From Bryobacterales bacterium (GTDB lineage Bacteria > Acidobacteriota > Terriglobia > Bryobacterales > Bryobacteraceae), in assembly GCA_963699905.1 (NCBI GenBank), contig CAVOVR010000007.1:152355-216354 (forward strand): a DNA stretch of 64,000 bases. Direction: 5' to 3'. How positions within the stretch are numbered: the stretch's first letter is position 1; every line of letters begins with the position of its first letter. Both the position numbers and the translations under genes were made by a program. This document shows, in pieces, positions 1 through 64,000 of this stretch. The notes beneath the pieces are model-generated. The model did not search any database. It had not been told where the DNA came from and saw only the letters and a program-made list of their open reading frames with translations.

Positions 1-434
1 GAAAGCGCCAGTTGGAGGATAGGAACGCTGGATGCGCTGTACACGATCATGTAGGGCGACTGCGATCCGGGCGGCATCTGATGGATGGCGTTCTGGGCGA
101 CGGCCGTCATCTGCGCCATCGCCATTTCGGTGCGCGTGCCGGGGTGGAAGAAGACCTTCGTGATGCTGCGGCCGTTGACGGTCTGCGATTCCATGTGATC
201 GATGTCGGTGACCACAGTGGTAAGCGAACGCTCATACGGCGATCCGACGCGCTCTTCCATCTCCTCGGCGCTGAGGCCCTGGTAGTTCCACAGCGCCGCG
301 ACCACCGGGATGTCGACGTTGGGGAAGATGTCGATGGGCGTGCGCAGAATGACCAGCGGGCTGATAAGCAGGATCAGAAGCGCCATCACGATGAACGTGT
401 AGGGGCGGTTCAGCGCGATCTTAACTATCCACAC
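1..434 (-). CDS. RND (AcrB/CzcA-type) efflux transporter permease, N-terminal fragment running off the window
   Basis: Reverse translation from GTG at 434 gives VWIVKIALNRPYTFIVMALLILLISPLVILRTPIDIFPNVDIPVVAALWNYQGLSAEEMEERVGSPYERSL... This is the canonical RND N-terminus (TM1 plus the first periplasmic loop). It is absent from the ORF track because there is no stop inside the window. Confidence 0.8.
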   Translation of the reverse strand, partial: MWIVKIALNRPYTFIVMALLILLISPLVILRTPIDIFPNVDIPVVAALWNYQGLSAEEMEERVGSPYERSLTTVVTDIDHMESQTVNGRSITKVFFHPGTRTEMAMAQMTAVAQNAIHQMPPGSQSPYMIVYSASSVPILQLAL

Positions 435-590
435 TGGGCAGGGAACTCCTCAGAAGTAGGCGGCAGAACATACGGTGTTCGTTACTGGCCCTTTATAACT
501 AACGTGATGCGGGCGTTTGGCGCGGCGCGTCGGGGAAAAGGCCTGATCTCATTGTACCTTATGGGCAAACTGAGAGCTTGCGATTGCCGG

Positions 591-642
591 ACGATATATC
601 GTACGATAGCTTTGTCGATATATTACGTTCGACTGTATCGAA
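591..642. promoter_or_regulatory. Candidate operator cluster in the divergent RND-pump / padR intergenic region
   Basis: Perfect 12-bp palindrome ACGATATATCGT (591-602). A second CGATATAT copy lies at 616-623. Inverted repeat TTCGA-N5-TCGAA lies at 628-642. AGGAG at 649-653 precedes the padR ATG at 661. Confidence 0.35.
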
Positions 643-660
643 CGAGCTAGGAGATTTGCC

Positions 661-1185
661 ATGAGATACGGATATTGCGGCCGCTGGAACGAGTCCGGCG
701 ATTGGGGCGGATGGGCTTATGCTCCACCGTGGAGCAGGCGCGGGCGATTTTTCGGCGCGGGCGAGGTGCGGATTGCGATTCTGTCGCTGCTATCGGAAAA
801 GCCGCGGCACGGATACGAATTGATGAAGGAACTGGAGACGCGATCGGGCGGAAGCTATCGCGTGAGCGCGGGCACCATGTACCCGGCGCTGCAGCAACTG
901 GAAGACGAGGGGATGATCATCTCCGAGACGAAGGACGGCAAGCGGGTGTATCAGCTGACCGATCTCGGAAAGCAGGAGTTGGAACGCGAGCGCGCGACCG
1001 CGGACAACATCTGGCGCCGGACTTCGGATTGGGGCGACTGGGGCGAGTGGATCGTGGGCAGCCCGCTGGGTCCGCTGATGAAGGCTACATTCCGCGCCAT
1101 GAAGCACGCGACGCGCGATCCAGCGCTGCGAAAGCGGGTGGAAGATATCCTGGATAAGGCGCGGCGAGAGTTAGAGGATTTGTAA
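661..1185 (+). CDS. PadR family transcriptional regulator
   Basis: Winged-helix PadR signature RIAILSLLSEKPRHGYELMKELETRSGGSYRVSAGTMYPALQQLEDEGMIISETKDGKRVYQLTDLG. Intact ORF. Confidence 0.9.
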   Translation: MRYGYCGRWNESGDWGGWAYAPPWSRRGRFFGAGEVRIAILSLLSEKPRHGYELMKELETRSGGSYRVSAGTMYPALQQLEDEGMIISETKDGKRVYQLTDLGKQELERERATADNIWRRTSDWGDWGEWIVGSPLGPLMKATFRAMKHATRDPALRKRVEDILDKARRELEDL

Positions 1186-1188
1186 GAG

Positions 1189-1833
1189 CTATTTCCCGCT
1201 GGCCGGTTCGCCGTCGGAGGGAAATTCGAATGTCTCGCCGCCAGTGTGAACCGTGAGAGTACCGGGGCCGAGGACTTTTCCACTGCTCGGGAAAAACACG
1301 GCGCCGTCGGTGGATTCGCCGGAGCCAAGCTTGGTGGGCACCAGCGCCAGAGCGGATGCGGCGGCGCCGGCTTTGAGCCGCGCGGAAACACCTTCGGCGA
1401 GCGCGCTTTGGCGGCGGGTTTCATAGCCATTCGTGGTCTGCATGTGCTCGTTGCCGTAGACGCCGCGTTCGTAGGTGGTCACCAGTTTGACCACATCGCG
1501 GCGGCCGGCTTTGGCGAGTAAGGAGTTCACGACACTCAGCGCGGGCGAGGCTTGCCACGCGGTCCCATCCTCTTGGCGGTAGCTAAAATCTTCCGGCTTC
1601 ACCGTCCAGGAGACGGGCGATCCGTTGGATATCGAAACCTGCATGATGGAGTATTCCTTCAAGTGCGCCGGCAGGTACGCGAACATGACCGTGACGCCGC
1701 CCTTGGTGAGCGTCTTGTACAGCAGCCCGTTGGATTCGAACGGAATGATCTGTGCCGAAATGATCTGCGCGGAGAACACGGCGCAGGCCGCCAGGCAGAA
1801 CGCCGGGCAACGCAGCGCAAGTAACCTCATCAT
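1189..1833 (-). CDS. Hypothetical secreted protein
   Basis: Track ORF 1189..2094 trimmed to ATG 1833, which gives a signal peptide (MMRLLALRCPAFCLAACAVFSAQ). The longer version would run over the pckG start. No recognisable domain. Confidence 0.5.
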   Translation of the reverse strand: MMRLLALRCPAFCLAACAVFSAQIISAQIIPFESNGLLYKTLTKGGVTVMFAYLPAHLKEYSIMQVSISNGSPVSWTVKPEDFSYRQEDGTAWQASPALSVVNSLLAKAGRRDVVKLVTTYERGVYGNEHMQTTNGYETRRQSALAEGVSARLKAGAAASALALVPTKLGSGESTDGAVFFPSSGKVLGPGTLTVHTGGETFEFPSDGEPASGK

Positions 1834-1897
1834 CCTAATCCTATGATAAAGGTCTGCGCGGCGGTATGTTGGCGAAGATACGCAAAGATTCGTCATA

Positions 1898-3750
1898 ATG
1901 GAACTTATGTCAACGGCAACCACAAAGACGACCCGGGACGTGGCCCGGCCGCTCAGCTCCAACAAGCATCTTCTGCGGTGGGTGGAGAAGATGGCGGAGC
2001 TGACCAAGCCGCGCGATATCCATTGGGTGGACGGCTCGGAAGAAGAAAACGAAGCGCTGTGCGCCCAGATGGTGGCGGGCGGCACGTTCATCAAGCTGAA
2101 CGAGGAGCTTTGGCCGGGCTGCTATTATGCGCGCTCGGACGCGAGCGATGTGGCGCGCGTGGAGGACCGCACGTTCATCTGCTCGCTGTCGAAAGACAAC
2201 GCCGGACCGACCAACAACTGGGTGAACCCGTATGAGATGCGCAAGAAGCTGAAGGAGCCTGTTCAGCGGATGCATGCGCGGGCGCACGATGTACGTGCTG
2301 GCGTTCAGCATGGGGCCGGTCGGCTCGCCCATGTCGCAGATCGGCGTGCAGCTCACCGATTCGCCGTACGTGGTGGTGAACATGCGCATCATGGCGCGCA
2401 TCGGGCTGCAGGTGTTCAAGGAAATCGACAAGGACGAAAAGCGCGTGGTGCCGTGCATGCACAGCGTGGGCATGCCGCTCGGGCCCGGGCGAGAACGACG
2501 TGCCGTGGCCGTGCAACGAAGAGAAGTACATCGTGCATTTCCCCGAGACGCGCGAGATCTGGTCGTACGGATCGGGCTACGGCGGCAATGCGCTGCTGGG
2601 CAAGAAGTGCTTCGCGCTGCGCATCGCGTCCAACATCGCGCGCGACGAGGGCTGGATGGCCGAGCACATGCTGATTCTGGGCGTGGAGGATCCGCACGGC
2701 GAGAAGACCTACGTGGCGGCGGCGTTTCCGAGCGCCTGCGGCAAGACCAATTTCTCGATGCTGATTCCGCCCAAGGGATTCGAGGGCTGGAAGGTGTGGA
2801 CCGTGGGCGACGACATCGCCTGGATCAAGCCGGATGCGAACGGCCGGCTGCGGGCCATCAATCCCGAGGCGGGCTTCTTTGGCGTGGCGCCGGGGACGTC
2901 GGTGAAGACCAATCCGAACGCCATGACGACGCTGGCGCGCAACACGATTTTCACCAACGTCGCGCTGACGCCCGAAGGCGGCGTGTGGTGGGAGGGCATG
3001 ACCGACGAGCCGCCGGCCGAGTGCCTGGACTGGCGGGGCAATCGCTGGACTCCGGAGATCGCGAAGGAGACCGGGGCCAAGGCCGCGCATCCCAACTCGC
3101 GCTTCACGGCGCCGGCCTCGCAATGCCCGACCATCGATCCGGCGTGGGAAGATCCCAACGGCGTGCCGATCAGCGCGCTCATCTTCGGCGGCCGGCGCGC
3201 CACCACCATGCCGCTGGTGTACCAGGCGTTCAACTGGAGCGCGGGCGTGTACATCGGGCGCAACCATGGGCTCGGAGACGACGGCGGCGGCGGCGGGCGG
3301 CGTGGGGCAAGTGCGGCGCGATCCGATGGCCATGCTGCCCTTCTGCGGGTATCACATGGGCGATTATTTCCGGCACTGGATCAAGATGCAGCGGACGCTT
3401 GAGCGAGACGCCGCGCATTTTCCACGTGAACTGGTTCCGCAAGGATGCCAATGGCAAGTTCCTGTGGCCGGGCTTCAGCGAGAACATGCGGGTGCTGAAG
3501 TGGATCGTGGACCGGGCGCATGGCCGCGCGCTGGGCCGCGAGACGCCCATCGGCTGGATGCCGCGCTACGAGGACATCGAGTGGGACGGGCTTGAGTTTT
3601 TCACGCGAGCAGTTCGATGAGCTGCAGGCCTTCGACCGCGAGGCGTGGCAGAAGGAAGTGATCGAGCACGAGGAGCTGTTCCTGGAGCTGCACGATCATT
3701 TGCCGCCGGAGATGATTTACGAGCGCGAACTGCTGATCTGCCGGTTGTAG
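1898..3750 (+). CDS. pckG: Phosphoenolpyruvate carboxykinase (GTP), interrupted by 5 single-base insertions
   Basis: PEPCK-GTP sequence runs across frames 2>3>1>2>3>1: ...[21 protein letters not shown] | [20 protein letters not shown]... | [46 protein letters not shown]... | [36 protein letters not shown] | [33 protein letters not shown] | [20 protein letters not shown]. Breaks lie near 2257, 2489, 3262, 3405 and 3598. The last falls in a T5 run. Confidence 0.9.
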
Positions 3751-3765
3751 GAACTTTGAGGCTTT

Positions 3766-4029
3766 ATGCAAGTGACTTTCGATGTGCCAGAGGAACTGGC
3801 CCAATATCTCGGTCAGGACCCCCAGGCACTCTCGCGCGCTGCGCTTGAAGCGCTGGTTCTTGAAGGCGTTCGTTCGGGTGCACTTTCCACAGCCCAAGGC
3901 CGTCGAGCCCTGGGCATCCGCACGCGCGAGCAGATGGATGCCTTCCTCAAGACCCACGGCATCAATCTTCCGCTCACGATCGAGCAGGTGCGCCGTGATA
4001 GCGAAATCGCGTTGTCATTCAGTGAATGA
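3766..4029 (+). CDS. UPF0175-family antitoxin-like protein
   Basis: 87 aa. MQVTFDVPEELAQYLG...ALEALVLEGVRSGALSTAQGRRALGI.REQMDAFLKTHGI matches the UPF0175 pattern usually paired with DUF3368/PIN toxins. Confidence 0.65.
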   Translation: MQVTFDVPEELAQYLGQDPQALSRAALEALVLEGVRSGALSTAQGRRALGIRTREQMDAFLKTHGINLPLTIEQVRRDSEIALSFSE

Positions 4030-4049
4030 AAGTTGTCGATCTTTCCTGA
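4026..4049 (+). pseudogene. 8-codon stump of the cognate PIN-type toxin gene
   Basis: An ATG overlaps the antitoxin stop (ATGA at 4026-4029), the usual TA coupling. It reads MKVVDLS then TGA. The first residues resemble a PIN N-terminus (hydrophobic residues, D, S), but the gene ends after 7 residues. Confidence 0.35.
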
Positions 4050-4099
4050 GAGCTGCGCCTCCTTCCTGTTGTCGGGAAGTGCCGACCAAAGGCAGAAGG

Positions 4100-4603
4100 T
4101 TAGGGCAGAGGGTGTCCAAAGTCGATTGGTATCTCAATCAGGCTCTCCATATGATCGTCCTCTGCCCAATCAGCATCCTTATCTTTAAGGCAATGTGCGA
4201 TGAGATGGCTATGGATAACATTGACGACCCAGTAGTGGGGCAACCCCGTCTCGCTTACGATCTCGTCGGTTCCGACGAGTGCGGGCCCCTGTGTTCTTTT
4301 AAGACGGTCTTTTAGTCTAGCGGAGATGCAACCCAGATCCTTCTTCATCTGCTCGCTGCACAGGACACCAATCGCTTCGAGCGCTTTGATCCACCCGTGT
4401 CCCGTAATTTGAAAATGCCAAATCGAAGTCAACTTCACGCACTGTGCATCTGCTAGAACCTTCCAAGTCGTAGCGTGTATTGGTTTAAAATGTGGTAAGT
4501 CCTTTTCGTATTCCTCGCCGATGGCGGCATTGGCACAATGTTGCCCGATGAGCCGTAGGGCAAGCGCCTCATTCGCTAAAAGGTCGCCCTTCGAGATAGT
4601 CAT
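4100..4603 (-). CDS. Hypothetical protein (167 aa), no recognisable family, AT-richer than surroundings
   Basis: Intact ORF convergent on the antitoxin. A spot count gives about 48% G+C. No motifs that I can assign. Confidence 0.5.
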   Translation of the reverse strand: MTISKGDLLANEALALRLIGQHCANAAIGEEYEKDLPHFKPIHATTWKVLADAQCVKLTSIWHFQITGHGWIKALEAIGVLCSEQMKKDLGCISARLKDRLKRTQGPALVGTDEIVSETGLPHYWVVNVIHSHLIAHCLKDKDADWAEDDHMESLIEIPIDFGHPLP

Positions 4604-4736
4604 GATTAATTGTCATATTCTTTGCGACGAACCGGATGAACTTGCGGCTAATGATCGTTGAGCACGGACTGATCACGTCCGAAAATTTCGCGTCCCATTA
4701 AGGACTTCTTAAGGCCCCGTGTGACAACATGGGCAA

Positions 4737-4952
4737 TTGAGCACTCTTTCTGCTTTCGGATTATTTGCAGTCACCGCCATGCTGGTCTGCTACGCGCTCG
4801 AGAATCGGAGCCGCTGGTTTATACTCGGTTTCGCTGGAGCGTGCCTGCTCGGATCAGCGTACGGTTTTCTGCAAGGAGCATGGCCGTTTGGCTTGGTGGA
4901 ATCCGTTTTGTCATTGACCGCGATTCGGCGCTGGTGGACGCTCCGGGCCTAA
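4737..4952 (+). CDS. Small membrane protein with 3 predicted TM segments (71 aa)
   Basis: Three hydrophobic segments: LSAFGLFAVTAMLVCYAL, WFILGFAGACLLGSAYGFL, WPFGLVESVLSLTAI. Confidence 0.45.
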   Translation: MSTLSAFGLFAVTAMLVCYALENRSRWFILGFAGACLLGSAYGFLQGAWPFGLVESVLSLTAIRRWWTLRA

Positions 4953-5083
4953 GGCGTTCCCCCGAGAATACCCTCCGCGAACACTATACGTTCTAAGGCG
5001 ACCTGCGCCCCGAACTAGTACCAAGAACCAATTGTTGATACCGTGTTTCAGCCTTAGTCTACATTCAGGAGTGTCACAAAGAG

Positions 5084-6289
5084 ATGCTTAGAGGCATAAT
5101 AATCTGTCCCGATGTAGATTTGAATGAGCGCTTAGAGGCGATACTGACCGAGATCGGGATCGTTAGCGTAACGCGGACACTCGACCGCTATCCGAATTCT
5201 TTGGAACTGATGCGTTTTTTGCGAGCGCATGCGCCGCAAGTGATATTTGTCAGCACAGAGTCGACGGCCAAGGCGATGGAAATTGCGCGCGAGGTAGAGA
5301 AGAACACGCCGGGCGTTCAAATTGTCGCGATCAATCGCTTCGTCGATCCGCAGATTTTGCTGGAAGTGATGCGCGCGGGAATCCGCGAGTTTGCGTCGCT
5401 GCCGTTCGATCGCCAGGCGCTGGTGGATGCCTTAGTACGCATCAAGGATGCTGTTCAAGCGAGGCCGCCGGCCATCGAAGCGACCAATCAGGTTTTCAGC
5501 TTCCTGCCTTCCAAAGCAGGCGTGGGAACATCTACGCTGGCGCTGAACGCAGCCGTGGCGATGTCGCGCGTGCCGGACTCCTCGGTGCTGCTGTCCGACT
5601 TCGACCTGAATTCCGGCATGGTGCGGTTCATGCTGAAACTGGATAGCACCTATTGCGTGACGGATGCGGCCGAACACGCGCTCGAGATGGACGAAAGCCT
5701 GTGGCCCACCATGGTGACTACCATCGATAAGCTGGATGTGCTGCACGCTGGAAAGCTGAATCCGGATTTCCGCATCGAGCCGACGCAGATCCGCCATCTG
5801 ATGGAGTTCATGCGGCGCAACTACAGCGCCCTGTGTTTCGACATGTCGGGCAACCTGGAGCGGTATTCGCTCGAGATCATGCATGAATCCAAGCGGATTT
5901 TCCTGGTGTGCACTCCCGAGATTCCCTCGCTGCACCTGGCGCGCGAGAAGTATCAGTACCTCAAGCAGCTCGATCTGGGCGACCGAGTGGCCATCTTGCT
6001 CAATCGCCAACCGAAGCGGTCCATCATCACGCCGGGGCAGATTGAACAGCTACTCGGCGTGCCGATCTACATGACGTTCCCGAACGATTATCAAGGCGTG
6101 CAGCGCGCGATGACCGCCGGGCACTGGGTGGAATCCAGCAGCGAACTGGGCCGGCAATTCACGTCGCTCGCTCAATACATGCTGGAAGCCAAGACAGGCC
6201 AAGCGCCGGAGCCGAAGAAGCGCTTCATCGAGTTCTTCTCGGTGGCGCCGCCCAAGGCCGTCACCCCCCTGCGCAAGTCCGTCGGATAA
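5084..6289 (+). CDS. TadZ/CpaE-like protein: pseudo-receiver domain plus MinD/ParA-type ATPase
   Basis: The N-terminal CheY-like fold lacks an obvious phospho-acceptor Asp (VIFVSTES). Atypical Walker A FSFLPSKAGVGTSTLALN. MinD/ParA-like remainder (LLSDFDLNSG, FLVCTPEIPSLHLA). Intact ORF. Confidence 0.7.
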   Translation: MLRGIIICPDVDLNERLEAILTEIGIVSVTRTLDRYPNSLELMRFLRAHAPQVIFVSTESTAKAMEIAREVEKNTPGVQIVAINRFVDPQILLEVMRAGIREFASLPFDRQALVDALVRIKDAVQARPPAIEATNQVFSFLPSKAGVGTSTLALNAAVAMSRVPDSSVLLSDFDLNSGMVRFMLKLDSTYCVTDAAEHALEMDESLWPTMVTTIDKLDVLHAGKLNPDFRIEPTQIRHLMEFMRRNYSALCFDMSGNLERYSLEIMHESKRIFLVCTPEIPSLHLAREKYQYLKQLDLGDRVAILLNRQPKRSIITPGQIEQLLGVPIYMTFPNDYQGVQRAMTAGHWVESSSELGRQFTSLAQYMLEAKTGQAPEPKKRFIEFFSVAPPKAVTPLRKSVG

Positions 6290-6297
6290 CGCACGGC

Positions 6298-6915
6298 TCA
6301 AACTCCGGGCGTTATTTCGAGCTTGGAATCGGCCAAAACTAGCAGCGCCGCCAGGCACGCGCTCTTCTGGTCAGTTGTCCAAGGCGGACCGAGCGAACTT
6401 CCGAGGCCTGCAATCTCGCGCTTCACCGAATCCGTGTCCGCGCCGAACACCGCCTGGGCGCGTGGATCGAGATCGCGTTCCCGAATCCCTGTCACCGGCA
6501 GATTCAGCCGCTCGCCGGCGCTTCGAAAAGATTGGCGAAAGAACTCGCCCTCGGCGGTGTGAATGAGAGGATGAGAGGCAAGGATTTTTGAGAGCGGCGG
6601 CAGGTTGCGGCCTGCGGCGAGAAGAATCGCACAGCTCGCCACAATCTTCCGGCGGCGGCGCGCTTCCTCAATGGTCTCGCGAAGCGCCTCCAAGGCAAGC
6701 TGTTCCGACGCGGCGGCGCATTCAGCCAGGTAGCGCTCGGCGGCTGGAAGACTGCGGTCCTTCACAAAATGAAACGGCTGGTTCGCGCCTTTTAAGTTGG
6801 GCGCGATCGCGATTCTTCTTCGGTCCAGCACTTGAATCGCGCCGGGATTACCCGCGACAACTACCAGGGCGCCCCAACCCGAGTGCGGCCGGATGCCGAT
6901 GGCTGCCCGCTGCAT
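6298..6915 (-). CDS. Hypothetical protein (205 aa)
   Basis: This is the coherent C-terminal part of the spurious 956-aa track ORF. It starts at [22 protein letters not shown] (ATG 6915; alternative ATG at 6942). It is convergent with the TadZ-like gene and divergent from dedA. Confidence 0.5.
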
Positions 6916-6948
6916 ACTTTCACCTCTAAGAGAGGCTATCATCGTCAA

Positions 6949-7576
6949 TTGGAAAGCGCCGTCCTCCAGTGGGTCGCGACCTACGGCTATTTCGCTATCT
7001 TCGGGCTGCTGATCTTCGGGATTGTCGGCCTTCCCGTTCCCGATGAGTTTCTGCTGACCGGGTGCGGCTTCCTGATCTATCGCGGCGATCTGCACGCGAT
7101 TCCAGCCTTTGCGAGCGCGCTCGGCGGAAGCATGTGCGGCATCACGTGCAGCTACTTCATTGGCCGAACGCTCGGGTGGAAGTTTCTGCATTCGCGCGCC
7201 GGGCGGCTGCTGCATATTCGCGACGAGCAGATCCGCTGGGTGCATGACTGGTTCAACCGGATCGGCCATTGGGCGCTGATGATCGGCTATTTCGTGCCCG
7301 GCGTGCGCCATTTCACTGCAATCGTGGCGGGCACGTCGAAGCTGGAATACCCGGGCTTCGCGTGCTTCGCGTATGCGGGCGCGCTGCTGTGGGTGAGCAC
7401 GTTTCTTTTCATCGGCTATCATTTCGGTGCGCGCTGGGAGCAGATGCTCGGCGCTGGTGGAGCACAATCTGAAGCTGGCTTCGGCGGTGGCGGGCGTGCT
7501 GATTGTAGCGTATGCCGCGTACATGTACGCGCGGCGGCGGAGGGGCGCGGGCAGCAACCGAGGTAGTAACCTATGA
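6949..7576 (+). CDS. DedA family membrane protein (one frameshift near 7450)
   Basis: From TTG 6949: [44 protein letters not shown]...[19 protein letters not shown]. The C-terminal TM helix [30 protein letters not shown] continues in the +1 frame to TGA 7574-7576. Confidence 0.8.
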
Positions 7577-7580
7577 ACGG

Positions 7581-8238
7581 ATGGGTACGGCGGTAGTTCA
7601 AGAACATTTTTACACCTCGACGACAGGCAAAAAAGCAGCGATGGCCGTGAGCGGCTGCATTCTATTTCTGTTCGTCGTTGGACATCTGATCGGCAATCTT
7701 CAGATTTATGAAGGCCCGCGAGAAGCTGAACCACTACGCGGTGCTGCTGCGCTCGAGCCCGCGTTGCTGTGGGCGGTGCGCGTGGTGCTGCTTGCGATGG
7801 TGCTGCTGCACATCTGGTCGTCGCGTGCAACTGGCGGCGCGGAACATCGGCGCGCGGCCGGTGGGTTATCGGAAGAAGACGGCGACGGGATCGTCGTACG
7901 CGTCGCGAACCATGTACTGGAGCGGCCCCATCATTCTGGCGTTCGTGATTTATCATCTGCTCGACTTCACCTTCGGCAAGGTGAATCCGCACTACGAGCC
8001 GGGCAATGTGTACGGCAACGTGGTGGCGAGCTTCCAGGTGATTCCGGTGGCGGCGTTCTACATCATCGCGATGCTGCTGCTGTGCCTGCATCTGTATCAC
8101 GGGTTGTGGAGCATGTTTCAATCGCTCGGGATCGCGCATCCGCGCTACACGCCGATGTTGCGGAGAGGCGCGGCGGTGGTGGCGATGTTGATCGCGGCGG
8201 GGAACATTTCGATTCCGGTGGCGGTGCTCTCGGGATGG

Positions 8239-8242
<4 letters not shown>
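7581..8242 (+). CDS. sdhC: Succinate dehydrogenase/fumarate reductase cytochrome b (b558-type) subunit, several indels
   Basis: [43 protein letters not shown] | [14 protein letters not shown] | [21 protein letters not shown] | [48 protein letters not shown]...[15 protein letters not shown]. Frame changes lie near 7705 (+1), 7761 (-1) and 7822 (+1). The 3' end is inferred from an ATGA overlap with sdhA. Confidence 0.75.
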
Positions 8243-10165
<1,923 letters not shown>

Positions 10166-10166
<1 letters not shown>

Positions 10167-10914
10167 TGCGCCTGATCTTGCATGTCTGGCGCCAAAAAGA
10201 CGCGGATGCGCCTGGAAAAATGACGCGCTACGAAGCGAACAACGCCAATCCCGACATGTCGATGCTGGAGCTGCTGGACGTGCGTGAATGAAGGTCTGAT
10301 CTTGAAGGGCGAGGAGCCGATCGCGTTCGAGCACGACTGCCGCGAGGGCATCTGCGGATCGTGCGGGTTCATGATCAACGGCATCGCGCACGGGCCGTTG
10401 CCCGCCACCACGGTGTGCCAGCTCAGCATGCGGCATTTCAAGGATGGGCAGGAGTTGTACATCGAGCCGTGGCGCGCGCAGGGCGTTTCCGGTGATCAAG
10501 GATCTGGTGGTGGATCGCGGCGCGTTCGATCGGATCATCGCGGCGGGCGGCTACGTCAGCGTGCCGACGGGCAGCGCGCCGGACGGCAACACGATCCCGG
10601 TGCCCAAGGAGAACGCGGATCGCGCGATGGATGCGGCGGCGTGCATCGGTTGCGGAGCGTGCGTGGCGGCGTGTCCGAACGCATCGGCGGCGCTGTTCAC
10701 GGGCGCGAAGATCGCGCATTTGGGGTTGCTGCCACAGGGTCAGCCGGAGCGGTCGCAGAGGGCGCTGAAGATGGTGCGGCAGTTCAACGCCGAGGGATTC
10801 GGGAGCTGCACCAACATCGGCGAGTGCGAGGCGGCGTGTCCGAAGGAGATTTCGCTCGAAGTGATCGCGCGGATGAATCGCGATTTTATCGGCGCGAGTT
10901 TCGAACGGCGGTAG
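10166..10914 (+). CDS. sdhB: Succinate dehydrogenase/fumarate reductase iron-sulfur subunit, 2 frameshifts
   Basis: The ATG overlaps the sdhA stop. [24 protein letters not shown]...MLELLD | [37 protein letters not shown] | [18 protein letters not shown]...[26 protein letters not shown]...[17 protein letters not shown]. Confidence 0.9.
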
Positions 10915-11743
10915 CTACTCTTCAATTTTAATCGAGGGGCCTTTTTTGCCGCTCTCTTCAGACGCCCGGCGCTGCACTTCCCGCGCGATGGCAACGAACG
11001 GCGCGCCGGCATCGCCGAGCGTGATGGGCTGGCCGGAATCGCCACCGATACGAACCGCGGGATCGAGCGGCAGCTCACCCAGGAACGGAACATTCATCGC
11101 CTCGGCGGTTTTCTTGCCGCCGCCATGGCTGAAGACATCAATGCGCTCGCTGCAGTGCGGGCATTGCAGATAGCTCATGTTCTCGACCAGGCCGAGGATC
11201 GGCACGCGCACCTGCTGGAACATGTGGATCGCTTTACGTGCGTCTTCGAGCGAGACTTCGGACGGCGTGGTGACGACGACGGCGCCGGTGAGCGGCGCGG
11301 TTTGGATGAGCGAGAGCTGCACGTCGCCGGTGCCGGGCGGAAGATCGACGATCAGATAGTCGAGCTCGCCCCAATCGACGCCGCGCAGGAACTGCTGGAT
11401 GACGCTGTGCAGCATCGGCCCGCGCCAGACCAGCGGTTTGTCGCCCGGATTCAGGAAGCCCATCGACATGATGCGCAGGCCGTTCTTTTTCGAGCGGCTG
11501 GATGCGCTCGCCGATGGCGTGCGGTTGGGCGCGAACGCCCATCATCAGCGGCACGTTGGGCCCATAGACATCGGCATCCAGGAGCCCCACTTTGTGGCCC
11601 AGGCGCGATAGCGCGACCGCGAGATTCACGGACACGGTGGTTTTTCCGACGCCGCCTTTGCCCGATCCGACGGCGATCAAATTCTGGACGCCGGCTATCG
11701 GAACTTTCGGCTGCTCGGCTTGCGCTGTGTTGGGACCCATCAC
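10915..11743 (-). CDS. apbC: Mrp/ApbC-type iron-sulfur cluster carrier ATPase (one frameshift near 11475)
   Basis: [47 protein letters not shown] | [53 protein letters not shown]...[24 protein letters not shown]. Confidence 0.9.
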
Positions 11744-11749
11744 TTGATG

Positions 11750-13645
11750 TTAGATCATCGGGTCGATGTTAGAACATAGTCCCATTCTTTCGCGGCGCGA
11801 TCGCCGCAGGTAAGTGATGTCGCGATCGAGCAAGTATCCTTCTTTCACCAATTGCTGCGCGGCGGCGGTGATCTTGTCGAGATAGTCGTTCTTGGAGGGA
11901 TAGCGCTCTTCGATGGAAAGGCGTGGATCTTTGCGATTCTCGCGCTCGGCCTTGTTCACGGGGAACGGAATCCAGGACCCGGCCTGGGTGTACAACTGAT
12001 CGGGCGCGCCAATTTTGGGGCTGCGCAGATTCCAGCCGGTGTAGGAAGCGAGCGGGACCTGAATTTCGGGCATTCGGATTCCCGAGGTTTCGTTGCCATC
12101 GGAGATTCACTTGAGGGACAAGGGTTGGGAAGGGAGGGCCGAGTTTGGGAGGCTCGACGGAGAAATCGAGGCGAAAAGCGCGCCGGTTGGAGTGTGGAAC
12201 AGCGATGCCGGGGACTTTGGGAAACGCATAGGCTCCCACGGAAGCCAACTCGTCCTTCGCGATCCGCGGATACACGGACGCAGGCGGCTGTTTGCCGTCG
12301 GCGAGCCAAGCTTGCATCGCGACGAGGAGCGCCCGCAGGGAAGGCGTATAGTCGTTCGTGCTGTCGAGGTTTTGGGCGTCGGGATGCCGTGGAGGAAGAC
12401 TTCCGGTTCCGTGCCGCGATCCAGGGAAGAAGTAGATGCGCGTGTCCTTGGGCGGCGGCGACATCCCGCTTGCCATCGGGCGTGGTGTGAATCAGCGAGG
12501 CGGCGCGGCCCCAATATTCATACGAGCCATTGGTGTAGAAAATCTTGGGAACGGTGTTGGTGCGAATGGCGTTGGCGAGAAGCCCATCAGTCGTCCGCAA
12601 AGGGTGGAATGTCGACCGGATAGAGGATGTTGAAGAACGGATTTCCGTCGCGGGAAGGCTGCGCGAAGCGGGCGTTGAAGCCGCCACGGCCAGCGCCTCC
12701 AATATGGGCCCACACGCCATCGAAGACACGGCGATCCTTCTCATCCTGATTGAAACCGTCGTACAGAAAGGTCCGAAGAAACCTGCCGCTTTGGGAAACG
12801 CCGAAGCCGAGGGTGCGCCGGATGTCTTTGCGGAAGTCGTCGATCGGACTGGCCACTCCACCGGACTGCAGGCCACCGTATTTCAGATACGACACAAAGT
12901 CGCGCACAGCCGCGGGACCGAGGCCAACCAGCACCGGATCCTTGGCCTTGTAGACCACTTCGTAAATCCTGCCGGGCTCAAAGCCGGCGGCCATACTGAC
13001 GTGCGTAGGATCGGCGAAGGTCCATTGTTCGCGCGGGATGACGCGGCGTTCGCCTTCTATCGTGTCGCGGACGAAGAGTTTGTTGGCTGGATCCTGGGCG
13101 TCGGACACGGGGTAGCCGAGTTCGTCGCGATCGCCCAAAGGAATCGTGGTGACGCGCTGGTTGCCGACCCATTCCGAGCGAACCAAACCGGTGATCGGTT
13201 TGCCCTTGTTGGTGGCGATCGGCACTTCAATGCGAAGCACACCGTGCGAAGGCGGCACGTCCCACTCCCAGCCGACCCAAGCTAGCGTGAAACCCTGCTC
13301 CAGGAGGAAATGGTCGCCGACATCGAACATGCCAAGCGCCTTGTTGCCGCGGTTGGGGATTTCGACCAGGGCAGTCCCGTTGCGCTTGGTTGGATCGTGA
13401 GGCCGAAGCAGGTACAAATCGGCCGAGAATTCGACTTTGCCTTCGGCGTTGCGCGGGGCGAGATCGATGTCGGCAATGATGCGGTTAGGCGCGAGCTTAG
13501 GATCAACCGCGAAGTGAATCTTCCCGACAATGCGTTCGTAGCCGGCCTCTTCGGATCGTTCGGTGACGTCAACGCGCGTGACGGCGGCGAAGGCTGCCGA
13601 AGTAATCAGGAACGCGGCTAAAAAGCGGTGGAACATGGTTGTCAT
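11750..13645 (-). CDS. Secreted protein with alpha/beta-hydrolase-type domain, about 3 frameshifts; 3' end uncertain
   Basis: Signal peptide MTTMFHRFLAAFLITSAAFAA. Coherent sequence continues through four minus-strand frames (12587-13645, about 12480-12600, about 12075-12476, 11750-12073), ending ...ERYPSKNDYLDKITAAAQQLVKEGYLLDRDI. The family call rests on recalled resemblance to acidobacterial Abhydrolase-like proteins and is not verified. Confidence 0.5.
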
Positions 13646-13652
13646 TTTATCC

Positions 13653-14720
13653 TCAGGCGAGGGCCAGGTTGGCTTGGGCGCGCAGCGAGAAATCGGAGAA
13701 ATGCCCGGCGCGGAGTTTTGGAAACGCGGCGGCGGCGATCATGGCGGCGTTGTCGGTGGAGAGCGCGGGAGTGGGGAAATAGACCGGGCACGCGAGTCCG
13801 GCGGCGCGAGCAGCGCTCCGCAGACCCGCATTCGAGGCGACGCCACCGGAGATGATAAGCGATCGCGCGCCGATTTCTTCGATGGACACTGTGGCGCGGC
13901 GGAGCAACTCTTCGATGACCGTGTGTTGGAAGGACGCGAGCAGGTCGAGCGTGGGTTGGGGGGTGAGTGGGAGGAAATCGTGAAGCGACGTAGCTTGCGA
14001 ACGGCGGCGGGCTTCGATTTCGGCCGCGAGATCGTGATGCTCGGCTTGCTTTTCAACCCAGCGAAGGACGGCGGTTTTGAGTCCGCTAAAGCTGAAGTCG
14101 AGCGTGTTGCCCTTCATGCGGGCGAGCGTGAACTTTACGGCGTGCGGATCGCCATGGGGCGCAAGCTGATCGATGATGGGGCCGCCGGGATAGCCGAATC
14201 CGAGAAGCTTGGCCACTTTGTCGTAGGCTTCGCCGGCTGCGTCGTCGCGCGTCTTTCCGAGCAATCGATAGGCGAAGCCCTCGCGGACTTCGAACAGATG
14301 GGTGTGGCCGCCGCTGACCACGAGCGCGAGCGCGGGATATTCGATGGCCACGCCCGCTTCAAGAATCACGGCGTGGATGTGGCCTTCGATGTGGTTGACG
14401 GCGATGAGCGGGAGGTCGCGGGCAAAACAGAGCGACTTGGCGTAAGTGATGCCGACGAGCAGCGAGCCGACCAGGCCCGGGCCTTCGGTGACCGCGATGG
14501 CGGCGAGATCATCGAACGCGGCATTGGCTTGTTCCAGAGCAAGGCGAACCACGGCGACGATCGCGCGCAGGTGCTCGCGCGAGGCAAGTTCGGGAACCAC
14601 GCCGCCGTATTTTCCATGCGCGAGCTGCGAAGCGACGACGGAAGATAGGATCGCGCTGCCGTCTTCGACCACGGCGGCGGCGGTTTCGTCGCAGGATGTT
14701 TCGATGGCCAAGATTTTCAC
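13653..14720 (-). CDS. tsaD: tRNA N6-adenosine threonylcarbamoyltransferase
   Basis: From GTG 14720: [21 protein letters not shown]...[13 protein letters not shown]...[15 protein letters not shown]...NHIEGHI...VSGGHT...ISGGVASN. Intact ORF. Confidence 0.9.
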
Positions 14721-14753
14721 TGCTCCGGAGATATTCACTGCTATGGTTGTGAT

Positions 14754-15857
14754 TTGGACCTTTCGCAATTTCATTATCACTTGCCGGAGTCGTCGATCGC
14801 GCAGGAGCCGCTGGCGGATCGCGCGGCGTCGCGAATGCTGGTGCTCTATCGCGCGGAGCAGCGCTGGGAGGATCGTCTGTTCCGCGAGTTCCCCGAGTTC
14901 CTGCGCGCGGGCGATTGCCTGGTGCTGAACGATTCGAAGGTTTTTCCGTCGCGATTGTTGGGCATCGGGTTGGATTTTCGGGCGTCGTGGAGGTGTTGCT
15001 GGTGCAGCCGATGAGCGAGGATGCCAAGACGTGGACCGCGCTGGTGCATCCGGGCCGCAAGATGCGCACGCGGGAGCGAGTGGCTTTTGACGGCGTCGAG
15101 GCCGAGGTGATCGGGCGCGGCGAGTATGGCGAGCGGACGCTGCGATTTCACTTTTGACGATCGGGACGGAGATTTTTATGAGTGGCTGGGCAAGGATCGG
15201 GACATGTGCCGCTGCCGCCGTATATCAAGCGGGCCGACACGCCCGAGGATCGCGAGCGGTATCAAACCGTGTTTGCGCGCGAGGCCGGATCGGTGGCCGC
15301 GCCAACGGCGGGCCTGCATTTCACGGCCGAAATCTTGGATGCAGTGCCGCAAGGCCGGCGCGGAGATCGCGTACGTCACGCTGCATGTTGGGCTCGGAAC
15401 ATTTCAGCCCGTGCGTGGAGAGAAGCTGCACGCGGAGCGATTTTTCATAAATTCGCAAAACGAAGCCACGATTCGAGCGGCCGAACGTGTGATCTGCGCG
15501 GGGACCACGAGTGTGCGCGCGGTGGAGAGCATATATCTGGGCAAGAGTGTCGAGACGGATTTGTTCATTCGGCCAGGATTCGAATTTCGACGCACGAACG
15601 CGATGTTGACGAATTTTCATTTGCCGGAGTCGAGCTTGCTGATGCTGGTTTGTGCGTTTGCGGGACGGGAGTTCGTGCTGTCGGCGTATGAGCATGCGGT
15701 GAAGGAGGGATATCGGTTCTACTCGTACGGCGACTGCATGTTGATTCGTCTGAGTCAAAAGCCTAAGAACGATTGCCAGGATTTCAGGCCCTCGGTGTTG
15801 TGCGATTTGAGAGCTTCCAAGCCTTCCTGCGGCGCGTACGGGTCGGTGAGCAGATAG
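14754..15857 (+). CDS. queA: S-adenosylmethionine:tRNA ribosyltransferase-isomerase, about 4 indels; the literal stop at 15857 is probably a read-through artefact
   Basis: TTG 14754: [31 protein letters not shown]... | VVEVLLVQP...[10 protein letters not shown] | [13 protein letters not shown] | [26 protein letters not shown]...[13 protein letters not shown] | [18 protein letters not shown]...[17 protein letters not shown]...[12 protein letters not shown]. The tail after GDCMLI overlaps the convergent gene that ends at 15755. Confidence 0.8.
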
Positions 15858-16765
15858 CGGCCGACGCGCGCGATGTCGAGCACGTCGTCCATCATGGCTT
15901 TCCAATGATCGGGCGCCCAATCGATGGCGTGCGAAACCACGGAAGGCACGCCTTCGGCGACACCATCGGCCGTCACCATGTTGAACGACTCGGTGTAACT
16001 CGGCTGAAGCAACAGATGCATATGCGCGACGCTCTGGCGAAACTTGGGCCAGGATTGCCAGCCGTTCTCGATCAGCTTGACGTTGGGAAGGCCGTCCAGC
16101 ATCGCGTGCGCCGAGCGCAGGATGGTATCGCCGCCGCCCTCGGTGCGTCCGGCGGAGAGCCATAATTCGAGATTGGCCTTGTAGCGATGCGTGATTTCGA
16201 GGGCCGCGCCCGCCGCGCTCATGAAGTTCTTCAGCGGCCGCGTGGCGCCGAAAGCGCCGATGCGCAGAGTGCCGCCGCTGTAGAGCGGACGCCACGGAAG
16301 AAAGTCGGCGTCCAGATAATAGAGGTTCGGAAGGTAAGTGCATGGGCGCGTGTAGGCGCTGCGCACCCATTTGCAAAACTTGATGCTGTTGCCCGCCAGA
16401 TGAAAATTGTGCGCGGCCGCTTCCACTTCCATGGCCTCGCGAACCAGCCGGACGCCGTTGGAGTCGGCTTGCAGAAAGCCGACGTTGGAGTGGCAATTCA
16501 CCGCGAAACGCGTGGAGGAGTGGGCCAGCACCAGGCCGTGGACATCCACCGAGGGCATCCAGGGCGCGGAGATGACGACGTGGGTGGCGGGATCGCGCTG
16601 CAATCGATCGCGCAGGTCCTTGGCGCTGACTACGGGCCAGACATCGGCGATCACTCCGCCGCGGCGCAGCACTTTGCAGGTGTTGAGAGCCGAGACGCCG
16701 AGTCCGATGTGGCTGATGTTTTGTTGAGCGGCGAAGTTCTTATAGGCGAGGACGAGTCGTTGCAT
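15755..16765 (-). CDS. Hypothetical protein, possibly a GT-B (GT1/GT4-like) glycosyltransferase
   Basis: Intact 336-aa ORF. The C-terminal segment SYTESFNMVTADGVAEGVPSVVSHAIDW resembles the E-x7-E region of GT4 enzymes. Weak inference. Confidence 0.35.
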   Translation of the reverse strand: MQRLVLAYKNFAAQQNISHIGLGVSALNTCKVLRRGGVIADVWPVVSAKDLRDRLQRDPATHVVISAPWMPSVDVHGLVLAHSSTRFAVNCHSNVGFLQADSNGVRLVREAMEVEAAAHNFHLAGNSIKFCKWVRSAYTRPCTYLPNLYYLDADFLPWRPLYSGGTLRIGAFGATRPLKNFMSAAGAALEITHRYKANLELWLSAGRTEGGGDTILRSAHAMLDGLPNVKLIENGWQSWPKFRQSVAHMHLLLQPSYTESFNMVTADGVAEGVPSVVSHAIDWAPDHWKAMMDDVLDIARVGRYLLTDPYAPQEGLEALKSHNTEGLKSWQSFLGF

Positions 16766-16935
16766 CTCAGAACTCTGGGATGCTTCGATGCTAAGACCTA
16801 GGGCCAGATGTCCGGGAGGGCGATGCGCTCAAGCTTTTGAAAAGCGGTCAGAAGAAAATCGGCGAGAGATGTCATTCGGCTGGGTGTTGGTTCGCGGGAT
16901 TGGGTTCGTTTGGTAATTTCGCTGTGCGGGACCGG

Positions 16936-17583
16936 TCAGGCGAGCAAGCGATGCAGGAAAGCCCAATATCCAGGGCCCACGCGGAACTGGCCGTTCAGTG
17001 CCACGGGGGTTACGACGTACAGCATCGCGGAAAGCAGAGCCTGAGTGACGCCGAGCACGGGAACGCTGGGGCGGGCTTCAAACATTCGCGTTGAAACAGT
17101 TCCCCACAGAAATGTTGCGGGGACGAGGATGGGATTCGGAAGATGGGCGGCGGCGAACATTACGCCCGCGATGCCGGAGGTGCTCCAGGAAGCGCCGAGG
17201 CTGTCGCGCAACCGCCGGTAAAGCATGTTTTGAAGCAGGAGTTGCTGGAGAACACACCAGCAGGCGTAACCACACCAGCGATAAACCGCATGCATCGAAG
17301 TGGTGGTCTCGATCCACAGCAGGATGCCGAGCGAAACCGCGCAGCTTGCGAGCCACCACCGCCAAGCGGCGACCGCGCCGACGAACGCGCGCAGGCTCAA
17401 GCCGAGCGATTCCAGAGTCTCTGAATGCCAGACAAACGAAAGCGCGACCAGCGCGAGGGGAATGAACAGACTCCACGACCACCACAAAGGCCGCAGCCAG
17501 ATGTAGGCGATGACGAGGAAAGAAAATGCAAAGGCCTCGGCCAGGTGCCGAGCGCTATTCCACCGCAATGCTGCCGACCTCAT
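16936..17583 (-). CDS. CPBP (CAAX/Abi)-like intramembrane protein with degenerate catalytic motifs
   Basis: Multi-TM protein. FAAAHLPNP fits CPBP motif 2 (FxxxH). The position expected for EExxxR reads QQLLLQ. The start is taken at MRSAALRWNS (17583); the track ORF extends to 17682. Confidence 0.45.
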   Translation of the reverse strand: MRSAALRWNSARHLAEAFAFSFLVIAYIWLRPLWWSWSLFIPLALVALSFVWHSETLESLGLSLRAFVGAVAAWRWWLASCAVSLGILLWIETTTSMHAVYRWCGYACWCVLQQLLLQNMLYRRLRDSLGASWSTSGIAGVMFAAAHLPNPILVPATFLWGTVSTRMFEARPSVPVLGVTQALLSAMLYVVTPVALNGQFRVGPGYWAFLHRLLA

Positions 17584-17738
17584 TGTTACTATTTTATGAC
17601 AACCGTGGCGGAGGCAGGTTGAACCGCTATTATGGACTCTGCTCACGGGCGGGTCGTCAACGGTTCGGCCGTTTTCCGGCAATTAGACGTAACGCCGACA
17701 CCAGGTGATAGACTAATGCTTCTCCTTCAGAAAGACTT

Positions 17739-19541
17739 ATGCCCCCCACAACCGCAGTTGTCAATGCCGCCAATGCTTACCGGCAGATCATTACCAACTT
17801 CTCGAATCCGCTTGAGTTCGTCCGGGAGGCGATAAGCAACTCAATAGATGCCGCGGCAACAGCCTTGACTGTATCGGTCGAACAAGCGCCCGGTCCGACA
17901 GGCCAGCCAGAGATCAGAATCACGCTCAAAGACGACGGCAACGGCATGGATGCTCGAACGTTGGAGCGGTTCTCGCACCATGGTGGAATCGAGCGATGGT
18001 TCAACTTGGGCGACTCTGAAAAATCTGATCTGTAGATCGAAACTGACGACCCCGAGCATCCGATCGGTGAAAAGGGATTTGGCACCAAGATCTATCTGAA
18101 CAGCCGAAAAATAGAGGTCCGTACCCGCGATAAAGTATCCGGCATCGCCCGGAAGGCCACCAGCCAAGGTCATCTGGAGCGTATCCATGAATCGAATGCT
18201 CCGCAGTACGACACGAGCGAAGAGAACGATGGCGTCGAAGGCACTGAGATCAAGATCTTCGGATACAACTATAACGACGGCGCCAAGCTGGGCCACGACC
18301 AGCTCAAGGACTACATCCTGTGGTTTACGAAGTTCGGGTCCATTGAGCCCCTGTTGTGGCCGCTGTTCCCCAAATATGCCGTTTCAAAATCTCGTCTTTC
18401 CAGCTTGAAGCTCAACCTTCGTGGTCTGGGTTTCGATCCCTTGCGCCATGCCGGCGATGAAAACGCTAAGTTCGTAACTCTGGATTTTGGCCATCCATTC
18501 CCGGAAGAGTGCTTTGACGGCAAAGCGCTTCGCGCGAAGGCGAAGGCAAAGAAGGCCAGTCCTACGGATTTCTATTGCCGCCGATTCGTGAAAGAAGGCA
18601 GCTTGAAGAAGTTTCCGGGCTTTCGGTGGCAGGCTGCATTCTCAATCGAAGGAAACCGCGTGAAGTATGAATACAATCCGATGGTGCGGCGCCAACGATA
18701 CCAAGCGCCCCAGGGAGCCTACAAGGTAGCCGAACGATATGGCATCTGGATCTGCAAGGACTTCATTCCGGCCGACCGCGTCAACGTGCTACTCCCCGGC
18801 AAGGGGACTGAGTTCCTTAAATTTCACGCCTTCTTCAACTGTCAAGGGATCCGGCTGTCTGCCGACCGTACATCCATCGGACCTACGCCTCCCGACATCA
18901 GAGTTGCCATAGAGGAGCAGATCCTCGATCTGGTGAAGGAAATATTTGAGGACGAGGGTGTCGCGGCGCTCCTGGAACAGTTGGATGAAGCCGAGTTTGG
19001 CGAGCGCACCGAAGAGCAAGAGAAGAAGGACTATGCCCGCCGGGTCAAACAGGCTAAGAATGCTGCTTCAGCGATTTTCAAGAACGTGGATCTGAGAGAA
19101 CCTCAACGCGAACTGGGCGTGGTGGCGCTCTTGGCCCAACTCTTAGCCGTTGAACCGAGCCTGTTCCCTTTTCGAGTCGTGGATTGGAACAATGCCGAGG
19201 GATTCGATCTCCTGGCGCGAGATACAAGCGAACTCGGCTTCGAAGATGCTTCTAAATTCTACGTTGAGTGCAAGCACTGGCTCACTGGCACGTTCAATCA
19301 TTCCCTCAACAACGTGAAATACATCGTGTGTTGGAATTCCGACCTTGATAATGAGGCCATCGTCACCGCCGTCGGCGGCGATACTCGAAAGATGGTTATT
19401 AAACCAAAGGGCCTGGAGCGTCCGAGCACTCAGTTCTTCCTCTCCCGAGAAGACGCACCCAACAACATCGAAGTGTTCGTATTGCGACGACTTTTGGAAG
19501 AACGTCTGAACATCACCTTTCAGAAACCGGACGGCAAATAG
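17739..19541 (+). CDS. MORC-like GHKL ATPase fused to a C-terminal PD-(D/E)xK nuclease-like domain; a single reading frame interrupted by one in-frame TAG at 18033-18035
   Basis: All of 17739-19541 is one frame; track ORFs 17739..18035 and 18354..19541 are both in it. Bergerat-fold motifs: EAISNSIDA (N box), DDGNGMD (G1), then TAG, then GEKGFGTKIY (G2). Middle region: YGIWICKDFIP...LSADRTSI. An acidic coiled stretch follows. The C-terminus reads GFDLLAR...KFYVECKHW (D...ExK). About 52-55% G+C against about 65% in the flanks. Confidence 0.6.
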
Positions 19542-19683
19542 GCTCGGAACTCTTTACGAGTACTGTGGCGTTGCCAATCCACTTGGACTGTATTGTCGGC
19601 AACCGGTCGAAGTTCGTCTCCCACGCTAACAGACCCACTGTCGGGAGGCAGGGCACAATAAGGTAAACTAGCCTTTTGATCCC

Positions 19684-20853
19684 ATGAAAATTCACGAGTA
19701 TCAGGCCAAAGCGATTTTGGCCAAATACGGAGTCCCTGTGCCTCGGGGCGAGGTTGCGTTCACGGTTGACGAGGCGGAAGCGGCGGCCAAGAAAATCGGC
19801 GGCAGCGTGGTGGTGAAAGCGCAGATTCACGCGGGAGGCCGGGGCAAGGGCGGCGGCGTCAAGGTGGCGAAGGACGCGGCGGAAGCCGTCGAGATCGCGA
19901 AAAAGATACTGGGCATGCGCCTGGTGACGCATCAGACCGGCCCGGAAGGGCGCATCGTGCAGCGCTTGCTGATTGAGGAGACGCTGCCGATCGCGCGCGA
20001 GTTATACCTGGGCATCGTGCTGGATCGTGCGCAGGGCAAGCCGGTGTTCATGGCTTCGTCGGCGGGCGGGATGGATATCGAAGAGGTAGCCGCGAAATCG
20101 CCCGAGTCGATCTTGAAGGAAGCGTTGGAACCGGGCTACGGCCTGGCGCCGTTTCAAGCGCGCAGCATGGCGTTTGGAATGGGCGTGGAGTCGGAGAGCG
20201 CGAGCGCGGCGGTGTCGGCGATGATCGGGCTGGCGAAGGCGTACGATGCCGTGGATGCGTCGCTGGCCGAGATCAATCCGTTCATCGTATGCGACGACGG
20301 CAAGGTGTACGCGCTGGACGCGAAGTTCAACTTGGACGACAACGCGCTGTACCGGCACAAGGACCTGCTCGATCTGCGCGACTTGAACGAAGAGGATCCA
20401 CTCGAAGTGGAGGCGTCGCGATTCAGCCTGAACTACATCAAGCTGGATGGCGACATCGCGTGCATGGTGAATGGCGCGGGCCTGGCGATGGCGACCATGG
20501 ACATCGTGAAGTACGCGGGCGGGAGCCCAGCGAATTTCCTGGACGTGGGTGGAGGCGCGAACGCCGAGCAGATCAAGAACGCCTTCCGCATTCTGTTGTC
20601 GGATGCGGGCGTGAAGGCGGTGCTGATCAATATTTTCGGCGGCATCTTGCGCTGCGACGTGCTGGCCACGGGCGTGGTGAACGCGGCGCGAGAGCTGAAA
20701 GTTACAACACCGATCGTGGTTCGCATGGAAGGGACCAATGTCGAGAAGGGGCAGGAGATTTTGAGAACGTCGGGCTTCAACTTCACCGTCGCCGACGGGA
20801 TGCGCGATGCAGCGGAGAAGGTGGTGAAGGCGGCGCAAGGAGTGAAGGCATGA
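19684..20853 (+). CDS. sucC: Succinyl-CoA synthetase (ADP-forming) beta subunit
   Basis: [25 protein letters not shown]...[19 protein letters not shown]...[13 protein letters not shown]. Intact. Confidence 0.95.
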
Positions 20854-21716
20854 GCGTCCTGGTGGATCAGAACACGCGGGTTTTGTTTCAGGGCTTCACC
20901 GGACGCGAGGCGAGTTTTCACGCGCAGGCATCTATCGATTACGGAACCAAAGTGGTTGGCGGCGTGACGCCGGGCAAGGGCGGGCTGATGCATCTGGGGC
21001 TGCCGGTGTTCAATACGGTGGCCGACGCCGTGAAGCAGACCGGCGCCACCGCCTCGGTGATTTTCGTTCCTCCTCCGTATGCCGCCGACGCAATCATGGA
21101 GGCCGTGGATGCGGGCGTGCCGCTGGTGGTGTGTATTACGGAGGGCATTCCGACTGAAGACATGGTGCAGGTGCGCGAATTCATGAAAGGCACGACGTCG
21201 CGGTTGATCGGTCCGAACTGTCCGGGCATTATCTCACCGGGAAAATGCAAGATCGGGATTATGCCGGCGCACATCCACAAGGAAGGACATGTGGGCGTGG
21301 TGTCGCGCTCAGGCACTTTGACCTACGAAGCGGTGGGGCAACTGACGAAGCTCGGGATCGGGCAGTCGACGTGCATCGGGATCGGCGGAGACCCGATCAT
21401 CGGCACGACGTTCCTGGACGCCATCCAGCTTTTCAATGCCGATCCGGATACGCACGCCATCGTGATGATCGGCGAGATCGGCGGCAACGCCGAGGAGACG
21501 GCCGCGGAGTACATCCAGACGCACGTCAAGAAGCCGGTGGTGGGATTTATCGCCGGACAGACCGCTCCGCCGGGACGACGCATGGGCCACGCGGGAGCGA
21601 TCATCTCGGGCGGCTCGGGAAAAGCGGAAGACAAAATGAAGGCGATGAAAGCGGCGGGCATCACGGTGTGCGCCACTCCCGCCGAAATCGGGGAAAAGGT
21701 GAAGAGCCGCCTGTAG
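20850..21716 (+). CDS. sucD: Succinyl-CoA synthetase alpha subunit
   Basis: The ATG overlaps the sucC stop. [25 protein letters not shown]...[19 protein letters not shown]...[10 protein letters not shown]...[10 protein letters not shown]. Intact. Confidence 0.95.
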
Positions 21717-21750
21717 CTTGTTGTAAAAAGCGACGCGGCACAAATCAAAC

Positions 21751-22170
21751 ATGTCAATCGAACAGACATTTGCAATCATCAAGCCGGATGCGGTGGCGTC
21801 GGGGCATGCTGGTCAGATACTCAGCATGATCGAAAAAGCCGGGTTTCGCATTCGAGGCATGAAGATGACCAGGCTCTCCAAACAACAGGCCGAGGGCTTC
21901 TACGACATCCATCGCGAGCGGCCGTTTTTCAGCGGACTGGTGACGTTCATGACCGAAGGTCCGGTGGTTTTGCTGGCGCTGGAGCGTGAAGACGCCATCA
22001 AGCGGTGGCGCGAACTGATGGGCGCCACCAATCCGGAGAAAGCCGCGGAAGGGACCATCCGGAAGAAATTCGCGCACAACATAGAGCGGAACGCGGTGCA
22101 TGGGTCGGACGCGCCCGAGACCGCGGCAATCGAGATTCCATTTTTCTTCAGCATGGCGGAGTTACTGTAG
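21751..22170 (+). CDS. ndk: Nucleoside-diphosphate kinase
   Basis: [15 protein letters not shown]...[26 protein letters not shown]...NAVHGSD. Intact. Confidence 0.95.
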
Positions 22171-22240
22171 CGCGATCTCGCGAAAATACCTGACTCTGGT
22201 GTAAGGTAAAGCTTGGGAGCATGGCCGCCGATAGGGGCGG

Positions 22241-24640
22241 ATGAGGTGTAGCGCCTTGCTTCGACTTGTTCCGCGAGCCACCGGCATTTTGGTTCTGGCA
22301 TTGCCGGTCCTGGCATGGGCAGCGCAAACGACGGCCCTGGTGCCGTCGGTGTCCCAACTCACGCTCAGCGCGATTGCGAATGGTCCGGCGCCGCCTCCGC
22401 AAATTTTCACCGTTGTCGCGTCGGATGGCTCGTTCGTCAATATTGAAACGCTGGTGGACGGAGGGTCCGCGGGCAGCGCCGCACCGGCGTGGATCACAGT
22501 GACGCCGCATCTTGCCACAACGCCCGCGCAGGTGCAAGTGGCAGCGAATCCGGCCGGGCTCGGTCCAGGCGCCTATTCCGCGCGCGTCCAATTTACGGAC
22601 CTGAAAGGCAACTCGCTGGGGAGTGCAGTCTCGGTGACGCTCCAGGTTACAACGGGGCCGGCACAACTGGATGTTAGTCCGAAAATTCTGAACATCTCAG
22701 GCTCCATCGGGCAGGGGTACGTGCAACAAGGACTTTTCGTTCGCAATCTGGGGCCGGGAACGCTGGCGCCGGTGAGTGTCAGTGTGGTTTCGGGGTACCC
22801 GTGGCTCTCGGCAGTGGTTCCATCGTGCGATACGGCTTGCGCCATCACTATCCAGGTTGCGATCTCGACGCTCCCCCCTGGCCCACAAACTGGCCTGTTG
22901 CGAGTGAACACTGCATTAGGATCCGTCGACGTCCCGGTATCGTTGTATGCGGCCGATCACGGGCCGTTTGTTCAAGTGGCTCCCGAAGGTCTGCAATTCG
23001 GCACGGTGGAAAACACCAAGCTGGTGGATTCGCGCAGCATCTCGTTGGTCAACGGCGGAGATGGCCCCGCAAATTGGTCGGCGGCCGTGGTGGACGGTGC
23101 GGCGTGGCTTTCGCTCGATACCGCTTCGGGAGTAACCGCGGCCGGCGCGACGTCGCAGATCACGGCCACCATGAACTCCGGCTTTCTCGGCGGAGGCGTT
23201 TATGGTGGATTGATCGAGATCTCGGCGCAAGACGGAAGTTTCAACCCGCTCTACGTGCCGGTGGTGCTGCGAATCGAGAATCCCGGTACGGCGGCGGTTC
23301 CCGTGCTTTCCACCGGCGGTGTCCTTTTCCAAGTGCAGATCGGTTCTGAAGGCGAGCAACTGCCCGTGACGCTGTCGGCCGGGAGCCCGAGTTCGATCGA
23401 CTTTCAAGCGTCAGCGCAGAGCGCCGGGTGGCTTTCCGCCGGGCCGACGAGAGGGCAGGTGTCGGGGGCCTCTCCTGCCGCGCTGAACGTTGTTGAATCG
23501 CCCACTGGACTGGAGTCCGGCTTCTACAGCGGCCTGGTGAACGTTGCGTTCGGGACGGGCGCCTTGCGCACTCTCAACGTCGGCATGAGCGTGGTAGATC
23601 CGGCCAATATGAACTGCAAACCGCAGTTCCTCTACTTGACAGAGACGGCGCTGGGCAGTGGTTTCTCGACGCGCATTGGATATCCGACGCCGCTCGAAGC
23701 GGTGCTGCTGGACGACTGCGGCAACCTGGTCTCGAATGGATTCGTGAACGCGGCCTTTTCGAATGGCGATCCCGATCTGACGTTGGAACCGCTGGGTCAA
23801 GGCCAGTACGCGGCTACCTGGATGCCCGGCCACGCGTCCGATTCGCTGGCCAATGGCGTGGTAACGGTCACATTGAGCGCATTTGTTCCCAGGTTGGCCA
23901 TTGGATCCACCGATGCGAGCGGCACGGTTACGAGCGACACCGCGCCCTCCGTGACCGCTGATGCGGTTTTGAATAATTTGAATCCCCAGGTGGGTGCTCC
24001 CGTGGCGCCGGGGACCATCGTGCAAATTTATGGCTCGTCGTTGGGCATAACCGGTGCGGGCTCGTTGGTCAATGGGCAACTGCCCACCCAGTTGAATGGG
24101 GTTTCGGTGACCATCGGCGGAATCGAGGCGCCGCTCTATTTCGGCAGTAGCGGGCAGATCAACGCCCAGCTTCCGAACGAGCTTGAGGCCGGACAGCAGT
24201 ATGAGTTGTACGCCAACGTGAACGGACTTTACTCCAACCCCGTGACGGTAAATACGACGGCCGTGCAGCCTGGCTTGGCGAGCTTTGCCGACGGCACGGT
24301 GATCGCGCAGGATCTCAGCTACAGCCTGATCACCGCCGATCATCCGGCGCACGCGGGGGAAGTGATCATCCTGTATGCGACCGGCATGGGCGCCACGAAT
24401 CCGCCCGTGGCAACCGGAACTGTGGCGCCGAACTCGCCGCTGTCGAACGTCACGATGACTCCTCAGGTGACGGTCGGTGGCGCGAACGCGAAGGTGATAT
24501 TTGCGGGCTTATCGCCGGGATCGGTCGGGTTGTATCAAATTGACGTGACGATTCCGACGGGGGCAGGCACAGGAAGCGTGCCGCTGGTGATGAAGCAAGG
24601 CGGAGTAGCGGCCAACACGGTGATGGTGCCGGTGCAGTAG
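22241..24640 (+). CDS. Large secreted protein with repeated Ig-like/beta-sandwich segments and a Solibacter-type C-terminal domain (TIGR03437-like)
   Basis: Signal peptide MRCSALLRLVPRATGILVLALPVLAWAAQ. Repeated ...SVSVTLQV / VPVSLYA / VPVVLRIE modules. C-terminus ...IVQIYGSSLG...LPTQLNGVSVTIGGIEAPLYFGSSGQINAQLP...GLSPGSVGLYQIDVTIP. Intact 799 aa. Confidence 0.7.
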   Translation: MRCSALLRLVPRATGILVLALPVLAWAAQTTALVPSVSQLTLSAIANGPAPPPQIFTVVASDGSFVNIETLVDGGSAGSAAPAWITVTPHLATTPAQVQVAANPAGLGPGAYSARVQFTDLKGNSLGSAVSVTLQVTTGPAQLDVSPKILNISGSIGQGYVQQGLFVRNLGPGTLAPVSVSVVSGYPWLSAVVPSCDTACAITIQVAISTLPPGPQTGLLRVNTALGSVDVPVSLYAADHGPFVQVAPEGLQFGTVENTKLVDSRSISLVNGGDGPANWSAAVVDGAAWLSLDTASGVTAAGATSQITATMNSGFLGGGVYGGLIEISAQDGSFNPLYVPVVLRIENPGTAAVPVLSTGGVLFQVQIGSEGEQLPVTLSAGSPSSIDFQASAQSAGWLSAGPTRGQVSGASPAALNVVESPTGLESGFYSGLVNVAFGTGALRTLNVGMSVVDPANMNCKPQFLYLTETALGSGFSTRIGYPTPLEAVLLDDCGNLVSNGFVNAAFSNGDPDLTLEPLGQGQYAATWMPGHASDSLANGVVTVTLSAFVPRLAIGSTDASGTVTSDTAPSVTADAVLNNLNPQVGAPVAPGTIVQIYGSSLGITGAGSLVNGQLPTQLNGVSVTIGGIEAPLYFGSSGQINAQLPNELEAGQQYELYANVNGLYSNPVTVNTTAVQPGLASFADGTVIAQDLSYSLITADHPAHAGEVIILYATGMGATNPPVATGTVAPNSPLSNVTMTPQVTVGGANAKVIFAGLSPGSVGLYQIDVTIPTGAGTGSVPLVMKQGGVAANTVMVPVQ

Positions 24641-24676
24641 AACGGCGTTCAGTAAGATTCGAGACTGTCCCTCCAC

Positions 24677-25858
24677 GTGCCGATAAGCTCAAAGATGAGC
24701 GAAAAGGCCGGCGACAACGCTACAATCTCTGTAAGCCCGAAGTTGAAATTCGGCCAGGCACGAGTGGATAGCAGACCAGCCAAAGCCAAACGCAACGAAC
24801 ACCCTCTCCAGACTCCGCTCTTTGCGAATGGCGCGTCAAAGCGGGTGAAGCTACGGAAGCCTTCGCTGTTGGTTGAAGACAACACACCGGAAGGGCTGCA
24901 GGCACTTCTCGAAGCCAATCGTTATTACCGCGAAGTTGCTTGGCCAGAACCCTACAATCGTACCAGCCATCTTCTCCAGCTGGGTGACGCGCGGGATCTG
25001 TCTTGGCTATCTGACCGCTCCGTTCACTTGGTGGTTACGTCACCACCTTACTGGACGTTGAAAGAGTACGCCGCGGGCAATGGCAACCAGATGGGCCATT
25101 TCGAAGACTATGATCATTTCCTGACGGAACTGGATCGCGTCTGGAAAGAGTGCGCTCGTGTTCTGGTGGGCGGCGGGCGTATCTGTTGCGTTGTGGGAGA
25201 CGTTTGCATCCCGCGTAAGCAAGGCGGACGGCATTATCTGGTGCCACTCCATTCCGATATTCAGGTGCGGGCGCGTAGGCTTGGCCTGGACTGCCTCACA
25301 CCTATTCTCTGGCACAAGATCGCGAACGGCGCGACGGAAGCGCAGGGTAATGGGGCTGGATTTTATGGCAAGCCTTATCAGCCCGGCGGCATTATCAAGA
25401 ACGACATCGAGTACATTCTGTTCTTGCGCAAAGGCGGCGAATACCGATCGGTACCAATGATCCAGAAGAGCCTTTCGATGCTGACGCGTGAGGAGATGCA
25501 GACCTGGCAGCGCTCGATCTGGACGGATTTACGTGGCGCCTCCACTCGATCCGGGCACCCGGCCCCCTATCCTGTGGAATTGGCGGAACGGCTGATCAAG
25601 CTCTTTTCGTTCGCAGGCGACACGATCCTCGATCCATTCGCCGGAACAGGGTCAACATCGCAAGCTGCTATCATCGCGGGAAGGAATTCGATCGCCAACG
25701 AAATCGAGCCTACTTATTTCGAGATTGCCAAGCGGCGCATTTTGGACACCGCCAGGGAGCCTCGACTGGCTGGCGCGACTGAGGCCCATGTCCGATTCGA
25801 CGGAGGCACTGCCACAGACCGGCTACCGCTTGCTGACCGAATTCCGGCACCTCTTTGA
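24677..25858 (+). CDS. Type II DNA methyltransferase, beta class (N4-cytosine or N6-adenine)
   Basis: Motif IV VHLVVTSPPYW lies upstream of motif I ILDPFAGTGSTSQAA (beta-class order). About 95 aa of basic N-terminal extension; the true start may be internal. About 52-55% G+C. Confidence 0.85.
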   Translation: MPISSKMSEKAGDNATISVSPKLKFGQARVDSRPAKAKRNEHPLQTPLFANGASKRVKLRKPSLLVEDNTPEGLQALLEANRYYREVAWPEPYNRTSHLLQLGDARDLSWLSDRSVHLVVTSPPYWTLKEYAAGNGNQMGHFEDYDHFLTELDRVWKECARVLVGGGRICCVVGDVCIPRKQGGRHYLVPLHSDIQVRARRLGLDCLTPILWHKIANGATEAQGNGAGFYGKPYQPGGIIKNDIEYILFLRKGGEYRSVPMIQKSLSMLTREEMQTWQRSIWTDLRGASTRSGHPAPYPVELAERLIKLFSFAGDTILDPFAGTGSTSQAAIIAGRNSIANEIEPTYFEIAKRRILDTAREPRLAGATEAHVRFDGGTATDRLPLADRIPAPL

Positions 25859-26531
25859 AGGCAAGATCTACAAACATCGAGCGTCAAATCAGGGCGACTT
25901 CGTCGCGATGCACTTCTATGAGGACTTGCTTGACGTTCGCCGGTCTTCCAAGTTAGTAGATGGAATCCTAACTCGCAAGGATCGGGTGTTGAATGTTCAA
26001 AATCGACGCCGAGGCATTGCCGCTCGCCGCGGTGATGGAACATTGGGCGAGATTATTCCGGGCGAGGCCGCAATCTTTGACGCTGGCTATCGGGTGGCAA
26101 GACGGCCAATCGCCACCCTTGAAATTGGCGTCGAAGTGAAGATACTCGCGAAAGCGATGATCAAGCAGATCGATCGCGTAATCAACGATCTGAAAAATCA
26201 AGTAACCCAGTTCAAACGCGGCGGCGGAAATCCAATCTGCGTCGCGATAGTCGGAATCAACCAAGCGGAGAGCACGATCGGTTACGAGGGCGACCGTCCG
26301 TTTCCCACGACGGGCAAAGACGGATTCCTACACCCTTTCCAAGAAGCACCCGAGGCAGAGCGCCGGCTGCGATTGTTGGCAGCGCCCGATTACGATGAAT
26401 TCCTGATCTTGCCCTTCAAGGCCTCGAACGCGGAACCCTATCCGTTTGAGTGGGCAAACTACAATGAGACGCGTCTGGACTATGCCGCGGCTCTTGCGCG
26501 GATCAGTGCGCGCTATCAGCAACGTTTCTGA
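25788..26531 (+). CDS. Putative type II restriction endonuclease (PD-(D/E)xK)
   Basis: Lies immediately downstream of, and overlapping, the methyltransferase. IFDAG...LEIGVEVKILAKAM fits D...ExK. No other family signal. The start (ATG 25788, or TTG near 25828) is uncertain. Confidence 0.55.
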   Translation: MSDSTEALPQTGYRLLTEFRHLFEGKIYKHRASNQGDFVAMHFYEDLLDVRRSSKLVDGILTRKDRVLNVQNRRRGIAARRGDGTLGEIIPGEAAIFDAGYRVARRPIATLEIGVEVKILAKAMIKQIDRVINDLKNQVTQFKRGGGNPICVAIVGINQAESTIGYEGDRPFPTTGKDGFLHPFQEAPEAERRLRLLAAPDYDEFLILPFKASNAEPYPFEWANYNETRLDYAAALARISARYQQRF

Positions 26532-28215
26532 GCCCGGCGGGCTGACGGTTAGGAGTGTTGGCATCGAACAGCCGGCTGACCGCCAAGCCCACCAAAATCA
26601 CCACCACGCAGCCGATCACGTTGTACCACAGGAACGAAATCTTGGTGAACAAATTCGCGGCGAAGATGGCCGCTTCGCCCGCCATTACGCCAAAGAACGC
26701 GCCGTTGGCGCCGACGCTGCGGAAGAAGAACGCCAGCACAAATACGCCCAGCAGCCCGCCATAGAACAGCGATCCGATCACGTTCACGGCCTGGATCAAA
26801 GCCCCGAAGTTCTTGCCGTACTGCGCGAAGCCCATCGCAAAGCAGCCCCAAAAGATGGTCGCGATGCGCGAGGCGATCAGGTAATGCCGGTCGGAGGCAT
26901 CGCGCTTGATGTGGCGGCGGTAGATATCGATCACGGTGACGGCAGACAACGAGTTGATCTCGCCTGACGTCGACGACATGGCTGCCGAAAAAATCACGGC
27001 GACAATCAGGCCGACCACGCCCACGGGAAGATAGCGCGTCACAAACGACAGAAAGATGTAGTTGGTGTCGTCGAATTCTTTTCCGACCAGATGCTCGCCC
27101 GCGGCGTGCGCGCGTTCAGTTCCTGCTGGGCATTGCGGTAACGATCGAGGCTGGCTTCCCGCGCGGTGCGGTCGCCCGAGTGAGTGGCCTGCAGGTATTG
27201 ATCCGCGGCATCGCGCCGATGGGCGAATGCTTCCTCGTAACGGCGCTCCACTGCCGGGAATCGCGCATCCCGCTGGACGTTCTTCAGTTCCACGGGCTGA
27301 AACAGGACCGGCGGAGCTTCAAAATTGTAGAACACGAATACCATCGCGCCGATGAACAGGATGAAAAACTGCATCGGGATCTTGGCCATGGCGTTGAGCA
27401 GCAAGCTGAGGCGGCTGTGCGCCACCGATTTTCCGGTGAGGTAGCGCTGCACTTGCGACTGGTCGCATCCGAAGTAGGCCAACGCCAGAAACATGCCGCC
27501 AATCAGACCGCTCCAGATGTTGTAGCGGTCGTTCCAATCGAAGTTAAGAGTTACGGCATTCAGCCGCCCGGCCGCGCCGGCCAGCGAAACCGCGTCGCGC
27601 GAAAGAAACACGGTGCGGCAGAAGATGGATCGCGAGTAGCAGCGCAAGCACAAGGCCACAAAGGATCAGCGACATTTGCTGAACGTCGGCCCACGTAACC
27701 GCTTTGATCCCGCCGAAAGAGATGTACGTCATGATGAGGACGCCCATCAGGATGGTGGTCGTCCGATCGGGCCATCCCAGGATCACCGAGAGCACCACGG
27801 CCGGCGCATAGAGCGACAGCCCGGAGGCTAGGCCGCGCTGGATGAGAAAAATGAAGCTCACCAGGGAGCGGGTCTTGGAATCGAAGCGGTGTTCCAGGTA
27901 TTCATACGCGGTATAGACATTGGCGCGATGAAAAATCGGCACGGCGGTCGCGCACAGGATCACCATCGCGATCGGCAGCCCGAAATAAAACTGCACGAAG
28001 CGCATTCCGTCGGTATAGCTTTGACCCGTGGTGGAGATGAAAGTGATGGCGCTGGCCTGCGTGGCCATGATGGAAAGACCCATGGCGTACCAGGGCATCG
28101 ATTTGCCGGCCAGCAGGTACTTGTTCATGGTGCTGCTGCCGCGGCCGCGGTAAAGTCCGTAGCTCACAATGAACGCGAGCCACGTGAACATCACCACCCA
28201 ATCGAGTGGCCTCAT
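26503..28215 (-). CDS. Sodium:solute symporter (SSS) family transporter, 2-3 frameshifts
   Basis: MRPLDWVVMFTWLAFIVSYGLYRGRGSSTMNKYLLAGKSMPWYAMGLSIMATQASAITFISTTGQSY... | ...NDRYNIWSGLIGGMFLALAYFGCDQSQVQRYLTGKS...AKIPMQFFILFIGAMVF | ...YLPVGVVGLIVAVIFSAAMSSTSGEINSLSAV... Confidence 0.8.
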
Positions 28216-28379
28216 GAATCAAAAACTCGCGTGAAGACGTAGAACCCGGCCATAAGGAACGCGAGGTAACAGAGCACGATGATGTAAATTCGCCGCCAGG
28301 ACCCGAGAATCGGCGGCGGCTCGTCTTCGGCGCCGTGGAGTATGTTGGAGTGCGGTATTCTGTCGGGCACGCCGCTCAC
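28212..28379 (-). CDS. Small single-TM membrane protein, translationally coupled on both sides
   Basis: The GTG at 28379 overlaps the stop of the upstream gene (GTGA). Its own TGA overlaps the symporter ATG (ATGA at 28212-28215). 55 aa, ending ...WRRIYIIVLCYLAFLMAGFYVFTRVFDS. Confidence 0.5.
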   Translation of the reverse strand: MSGVPDRIPHSNILHGAEDEPPPILGSWRRIYIIVLCYLAFLMAGFYVFTRVFDS

Positions 28380-30932
28380 AGCGTTTTCCCGGCGCTCAAC
28401 AAATTCGCAAAGATGCGGAATGCGCCCGGAACTCCCGCCGGTAATTCGCGGAACCAGGAAAACGCGGTGAACACGTAAGCGCCCTTGCCGTAATGCGTGT
28501 ACAGCGTAATGCCCGTCTGCGGTTTTTCGCCGGGGTCGTGGGTTTCGAATAGCGCCTGGTAATGCTCGTCCCATTTGGACGCGAAGTAAAGGCCACGTTC
28601 CTGAATCCATCCTTCGAAATCGCGCGCCGTAATTTCGTTGGGCTGGTGCAACAACGGACTCGCGGGAATCAGAAATTGAACGGGGGCTTCTTCCACCGTC
28701 ACGCGCTCGCGGCCCGTGGTGATGGGGTAAGGGCCGATATTCGCCAGCAAGTTGGTGTCGCCGCCGAACGGATTGCCCCCTTCGGCGACGTTGTACTGCA
28801 CCACCAGCGTGCCGCCGTTCTTTACATACTCCAACAGCCGGCCCTGATTGGCGCGCAGATCGGCGCGAATGTTATAGGCCCGCACTCCGGTGACGATGGC
28901 GTCGAAGCGGGCGAGATTTGCGGTCGCGAGATCGTCGGCCCCAAGAAACATCACATCCGCGCCCAATTGTTGCAGTGCTTGCGGCACTTCATCGCCCGCA
29001 CCCATTACGTAGCCGATGGTTCTCGGCAGCAGCCGGACATCGGCGCGGACCAGCTTGGCCGTGGCGGGTGGAAACAAGACCTGGGTTGGAATGTGCGGGT
29101 AATTGATAGTCTGCATCTCAGTGCTGACGTTTTGATCTCCCACTCGCGCACTGGCTTGAAGAACGTCTTGCGCGTCAGAGGATGGCGGCGCCAATTGGAA
29201 TGAAAGAACGCTTTGCTCGCCCGCATCGGCGAGCTGAAACTTTTGGGAATTCGCCCGGACTTGCCAGCCGGCTGGCGCCTGGATGCGAACCTCGCCAGCA
29301 ACCTTCGGAACATTCGCTTTCACTTGCAACTCGACCGTCTTCGCCGCCCCTTGCGGAAACAACACCGCGGCTTGCGACCACTGCAGCGCCACGGGAGGTT
29401 CAACCACCACGGGCCGGGTTAATTCGCCCTGCGCGCGCTCGATATAACGATACTGGACCGGCCGAACTACTTCGACGTCATCCGATTCGATCCGCAAGTG
29501 AAAATGCGCCTTGAATAGCGGCGGATTTTCGGCCAGGCCGACGTCGAGCTGGTTCGGGATCGCGTAGGTGTCGCCTTGCTTCGGCTGTATCAGCCAGTAG
29601 GGTTGCGACAACGCCTGATGCTCACGTACCGTGGCCGTCAGAGTGAAAGTCTGGGGCTCATTGAAAGGCAGCACAGCGCCGAATTTGGCCTTAGTTGTAG
29701 AGGGCGTCGTGGCGGGCGCGATGCCCTCAATTTCAATCGACTTCACCTGCACCGCCAAATGATCGCGGCTCAGCGCCGTTGCGTCGAACTTGAGCCCTCC
29801 CCCGGGCGTCACGGCATACTTATCCGCGGTCGCATCCAGCCATAAGCCGGAACAGAGCGCGATTGTGTCGGTCGAGGTCGTGCTGTTTTTCATCCGGCAG
29901 CGGCGGGCGCAGCGAGGCCATGGCTTTTTGCGCTTTGAGCAGCAGCGGCACGATGCGATCGGGATTCTCCGGGTCGAAACTCCGAGCCGCCTCCGCCAGT
30001 ACTTTGCCTACCGCCGCTCCCCCTGGAACGCGATTCCAGGAAATATCGATGCCGTCGAAGATGTCCTTCGTGGCGACAGGACCGGCCTGCGTCACCAGAT
30101 AGTCCTTGGCGGCTCCCCGGCGCTCGGCTGCGCCCATCCCTTGGCTGCGATGCATGCTGCGCGACATGCCGGCGATCTCGGCATACGAGTGGCCCAGCAC
30201 GGCATCATATTCGCCCGGATCGACGACGATGCGGTTGGGCATCTTCTCCACCTCTTCACGCTGCTCTTTGGTAAACGCCCCCGGATTCCACATCAGACGC
30301 TTGGCTTGCCAGGGCTGGACCCATTGCAACTGCTCCGGAAATCTCTTGGGGTCGGCAGCGGCGGTGAACGCTTCCTTGCCAAGAATCGCCGAGACCTGGT
30401 GCTGGCCGTGCCCGTCGCGCGGCGTGCCGCTGAACCGCAGAATAATCACGTCGGGCTGGAAGCGGCGGATCACCCAAACCACGTCGCCCAGGATTTTCTC
30501 GCGCCCCCACTTATCGAGAGTTTCTTCCGGAGTTTTGGTGAAGCCGAAGTCGATCGCGCGCGTGAAGAACTGTTCCGCGCCGTCGATCCTGCGGGCAGCC
30601 AGCAGCTCTTGCGTGCGGATCACGCCCAGCGCGTCGCCTTGCTCGGCGCCAATCAGATTTTGGCCGCCCTCGCCGCGCGTGATCGACAAATAGCCCGTCC
30701 GCACCTTGCGCCCGCGCGCCAGATAAGCCAGCAGCGCGGTGTTCTCGTCATCGGGATGCGCCGCGATCATCAGGACGCTCCCCACTACATTCAGCCGGTC
30801 GAGAGCCAGGCGTGCCTGCGCCGATCCCGACAGCTCGCGCTGCGCGAATGCGGGCGTAAGACAGGCGCCGATGAGAACGGCTAGGATAGACGTGCGCACA
30901 AGGTCCAAAGGAATATGATACGGGACGGGCAA
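28376..30932 (-). CDS. Large secreted PIG-L family deacetylase with a long C-terminal extension (one frameshift near 29850)
   Basis: N-terminus: signal peptide, then VLMIAAHPDDENTALLAYLARGRKVRTGYLSITRGEGGQN...DGHGQHQ (PIG-L/LmbE motifs). It continues in the +1 frame as track ORF 28376..29893. Confidence 0.75.
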
Positions 30933-33097
30933 GGGGGTTGGGGATTGGGGACTGGAGATTCGCGGCGAAGCTCCGTTTATGTCTGCCTGTCACTGCTCAT
31001 TGTGGTGGTTCTGTTCTTCCACAAACCACTGTTCAGCACCGCATACACCTTCCCGTGGGATTTTCGCGGCGTCCAGGTTCCACTCATCACGTTCCTTCGC
31101 GATCAACTTGCTCGAAACCGCTTCGCGCTTTGGAACCCGTACACGTATTGCGGCTACCCGATTTTCGCCAACATCCAGGCCTGCTTCTTTCATCCGCTGG
31201 TGTTCGCGAGCGCATTGATCAGCAGCCGGTTGTCGTGGTCAAGCTTGCCGCTCCTGCTTGAATGGGCCGTCGTCCTGCAAGTGTGGATCGCCGGCGTCGC
31301 CGCGTATCGTCTGTTCCGCGAGTTCGGCCTCGGTACAGCGCCCGCCTGGACCGGCGCGGTAATGTTTGAAACCGGCAGCTACTTCGCATCGCGAGCCGAG
31401 CACATCGATTCGATGATGGCCGCGGCCTGGATGCCGCTGGCGTGGCTGGCGGTCTGGAAGTTAGCCGTTCCGAGTTCCGATGCCCGGCTCCGTCTGGATT
31501 GGCTGGCAGTACTCGCCGCGGCGCTCGGGTTATCGGTTTGGGGCGGATTCCCGCAGGCCACGGTGGCGGTCTTCGGATCAACCGTAATGTTCGCGGGACT
31601 ACTCGCCCTGTTACGCATGGGATCGGCCCGAGTGCTCGCCCGGACCTGCTGCGGCTGCGTGTTGGGCATTCTGCTGGCTGCGGCGCCATTCATTCCCACC
31701 ACACAGCTCACCGAATTGAGCGTCGCGAAATATCGCGCGGACTGGCTCGGAAGCGGCGGCGGGCTGTATTGGCAAAGCCTGGTCTCGCTCGTCGCCCCCA
31801 ATCACTACAACATATTCGACATCGGCCGTTTCAACGGCCCGGGCGACCCGACGTTTCTCTATCTGTACAGCAGCATCGCCGGATTGCTTCTCGCGATCTT
31901 CGCGCTCGTGTTCGCGGTAGTGACGCGCCGCAATCGGACCACCGCACTGTTCGCTCTCCTGCTCGCTTTCGCTATGTTCTGGATGCTCGGCGACAAGACC
32001 CTCGTGTGGCGAGCACTCTTTCCGCTCTTGCCCGAGAAGGTGCGCATCGGAATCCACCCCGAGTACACCTACTCCATCTTCAGCCTTGCAATCGCAGGGC
32101 TGGCCGCGATTGGACTCGATTCCATCCGGATCCCCAATCTGGCTCGTTGGGCGATCGGAATCATCATCGCCGTCGATCTGTTCCTGGTCGGATCGGGACG
32201 CCCGATGAACAGTTCGGTGGTCGCTCAGGATCCGGGCGTGACGCGGAACGCATTCGATGGCAATAGTTTCTTGCTCGAGCGAGGTCCGGCGTTACGTGGA
32301 TCAAAGCGTTCCGCCCTGGCGCATCGATACCTTCGACTCGAGCATGGAGTGGACCTACGGCGCGCCCATCCTTCAAGTGCCCAGCGCGAGCGGTATCAGC
32401 CCTCTCGCGCTCGAAAACACCATTCAACTGCGGCTGTTTCTGCACGACGGGAACCGCGCGGGCTGGTATTATCCGCTCGAAAAACTCGATTCGCCCGTGC
32501 TGGATCTGATGAACGTGCGTTACGTGCTCGCGCGCGCCACCGACGTTCCCCGCCTTTCCGCGATCCCGAAGTTCAGGCATGTCGCCAGCCTTCCCGGCGC
32601 CGAGCTATTCGAAAATACGGCAGTTCTTCCCCGCTTCTACTTCGTGCGCCGGGTCCGGCAGGTGTCCGCGCTCGCCGAGGCGCACGCATTGATTGAACAC
32701 GGAAAAATCGATCTTCGCGACACCGCCGTCGCAGACCAACCCATCGATCTTCCGCCGGCAGATTCCGCCGTGCCGCCCGGTGAGGTGACGGTTACGCAAT
32801 ATGAGCCATCCCGCCTCGAACTGTCCCTGCGTGCCGCGCCGCCCCTCCCTATTGGTTCTTTCCGAGACCTACTATCCTGGATGGAAGGCCTGGATCGACG
32901 GCCGGCCCACCGCGATTTACCCGGTCGACATCGCGTTGCGGGGCGTCGTCGTCCCGGCTGGCGCGCACCAGCTCCGCATGGAGTTCCGCCCGGCGATCCT
33001 GCCGCTCTCGCTTGGCATCTCGCTTGCTACCGCAATTCTATTGGCAATTTTTCCAATTCTGTGCAGGGCCGGAGCTACATCGTTACAATTAAATTGA
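30915..33097 (+). CDS. YfhO-like (GT-C type) membrane glycosyltransferase, 2 frameshifts
   Basis: FHKPLFSTAYTFPWDFRGVQVPLITFLRDQLARNRFALWNPYTYCGYPIFANIQACFFHPL... with many TM segments. It continues in frames starting near 32257 and 32801, ending ...SETYYPGWKAWIDGRPTAIYPVDIALRGVVVPAGAHQLRMEF. Confidence 0.65.
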
Positions 33098-34520
33098 ATG
33101 CCAGCAGCCCCCACCACCCCCCATATACGCGTACTCGTCGTCGACGACGAAGAAAACCAGCGCGCCGGCCTCGCCAAGATGATCCAATCCTGGGGATTTG
33201 TGGTGGACACCGCTTTTGACGGCCAAGACGCACTGGAGAAGTTCAATCAGGCGCCGCCTCACGTGCTGGTCACGGATCTGATGATGCCCCGCATGGACGG
33301 ATTTGAGCTCCTGAAGCGCCTGGGATCGCAGAACGTCCTGCCGCCGGCCATTGTGTTGACTGCGTTCGGCAATATCGAGACCGCCGTGCAGACCATGCAC
33401 GATCTCGGCGCATTCTGGTTCCTGGAAAAGCCCATCCAGCCGAGCGCCTTAAAGGTTTTGCTGGAACGCGCAGCCACGCAGAGCCGCTTGGCGGAGGAGG
33501 CGGAGCGCCTGCAGCGGCAACTGCTCTATCAGGGCGTCCTGGTCGACCTGGTGGGAACCTGCTCGGCAATGCAGCAGGTATTTTCCCTGATCCGGCAGGT
33601 GGCGCCCTTCGAAGGCCGCGGTGCTAGTTACGGGCGAAAGCGGCACCGGCAAGGAATTGGTGGCGCGGGCGATCCATCATCTCAGCCCGCGGGCGCGACG
33701 GTCCATTCGTGGCCATCAATTGCGCCGCGCTTCCCGAGACGCTGATGGAAAGCGAGCTGTTCGGCCACGAAAAAGGCGCCTTCACCGGTGCGGTGGAACG
33801 GCGCGCGGGTTGTTTCGAGCTGGCCCAGCATGGCACGTTACTGCTGGACGAAATCGCCGAGATGCCCGTAGCCACGCAAGCCAAGCTGCTCGCGTGCTGG
33901 AGGATTCTTGCGTCCGGCGGCTGGGCGGCAAAGCGGAAATCGCCGTGGACGTGCGGGTGATCGCTGCCACCAACAAGGTGCTGGAGGAAGCCCTCCGCAA
34001 GGGTGAGCTGCGGGAGGATCTATACTACCGGCTGAACGTCTTTCAGATTCCTCTGCCGCCGCTGCGCCAGCGCGAGGGTGATCTGCCGGTGCTCATCGAG
34101 GCGCTGATCCAGATGCTCAATCGCAAGCACGAGACGCGGGTGGTGGACGTCAACGCCGACGTCCGGGAGCAGCTCAGGCGCTATTCCTGGCCCGGAAACG
34201 TGCGGGAACTGCGCAATGTCCTGGAGCGCGCCGTCATATTGGCCGGCGAAGGGACCATCACCAAGCATCATCTTCCGCGCGACTTTGGCGTGCCCGCGGG
34301 CGCGCGCCCCATCCAGCCCGAAGTGGAGCCGGATGCCGTGCGATTGCCGGTAGGGACCACGGTGGGCGAGGCGGAGAAAGCGCTGATTCAGTTGACGCTG
34401 CAGCACACCCGCAACAACAAGACGCGGGCTGCTGAAATCCTGGGCATCAGCTTGAAGACTCTTTTCAACAAGCTCAAGGAGTACGGCTCGGCCGAGGCAG
34501 AGGCCACCACGGGTACATAG
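33098..34520 (+). CDS. Sigma-54-dependent response regulator (NtrC family), about 3 indels
   Basis: REC: [15 protein letters not shown]...[16 protein letters not shown]+: [19 protein letters not shown] | [29 protein letters not shown] | [13 protein letters not shown]...RVIAATN...[12 protein letters not shown]: [23 protein letters not shown]. Confidence 0.9.
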
Positions 34521-36406
34521 ATGTCCTTGAAGTCCCGCCTTCGGCGTCCCATCGTAGCGCTGGTCGCGCTGGTCGTTGTAGTGATGTCCCTGCTCTATCT
34601 GTCCGACTTCACGCGCGTGTCCTTTGAAGGCGCGTCGGACCGGGCCGATCTGGTGGCCGAGCAGTTCAAGCTTTACCTGGAAAATCATCTCAACCTGGAG
34701 ATGGCCCGGCATGGCCTCCGTCCCAATTCAGCGGCTGAATGGGAGGACGGCTGGACCGCGATCATCCGCAACGATCCGGATATCACCGACATGCTCAACC
34801 ACACGCTGGCGAAAGCGGATTTGGCGCTCGCCATCCTGGTGACGGACGACCGCGGCAATGTGCTGGCGGCTTCGCCCGTGGCCACGCAGCGCAGCGTCCT
34901 GGAAGGCGCCGAAGACATCCACGATATCCAAAACCGCTGGTGGGCAGTGAATCTGTGGGACCTCATGACCCGCCGCGAAAACTACCTGGTGACGCGGCCC
35001 ATCGGGTTCCAGGACAGCAAGCGGGCATTGTTCAACATTTCGATTGTGATCCGCTCGGTTCTTTTGCGGCATGAAGTGGAACCGGCGTTGAAAAGCTTGG
35101 TGCTGGCCTTCGCCCTGGCACTGTGCGTCTCGATTTTGCTGGGCGCCGTGCTGCCGAATTTGATTATCGATCCCTTGCAGCGCGTCAGCCAGAGCATCGA
35201 CCTGATTCGTACCGGCCAGTTTGGCGCCTCCACCGCCAAAGGCCCGCGAGAAGCCCGCGAGTTCGCCGACGTGCACTCCAAGCTCACTCTTCTCGACGAG
35301 CAGTACCGCGGAGCCAAGCAGGACGCCAGCGAGTTACGCACCAATATCGAGCAGTTGCTGCAGCGCCTGGAGGAAAGCGTACTGCTTTTCGACCATACCG
35401 GCCGGCTTCTCATGGCCGGGGAACCGGCCGAACGCATGCTCGGGAAGAACGCACGAAGCAATGGCCGGATGCACGCTCGAGGAGTTATTTCCGCCGTCCT
35501 CCGTGTTGGGCGAAATCATCGGAGGCGCGGTTCGCAACAAGGAGTCCGTCGAGGAACGGAAGGTCACGGTTCCGCGCGCCGACGGAGCGCCGCAGCGTCT
35601 CGCGGTAGGCGTGCAGATACTGAGAAAGAGCTCCAGTCTGGAAACCATGGGCGCGTTGGTCACGCTGCGCGACGTGGAAAGCCGGCGGCAGCTCGAACGC
35701 CAGCTGGATTTCTCCACGCGGCTGGCCGCCATCAGCCGCTTGACCGGCGGGGTGGCGCACGAGATTAAGAACCCGCTCAACGCCATGGCGCTGCATCTGG
35801 AAGTGCTCAAAAGCAAACTGGTCGGCCAGCAGCCCGAGATCGATGTGATCGGCCGGGAAATCAAGCGCCTGGATACGGTAGTCAAGACGTTCTTGAATTT
35901 CAACCGGCCAGTGGACTTACAGTACAAGCCGATCGACTTCAATGAACTGGTGCAACAAATTCTGTCTTTGGTCTCGGTGGAAGCAACCGCGAAGAACGTG
36001 CAACTCGAAACCCTTTTGGAGGACAAGCTTTGGATCAGTGGAGACTCCGATCTCCTCAAACAGGCGATTCTCAACGTAGTCAGCAACGGCCTGGAAGCGA
36101 TGCACGGGGGAGGAACACTCACCACCTGCACGGCAAGTGACGGGGACGAATGTTTGCTGACGGTTCGCGACGCTGGGTCCAGGAATCCCCATTGAGATCC
36201 AGAGCCGCGTGTTTCAACTGTACTTCACCACCAAAGAAAACGGCTCCGGAATCGGGCTCGCGACCACCTTCCGTGTTGTCCAACTCCACAATGGTACAAT
36301 CGACTTTACCAGCGAGCCTGGAAAGGGCACCACATTCCGGTTGCGCTTTCCAAGAATGGTCGATCACGAACGTGAAATGCTCACTTCGGCCACGACTGTT
36401 TCTTAA
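34521..36406 (+). CDS. Membrane sensor histidine kinase (HAMP-PAS-HisKA-HATPase), 2 frameshifts
   Basis: TM segments IVALVALVVVVMSLLYL and LVLAFALALCVSILLGAVL. H-box RLTGGVAHEIKNPLNAM. N-box ILNVVSNGLEAM. G-boxes TTKENGSGIGL and GKGTTFRLRFP. Frames 34521, 35221 and 36209. Confidence 0.85.
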
Positions 36407-36425
36407 CCGAACGCCTCATTGAGCG

Positions 36426-37046
36426 ATGCCAGGCTGTCTGCGTCTCCGCTTCTTATGTTTCCAAGGCTCCGTGGCGCTGTTGCTCGTGCTCGAGCCGGCG
36501 TGTCGTAAGCGGCAAGTGTCGATTCCTGTTCCGCCGCAGCCAGCCGCTTCAGGCCAGCCCGCCGCCGGGGCGACAACCGCACCGCCTTCGCATGAAACTC
36601 CCGCGCCGCAATCGGGCGCCACCACAACCAGCAAGACGCCGGAGAGCCAGTATCAGATCAACAAACCCGCGCCGCAGGCACCCGCGCCCGCTCCCCGCAA
36701 GGCCTCTCGTCCAGCTACCGCGCCGGCTCCTCCAAACCCGCAGCCATCGACGCCGCCTGCTGCCCCCGCTCCCGCCCAGGCGCCTCAGTTAGGGGATATT
36801 GTGACCCCCGATCAGCAGCGGCAATACAACGCTGCCATCGACCAGAGCCTGTCGCGCGCTCAAGCGAGTCTGGCCGGCATCGCAAACCGGGAGCTAAGCA
36901 AGGATCAACAGGGCCTGGTTGAGCAGATCCGGAATATCATGCAACAGGCGCAGGCTTCCCGGACCTCCGACCTTCCCGGCGCCAAGAGCCTGGCGGAGCG
37001 CGCGGAAGTGCTGGCAAAGGATCTGGCGGGCAGCTTTCGCTTTTAG
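36426..37046 (+). CDS. Hypothetical Pro/Ala-rich secreted or lipoprotein
   Basis: Hydrophobic leader ending in ...LLVLEPAC. A long low-complexity P/A/Q tract. Helical C-terminus. Confidence 0.45.
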   Translation: MPGCLRLRFLCFQGSVALLLVLEPACRKRQVSIPVPPQPAASGQPAAGATTAPPSHETPAPQSGATTTSKTPESQYQINKPAPQAPAPAPRKASRPATAPAPPNPQPSTPPAAPAPAQAPQLGDIVTPDQQRQYNAAIDQSLSRAQASLAGIANRELSKDQQGLVEQIRNIMQQAQASRTSDLPGAKSLAERAEVLAKDLAGSFRF

Positions 37047-37066
37047 GTAACAGCCCACAAAACGGA

Positions 37067-37111
37067 GTGCGGCGGCCTCGTTGCTCGGGCCTATTGAGGG
37101 TGCCGCCGCAC
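37067..37111 (+). terminator. Possible hairpin terminator after the 36426-37046 gene
   Basis: Perfect 10-bp inverted repeat GTGCGGCGGC (37067-37076) / GCCGCCGCAC (37102-37111). The loop is long (25 nt) and the downstream T tract is weak (CCCTTTG). Confidence 0.3.
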
Positions 37112-37136
37112 CCTTTGCGGGCTAGCCCGCGTCCCC

Positions 37137-37187
37137 AAGAAAAGCAAAACGCGGATGACCAGCGCCCATCAGGGGCCGATCACCCGC
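37137..37187 (-). terminator. Rho-independent terminator of the OmpA-family gene
   Basis: The minus-strand RNA reads GCGGGUGAUC-N17-GGUCAUCCGC (10-bp stem with two G-U pairs) followed by GUUUUGCUUUUCUU. It lies 29 nt after the stop at 37216. Confidence 0.55.
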
Positions 37188-37215
37188 GCTTCGGTCAGGC
37201 GGTGCTCTCGGGAGA

Positions 37216-38010
37216 TTACTGAACCGGACTGGTGGACACAGGGGCGTTGGATGCCTGTGTCTGATTCGTCAAGTCCAGCGTGTAAATCTTGACATCCACC
37301 CGGCGATTCTCCTTGCGGGCCTCGCGGGTTTTGTTATTGGCGTCCGGGAAGTCGCTTCCAACACCCAGCTCGCGAATGGATCGCAGCGGAATGTTGTGCT
37401 CCACTGCCAGGTAGTGGACCACCGCGTCGGCGCGCTTGCGGCTTAACTCACGGTTGTAAGCCAGGTTGCCGGTTCGGTCAGCAAACCCTTCCACTTCAAT
37501 GATATAACCCTTCATGCCGCCGAGTTTTTGAGCGGCATCGTCCAGCTTGGCCTGCTCATCCTTGGCCAGCACGCTCTTGCCAAAGCCGAAATAAACCGGC
37601 TCGGTGCTCATCAGCTTGTAGTTGTCCAGGTTTTGAATTGTCGTATCCAGCTTGGTCCCCGTCTGCTGCGCCAGCGTGTTGGCGGCATCGGCTTTCTGGG
37701 CGGCATCGGTCGCTGCGGCGTTTGCCTTGGCAGCTGCTGCAGCGGCTTCGGCGGCTTTCTTGCCGGCGTCCGTGGCCTTTTCATCGGCCGTTGCTACTTG
37801 CCGGTCCAAGTCTCCAATTGCCTGGTCGGTTTGCTTCTTGTTATCCTCGGTCTGCTTTTGCAGATTAGTGACCTGCGCCTGGGTCTGATTGGCTTGGTTC
37901 TGCACCGGAGCGATAGCTTCACGGACGTGCTTCTTTGTTGCGCATCCTACGCTCAAAACCGACAGTCCTGCCAAAACCCCCAAAAACGCTGATGTATGAC
38001 GAAGTGACAT
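37216..38010 (-). CDS. OmpA-family peptidoglycan-binding lipoprotein with an Ala-rich coiled-coil
   Basis: Lipobox MSLRHTSAFLGVLAGLSVLSVGC (ATG 38010). C-terminal OmpA_C-like domain: FGFGKSVL...GYIIEVEGFADRTGNLAYNRELSRKRADAVVHYL...NRRVDVKI. Confidence 0.85.
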   Translation of the reverse strand: MSLRHTSAFLGVLAGLSVLSVGCATKKHVREAIAPVQNQANQTQAQVTNLQKQTEDNKKQTDQAIGDLDRQVATADEKATDAGKKAAEAAAAAAKANAAATDAAQKADAANTLAQQTGTKLDTTIQNLDNYKLMSTEPVYFGFGKSVLAKDEQAKLDDAAQKLGGMKGYIIEVEGFADRTGNLAYNRELSRKRADAVVHYLAVEHNIPLRSIRELGVGSDFPDANNKTREARKENRRVDVKIYTLDLTNQTQASNAPVSTSPVQ

Positions 38011-38213
38011 TAGCGATCTCCTTCTCGGCCTAAGATAGCACGTGACGAACCAAAAGATAAACTCATGGTACTTCGGTACTGACGGGTCTAACAATATCGT
38101 AGATACCTCAAGCTTCCATGTAAAACTTTCCTAGCCTCTCCCGTTTTGACATGATTGACATTGAAACGTGATGCCCCATTGGTGCGACTCCACGGCGCCG
38201 TGCGCTAAATTGG

Positions 38214-39608
38214 TTGCACGTGGAAACTTACGATCTCATCGTCATCGGCTCAGGTCCGGCGGGCCAGCGCGCGGCCATCCAAGGCTCCAAGATGGGCAAG
38301 CGCGTGGCGCTCATCGAGCGGCGCGAAGTGGTGGGCGGAGTTTGTGTCAACACCGGCACCATCCCCAGCAAGACCTTTCGTGAGGCGGTCCTGCACCTGT
38401 CCGGCTATTACTATCAGAACATCTATGGCGTGAACTATCGGGTCAAGGAAAAGATCACCATGTCGGATCTGGCGTTTCGCGTCCAGCACGTGATCAAGAC
38501 CGAGGTGGACGTCATCCAGGCCCAACTATCCCGCAACAACGTCGAACTCATCATCGGAATCGCGTCTTTCATCGACCCCCACACCGTCCGGGTCACCAGT
38601 TCGCGCGGCGAACAGACCTACTGCGCCGAATTCGTCGTCATCGCCACCGGCACCAAACCCGCCGAAGCGACCAAAGTGCCCATCAACGGCCGCAACATCA
38701 TCGACAGCGACCAGGTGCTGACGATGCCCGATATTCCGAAAAGTCTGATCGTGGTAGGCGGCGGCGTTATCGGCGTCGAGTACACGTGTATGTTCGCCGC
38801 CCTGGGTGTCCGGGTCATTCTGGTGGAAAAGCGGCCGCGCTTGCTCGAATTCGCCGATTCCGAAATGGTGGAGGCGCTGTCTTACAATTTGCGCGATCAT
38901 CGCGTCACCATGCGATTGAACGAGGAAGTGGAGAGCGTGGAAGAAACGCCGGATGGCAAAGTGGTGGCCAACCTGGAGAGCAAGAAAAAACTCTCCGGGG
39001 ACGCTCTGCTCTACGCCGTGGGCCGCCAGGGCAATGTCGCCGAGCTGAACCTGGATGCGGCGGGCGTACAAGCCGACTCGCGCGGCCGTATCAAAGTGGA
39101 CGCGGAATACCGCACCCAGCAGCCGCACATTTTCGCCGTCGGAGACGTCATCGGTTTCCCCAGCCTGGCGTCGGTTTCCATGGAACAGGGCCGCATCGCC
39201 GCCGCCGGAGCCTTCGGCAAAGTCGTGGTATCGAATCCCGCCAGTTATCCTTACGGCATTTATACGATCCCTGAAATCTCATTCATAGGAAAGACGGAGG
39301 AGCAGCTCACCGACGAGGACGTCCCCTACGAAGTGGGCGTCGCGTATTATCGCGAAATCGCGCGCGGCCAGATCCGCGGCGACACCACCGGCCGCCTGAA
39401 ATTGATATTCCATCGCGAAACCAAACAGGTGCTGGGAGTCCACGTGATCGGCGAGGGCGCTTCCGAATTGCTCCACATCGGCCAGGCCGTCATGATTCTG
39501 GGTGGTACGGTGGAGTATTTTATCGACACGGTTTTCAATTACCCGACACTGGCTGAGTGCTACAAGGCTGCTGCATTCAACGGACTGAACAAGCTGCTGC
39601 AATCGTAG
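38214..39608 (+). CDS. sthA: Soluble pyridine nucleotide transhydrogenase (Si-specific)
   Basis: YDLIVIGSGPAGQRAA. GGVCVNTGTIPSK has Thr in place of the second redox Cys of lipoamide dehydrogenases, as in SthA. Intact 464 aa. Confidence 0.8.
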   Translation: MHVETYDLIVIGSGPAGQRAAIQGSKMGKRVALIERREVVGGVCVNTGTIPSKTFREAVLHLSGYYYQNIYGVNYRVKEKITMSDLAFRVQHVIKTEVDVIQAQLSRNNVELIIGIASFIDPHTVRVTSSRGEQTYCAEFVVIATGTKPAEATKVPINGRNIIDSDQVLTMPDIPKSLIVVGGGVIGVEYTCMFAALGVRVILVEKRPRLLEFADSEMVEALSYNLRDHRVTMRLNEEVESVEETPDGKVVANLESKKKLSGDALLYAVGRQGNVAELNLDAAGVQADSRGRIKVDAEYRTQQPHIFAVGDVIGFPSLASVSMEQGRIAAAGAFGKVVVSNPASYPYGIYTIPEISFIGKTEEQLTDEDVPYEVGVAYYREIARGQIRGDTTGRLKLIFHRETKQVLGVHVIGEGASELLHIGQAVMILGGTVEYFIDTVFNYPTLAECYKAAAFNGLNKLLQS

Positions 39609-39680
39609 GCGTCGCCAGCGGCATCCAAGTGGTAACGCTGGAGGAAGGGAGGTAGCGCAGGCACGTTCCTGCGTTTAAAC

Positions 39681-40571
39681 ATGAGCCGGACAATTGGAGT
39701 CACCACCGCCGAGCGGATTGCAACTGGATTGGTCGAGGGCGAAAAGCTGGTTGGCAAGCTGCGGGTTCAGGAAGAGGACCCCGCGGCGGAACCGCTGCTC
39801 AGCACGCCGCCTGCTGGAATCGCGCAGTGTCTCGCGCAGGAGATCGCCTCGGTGGCCGCCGGTGCCCGTGTGGATGCCATTGGAATCGGCATGCCCGGGA
39901 TCATCAAGGATTGCTTCATCGAGGACTCGCCCAATCTCCGCCAGCTCAAAGGCGTGAACATGAAAGGCTTGGTTGAGGAGGCGTTGCGCGAGGTCGGAAT
40001 CACGGCGCCGGTCTTTGTCTACAACGACGCCAACGTGGTTGCGGCCGGCTTGGCGGCTACGCACGGGCATCTCGACCGCTTCATCCGCGTGTGGACTCTC
40101 GGCCACGGCATCGGCTTCGGCATCTATCCTCCGCGTCCCGGAATTTGGGAAGGCGGCCACGTGGTGGTCTCGCTCGATCCGCGCGAGCGTTACTGCGGCT
40201 GCGGCGGCGTGGGACATCTGGAAGGCATCATGGGGCACCGCGCCATGCGCCTCCGGTTCCTGGACATGGAGCCGGATGAGATTTTCGAGAATGCCAAGAA
40301 TCGCGACCAGCGCTGCGTGGAATTCGTGAAGCTCTGGCATCGCGCATTGGCCGCGGCGACCGCCAATTCCATTCATATGGCGGGGCCCGGCAAATTCTTC
40401 ATTTCCGGATTTAACTCCAAACATCTTGACCTCAATCTGCTGCATCAGTACCTGCACGAGATGGTGAAGATGAGCCCGCTGCAGAGCTATGTTTTCGAAG
40501 TGGCCCCGGACACCGACGAAAATGCGGTGATCGGCGCGGCCGTCAGTGCGGCACAAAGCATTCATGCGTGA
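39681..40571 (+). CDS. ROK family protein (sugar kinase-like)
   Basis: IGIGMPGII...NDANVVAAG and the zinc motif CGCGGVGHLEGI. Intact. Confidence 0.75.
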   Translation: MSRTIGVTTAERIATGLVEGEKLVGKLRVQEEDPAAEPLLSTPPAGIAQCLAQEIASVAAGARVDAIGIGMPGIIKDCFIEDSPNLRQLKGVNMKGLVEEALREVGITAPVFVYNDANVVAAGLAATHGHLDRFIRVWTLGHGIGFGIYPPRPGIWEGGHVVVSLDPRERYCGCGGVGHLEGIMGHRAMRLRFLDMEPDEIFENAKNRDQRCVEFVKLWHRALAAATANSIHMAGPGKFFISGFNSKHLDLNLLHQYLHEMVKMSPLQSYVFEVAPDTDENAVIGAAVSAAQSIHA

Positions 40572-41851
40572 ACAAATCTCCCCGGCCCGCGCCATCAGCG
40601 GCGCAGTCCTCCTGCCAGGGGACAAATCGATTTCCCACCGTTATGCAATGCTGGCCGCGATCGCCGAAGGCGTCAGCAAGATCGCGAACTATTCCACCGG
40701 CGCGGATTGCCAGTCGACCCTCGGCGTGCATGCGAGCGCTGGGAGCCGAAGTGGAAAGGAACGATGGCGTCGTCCAAATAGAAGGCCGCGGCCTGGAAGG
40801 ATTGCGCGAGCCGGCCGCCATGCTGGACGCGGGCAATTCCGGTTCCACCATTCGGATGCTGTCCGGCATTCTGGCTGCCCAGCCGTTCGTAACCTGCATC
40901 GGCGGCGATGAATCTCTGTCGCGCCGGCCCATGGAGCGCATCATGAAGCCGCTCGCGCAGATGGGTGCGCGCATCGAAGCGCGCGAGAATCGGTTTCCGC
41001 CGCTCACAATTCACGGCAGCCAAGCTTCATCCCATGGAGTACACGCTGCCGGTGGCCAGCGCGCAGGTAAAGAGCTGCGTGCTGTTGGCCGGGCTGTTCG
41101 CCGAAGGCCGCACCACCGTGCATGAGCCGGTACGCACGCGCGACCACACCGAGCTGGCGTTGCGCGAATTCGGCGCCGACGTTGAAATCGATCAAGCGAT
41201 CCATCACTGTCACCGGACGGCCGCGGCTAGAGGGCCGCGAACTGCGCGTGCCCGGGCGATCTTTCGTCCGCCGCGTTTTTCCTGGTGGCCGCGCTCATCG
41301 TGCCTGAATCCAGCCTCACCATTCATGGCGTGGGCCTCAACCCCACTCGCTCGGCGCTGCTCGATTTCCTGGCCGAAATGGGCGCGCAAATCAAGATCCT
41401 GGATGTGACCTCCGTTGGGCGGCGAGCTCATCGGCGACGTGCTGATTCGCAAATCGCCCATCCGCGGAGGCGTGCTCGAAAAAGACCGCACCGCCGCGCT
41501 GATCGACGAGATTCCGGTGCTGGCCGTCTTGGGCGCCGCCAGCGAAGAGGGACTTGATGGTCCGCGACGCTTCGGAATTGCGCGTGAAGGAAACGGATCG
41601 CATCGCTACCATCGCCGAAAATTTCAAGCGCATGGGCCTTGCAATCAACGTGCGCGAAGACGGCTTCGAAGTTCCCGGACGCCAGAAGTTTCACGCCGCG
41701 GAACTGGACTCATTCGGCGATCATCGCATCGCGATGGCTTTCTCCGTCGCGGCGCTGGCCGCCGATGGACCCTGCACCATTCTGGATTCCGGACGCGGCC
41801 TCCGTGTCTTTCCCCGAATTTTTCGATACACTACATCGAGTCGCGGAGTAA
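40564..41851 (+). CDS. aroA: 3-phosphoshikimate 1-carboxyvinyltransferase (EPSP synthase), 7 successive +1 frameshifts
   Basis: [36 protein letters not shown] | MRALGAEVE...[22 protein letters not shown]...[13 protein letters not shown] | [19 protein letters not shown]...RDHTELAL | [15 protein letters not shown] | [13 protein letters not shown]... | GELIGDV... | [17 protein letters not shown]...DHRIAMAF | [10 protein letters not shown]. Frames go 1>2>3>1>2>3>1>2. Confidence 0.9.
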
Positions 41852-41859
41852 TACCTGAT

Positions 41860-42460
41860 ATGGCTGTCGCCGATCTGACGCTGGAAGGTTTGGTGCACGA
41901 TCTGAACAACGTGTTTCAGACCATCGCGGAAAGCGCCGAGCTGTTGGAAGACGATCCTAGGTGGGAGAAACTGGCGCACACCCTCCAGCGCAGCGCGGAC
42001 CGCGGCCACCGCATCGCGCATAGCATTCTCGAAACCAATCGCTCGCCCATCGAGCTGGCGCCCATCATCGAAAACGCCTGCCTGTTTTGCCAGGACTATC
42101 TGGAATGCGCCAATCGCCCAAAGATGGAATTCTCGTCCGAGATCGACTTCGGATTTTCGGCTCAAGGGCGATGCGGCTGGCTGGGAACGCGTGTTCGTCA
42201 ATCTGTTCCTGAACTCCGCGCAGGCCGGCGCCAAGAACATCCGCCTTCGCGCACGCGGAAACGAAATCGTGGTCAGCGACGACGGTCCCGGCATTTCACT
42301 CGAACTGCTGCCGCGAATCTTTCAGCCGCGCGTGTCCACGAAATCCATCATCTCCGGCCTCGGGCTTTACGTCGTGCAATCGATCGTCGAACAAAATGGC
42401 GGATCGGTGATGGCCGCCAATGGCTTGAACGGCGGCGCAGTCTTCACCATGGGGATTTAG
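41860..42460 (+). CDS. Compact sensor-less histidine kinase (dimerisation/H-box plus HATPase_c), one frameshift near 42180
   Basis: H-box LEGLVHDLNNVFQTI right at the N-terminus. N-box FVNLFLNSAQAG. G-boxes VVSDDGPGIS and GLGLYVVQSIV. No TM segment or sensor domain. Confidence 0.7.
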
Positions 42461-43755
42461 CCGTCTTCCCTGCCTCCGATACGCCTCGTCCAGAATCTCC
42501 ACCACGTGCGCGACGCGCTGCCCCTTCCCAAATTTCCGCACGCCCGCCCGCAATTGCAGCATGCATCCCGGATTCGCCGCCGCGATCACGCCCGCCTCAG
42601 TCGCATTCACGTGATCCATTTTCTTCTTCGAGCAGCGACATCGCCATGCCCGTGTGCACGACGTTGTAGATGCCCGCGCTTCCGCAGCACAGATCGGATA
42701 ACCGCATCTCGCGCAACTCGAGCCCCGGCACGGCTTCAAGCAATTTCCTCGGCGCCGAACGGATTTTCTGACCGTGCGCCAAGTGGCACGAGTCCTGATA
42801 CGTCACCGTAATCGGCAGCGAACGCATTTTTGTGATTGAGCTCGATGGACGCAAGAAACTCGTTGACGTCTTTTACCAGGGCCGAAAATCGCTGCGCTTT
42901 CTCCGCGTACTCGGGATCGTGCTCCAGCAGTTCCCAATATTCCTTCAGCGTGGATCCGCACCCGCCGGCATTCGTGATGATGGCATCGAATCCGCCATCG
43001 AGCAAAGCATCGATATTCTTCCGCGCCAGCTCGCGCGCCTGATCGCGAATCCCCGCGTGCACGTGCAACGCGCCGCAGCAGTTTTGATTCGCGGGAATCG
43101 AAACTTCACAGCCATTCTTCTGCAGCACGCGCACGGTCGCCTCATTCAGTCGCGCAAAGCTGATGTTCGCGATGCATCCGCCGAGCAACGCCACGCGATA
43201 CCGGCGCTCGCCTTCCGCCGGCAACATCTTTCCGTAATAAGCGAAGAAGAACGGCGTTTCGATCTCCGGCGCCAGGCTCTCCACTTCACGCAGCCGCGCA
43301 GGCAAGAAGCCCAGCATACCGGTCAGCCGCTTCAGTCCGCTCGCTTGATACAAGTAAAGCAGCGCGCCGGCGATTTCGAGATTCATTCGCGACGGCAGCA
43401 GCCTGCGGAAACACCAGCCACCGAATCGCCCTCTCGCCGCCACGGACGGCGTCGTCTTGTTCTCGATATCCGCGCGCGCCGCTTCCACCAATCGCCCATA
43501 TTGCACGCCCGATGGACACGCCGTTTCGCATCCACGGCATGCCAGGCAAAGATCGATATGCTCGACGTACGAAGGGCTGATCGCGGCGCCGTTCGCCACT
43601 TGCACCATCTGATAAATGCGGCCGCGCGGCGAATCCATCTCGACTCGCAGCTCGCGATAGGTAGGGCACGCGTTCAGACACAATCCGCAATGCACGCACC
43701 GGTCCAGATCGGTCTGCTGCGGCTTGTCGAACGCGATGAGATCAGATGCGGCCAT
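42296..43755 (-). CDS. glcF: Glycolate-oxidase-type (Fe-S)-binding subunit (GlcF-like), at least 2 frameshifts; 3' end uncertain
   Basis: CVHCGLCLNACPTYREL...SPRGRI and CLACRGCETACPSGVQYG. CCG repeats: NQNCCGALHVHAG | TYQDSCHLAHGQ...LSDLCCGSAGIYN | NPGCMLQL. The literal stop is at 42296, but alternative-frame stops at 42444 or 42457 would avoid a 165-nt overlap with the kinase gene. Confidence 0.75.
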
Positions 43756-44862
43756 ACAACCTGCCGCGGTTGAGGAGACCCTGCGGGTCGAACATTTCCT
43801 TGATCTTCTTCATCATCGCAAAATCGTTTCCTGATTCATTGGGACACGATGCGGCCATAGCTCGCTCGATTCGCGAAAGCTTTGCGGCGCAAACTCGACA
43901 ACGCTCGTGCCCACCGCCGGGAACCGCACATCTGCGGCCTGTTCGAAGTATCCGTAACACACGCCCGAACCCGCGCGCGCCGCAGCCCGAGCCGGCAGCG
44001 AATCCAGCACGCGGCCAACGTCGGAAAGCACGCACGAAACGCGCACCACCGCGCCATCCTCATGCTCACCAAGAAACTGCGGCGTCGCCTCGCGAATCCG
44101 GCGCCACAGTGCCTCTTCTTCGGCGCCCTCCAGCACGCGTGCGCGCGACAATTCGCGTGAATAACGATCCAGAACCGCGGGACTGCCTCCCGCTTGGATC
44201 GCGAGCCGATAACCTCCGGGCGATTTCAGAATATCGATCGCCGCAGGGTTGCAACCTGCTCTTGCAGCACTTCATCGCGCGCGGCCATCGCATCCGACAT
44301 TTGCTCGAAGTCCTGAACAAAAGTCCGAGTTGCCGGCGGGCATCGGATGAAGCCGGAAATTCAGACTCGCGATCACCGCCAGCGTGCCAAACGATCCGAT
44401 CATGAGCTTGCCCATGTCGAGCCCCGCGACATTCTTCACCACCATGCCGCCGGTCCGGATCAGCTTCCCTTCCAGCGTGGCGAAAGTCATGCCGATCACC
44501 ATGTCTCGCGCGCTCCCATACAGCCTGCGCCGCGGACCGCTGGTGTTGGCCGCCACGATGCCGCCCATGGTGGCCTGGTCGGAGAACGGTGGATCAAGCG
44601 GGATCATCTGCCGGTGCTCCGCCAATACACCGCTCAGCTCGCAATAGGAGATGCCGGCGCCAACGCTGACGGTCAGGTCGCGCGGATCGTATTGCAGCAC
44701 CTTGTTCAGCGCGCGCGTGGATATTGTGACATCGGGCGGCGAAATGGGACCGCCCATGCGATCCTTGGTCGAGTTGCCACACACAGTGATCTGGCGATTT
44801 CGCGCACCGGCCTCCCCCAGACCCTCCGCGAGTTCTTCCGCGCTATCCGGAACGATGGTCAT
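43742..44862 (-). CDS. glcE: FAD-binding oxidoreductase (GlcE-like subunit), about 3 frameshifts
   Basis: MTIVPDSAEELAEGL...ITVCGNSTKDRMGG...PLDPPFSDQATMGGIVAANTSGPRRRLYGSARDMVIG...KNVAGLDMGKLMIGSFGTLAVI. C-terminus ...MKKIKEMFDPQGLLNRGRLYG. Confidence 0.75.
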
Positions 44863-44887
44863 GAATTAGCTATCGTATCAACGAGCG

Positions 44888-46552
44888 GTGTCCATCTTCA
44901 GCCCGAGCGATTTTCTCGAACTCACGCTAGCCGCGTTATTGCTTGTGATGGCCATCATCGCGCGGCCGTTCGTCGAGCCGTATGCTCGCAAGCTGGCGCC
45001 CAAAACAGCTTGGTGCATGCTGATCCTCGCGCTACTTCCCGTGGCGCTCCGGCTGGCGATGCTGTCGCATCATCCCGTTCCATCGCCCACCGTTTACGAC
45101 GAATTCGGACATCTGCTGGTCGCGGACACACTGTTTCACTTCCGCCTTGCGAATCCGGCCCATCCGATGCGCCGGTTCTTCGAGACGTTCTTCGTTTTGC
45201 AGACGCCATCGTACGCATCCATTTATCCGCTGGGACAAGGCTTGGTGTTGGCGATCGGCCGCGCCATCTTCGGAGTGCCCTGGGCCGGCGTGCTGCTTTC
45301 GACTGCGGCGATGTGTTCGCTCTGCTATTGGATGCTGCTCGGCTGGACGGCGCCGGAATGGGCGCTGCTCGGTGGCGTGCTTGCGGTAATTGAATTCGGG
45401 CCACTGAGTTCGTGGATGAATAGCTATTGGGGTGGATCACTGGCCGCAGTCGCTGGATGTCTCGTCTTCGGCGCTCTCCCCAGACTCCGCGCTTCCCCGC
45501 GCATTCGTGATGGCGCGCTGTTGGGCTTGGGGCTCGGAATCCATTGGCTGGCGCGCCCCTATGAAACAATATTTCTCGCGATCGCTGCGCTTGCTCTTTC
45601 TTTTCCCGTTGCCCGTCGAATCTGCGCTCACTCGCGAAACCGGCGCTGGCCGCGGCGTTGGTCGCTGCTTCCAGCAATCGGACTTTCACTCGCTCAGAAC
45701 AAACAAATCACCGGAAGTTGGACCACCCTGCCCTACATGCTCAGCCGCTTTCAATACGGCGTGCCGGCCTCGTTCACCTGGCAGCCGAACCCCGTGCCGC
45801 ATCTCGAACTCACGCGCGAGCAGCAGCTCCAATACAAGATGCAGACGTCATTTCGGGCGAGCGGGCCGGAAACCATCGAAAGCTACTTGTTGCGGCTGGA
45901 ATATCGCATTCGCTTTTATCGCTTCTTCTTTCTCCCGCCTTTGTACATCGCGCTGCCATTCTTCTTCGCGCGCGTGCGCGAATGGCGGTTCGCCTGGATC
46001 GCACTCACGCTCCTGCTCTTCGCACTGGGCGTCAACTTCTATCCGTTCTTTGAGGTTCACTACCTCGGCGCGCTGACGTGCTTGTTCCTGTTGGTCTGCA
46101 TCACCGGTCTCGAACGGCTCAGCGCGCTGAACGCCGATGCCGCGCGTCTGATCGTCTTCCTGTGCTTTGCGCATTTCGCGTTCTGGTATGCGAGAGGCTT
46201 CAGCGATCAACCCACGCCCGATCCGCGCGTTGCCATTAATCAGCAGCTCTCGCTCGCGCCGCGGCAAGCAACTCGTCTTCGTGCGCTACTGGCCGCAGCA
46301 CATCTTCCAGAACGAGTGGGTCTACAACGATGCTGACATCGACCATTCGCGCGTTGTATGGGCGCGCGACCTGGGCTCTTCCGAAGGCCAAAAGCTGCTG
46401 CATTACTACCCCGATCGGACCGCTTGGCTGCTCGAACCCGATGCGACGCCGCCCAAGCTCAGCCCGTACCACGTGGAGCCGAACCGCCAAACCGCTGCCT
46501 CCGCGCCTCACCGCACAATCCACCGCCGTTGCGTTTCGAACAGGTTCACTAA
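44888..46552 (+). CDS. Polytopic membrane protein, putative GT-C glycosyltransferase, paralogue 1 (at least 1 frameshift near 46260; 3' end uncertain)
   Basis: Acidic first-loop motif PTVYDEFGHLLVADT after TM1-2. At least 10 hydrophobic segments. The C-terminal soluble part is KQLVFVRYWPQHIFQNEWVYNDADIDHSRVVWARDLG. Long blocks are shared with the next gene. Confidence 0.55.
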
Positions 46553-46555
46553 GCG

Positions 46556-48222
46556 ATGTATATCTTCCACCTGTTCCGATCCTTCATCCCGAGCCTCAAT
46601 CCGATCGGCTTCAGCGCGAGCGATTTCATCGAACTCATCGTTACGCTCGTCCTCGTCCTGTTGGCATCGCTCAAGTACGGCAAGCGCCTCGCCGAAAAGA
46701 CCGGTTGGTGCATGCTGTTCCTCTTCATCCTGCCGATCGCGCTCCGGCTCGCGTTGCTTCCGCAATATCCAATTCCAACCCCAAATGTTTCGGACGATTT
46801 CAGCTACGTCCTGATCGCCGACACACTACGCCATCTCCGCCTCGCCAATCCACCGCATCCTCTGCACCAATTCTTCGAAACGTTCTTCGTGTTGCAGGAG
46901 CCCTCCTACGTCTCCATCTTTCCACTCGGCCAAGGCCTCGTCATAGCACTCGGCTGGACCATCTTCGGCCATCCGTGGGCCGGCGTCGCAATCAGCATCG
47001 GCGCACTCTGCGCGCTTTGTCTACTGGATGCTGCGCGCCTGGGTCTCCGCTGGTTGGGCGCTCATTGGCGGCCTGCTCGGCGGTCATCGAATTCGGGCCG
47101 CTTAATCAATGGATGAACAGCTATTGGGGCGGCGCCGTTTCGGCCTGCGCCGGATGCCTGGTGTTTGGAGCGTTGCCGCGACTGCGCCAATCGTACCGGC
47201 GTCGAGATGCCGCGTTATTGGGCCTCGGCTTGGCTCTTCAACTTCTCACCCGCCCCTATGAATCGATTTTTCTCGCGCTGAGCGTGCTCTTGTTCTTTCT
47301 ACCCGACGTGCGGCGCTTCACCGAACTCGCCCGCCCCGCGATTGTCGCAGCAATCGTCGTACTCCCGGCGATCACGCTGATGCTTGTCCAAAATAGACAA
47401 GCGACCGGCAGCTGGACCACGCTTCCTTACATGCTCAGCCGCTATCAATACGGCGTGCCAACCACGTTCACCATTCAGCCGATTCCCCTACCGCATCGAT
47501 CGCTCACGCATGAGCAGCAGCTCGACTACGACGCGCAATCGGAAGCTCATGGCGCGGGAACCGACACGTTCGCGAGCTATTGGGCACGATGGGCCGGCCG
47601 CATCCGCTTCTATCGTTTCTTCTTGCTGCCGCCCCTGTTCCTGACGCTCCTCGCTTTCCTGCCGGCGCTGCGCGAATACCGGTTCGGCTGGGCCGCGTTG
47701 ACGATCCTCATATTCAGCCTCGGTACAAATTTCTATCCGTATTTCTACTCGCACTACATTGCCGCGCTGACTTGTTTATTCGTCTTGATTTCAGTGGCGG
47801 GCCTCGAAAGGCTGAGCCGATGGAGCCGGCTATCGTCACACATCCTCATATTTCTTTGCGCCGCTCATTTCATCTTCTGGTACGGACTGCACGCCTCCCG
47901 CGACGCCGAATTGATCGCCGCCATGACGCCCTATGAAACCTGGGATGCGATCAATTACGGCGATCCTCAAGGCCGTGTCGCCATTCAGGGCAAGCTCGAC
48001 GCAGTTCCTGGGCAGCAATTGATTTTCGTGCGCTACTGGCCCCAGCACCAGTTTCAGGAGTGGGTTCACAACGCGGCCGACATCGACCACGCGCAAACTA
48101 TTTGGGCGCGCGACCTCGGCCCGGACGAGAATCAAAAGCTTCTGCGCTATTATCCTCAGCGGACTGCGTGGCTGCTGGAACCGGACGCGCATCCGCCCCG
48201 CCTGAGCCGCTACCCACGCTAG
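46556..48222 (+). CDS. Polytopic membrane protein, putative GT-C glycosyltransferase, paralogue 2 (2 frameshifts near 47020 and 47075)
   Basis: PNVSDDFSYVLIADT. Shared blocks with paralogue 1: FFETFFVLQ.PSY.SI.PLGQGLV, AVIEFGPL..WMNSYWGG, CLVFGALPRLR, TGSWTTLPYMLSR.QYGVP, FVRYWPQH, AWLLEPDA.PP.LS.Y. Confidence 0.55.
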
Positions 48223-49633
48223 CCGGCTTCCTCGCGATCACGATCATGGAAACGGGCGGAAACGGTAGAAACCGATCGATTCGCCGCCATAGAAACACGA
48301 AGGCATCGAACAGACGCAGAGACCATCGGCTGATGCGCGAACGCTTGAGCAGCTTACCGTACACATACCACGCCGGCGATGAGATGCGATTGAACCCGAT
48401 GATCGATTCCACGCGCAATCCCGCACGCTCCAGCACGTTCTGCAAACCCTCGCGCGTGTACCGGCGGCGGTGCCCGAGTACTTCATCCAGGCTTCCGAAA
48501 AGACCTGGGCCTTGCGGCGCCAACACGATCGCGCGGCCGTTCGCCCTGAGGACGTCGAACATATTCCGCGCACACGCGAAATCGTCATCCACGTGTTCCA
48601 TCACGTTTAGGCAAACCACGCTGTCCATCGATCCACGAAACCGTTCGAAGTCGTCGGATTGAACCGCGTCGCCGGAATGGATTTCGACATTCGCGCGATG
48701 CTTGAGCGCCGCTTTCAATCTCGCGAGATGCCCGTCATCGACGTCCGACGCAACGTAACGGTCGCGGCCGAGCGAAAGGGGACGCGTTAAGTTGCCCATG
48801 CCTGCCCCGAGTTCCAGCACGCGCCGTCCCAGAAACGGCAGGATCGTGTCGGCCATCCATTGATTGAATCGTGGCGCCACAGAGAATGCGTCAAGAATTT
48901 CGGCCGCTGAATCTCGGTAGAGATCGGATGTGAGCCCGAACCGCAGGATCGTCCATGCCGCCTGGAGCGCGTCCGCGAAGCCGATTTTCTTGCCTTCCGC
49001 GTACGTCCGGCCTTCGTAACTGATCGGCACTTCGTAGATGCGCGCCTGCCGCTTGGCTAGCTTGATGGTGAACTCAGGCTCGAATCCAAAGCGGTTGCTG
49101 CGCAGCGGAATACTCTTCGCGAGCGAAGTGCGAAAGGCTTTATAGCCCGTCTCCATGTCCGTGAGATTCAGGCCGGACACTGCATTCGCAAGCCCGGTGA
49201 GCAGGCGGTTCGCGACGGCATGCCAATAGTAGAGGACTCGCCGCCGCGCGCCCGCCGCAAAGCGCGAGCCATACACTGCATCCGCGACGCCGTCCACCAG
49301 CGGCTGCAGCAACTTCACGTATTCGTTCGGATTGTATTCGAGATCGGCATCTTGAATGATGCAAACTTCACCGCGAGCTTCTTCGATGGCGCGGCGCACG
49401 GCGGCGCCTTTGCCCCGGTTCTTATCGAAGCGCACGAGACGAATCACGTCTGGAAAGCGCAAAGCAATGTCGAGAACGGCTGCGGCGGAATCATCCGTTG
49501 AGCCGTCGTCAACCACGATGACTTCGCGCGCGAAGCCCGGCGGCAGCGGAGCGGCGATCACGCGCTCCAGCAGTGTCGCAACGAACTCCTGTTCGTTGTA
49601 CATCGGGATCAGGATCGATACGTCAACTACCAA
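48098..49633 (-). CDS. GT2 polyprenyl-phosphate glycosyltransferase (Dpm1/GtrB/ArnC-like) fused to a class I SAM-dependent methyltransferase
   Basis: VSILIPMYNE...VIVVDDGSTDDS...FDKNRGKGAA...IIQDADLEYNP (GT2 signature). C-terminal half: RVLELGAGMGNLTRPL...VVCLNVMEHVDDD (methyltransferase motifs I and II-III). Intact 511-aa ORF. The last 125 nt overlap the convergent paralogue 2. Confidence 0.8.
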   Translation of the reverse strand: MVVDVSILIPMYNEQEFVATLLERVIAAPLPPGFAREVIVVDDGSTDDSAAAVLDIALRFPDVIRLVRFDKNRGKGAAVRRAIEEARGEVCIIQDADLEYNPNEYVKLLQPLVDGVADAVYGSRFAAGARRRVLYYWHAVANRLLTGLANAVSGLNLTDMETGYKAFRTSLAKSIPLRSNRFGFEPEFTIKLAKRQARIYEVPISYEGRTYAEGKKIGFADALQAAWTILRFGLTSDLYRDSAAEILDAFSVAPRFNQWMADTILPFLGRRVLELGAGMGNLTRPLSLGRDRYVASDVDDGHLARLKAALKHRANVEIHSGDAVQSDDFERFRGSMDSVVCLNVMEHVDDDFACARNMFDVLRANGRAIVLAPQGPGLFGSLDEVLGHRRRYTREGLQNVLERAGLRVESIIGFNRISSPAWYVYGKLLKRSRISRWSLRLFDAFVFLWRRIDRFLPFPPVSMIVIARKPASVGSGSGGADARPVPAATQSAEDNSAEAFDSRPGRGRAPK

Positions 49634-50274
49634 CCCGTTTTCTCCATGCGGTCGAGAATTTCCGCGCTGTATTCGTTCATGCGTTCCGGCTTCCGCTTCA
49701 GCGGCCCGGGAATGATCGCCGCCAATCGCGCGGCTTGCTCGCGGCTCAACTCAGAGGCGTGCACGTGATAGTAATGCTCGGCCGCAGCCTCGCCGCCGTA
49801 GATTCCCGGGCCCCATTCAATCACATTCAAGTACAACTCCAGTATCCGATTTTTCGTTAGCAGGGCTTCCACAACCGGCACCAGCGCGAACTCCGCTCCT
49901 TTGCGAACAAAGGATCGCTCGGTGGTTAGAAACAGATTCTTTACAAGTTGTTGCGTGATCGTGGAACCGCCGCGCCCCAGCTTGTGGCGCTTGATGTCGT
50001 CCTCCACGACCTTTTGCATCTCGATCCAATCGAACCCGTGATGCTGCCGGAACCGGCCGTCCTCGGCCGCGACAACGGCATGCTGCAAATTGGGCGAAAT
50101 GCTGGAGAGCGGGACGAACTCGTAGCGCTTCTTGTAAGCGCGATGCGCGCGCAACGCTTGAACGCGCCTCTCCATCTGAACCATCGTGGTCCAGGGATCG
50201 ATCCAGCGCAGCAAGAAGATCCCGGCGGCGCAGAGCGCGTACAGTCCCACCGCGAACAACAAACAAACCAACAA
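49627..50274 (-). CDS. mtgA: Monofunctional biosynthetic peptidoglycan transglycosylase
   Basis: AVVAAEDGRFRQHHGFDW...GGSTITQQLVKNLFL...RKGAEF...LTKNRILELYLNVIEWGPGIYG. Intact. Confidence 0.9.
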   Translation of the reverse strand: MLVCLLFAVGLYALCAAGIFLLRWIDPWTTMVQMERRVQALRAHRAYKKRYEFVPLSSISPNLQHAVVAAEDGRFRQHHGFDWIEMQKVVEDDIKRHKLGRGGSTITQQLVKNLFLTTERSFVRKGAEFALVPVVEALLTKNRILELYLNVIEWGPGIYGGEAAAEHYYHVHASELSREQAARLAAIIPGPLKRKPERMNEYSAEILDRMEKTGW

Positions 50275-50305
50275 CGGCCTTGCGCGCTATCATCGAACTT
50301 CTGTT

Positions 50306-51535
50306 ATGTCTCACGTCTCTCATCTGGAGTGTAGCGTTTGCGACCGGCGCCACGAAGCAGGAAAATTACAAACGCTCTGCGATTGCGGCGGGCCGTTGCT
50401 GGTCCGGTACGATCTCGAAAAGACTAGAGCAACCTGGAACCGCGACTCGCTCGCAAAAGCGCCGCCGAATATGTGGCGCTACGCGCCGCTGCTTCCAGTC
50501 CAGGACTCCAGACATATCGTGTCCCTCGGTGAAGGCCTGACGCCGTTGATGAAAGCCGGCCGGCTCGCCGCGCGCCTCGGCGCAACCGACGTCTGGGTCA
50601 AAGACGAGGGCGTGAACCCGACTGGTTCCTTCAAAGCTCGCGGGATGTCGTGCGCGGTTTCGATGTGCGTGGAACTGGGTCTGTCGAAAATCGCCGTCGC
50701 GTCCGCAGGCAACGCCGGAAGCGCTCTCGCCGCATACGCGGCCGCCGCCGGAGTCGAAGCGCATATCTTCGTACCGCGCGACGTTCCGCGATCGAACTAC
50801 ATCGAGTGCCGGGCCTATGGAGCCCACGTCATGTTAGTCGATGGATTGATCAGCGATTGCGGGCGCATCATCTCCGAGCGCAAGCAAGCCGAAGGCTGGT
50901 TCGACATTAGCGGCCTCAAAGAGCCGTATCGCATCGAAGGAAAGAAAACGATGGGCTATGAGATCGCCGAACAGCTCGGCTGGACCTTGCCCGACGCGGT
51001 CCTATATCCGACCGGTGGCGGCCTGGGCCTGATCGGAATGTGGAAAGCTTTCGACGAGTTGGAAGCCCTGGGTTGGATTTCGAGTCAGAGACCGAAGATG
51101 ATCGCTGTGCAGACCACCGGTTGCCAGCCTGTCGTTCGGGCCTTTGAGCAAGGCGAATCGAAGACCGCTATTGGGAAGATGCGCACACGGTGGCCGCCGG
51201 GCTCCGCGTGCCGAAGCCGTTGGGCGATGCTCTGACGCTCTCGGCGATTCGCGCCAGTGGAGGGACTGCCGTCGCCGTCGACGACGAAGAGCTGCTGGAT
51301 GCGAGCCTGGAAATCGCCGCAGACAACTGGCGTATTCGCCGTCGCCCGAAGGCGGGGCGCCTGCTGGCCGCGCCTCAAGAAACTTCTGGCCAATGGGTTT
51401 CTCAAGCCGGATCATCGCATCGTCCTTTACAACACCGGCACCGGATTGAAATACTTGGAGGCATTTTCCCCTCGATTTCCGCAGAGCAGCCTTTCCGAAC
51501 ACGACAAACTCGGCGGCTTGATTACACCCCGATAA
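50306..51535 (+). CDS. Threonine synthase-like PLP enzyme (short form with N-terminal zinc ribbon), at least 2 frameshifts
   Basis: MSHVSHLECSVCDRRHEAGKLQTLCDCGGPLLVRYD...LGEGLTPL...VWVKDEGVNPTGSFKARGMS...ASAGNAGSALAAYAA... | EDAHTVAAGLRVPKPLGD...GTAVAVDDEEL | ...HRIVLYNTGTGLKY. Confidence 0.75.
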
Positions 51536-51694
51536 CAGCCCCTATTTGCTTTTGACACTGCCGCTTGACTTTTGGCACACTATAGGGGTGTCTTGGGAGT
51601 CAGCCCTTCCTCCCGGCTTCGGCCCTGCTGGTGTCTTCGAGTCCGCGGTGAAACCTGCCTCTTCCCTCTTCAGAAATGTCAAGGAGCCTAGTCA

Positions 51695-52018
51695 ATGAAA
51701 CTATTTGTAGGGAATCTCCCTTATGCGGCTACTGAGGCCGACTTAACGGATTTCTTCTCGCAAGCGGGCGTCGCCGTGGATAGCGTGAATGTGATGCGCG
51801 ATCGTTTCACCGGTGAGGCTCGCGGATTCGGGTTCGTTGAAATCAACGACGACACCGCGGCAAATCGTGCGATCGAAGCTTGTAATGGCCGCGACCTGAT
51901 GGGCCGCGCGCTGGTGGTGAACGAAGCCCGTCCCATGGTTCCTCGCGAAGGCGGCGGTGGCCGTGGTCCCGGCGGTGGCGGAGGACGCGAGCGCCGGGGT
52001 GGCCGGCCCGGCCGCTAG
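51695..52018 (+). CDS. RRM-type RNA-binding protein with a Gly/Arg-rich tail
   Basis: MKLFVGNLPYAATEADLTDFF (RNP2)...ARGFGFVEI (RNP1)...GGGGRGPGGGGGRERRGG. Intact. Confidence 0.9.
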   Translation: MKLFVGNLPYAATEADLTDFFSQAGVAVDSVNVMRDRFTGEARGFGFVEINDDTAANRAIEACNGRDLMGRALVVNEARPMVPREGGGGRGPGGGGGRERRGGRPGR

Positions 52019-52023
52019 ACCAC

Positions 52024-53328
52024 CTATCCCTCCAGTATTTTCGCGATCGCGTCCGCGTCGTTCGGCACTACGACAGGACGATTGCCCAACCGTGCCTCAA
52101 TCGGCTTGCCGTCGGGATCCTGCAATTGACCGGTGTGATAGCGATAAATGTAGTCCGGATCCTTCAGAACGTTTCCCGTCAGAACAGCGACCACGTCTTC
52201 GTCCGCCCGAATGACTCCGGCTTCGGTCAGCTTTCGAATTCCCGCCAGTGTCGCAGCCGACGCCGGTTCACAGCCGATGCCGCATTGGCCGATGATCGCT
52301 TTCGCGTCAGCGATCTCTTGTTCGCTGACCTTCTCTACGGTCCCGTTGGTGACTGTGATCTCATGCAGTGCTTTGGGCCAGGAAACCGGATCGCCGATGC
52401 GAATGGCGGTGGCCAGCGTGCGGGGCTCAGGAATGCTCCTGAATTCGCCTTTGTTTTGCATGAACTCATAGAACGGAGCGGCGCCTTCCGCCTGTACCAC
52501 AGCCAGACGCGGCAATTTCCGAATGAAACCGAGCTGGCACAACTCGCGCAGCGCCTTTCCAAACGCAGATGTATTGCCGAGATTGCCGCCGGGAAGGACG
52601 ATCCAATCGGGCGGATTCCAATCGCGCTGGTCCAATAATTCGAAAATGATGGTCTTCTGGCCTTCGATGCGAAATGGATTGATCGAATTGAGCAAGTAAA
52701 TACCGAGGCGTTCGGCCAGCACTCGCACCAGCGCCAGGATCTGATCGAAATTCGCCTCCACCTGCAACGTGCGCGCCCCGTATTCCAAAGCTTGCGCGAG
52801 CTTGCCGTAAGAAATGTTGCCGTGCGGAATGAAGACGATTGGGTCGAGGCCAGCGGCGCTCGAGTATGCCGCCATTGATGCCGACGTGTTTCCGGTGGAG
52901 ACGCACGCAACACGCTGCCGGTCTAATCGAATGGCCTGGGTGACTCCGCACGTCATGCCGTTGTCCTTGAACGATCCGGTCGGGTTGAAGCCCTGATGCT
53001 TGAAAGTAAGACGATCCAATCCGCCGTAGCGAGCCGCGCGCGGCGCATCGAGCACTGGCGTATTGCCTTCGCGCAGCGAGACCACTTGATGATGATGGCC
53101 ATCGAACGGCAGCAATTCGCGATAGCGCCAAACGCCGCTCTGCTCGAGCGCGTCATTGGATGTGCGCCTGGATCGCCAGTTCTGCTTCAACACCTGAACA
53201 TCCACGCGACCTTCGGTGAAAACTACTTCGAGCAGACCCGTACCACAAACCGGACAATTATAGATCGCCTCATCGATCGGAAAACGCGCGCGGCACTGCT
53301 GCTCGAAACACGCCAACTCAGCTAGCAT
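52024..53328 (-). CDS. thrC: Threonine synthase
   Basis: ATG 53328: MLAELACFEQQCRARFPIDEAIYNCPVCGTGLLEV...LREGNTPV...LTFKHQGFNPTGSFKDNGMT...STGNTSASMAAY...GGNLGN. Intact. The 589-aa track ORF is an upstream extension that overlaps the adjacent dehydrogenase gene. Confidence 0.9.
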   Translation of the reverse strand: MLAELACFEQQCRARFPIDEAIYNCPVCGTGLLEVVFTEGRVDVQVLKQNWRSRRTSNDALEQSGVWRYRELLPFDGHHHQVVSLREGNTPVLDAPRAARYGGLDRLTFKHQGFNPTGSFKDNGMTCGVTQAIRLDRQRVACVSTGNTSASMAAYSSAAGLDPIVFIPHGNISYGKLAQALEYGARTLQVEANFDQILALVRVLAERLGIYLLNSINPFRIEGQKTIIFELLDQRDWNPPDWIVLPGGNLGNTSAFGKALRELCQLGFIRKLPRLAVVQAEGAAPFYEFMQNKGEFRSIPEPRTLATAIRIGDPVSWPKALHEITVTNGTVEKVSEQEIADAKAIIGQCGIGCEPASAATLAGIRKLTEAGVIRADEDVVAVLTGNVLKDPDYIYRYHTGQLQDPDGKPIEARLGNRPVVVPNDADAIAKILEG

Positions 53329-53346
53329 GATTAAAGTATCCCCAAT

Positions 53347-54297
53347 ATGGTCTCGGTTTGTCTTGAGAATGGGAAGGTCTTGGTGCGCAACCAGGCGCGC
53401 CCGCGACGCCCGGAAGGATTCGCTTTGATCCGCTTGCTGTACGGTGGAATTTGCAACACCGATCTCGAGCTGGAGCGCGGGTATTACGGTTTTCGCGGCA
53501 CGCCGGGCCACGAGTTTGTGGGCGAAGTGGTGGAGGCGGATGATAAGCATTGGATCGGCCAGCGAGTAGTCGGCGAAATCAATCTGGCGTGCGGCAAATG
53601 CGAATGGTGCGCCCGCGGGCTGGGACGCCATTGTCCTCGACGCACGGTGCTCGGAATCGTCAAGCAGCCGGGCGCGTTCCGCGAATTCCTGACGCTGCCC
53701 GAGCGCAATCTGCGGCGAGTGCCGCGCGAGATTTCCTCCCAGGAAGCCGTGTTCGTCGAGCCATTGGCCGCAGCCTGCGAAATATTGGATCAAGTGCGCA
53801 TCGCGAAAGGCGCTCCGGTGGCCGTGCTTGGCGACGGAAAGCTAGGATTGCTGGTCGCCCAAGTCCTCGAAGCGCACGGCGCAGAGGTTCATCAATATGG
53901 CCGGCACAAAGAGAAGTTGCGAATCGCCGAGCAAGCGGGCGTCAGCACAGAGATTGCGAAGAAGCTGCCGGTGGCAAAGTATGAATTTGTCGTCGAAGCG
54001 ACCGGATCGAGTGAGGGCTTGCAGCAGGCAGTGCAAATGACGCAGCCGCGAGGAACGGTAGTGATGAAATCCACGGTGCATGGGCTGGTGTCGATCGATT
54101 CGGCGCCGGTCATCGTCAACGAGATCACGCTGGTGGGGTCGCGCTGCGGGCGCTTTGAACCCGCGCTGCGGTTGCTTAAGAGCCGCAAGATCCATGTGGA
54201 CGCGATGATTTCGGACGTATTTCAATTGAAAGATGCGCCGCGGGCGTTTCGAGCAGCCGCGAAGCCGGGCGTGCTAAAGATATTGCTTCATGATTAG
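53347..54297 (+). CDS. Zinc-dependent alcohol dehydrogenase family (MDR) oxidoreductase
   Basis: GICNTDLE...PGHEFVGEV...CGKCEWCARGLGRHC...VAVLGDGKLGLL. Intact. Confidence 0.8.
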   Translation: MVSVCLENGKVLVRNQARPRRPEGFALIRLLYGGICNTDLELERGYYGFRGTPGHEFVGEVVEADDKHWIGQRVVGEINLACGKCEWCARGLGRHCPRRTVLGIVKQPGAFREFLTLPERNLRRVPREISSQEAVFVEPLAAACEILDQVRIAKGAPVAVLGDGKLGLLVAQVLEAHGAEVHQYGRHKEKLRIAEQAGVSTEIAKKLPVAKYEFVVEATGSSEGLQQAVQMTQPRGTVVMKSTVHGLVSIDSAPVIVNEITLVGSRCGRFEPALRLLKSRKIHVDAMISDVFQLKDAPRAFRAAAKPGVLKILLHD

Positions 54298-55064
54298 ATT
54301 CCGAATCCTATGCGGCCTCGTCTTAGCTGCTCTTGCTGGCCGCCGCGCAGACTCCGGAATACGGTTACCGAGTGGTCCACGTTTATCCGCACGATCCCAA
54401 CGCCTTCACCGAAGGCTTGGAATATCGAGCGGGATTCTTGTATGAGAGCACTGGTCTCAAGGGCCGCTCTTGGCTGCGCAAAGAGAAGCTCGAAACCGGG
54501 CAGGTGGTGCAACAGATCGATCTGGATCCCCAATATTTCGGCGAAGGAATCACGATCTTGAACCAGCAGATCGTGCAGCTCACCTACATGACCGAGATTG
54601 GATTTGTGTATGACCAATCCAGCCTTCGGGTGAAGCGAACCTTCAACTATTCCGGCGAAGGCTGGGCGCTCACCAACGATGGCCAGAATATCTACATGGA
54701 CGACGGCACAGCGCAGATTCGCATTTGGGATCCAATTACGCTGCAAGAAAAGCGCCGCATTACGGTTCACGATCACGGACAGCAGATCACCAATGTGAAC
54801 GAGCTCGAATGGGTGCACGGCGAGATCTATGCCAACATCTGGCAGAAAGATGTAATCGCCCGCATTTCTCCGGTGGATGGCCGGGTGCTGGGATGGATCG
54901 ATCTTGCGGGCATCTTGCCGGCCGCAGATCGCTCCGGCCAGGAGGATGTTTTAAACGGAATCGCGTATGACGTTTTGGGCGATCGCCTCTTCGTGACCGG
55001 TAAGCAATGGCCCAAGCTCTTCGAGATCAAAGTGGTTCCGAAGCTTCAGCGGAAGAACCGGTGA
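54290..55064 (+). CDS. Glutaminyl-peptide cyclotransferase (beta-propeller type), one frameshift near 54338 in the signal peptide
   Basis: ATG 54290 gives MIRFRILCGLVLAALAG, then +1 to AAAQTPEYGYRVVHVYPHDPNAFTEGLEYRAGFLYESTGL.G.S.LRK..LETG...FGEGITI...LTY...GEGWALTNDG...NELEWV.GEIYANIW. Confidence 0.8.
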
Positions 55065-56266
55065 ATTCGATCCCGGAAGCGCGAATATAACGATCGCTTT
55101 ACCTCCGGCTCGCTCGCGATCGGCGTTTGCACTGAGGGCTTCGGCATTCCACTCTGCGCGGCTTGCGAGTAGCGTTCTTTCGCGACCATCCGGATCCGGT
55201 AGCCGTCGAACGAATAGGTCTTCCGATACCAATTTCCGTCCACGCCCTCGATAATCACGGAAAAGCTCGGCGGATCGGTCGTGTTGTTCACCATGCTCGG
55301 ATAGTGTCCAACGATGTTGCGCTCAATGTAAGCCGTCTCGTAACGATGATGTCTCAGACTCCACACGAACACGCGGAAGCTATCAAACTCATACGGCTCG
55401 CCGCCTTTGGTGATAGTGGTCCAGAACCAATTGCTCTTCACCGCGCCGTCATCGTGCACTTGCCCGAGAGGAAGATAGGATGTGATCCGGTGCCCTTCCG
55501 CGTACTGCGCGACTTCGTCGGGAATTGCCATGCTGAGCGGCCGCGTCAAGACCCATCCCACTTTGCCGTCTGGAGCGCGAATCAGGCTCCAGTCATCCAT
55601 CGGAACCGGCGCGGGCGGCGGAGCAGGCGGAGGAGGCGTGGCGGGAGTTTCCGGTTCGAGCTTCGGAACCGAGAGCGCCACCCAATTCGCAGGCGGCTGC
55701 GGCGCGGGGGGACGCGGGGGCGGGCCGATTCTGGTCTGCGAAGATTTCGCTTTCGCTTTTCTGCGCGGAGCCGGCGGCTTAACCGGCGTCGGCGTGGAAT
55801 CCACGGAAGCCTGAATTCGCGGCATCAGTTTGTGACCGATGACATCCGCTTTGCCGTTCTCTGGAATCTGTCCGAAACTCGGGGACGTGCGGTTGGGCTC
55901 GGTGTGCAAGTTGAGCGACTCGAAAACCGTAGCCGCCCCTTGTGATGGAAAATGCGCCGCGCTTTCCGCCATCCCACGCAGCGCATCCATTTGTTGGGGC
56001 GTCAGAAGCTGGCGCATATCGGTCCAGCCTTCGACGCCTTGCGCAGTTCGAACTTTCACCAAACGGTGCCGGTATTCGATCACCGAGAGTTTGTCGCCGT
56101 GTTTAGCGGTCCCTGAGATGGCGGACTTGGGAGCTAGTTCTTGCCGCAGATTGAGCGTGGTGGGGCCAACGTAGGCGTCACCAAGGGAGTGAACAGGAGG
56201 CGGCTGATCGCCGCAAGAAACCAGGAATGCGAGCGAGAGAAAAACTACAGCGCGAGTCAAGGTCAC
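55046..56266 (-). CDS. Lipoprotein with bacterial SH3-like domains and a Pro-rich linker
   Basis: Lipobox MTLTRAVVFLSLAFLVSCG. LNLRQELAPKSAISGTAKHGDKLSVIEY...VRTAQGVEGW. PPPAPPPAPVP linker. Intact. Confidence 0.6.
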   Translation of the reverse strand: MTLTRAVVFLSLAFLVSCGDQPPPVHSLGDAYVGPTTLNLRQELAPKSAISGTAKHGDKLSVIEYRHRLVKVRTAQGVEGWTDMRQLLTPQQMDALRGMAESAAHFPSQGAATVFESLNLHTEPNRTSPSFGQIPENGKADVIGHKLMPRIQASVDSTPTPVKPPAPRRKAKAKSSQTRIGPPPRPPAPQPPANWVALSVPKLEPETPATPPPPAPPPAPVPMDDWSLIRAPDGKVGWVLTRPLSMAIPDEVAQYAEGHRITSYLPLGQVHDDGAVKSNWFWTTITKGGEPYEFDSFRVFVWSLRHHRYETAYIERNIVGHYPSMVNNTTDPPSFSVIIEGVDGNWYRKTYSFDGYRIRMVAKERYSQAAQSGMPKPSVQTPIASEPEVKRSLYSRFRDRIHRFFR

Positions 56267-56298
56267 GTGCGCTAACTTCTGTTGCTAGTGTATCAGTA

Positions 56299-56454
56299 AT
56301 GGCCGAAGAAGTGACCCATCCACAAGTCGAATTTTATTGTCCGCGATGTCACGCGGCCGTGACCGATCCGCTGGTGTGCGGAGATTGCTCGGCGATTATT
56401 TGCCGGACGTGCGGCGCCCCGTTGGAAAAGATCGACGAGTTGGGAATCGGTTAG
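56299..56454 (+). CDS. Small zinc-ribbon protein (51 aa)
   Basis: MAEEVTHPQVEFYCPRCHAAVTDPLVCGDCSAIICRTCGAPLEKIDELGIG has two CxxC pairs. The start is chosen inside track ORF 56227..56454. Confidence 0.35.
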   Translation: MAEEVTHPQVEFYCPRCHAAVTDPLVCGDCSAIICRTCGAPLEKIDELGIG

Positions 56455-57242
56455 GGAACCCAGGTCCGCAGGAATTTCACCGGACCGTCCGGTTCAATGG
56501 TGAATGGCGCGCAACCGGCAGGCACGAGCCACGCCTCCCCTTCACGAAACTGCCGATCGGCGATGGCGCCGGCGCCACTCGCAAAGATGACGATGTGAAA
56601 GCGGTCAGGCTCGGGTTTGTACAACAAACTGGAAGCAGTCCGCGCGAGCTCGGTGTGGAAATACTGGCAGTCGATCGGAAGCATGACGGATTTCGGGTCG
56701 CTGGCCCCGGTGTAGGAAACTTGCACGGCTTTGTCCAGATGCAGTTCGCGTGGCCGGCCGTAATCGTACAGCCGGTATGTGATATCGGAGTGCTGCTGAA
56801 CTTCGCAAAGAGCAAGCCCGCCGCCGATGGCGTGAACGGTGCCGGCGGGGATAAAGAAGGCATCGCCGGCTTGCACTTCCACCCAATTCAGCAACTGCTC
56901 GATTTCGCCGCTGAGCGATACCTCTCGCAAACGCTCGCGACTGATCGCTTCTCGAAACCCGATGGCAAGGCGCGCGCCCGGATCGGCGCGGAGCACGTAC
57001 CACATCTCGGTTTTTCCGCGCGAATTCTCGTGCAGGGCGGCGAAATCGTCGTTGGGGTGAACCTGCACCGACAGGCGCTCGGAGGTGAACACGAACTTCA
57101 CCAGCAGTGGAAGATCGGCCTCGAACCAGACTTCACCGATTTTCTTGCGATCGGAATTCAGATACCAGGGCAAGAGATCCGGGGTACCCCACACCTTCTC
57201 GAGAAAGCGCGTGGGCAGACGTATGGGTCCGCTATCGCTCAC
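56451..57242 (-). CDS. Class I mannose-6-phosphate isomerase (cupin)
   Basis: EKVWGT...IGEVWF...LLVKFVFTSERLSVQVHPND...GKTEMWYVL...AGDAFFIPAGTVHAIG...CEVQQHSDITYRLYDYGR. Intact. Confidence 0.8.
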   Translation of the reverse strand: MSDSGPIRLPTRFLEKVWGTPDLLPWYLNSDRKKIGEVWFEADLPLLVKFVFTSERLSVQVHPNDDFAALHENSRGKTEMWYVLRADPGARLAIGFREAISRERLREVSLSGEIEQLLNWVEVQAGDAFFIPAGTVHAIGGGLALCEVQQHSDITYRLYDYGRPRELHLDKAVQVSYTGASDPKSVMLPIDCQYFHTELARTASSLLYKPEPDRFHIVIFASGAGAIADRQFREGEAWLVPAGCAPFTIEPDGPVKFLRTWVP

Positions 57243-57244
57243 CT

Positions 57245-58426
57245 TTATCGCCCGGAGATGAAGCGCTCGATCCGATCGAGGCCACGCTCTAATTCTTTCA
57301 TCGAAGTGGCGTAGGAGATTCGGACGTGCTCGGTGGTTCCGAAGGCCTCGCCCGGCACGACGGCGACGTGCGCCTCAGACAGCAGCTTCTCCGAGAACTG
57401 CAAGGCCGATGTAATCCCGTTGCGGAAACCGACCGAGATGTTCGGGTACGCGTAGAACGCTCCCTTCGGTTCAGCGATTTTGACGCCCGGAATGGCGCGC
57501 AGGCGCTGGACAACGAAATCGCGGCGCCGGCGGTACTCGGCCAGCATGACCGGAATGGAATCCTGCGGTCCGCGCAAGGCTTCGATGGCGGCCTTCTGCG
57601 CGATCGACGTCGGATTGGACGTGGTGTGGCTTTGCAGCTTCAGCATGGCGTCGATGAGCGGCTTGGGCGCGAGCGCGAACCCAACGCGCCAGCCGGTCAT
57701 GGCATAAGTTTTCGAGAGCGATCCGGCGATGAGGACATGTTCCTTGGCGCCCGGCATGGACGCGATGGAGAAAGGCTCGCTGTCATACAGGAAGCGGCAG
57801 TAGCATTCGTCGGTCATCAACTGAATGCCGCGCTTGACCGCGAGATGATAAATCTTTTCAAACTCTTCCCGGCTGAGCACCGCGCCGCTGGGATTGCAGG
57901 GCGAGTTGATGATCAACAGCTTGGTTTTGCTGGTGATGTGGGGCGCGATGTCATCGGCGGTGTATGTGAAGCCGGTGGCCTCATCGCTCTCGACGAAGAC
58001 GCACTTGCCGCCGGCGTAATTGACGACGTCTTTGTAGGTGACCCAATACGGCACGGGGATGACGACTTCGTCGCCGGGCTGGATCAGCGCCTGCATGATG
58101 TTGAAGATCGCGTGCTTGCCGCCGACGGTGACCAGGCACTCGGCAGGGGTGTAGGAAGTTCCGTAGTCGTCGTGATGCCGGGCGCAGACCGCCTGCTTCA
58201 GCTCTACCGTTCCGCCCGTGGGCGTGTACTTGGTGAAGTTGGCATCGATGGCGGCGATGGCAGCCTTCTTGATGTTGTCGGGCGTGGGAAAATCGGGCTC
58301 TCCGGCGCCAAAATCCACTACGTCCACGCCTTCGCGGCGAAGCCGGTCGGCATCGGCGGCAACTTTCATGGTAGAGGACTCGCTGATGAGCGAGATGCGG
58401 TCGGCTAATTCCAAAATAGCTTGCAT
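57245..58426 (-). CDS. Aspartate/aromatic family PLP-dependent aminotransferase
   Basis: GEPDFPTPDNIK...NSPCNPSGAV...SLSKTYAMTGWRVGF...R. Intact. Confidence 0.85.
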   Translation of the reverse strand: MQAILELADRISLISESSTMKVAADADRLRREGVDVVDFGAGEPDFPTPDNIKKAAIAAIDANFTKYTPTGGTVELKQAVCARHHDDYGTSYTPAECLVTVGGKHAIFNIMQALIQPGDEVVIPVPYWVTYKDVVNYAGGKCVFVESDEATGFTYTADDIAPHITSKTKLLIINSPCNPSGAVLSREEFEKIYHLAVKRGIQLMTDECYCRFLYDSEPFSIASMPGAKEHVLIAGSLSKTYAMTGWRVGFALAPKPLIDAMLKLQSHTTSNPTSIAQKAAIEALRGPQDSIPVMLAEYRRRRDFVVQRLRAIPGVKIAEPKGAFYAYPNISVGFRNGITSALQFSEKLLSEAHVAVVPGEAFGTTEHVRISYATSMKELERGLDRIERFISGR

Positions 58427-58434
58427 GTGAAGGT

Positions 58435-58947
58435 TTACTCTTCTCCAGTTTCTTCGAGGAGTCTTCTTTTCAGTCTACCTTCTATTGAGGGCGGCACGAG
58501 GTCCGCGATGTTTCCTCCCAGGCGGATTACTTCTTTCACCAGGCGCGAGCTGATGAAGGAGTGCGCTTCGCCCGCCATCAAGAAAACGGTTTCGATCTCG
58601 GGACGGAGTCGGCGATTCATCAATGCCATCTGGAGTTCGTATTCGTAGTCGGAGACGGCGCGAATTCCGCGCAAGATCACGCTTGCGCCGCGCTCGGAAG
58701 CGTAATCCACAAGAAGACCGCCGAACGAGCCGACCTCCACGTTAGGAAGATCGCGAACCACTTCCTGGAGCATCTCGATTCGCTCGTCGAGGCCGAACAG
58801 CGGCCGCTTCTCGTCATTGCGGAGAATGGCGACGATGAGGCGATCGAACAGAGCCGAGCCGCGCTGGATGAGATCCAGATGGCCGTTCGTAATTGGATCG
58901 AAGGAGCCGGGGTAGAGGGCCACGACCGTGGCGGGTTTCGGTCTCAA
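58435..58947 (-). CDS. coaD: Phosphopantetheine adenylyltransferase
   Basis: VALYPGSFDPITNGHLDLIQRG...RGIRAVSDYEYELQMALMNR...ISSRLVKE. Intact. Confidence 0.95.
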   Translation of the reverse strand: MRPKPATVVALYPGSFDPITNGHLDLIQRGSALFDRLIVAILRNDEKRPLFGLDERIEMLQEVVRDLPNVEVGSFGGLLVDYASERGASVILRGIRAVSDYEYELQMALMNRRLRPEIETVFLMAGEAHSFISSRLVKEVIRLGGNIADLVPPSIEGRLKRRLLEETGEE

Positions 58948-59368
58948 GGTGGAAGTTTATCAGATTGGGTTCGCGCAAAACGGAGTGCTGCGCGGGCGAG
59001 CTCTGGATCCCTTGGCGTACGCGGTGCACCCTTTGCGCTCGATTGAGGCAGCGTTCCAGTGACGAGAGAAAAATTGCGATTTCTGGATGAGCGTCCGAAA
59101 TTTCGCCGGTAAGCTGATGGCTGGCAACGAGATGGCGCATCAGGCATATTTTTGCGCGCAAGCGACGCTTTTTTTCGGCGATTTGGGCGCGCGCCGTGCG
59201 GTTGTTGGTTATTCGTTGTTAGTTGTTGGCCGGCGGGCATCGGTATCAGGATAGTTGCCCGGAATGCCCGGCGGATGGAGTGCGGCCGGTAAGTGGTTGG
59301 AGGGGGAGCGAAGAAAGAGGTGGGGAAGCGGTGAACGGCGCCTTAACCATCTTCGATGAGCGCTCATC

Positions 59369-59396
59369 ATGACACCAATGATACGACTGATATAAT
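59369..59396 (+). promoter_or_regulatory. Candidate sigma70-type promoter for the downstream dehydrogenase gene
   Basis: ATGACA (59369-59374), a 16-nt spacer, then TATAAT (59391-59396), about 70 nt upstream of ATG 59465. The -10 box sits in the loop of a small CGACT/AGTCG inverted repeat. Confidence 0.35.
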
Positions 59397-59464
59397 AGTC
59401 GGTCGCGTCCCGGGACCATGCGCCCCGGAACATCGATCGAAGACGCACTGTCGTTGGAGGCAAG

Positions 59465-60778
59465 ATGAAAAAGCTGCATTGGATAATTTCCGCCGCACTT
59501 AGTGTGATTGTTGCTGTTGTCGCCGCCGGGGCGGGCAAGAGCGATAAATTCGACCCCAAGGATTTGATGACGGGCCAGCAGGCCTTCTCGGATTATCAAA
59601 AGGAAAAACCCGGGCTGTTTCACAAGATCACCGCCGCCGATCTGCCGAAGCCGTACGACACCAAGTCGAGCGCGAATTTTCCGAAGGTGGTGGCGAAGCC
59701 GGACAACATGTGGCCGATGGCCCCAGCCGGCTTCAAGGTGGAGCTCTACACGCATGAAGGACTCACGGAGCCACGGCAGATACGCATGGCGCCGAATGGC
59801 GACTTCTTCGTCGCCGACAGCATGCCGGGAGAGATCAAGATTTTCCGCGGGCGTACCGCCGACGGCAAGCCCGAGCAGGTTTCCACATTCGCCACCGGTT
59901 TGAAGCGGCCGTTCGGGATCGCGTTCTACCCGGTTGGCAACAACCCGCAGTGGATCTACATCGGCAACACGGATTCTGTGGTCAAGTTTCCGTATCACAC
60001 GGGCGACTTGAAGGCCACCGGACCGTCGGAGACAGTGATCGCCGAGCTTCCGACGGGCGGGTTCCACTGGACGCGCGATGTGGTTTTTTCCAAAGACAGC
60101 AAGCGCATGTTCGTAGCGGTGGGATCGGGATCGAACGTGGATGATCCGGATACGCATCCGAAGGAAATGCATCGCGCGAACATTCTCGAATACACGCCGG
60201 ATGGCAAATTCGTTCAGGTGTACGGCGCGGGCATCCGCAATCCCGTTGGGCTGGCTGTCAATCCGCAGACGGGTGAAGTTTGGTGCTCGGTGAATGAGCG
60301 CGACGAATTGGGCGACAACCTGGTGCCCGATTACATCACTCACGTCCAAGAAGGCGGCTTCTACGGCTGGCCCTGGTACTACATGGGCGCGCATCAGGAT
60401 CCGCGCCTCGAAGGCAAGCATCCGGAGCTGAAGGACAAGGTGATTGTGCCGGACGTACTGATGCAACCACACAACGCGTCGCTCGGGATCACGTTCTATG
60501 AAGGCAAACAGTTCCCGAAGGAATACCAGGGCGATCTGTTCGGCGCAGAGCATGGATCGTGGAACCGCTCCACGCGCGCAGGCTATGAGATCGTGCGCGT
60601 TCCTCTGGAAAACGGGCATGCCAGCGGAGTATATGAGGATTTCGTGACTGGATTCGTCACGCCGGACGGCAATGCCTGGGGCCGCCCCGTGGCGGTGGTG
60701 GTGGCGAAGGATGGCTCGCTGTACTTCACCGACGACGGTTACAAGGCGATCTGGCGCGTCAGCTACACCGGAAAGTAG
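59465..60778 (+). CDS. Sorbosone/soluble-glucose-dehydrogenase family beta-propeller protein (PQQ-dependent type)
   Basis: Signal/TM segment MKKLHWIISAALSVIVAVVAA. ...PRQIRMAPNGDFFVADS...RPFGIAFYP...HWTRDVVFS.D...AVGSGSN...GIRNPVGLA.NP.TGE.W..VNERD.LGD..PDY......GGFYGWPW. Intact. Confidence 0.75.
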   Translation: MKKLHWIISAALSVIVAVVAAGAGKSDKFDPKDLMTGQQAFSDYQKEKPGLFHKITAADLPKPYDTKSSANFPKVVAKPDNMWPMAPAGFKVELYTHEGLTEPRQIRMAPNGDFFVADSMPGEIKIFRGRTADGKPEQVSTFATGLKRPFGIAFYPVGNNPQWIYIGNTDSVVKFPYHTGDLKATGPSETVIAELPTGGFHWTRDVVFSKDSKRMFVAVGSGSNVDDPDTHPKEMHRANILEYTPDGKFVQVYGAGIRNPVGLAVNPQTGEVWCSVNERDELGDNLVPDYITHVQEGGFYGWPWYYMGAHQDPRLEGKHPELKDKVIVPDVLMQPHNASLGITFYEGKQFPKEYQGDLFGAEHGSWNRSTRAGYEIVRVPLENGHASGVYEDFVTGFVTPDGNAWGRPVAVVVAKDGSLYFTDDGYKAIWRVSYTGK

Positions 60779-60790
60779 GAGGAAACGAAT

Positions 60791-61361
60791 ATGAGATCTT
60801 TGACAATTTTCGCGGCGTCTCTGGCGCTTACCGCCGGCGCCGCTTTTGCGCAAAACAAGGGAGGCGGCGGTGGGATTCCTTCGCCGTTGAAACTCACGGT
60901 TTCAGGTTACAGCGACGGCGCCGATATTCCCGAGAAGTACACCTGCGCCGCCAAGCCGCCGGGAGGTTCGCCGCAGATCGATTGGAGTGGAGCGCCCGCG
61001 GGCACGATGTCATTTGCATTGATATTCCACGATGGCGATGTGCATCCCGGGAAATCGTTCGACGACGTCACGCACTGGATCGCCTGGAACATTCCGGCCA
61101 CTGCCACTGGCATGCCCGCCAATGTAACGGGCGAAGCCGATCTTGTCCGACGGGACGCATCAGGGCAAGAACATTGCGCAGCGGGCCGGTTACATGGGTC
61201 CTTGCCCGCCGCCGGGATTGCCGCATCATTACACGCTGGAAGTTTACGCGCTCGATTCGAAGCTGGATTTGCCGGCGACAGCGGGCCGCGACGATCTGCA
61301 AAAGGCGCTGGGCGGGCATATTCTCGCGAGCGGCGTTTACAACGGCTTGTTCCATCGCTAG
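60791..61361 (+). CDS. YbhB/YbcL (PEBP/Raf-kinase-inhibitor-like) family protein, one frameshift near 61140
   Basis: Signal peptide, then IPEKYTCAAKPPGGSPQIDWSGAP.GT.SFALIFHDGD...THWIAWNIPA | DGTHQGKNIAQRAGYMGPCPPPGLPHHYTLEVYALD. Confidence 0.75.
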
Positions 61362-61364
61362 GTT

Positions 61365-61971
61365 ATGTCCGAAGAGAAGACCAGCGAGATCTCGCGGCGC
61401 GCGGTAATCGCGACGCGCAGCGATCGTTCCCGTGGCAGCTCTCACGGCCGCGGCACAAACCTCCTCGCCCTCCGCGCTTTCCGCTGACCAGCTTCGGATT
61501 CTGTCGGCGTTTGTCGATCGCATCATTCCGAAAGACGAGCTTGGCCCCAGCGCGTCGGAGAGCGGCGTGCCGGTGTACATCAATCGTTCACTTGGCGATT
61601 ATCTGGCCGGTGAAAAAGCCGCGTTCATCGAAGGATTGGAGGCGACCGAGGCCTTTGCGCGCCGGTCGCAGGGGGCGGCGTTCGCGGATCTGACGCCGGG
61701 CAAGCAGGACGCCGTGCTCACCGCGATGGACAACGGAACGGCTGAAGGTTTTGCAAATGCCCGCGCGTTCTTCAATCGCGCGCGGCGGCTGACCCTGGAA
61801 GGAATGTTCGGCGATCCCTACTACGGCGGCAACAAGAATTTCGCCGGCTGGGATTTGATCAAGTATCCGGGGCCGCGCATGGCGACCACGGCGGCCGATC
61901 AGAAGATGGGCGTGGAGATTACGCCTTATCACCACTCCGCGTACGGGGCCGGAGGCGAGCATGGCCATTAA
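61365..61971 (+). CDS. Gluconate 2-dehydrogenase subunit 3 family protein (Tat-type leader), one frameshift near 61420
   Basis: MSEEKTSEISRRAVIA (twin-Arg), then in the +1 frame ...AALTAAAQ...LSADQLRILSAFVDRIIPKDELGPSASESGV..YI...FFNRARRLTLEGMFGDPYYGGNKNFAGW. Confidence 0.7.
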
Positions 61972-63684
61972 TCTGAAGCCGGTGGATGTCGCGGTTATAG
62001 GATTGGGCGCCGCTGGTGGCGTGGCGGTGCTGCCGCTGGCGCGCGCGGGCTTGAAGGTGGCCGGGATCGAAGCCGGAACGTGGATGAATCCGGCGAAGGA
62101 TTTCAAGCCGGACGAGATTCACAACAACGTGCGCTCGCCTGGTGACGACGGTTCCCAAGGCCAAGAACGAAATTCCGACGTTTCGCACCAGCCCCGACGC
62201 CAAGGCGCGGCAGGCCGCGGCGCATCCGATGATGAACGCCGTCGGCGGCACGTCGATTCACTATCACGCGCAAAGCTGGCGGCTGAAGCCGTGGGATTTC
62301 AAGACGCGCTCGGAAACCATCAAGCGTTACGGCGCGAGTTTGCTTCCGAAGGGATCGACGCTGGAGGACTGGCCGGTCAGCTACGACGAACTGGAGCCGT
62401 ACTACGACATCGTGGAGCACGAGGTCGGCGTATCGGGCAAGGCGGGGAATATTCAGGGCAAGCTCGATCCGGCGGGCAATGTCTACGAAGGCCCGCGGCA
62501 GCGCGAATATCCGATGCCTCCGCTGCGCACCTGCGATTTTCTGGATCACATGCACAAAGCCGCGAAGTCGCTCGGCTGGAAGCCGTTTCACGCGCCGGCG
62601 GCGATCAATTCGCAGCCATATCGCGGGCGGGCGGCGTGCGCGTATCACGGCTATTGCGATCGCGGCGGATGCCAGGTCCGGGCGAAGAATTCCACGTGCT
62701 TCACCACCATTCCCGAAGCACAAAAGACCAAGAACCTGACGGTGTTCGACAAGCGCGCAGGTGACGCGGATCGTCGTCGGACAACAACGGCAAAGTCACC
62801 GGCGTCACGTACATTCGCGACGGCAAAGGAATATTTTCAGCCGGCGAAGGTCGTGCTGGTCTCCTCGTACACGTACGAGAACACGCGATTGCTGCTGCTC
62901 TCGAAATCGAAAGCGTATCCCAACGGGCTCTCGAACAATCATGGGCAAGTCGGCAAGCATTACTTCGGGCATTGGGACGCGCAGGCGGGCGTGGGCGTGA
63001 CGGCGCTGTTCCCGTTCGACGTGAACACCTGGTACGGCGCGATGCTCTCGCAAGGCGTGGTGGTGGATGAATGGGCCGACGATACGTTCGATCACTCGGG
63101 GCTCGGTTTCATCGGCGGCGCGAGTCTGTGCACCTTCATGGAGAAGCATCCCATCGCCGGCGGCCAGCATGAGCACGTTCGGCCGCGCGCCGGCGTGGGG
63201 TTCGAAGTGGAAGAAGTTCGTGCACGAGAATGCGGGCCGTTTTACCGGCGCTTATCTGCAAACCAACAGCTTCCCGTACGAGAACACGTATCTGGATCTC
63301 GATCCCGAGGTGAAAGATCCGTTGGGCGATCCGGTGTGCCGCGTCACCAGCGGTCCCAAGGAAAACGAGACGCGGGCGGCGATCTACGCGCAGAACAAAA
63401 TGGAAGAGTGGTTCCGCGCGGCCGGCGCGATTGAAGTAGTAAAAGGCCAGCCGTTCGGACCGGCGCTATCGACGCACACTTACGGCGGCACGCGCATGGG
63501 CGATAATCCCGAGACCAACGTCGTGGACCGCTGGGGATTTTCGCACGAAGCGCCGAACCTCGGAATGCTGGGCGGATCGGTATTCGGGACCAGCGGCGCG
63601 CGCAATCCAACGCTGACGATGCAGGCGCTGGCGTGGCGGACCGCCGAGCACCTGGCGAAGAACTGGAAATCGATTGCAGGCTAA
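61961..63684 (+). CDS. GMC family FAD oxidoreductase (large subunit), about 3 frameshifts
   Basis: VDVAVIGLGAAGGVAVLPLARAGLKVAGIEAG | ...MMNAVGGTSIHYHAQSWR...CAYHGYCDRGGCQVRAKNST | VTRIVV...GVTY...VVLVSSYTYENTRLLLLS | ...THTYGGTRMGDNPETNVVD.WGFSHE.PNL...G.S.F.TSG..NPTLT.QALAWR. Confidence 0.8.
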
Positions 63685-63695
63685 AGCCGGCGGCG

Positions 63696-64000
63696 CTATT
63701 TCCCGCCCAGTTCGGCGAGCACCAGTTTGGCGTTGCGCGATGCCTGATCCTGCATCGGTCCGCTGATCTCGGCGGATTCCTGGAAAAATTGCAGGCCCTC
63801 GCGCATTTGCGCCTTGTCGCCGACCGGTTTGCCGAGGCTATAGTTCGCCAAGCCAAGATCAAACAGAGCGACCGCGTAGAGCTGCGAATTACCCTTGATG
63901 GCGGGCAGCGCGGCGCGCAAAGCTTTGTTCGCCGGACCGTATCTCATCTCCATGGCGTTGCCGACGCCGGTGTAAAAATTGGCGGTCCCAAGCAGAACGG
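63696..64000 (-). CDS. TPR-like repeat protein, C-terminal fragment (open at the window edge)
   Basis: The frame stays open through 64000: ...VLLGTANFYTGVGNAMEMRYGPANKALRAALPAIKGNSQLYAVALFDLGLANYSLGK... Confidence 0.45.
   Translation of the reverse strand, partial: VLLGTANFYTGVGNAMEMRYGPANKALRAALPAIKGNSQLYAVALFDLGLANYSLGKPVGDKAQMREGLQFFQESAEISGPMQDQASRNAKLVLAELGGK

Follow-up and report, generated by a model that had tools for sequence, protein, structure and literature searches.

A horizontally inserted, pseudogenised GHKL ATPase gene with a nuclease-like C-terminal domain in a Bryobacterales genome

The window, by which we mean the whole 64-kb stretch of Bryobacterales DNA that was analyzed, carries a 600-codon reading frame with a single internal stop between a conserved membrane-protein gene and sucC. 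The frame and its TAG were already described in an initial annotation, and the motifs quoted there are indeed present, all of them (D490 and E510/K512 included) on invariant columns of the family. The features of the locus are given below; residues such as E30, D490 and K512 are numbered as in the window frame, and invariance is taken from family alignments.

17610..17618, + strand: left 9-bp direct repeat GGAGGCAGG, at the end of the homology with L089, the relative with the empty site
17619..19643, + strand: inserted segment of 2,025 bp, G+C 0.537, not in the syntenic relative L089
17677..19607, + strand: core cassette common to loci L001 and L006, about 92-94% nucleotide identity
17739..19541, + strand: pseudogene, 600-codon frame (GHKL ATPase, middle domain, helical linker, nuclease-like domain), from the family alignment
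17739..18353, + strand: GHKL (Bergerat-fold) ATPase domain, from Pfam, motifs and fold
17826-17840, + strand: motif I, E30/N34
17931-17945, + strand: motif II, D65xGxG69
17973..17999, + strand: lesion 1, 27-bp in-frame insertion (9 codons, SHHGGIERW) where the ATP-lid region begins
18033..18035, + strand: lesion 2, TAG at codon 99, AAG (Lys) in intact relatives
18066-18089, + strand: motif III, G110-K117
18240-18245, + strand: motif IV, G168-T169
18354..18890, + strand: middle or transducer-like domain, into which structural alignments reach
18756-18761, + strand: K340-D341 (WxCKDFIP), invariant
18891..19061, + strand: acidic three-helix linker (helices 376-432 of P0001, window residues 385-441)
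19062..19538, + strand: C-terminal nuclease-like domain, from the invariant E...D...ExK and the model
19110-19112, + strand: E458, invariant
19206-19208, + strand: D490, invariant
19266-19274, + strand: E510 and K512, invariant
19644..19652, + strand: right 9-bp direct repeat GGAGGCAGG; the sucC ATG (19684) follows 32 bp downstream

The insert holds this one gene and no other. In L089, a syntenic relative found by an exact-match DNA probe, the membrane-protein gene abuts sucC and the GHKL gene is absent, which defines an empty site. The repeat that brackets the insert in the window, GGAGGCAGG, occurs three times in the 64 kb against 0.48 expected occurrences. Two further loci, L001 and L006, carry the core cassette, which extends from about 60 bp before the ORF to about 50-65 bp after it; their flanks are unrelated to the window, and nucleotide identity is confined to 17677-19607. 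From the empty site, the bracketing 9-bp repeats and the near-identical copies in unrelated contexts, we conclude that a one-gene cassette was inserted horizontally at 17619-19643, in agreement with the acquisition first proposed. No terminal inverted repeats or transposon ends are found at the cassette ends, and a scan of the cassette revealed neither a sigma-70-like promoter nor a relevant terminator. Base composition sets the gene apart, with a G+C content of 0.505-0.563 along its length as compared to 0.617 and 0.599 in the 10-kb flanks: the low G+C first reported thus holds for the gene, but the flanks lie at about 60-62% rather than 65%. The upstream gene (16936-17682, - strand) encodes a conserved membrane protein that is 88% identical in L089; its earlier description as CPBP/Abi-like is not supported, no CPBP/Abi Pfam match being obtained at E<=1.

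The N-terminal part of the protein is a GHKL ATPase followed by a middle domain of the Hsp90/Topo VI-B/MORC type. In the family alignment, E30/N34/D37, D65/G67/G69 and, within G110-K117, G110/G113/G115 are invariant, while G168-T169 is conserved in at least 90% of sequences; R377/S379 are invariant in the middle domain. The Pfam model HATPase_c_3 (PF13589) matches the domain with 32.9 bits for a cut-off of 25, and matches 29 of 29 family members. Comparison of the family profile with the PDB retrieves MORC2, MutL and MORC3 (E ~4e-4), and a Foldseek search with an AF2 model (pLDDT 88.6) retrieves Hsp90/TRAP1, Topo VI-B and MORC4 at E values of 5e-13 to 1e-10 over 420-500 columns. The protein had been called MORC-like. 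Pfam and Foldseek bear this out for the GHKL superfamily, but a regular-expression scan for the MORC-specific S5 motif GhXhhpXXRhl found it in none of 111 members, nor in the window protein, and the likeness to MORC is valid at the superfamily level only.

Canonical PD-(D/E)xK nucleases carry a D...(D/E)xK signature on core strands 2 and 3, often with a Glu from an upstream helix. In the model of the C-terminal domain (pLDDT 89, strand order alpha-beta-beta-beta-beta), the first long helix begins at E458, the second core strand opens with D490 and the third contains the ExK, so that the four residues are placed as in the PD-(D/E)xK layout; N520-H521 are also invariant. Based on these motifs and on the strand order, we predict a PD-(D/E)xK nuclease, as had been proposed. 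Searches with the domain, for their part, yielded no significant match: best E values were 0.24 with Foldseek against the PDB (about 2 for NlaIV and FokI) and 0.11 in a fold search of BFVD, a sequence-profile search of the PDB returned no match, and Pfam nuclease families matched none of 39 family members. A fold check suggested at the outset thus recovers GHKL plus middle domain from the AF2 model but leaves the nuclease fold unmatched. The C-terminal domain is found fused to GHKL only (241 clusters among 1.84 billion representatives).

The window copy is dead. Intact relatives are 584-595 amino acids long and have Lys (AAG) where the window has TAG; at this position, whose residue in homologues it had been suggested to check, the close clade of intact relatives shows 24 K and 1 R. 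Codon 99 maps to a lid loop that is specific to the clade and modeled with low confidence. The TAG had been taken for the only defect. We identified another, the 27-bp insertion, which splits LERF from FNLGDSEK and is absent in 111 of 111 aligned homologues, in all 28 sequences of a smaller alignment, and in the two copies that are 96-97% identical. A search for its origin gave no match among the flanking sequences, elsewhere in the window or among fetched loci, and no significant local hairpin is associated with it (z = -1.2). Both lesions recur in a Logan assembly of run ERR11523645 that was built separately; it is 99.85% identical over 2,036 bp and may share the reads of the genome assembly. 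Only 21 nucleotide changes are private to the window lineage, and the dN/dS ratio of the window copy relative to the two intact copies (96-97% identical) is 0.069-0.077; the value of about 0.07 argues for recent silencing, as suspected earlier. We consider both lesions real and recent, and an inserted, pseudogenised GHKL plus nuclease-like gene to be established with high confidence.

The protein has relatives that form a sparse family of stand-alone, laterally mobile genes, present in at least 192 of about 185,000 species genomes from many phyla (including Acidobacteriota, Bacillota, Bacteroidota and Chlorobiota) and from two archaea. Among 50,697 phage records there was no copy, and plasmids gave a single full-length one. 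When 1,135 neighbor ORFs from 81 loci were clustered all against all, no conserved partner gene emerged, the most frequent neighbor cluster occurring at no more than 7 of the 81 loci; that the gene has no partner, as first noted for the window, is thus a property of the family. Methyltransferases account for 2 of 145 immediate neighbors, and the window insert contains none. The raw listing of family neighbors includes ResIII/DEAD helicases, integrases/resolvases, GajA, methylases, toxin-antitoxin (TA) pairs and a DDE transposase, together with many housekeeping genes, and in one plasmid setting antirestriction and partition genes adjoin. The proposed search for a named defense family was negative for the window protein (no match in PADLOC-DB v2.0.0); among family members, PADLOC matches were weak throughout and confined to the REase_II, MzaB and TmtA models, with REase_II (PDLC03419) matching 22 of 29 members at a best E value of 1.1e-7.

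What could the intact protein do? The closest functional parallel is VcSduA of Vibrio cholerae (GHKL-Shedu, or 'Shedu type I-D'), described in 2025 as a single-gene anti-phage system (PMC12137116). It protects against T1-like phages, and protection is abolished by the E27A and K557A mutations (PMC12137116). Taking VcSduA, and GHKL clamps more broadly, as models, we infer nuclease activity, a clamp mechanism and a role in defense for the window family. A protein of about 591 amino acids, made of a GHKL ATPase, a transducer domain, an acidic helical linker and the E...D...ExK domain, would dimerize through its GHKL domains upon ATP binding, and the middle domains would then close as a clamp around DNA. 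Clamp closure may position or license the two C-terminal nuclease domains for DNA cutting, and the outcome would be phage or plasmid defense by a single protein, with no need for a methyltransferase partner. Taken alone, this defense role and clamp mechanism seem to us evenly balanced between true and false; the combined reading, an inserted dead copy from a GHKL clamp-nuclease defense family, we hold to be moderately probable. Points against it are the unmatched C-terminal domain, also in comparison with the VcSduA nuclease, the lack of a PADLOC v2 model for the family, the many housekeeping neighbors and the near absence of copies from phages and plasmids.

Other readings of the locus and of the protein deserve consideration. 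Sequencing or assembly may have produced the TAG and/or the insertion in a gene that is really intact: the source is a metagenome-assembled genome, and queA, 2.4-3 kb upstream of the pseudogene, has two frameshifts relative to a syntenic relative, probable indel problems that also make doubtful the earlier statement that the surrounding stretch is free of indel errors. Such an artefact is nevertheless very unlikely, given that the Logan assembly has both lesions (with the caveat of possibly common reads), that a non-repetitive 27-bp insertion and a clean A-to-T substitution are atypical of long-read errors, and that the inserted bases have no counterpart elsewhere in the window or among fetched loci. 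We also think it unlikely that the C-terminal domain is no nuclease, with its E/D/E/K residues either coincidental or serving another chemistry in a DNA-binding or oligomerization module. The four charged residues are invariant down to about 35% family identity and occupy canonical structural positions; moreover, PD-(D/E)xK domains are notoriously divergent, and among the non-significant top matches are PD-(D/E)xK proteins, namely NlaIV, FokI, the SPARDA nuclease subunit and a phage protein annotated as 'PD-(D/E)XK nuclease'. What speaks for a non-nuclease is the lack of any significant nuclease match in profile or fold searches and, unlike in classical PD-(D/E)xK folds, the lack of a helix between core strands 3 and 4.

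The remaining alternatives concern the GHKL module and the biological role. Gu et al. raise, for Shedu proteins with GHKL N-terminal domains, the idea of an Hsp90-like sensor-effector; here, the GHKL and middle domains would bind not DNA but a phage or misfolded protein, and would switch on the C-terminal effector. HtpG, Hsp90 and TRAP1 are the top structural matches (E 5e-13 to 1e-11, about 430-460 columns). However, the DNA clamps Topo VI-B and MORC4 are nearly as good (E ~1e-11), the best PDB profile matches are MORC2, MutL and MORC3 rather than Hsp90, and the VcSduA authors prefer a DNA/clamp model with direct, non-abortive defense (PMC12137116), which leaves such a sensor improbable in our view. 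We give similarly little credit to a solitary ATP-dependent endonuclease of the REBASE GHKL type, whose methyltransferase would be unlinked or whose target would be modified DNA (Type IV-like). Orlowski and Bujnicki (PMC2441816) described N-terminal GHKL domains in five REBASE subfamilies, of which one has a PD-(D/E)xK C-terminus, and weak matches to the NCBIfam BbrUII/HgiDII model and to PADLOC REase_II point in the same direction; yet the NCBIfam match (NF050001) covers amino acids 22-173 only, with 21 bits for a cut-off of 550, no recognition-domain homology was found, and methyltransferases are as rare among immediate neighbors as stated above. A housekeeping or repair function outside any conflict system, such as MutL-like nicking or a recombination factor, could be imagined from the relationship of the GHKL domain to MutL and from the many housekeeping neighbors, and stand-alone paraMORC3 proteins may, according to Iyer et al., have 'acquired distinct functions' (PMC2292703). 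This we find most improbable for a family scattered over phyla in so few species genomes, with near-identical copies in unrelated contexts, an empty site in a close relative, and genes that adjoin TA modules, a transposase and plasmid antirestriction and partition genes; in the window, the gene is moreover dispensable, since it is a pseudogene.

The clamp-nuclease reading, if the family is indeed a defense system, would add a second, sequence-unrelated GHKL-ATPase-nuclease lineage beside VcSduA and would support the repeated coupling of ATP-gated clamps to nucleases in prokaryotic immunity. It would also provide, for mechanistic work, a compact protein of about 590 amino acids, with a cleavage domain that is confidently modeled but structurally unmatched. 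We tentatively suggest, short of an even chance, that the family is an unnamed single-protein defense system of an origin independent from VcSduA/paraMORC3, in which an ATP-gated GHKL clamp is permanently joined to its own cleavage domain. With an independent origin, immune effectors of the 'GHKL clamp plus nuclease' type would have been invented a second time, by convergence, and the restriction-endonuclease fold might gain a new branch or variant. Irrespective of function, the locus is a clean natural example of gene gain followed by rapid loss, with an insertion site made exact by the empty site in a relative and the 9-bp junction repeat, and with two inactivating lesions on a background of strong purifying selection, the pattern expected for costly or toxic defense genes. 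As the window copy is non-functional, and the architecture and probable role are already published, the finding is incremental.

Several known systems resemble the window family in part. With MORC, MutL, Topo VI-B and Hsp90 it shares the Bergerat fold and all ATP-binding motifs, followed by a middle domain. In clamps of this type a conserved basic residue of a second alpha/beta domain reaches the nucleotide, a part that the invariant K340 may play here. The family differs in being stand-alone and mobile, and in having no MutL C-terminal endonuclease, no CW domain, no coiled-coil/hinge and no Topo VI-A partner. The GHKL restriction enzymes of REBASE (R.HgiDII/BbrUII; R.VeiORF1182P) likewise fuse an N-terminal GHKL domain to a putative cleavage domain (PMC2441816), but the window family has no linked methyltransferase.

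Canonical Shedu SduA (DUF4263) is, similarly, a single-gene defense protein in which an N-terminal domain regulates a PD-(D/E)xK-type nuclease. Its N-terminal sensor domains are non-enzymatic, and the protein is reported to act as a tetramer. In the window family, PADLOC detects no SduA match, and no Shedu structure is found in the Foldseek PDB top 50 of the C-terminal model (all at E>=0.24). The DUF4263 (PF14082) and SduA models matched none of 39 members at E<=0.1-1; in a positive control, four VcSduA-family proteins had no DUF4263 or HATPase match either, so that the negative HMM result is uninformative about Shedu membership. A comparison by hhalign with a VcSduA-family alignment is given below. 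A paralogue on a Natrinema megaplasmid was considered as a bridge to Shedu and rejected, its C-terminus containing no recognizable domain.

The 2008 description of paraMORC3, which combines GHKL, S5 and a C-terminal globular domain with E-D-ExK and includes a stand-alone subset (PMC2292703), corresponds to the window family in architecture, in E458/D490/E510/K512 and in the absence of a conserved neighbor, the comparison being made with the published description. Its members were reported mainly from proteobacteria and bacteroidetes (PMC2292703). The VcSduA authors equate their protein with paraMORC3 (PMC12137116), yet the C-terminal domain of VcSduA is not detectably homologous to that of the window family. 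In other respects the likeness to VcSduA, the sole experimentally validated example of a GHKL - middle - ExK architecture, is extensive: both are single polypeptides in which a GHKL ATPase with motifs I-IV precedes a clamp-like middle domain and a C-terminus bearing a PD...ExK signature, encoded by stand-alone genes on mobile islands with a patchy, sparse distribution. Differences appear at the sequence level, where BLASTP shows no similarity (E 0.13). The hhalign comparison, made with full-length VcSduA relatives retrieved with the first ~400 VcSduA residues as query, covers the GHKL part only (probability 59%, E 9e-5), and the two C-terminal domains aligned to each other give a probability of 1.1% (E 0.047). 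VcSduA is also longer (673 versus about 591 amino acids), and its retrieved relatives are mainly Gammaproteobacteria, whereas the window family occurs in Acidobacteriota, Bacillota and others. Thus, a protein first presented as of an uncharacterised kind has an architecture that was predicted in 2008 (PMC2292703) and validated in 2025 (PMC12137116), and it belongs to a family distinct from VcSduA.

The gene under study is a 600-codon reading frame whose translation shows a single internal stop, and it contains every motif quoted in the initial annotation, which had described a MORC-like GHKL ATPase joined to a PD-(D/E)xK nuclease-like domain in an AT-rich islet. G+C content ranges from 0.505 to 0.563 across the gene and is 0.537 for the whole insert, versus 0.617 and 0.599 in the 10-kb flanks. 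That description was largely right but incomplete: the stop had been taken for the only defect, yet a 27-bp in-frame insertion is also present, and Pfam gives no CPBP/Abi match for the upstream gene named as such.

Features of the locus (window positions)
About 14754-15857, forward strand: queA, split over two frames by frameshifts near 14942 and 15343
15755-16765, reverse strand: 336-aa ORF, two genes upstream of the gene under study
17610-17618 and 19644-19652: two copies of GGAGGCAGG, flanking a 2,025-bp insert
17677-19607: shared cassette (the ORF with about 60 bp upstream and 50-65 bp downstream)
17739-19541, forward strand: GHKL ATPase and nuclease-like gene
17973-17999: 27-bp in-frame insertion
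18033-18035: TAG at codon 99
22241-24640, forward strand: 799-aa repeat-rich protein gene (segment 22170-24673), downstream of ndk

Both lesions are real and recent. The nearest intact homologues, P0001 (from locus L001) and the gene of locus L006, share 96-97% protein identity with the window copy; each reads AAG (Lys) where the window copy has TAG, and neither contains the 27-bp insertion. The latter encodes SHHGGIERW, placed between LERF and FNLGDSEK, and is missing in all aligned homologues (28 of 28 in one alignment, 111 of 111 in another). The TAG column holds 24 K and 1 R in the close clade and falls within a clade-specific lid loop of variable length, modelled with a pLDDT below 50. 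A Logan assembly of run ERR11523645 (L086), built separately but possibly from the same reads as the genome assembly, is 99.85% identical to window 17587-19622 and has both the TAG and the insertion. The sole difference is outside the ORF, at 19587-19592; at that spot, where the shared cassette has its right edge, L086 resembles the L001 and L006 alleles, pointing to micro-heterogeneity or a local assembly error.

With the insertion removed, dN/dS for the window copy is 0.074 versus L006 and 0.069 versus L001, and that between the two intact copies is 0.077. Besides the stop, 21 nucleotide and 3 amino-acid changes are private to the window lineage, and no family-invariant residue has been lost. 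The low dN/dS and few private changes therefore indicate strong purifying selection until shortly before the gene was disabled. Translation now ends after 98 residues, ahead of motif III, and the next long ORF, which gene callers annotate (P0022; 395 aa from a TTG at 18354), lacks the entire ATPase. The full protein cannot be produced in this genome, and the window copy is a pseudogene.

The identity of L001 and L006 to the window (about 92-94% at the nucleotide level) is limited to the cassette, and their flanks are unrelated. With an exact-match probe taken from the sucC leader, we recovered a 71-kb metagenome contig (L089) that is syntenic with the window on both sides (79-85% identity) and has an empty site: the membrane-protein gene (88% identical protein) adjoins sucC, their start codons lie about 60 bp apart and no GHKL gene intervenes. 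Homology to L089 ends at the two GGAGGCAGG copies. This 9-mer occurs three times in the 64 kb, against 0.48 expected, and no terminal inverted repeats, transposase or integrase were found at the insert. The junction repeat fits a target-site-like duplication; it also fits a circular fragment integrated via 9-bp microhomology, and either event may have placed the insert here. The GHKL gene is co-oriented with sucC, and 32 bp separate the end of the insert from the sucC start codon (19644-19684), so the native upstream region of sucC has been displaced. For its transcription, sucCD may now rely on read-through out of the cassette.

Other differences from L089 lie close by. The queA gene, 2.4-3 kb upstream and intact in L089, is interrupted in the window by its two frameshifts, which puts in doubt the earlier statement that the vicinity had no indel errors; it is either a second pseudogene or a site of assembly indel errors. 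The 799-aa gene is not in L089, where its flanks are joined within about 10 bp. Conversely, a 527-aa ORF that looks like a thiamine-diphosphate enzyme stands between the glycosyltransferase and membrane-protein genes of L089 (2378-3961) and is missing in the window (about 16856-16936). Together with the islet, this makes three insertion/deletion differences in about 10 kb. The 336-aa ORF has weak, sub-threshold matches to 'GT4-conflict' (E 3e-4) and Glyco_trans_1_4; since it is kept in L089, it is probably a resident and not part of a defence island.

The family comprises at least 514 clusters at 90% identity. Among about 185,000 species-representative genomes, 192 carry a member, and these are dispersed across Acidobacteriota, Bacillota, Bacteroidota, Chlorobiota, Verrucomicrobiota, Spirochaetota, Pseudomonadota, Nitrospirota and two archaea; no copy was found among 50,697 phage records. 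Clustering of 1,135 neighbour ORFs from 81 loci revealed no partner gene, as no cluster occurred in more than seven loci or at a fixed position, with one exception: in four loci from Lachnospiraceae (L034, L044, L046, L047), the +1 gene is a TOTE-type primase. This gene (for example, L034 2286-5252) directly follows the GHKL gene on the same strand and encodes about 985 aa with a TOTE-conflict-system archaeo-eukaryotic primase domain (best E 1.7e-75). Some immediate neighbours are defence or mobile genes (ResIII/DEAD helicases, integrases/resolvases, GajA, methyltransferases, toxin-antitoxin pairs, a DDE transposase), and others are clearly housekeeping. One full-length copy resides on a mobilisable Caballeronia plasmid, near RelE/ParE, an antirestriction gene and ParB.

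Two further loci deserve description. In JGI contig Ga0558092_0002023 (L002, 1-17770), a 72% identical copy sits amid dense conflict and mobile genes, with an AAA_23 ATPase, an 847-aa ORF and a DUF2357/PDDEXK_7 protein upstream and a DDE transposase, Uma2, RelB/YafQ and a DNA methylase downstream. On a Natrinema sp. megaplasmid (NZ_CP082247.1; L087 2937-5539), a 518-aa paralogue with GHKL and middle domains only begins at the stop codon of a TGT/DpdA-like tRNA-guanine transglycosylase homologue, an arrangement that may point to a connection of this GHKL clade with 7-deazaguanine DNA-modification systems.

The ATPase assignment is supported by a Pfam HATPase_c_3 match above the curated cut-off. 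GHKL motifs I-IV are invariant or nearly so, and a profile of 111 homologues matches MORC2, MutL and MORC3 in the PDB (E about 4e-4) over the first ~100 residues only. The AlphaFold2 model of intact P0001 (pLDDT 88.6, pTM 0.74) retrieves Hsp90/TRAP1/HtpG, Topo VI-B and MORC4 with Foldseek (E 5e-13 to 1e-10); these alignments extend over 420-500 columns, and thus a transducer or middle domain of the clamp kind follows the GHKL domain. K340 in its WxCKDFIP motif is invariant, and the model places an acidic three-helix linker after this domain.

The C-terminal domain (window residues ~437-600), modelled alone, gives a pLDDT of 89 and a pTM of 0.86. Its predicted fold runs through a helix, three strands, a loop and a fourth strand. 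E458 begins the helix, D490 begins the second strand and the third holds E510-x-K512; these four residues are invariant, in the textbook PD-(D/E)xK layout. Foldseek returned no significant match in the PDB (best E 0.24), where the SPARDA nuclease subunit, NlaIV and FokI were among the non-significant matches, or in BFVD (best E 0.11), and neither the PDB sequence profile nor Pfam gave a match. Evidence for the putative nuclease is thus at motif level only. When 1.84 billion representatives were searched exhaustively by profile, the domain turned up in only 241 clusters, always C-terminal, in proteins of 556-706 aa. The ten most distant carriers tested all had an N-terminal GHKL-type match, nine above the HATPase_c_3 cut-off and one with a weak HATPase_c match only.

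The family combines intact ATPase motifs, a clamp-type middle domain and invariant E/D/ExK residues at canonical positions with lateral mobility and no methyltransferase or other partner. By analogy with related systems, ATP would drive dimerisation of the GHKL domains and the middle domains would close around DNA; closure may license the two putative nuclease domains to cut, and cutting would restrict phage or plasmid DNA. Self might be told from non-self by DNA ends, by topology, by modification or through a phage factor.

Such a build has precedents. ParaMORC3 proteins combine GHKL, S5 and a C-terminal RE-fold domain with E-D-ExK motifs, and a subset are stand-alone, without conserved neighbourhood (Iyer et al. 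2008, PMC2292703); an N-terminal GHKL domain was also reported for REBASE subfamilies, one of which carries a PD-(D/E)xK domain at its C-terminus (Orlowski and Bujnicki 2008, PMC2441816). In West African-South American Vibrio cholerae, VcSduA (GHKL plus a DUF4263 PD-(D/E)xK domain) confers, as a single gene, direct protection from T1-like phages and is inactivated by E27A and K557A, and its authors equate its architecture with paraMORC3 and the enzymatic-N-terminal Shedu class (2025 Nature Microbiology, PMC12137116). The same GHKL plus middle-domain Shedu class appears in Gu et al. The earlier reading of a horizontally acquired and recently silenced stand-alone gene for a GHKL ATPase with a nuclease-like domain holds in outline; its nuclease evidence was overstated, as was its novelty, because the kind is already known and one family validated.

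We compared the window family with full-length VcSduA relatives, fetched via the published N-terminal sequence. BLASTP found no similarity (E 0.13); with hhalign, the GHKL part alone aligned (probability 59%, E 9e-5), and the C-terminal domains gave a probability of 1.1%. The Pfam DUF4263 test is uninformative, because four close VcSduA relatives (P0271, P0283, P0298, P0368) themselves show neither HATPase nor DUF4263 by Pfam-A hmmscan at E<=1; negative HMM results are thus no reliable guide to 'GHKL-Shedu' membership. None of the 111 family members has the MORC-specific S5 motif, and the family does not fall detectably within MORC proper or any PADLOC v2 system. From these outcomes we conclude that it resembles VcSduA and paraMORC3 in build and probably in action but is not detectably of VcSduA's family: a distinct, unnamed variant whose structurally unmatched C-terminal domain gives it moderate interest.
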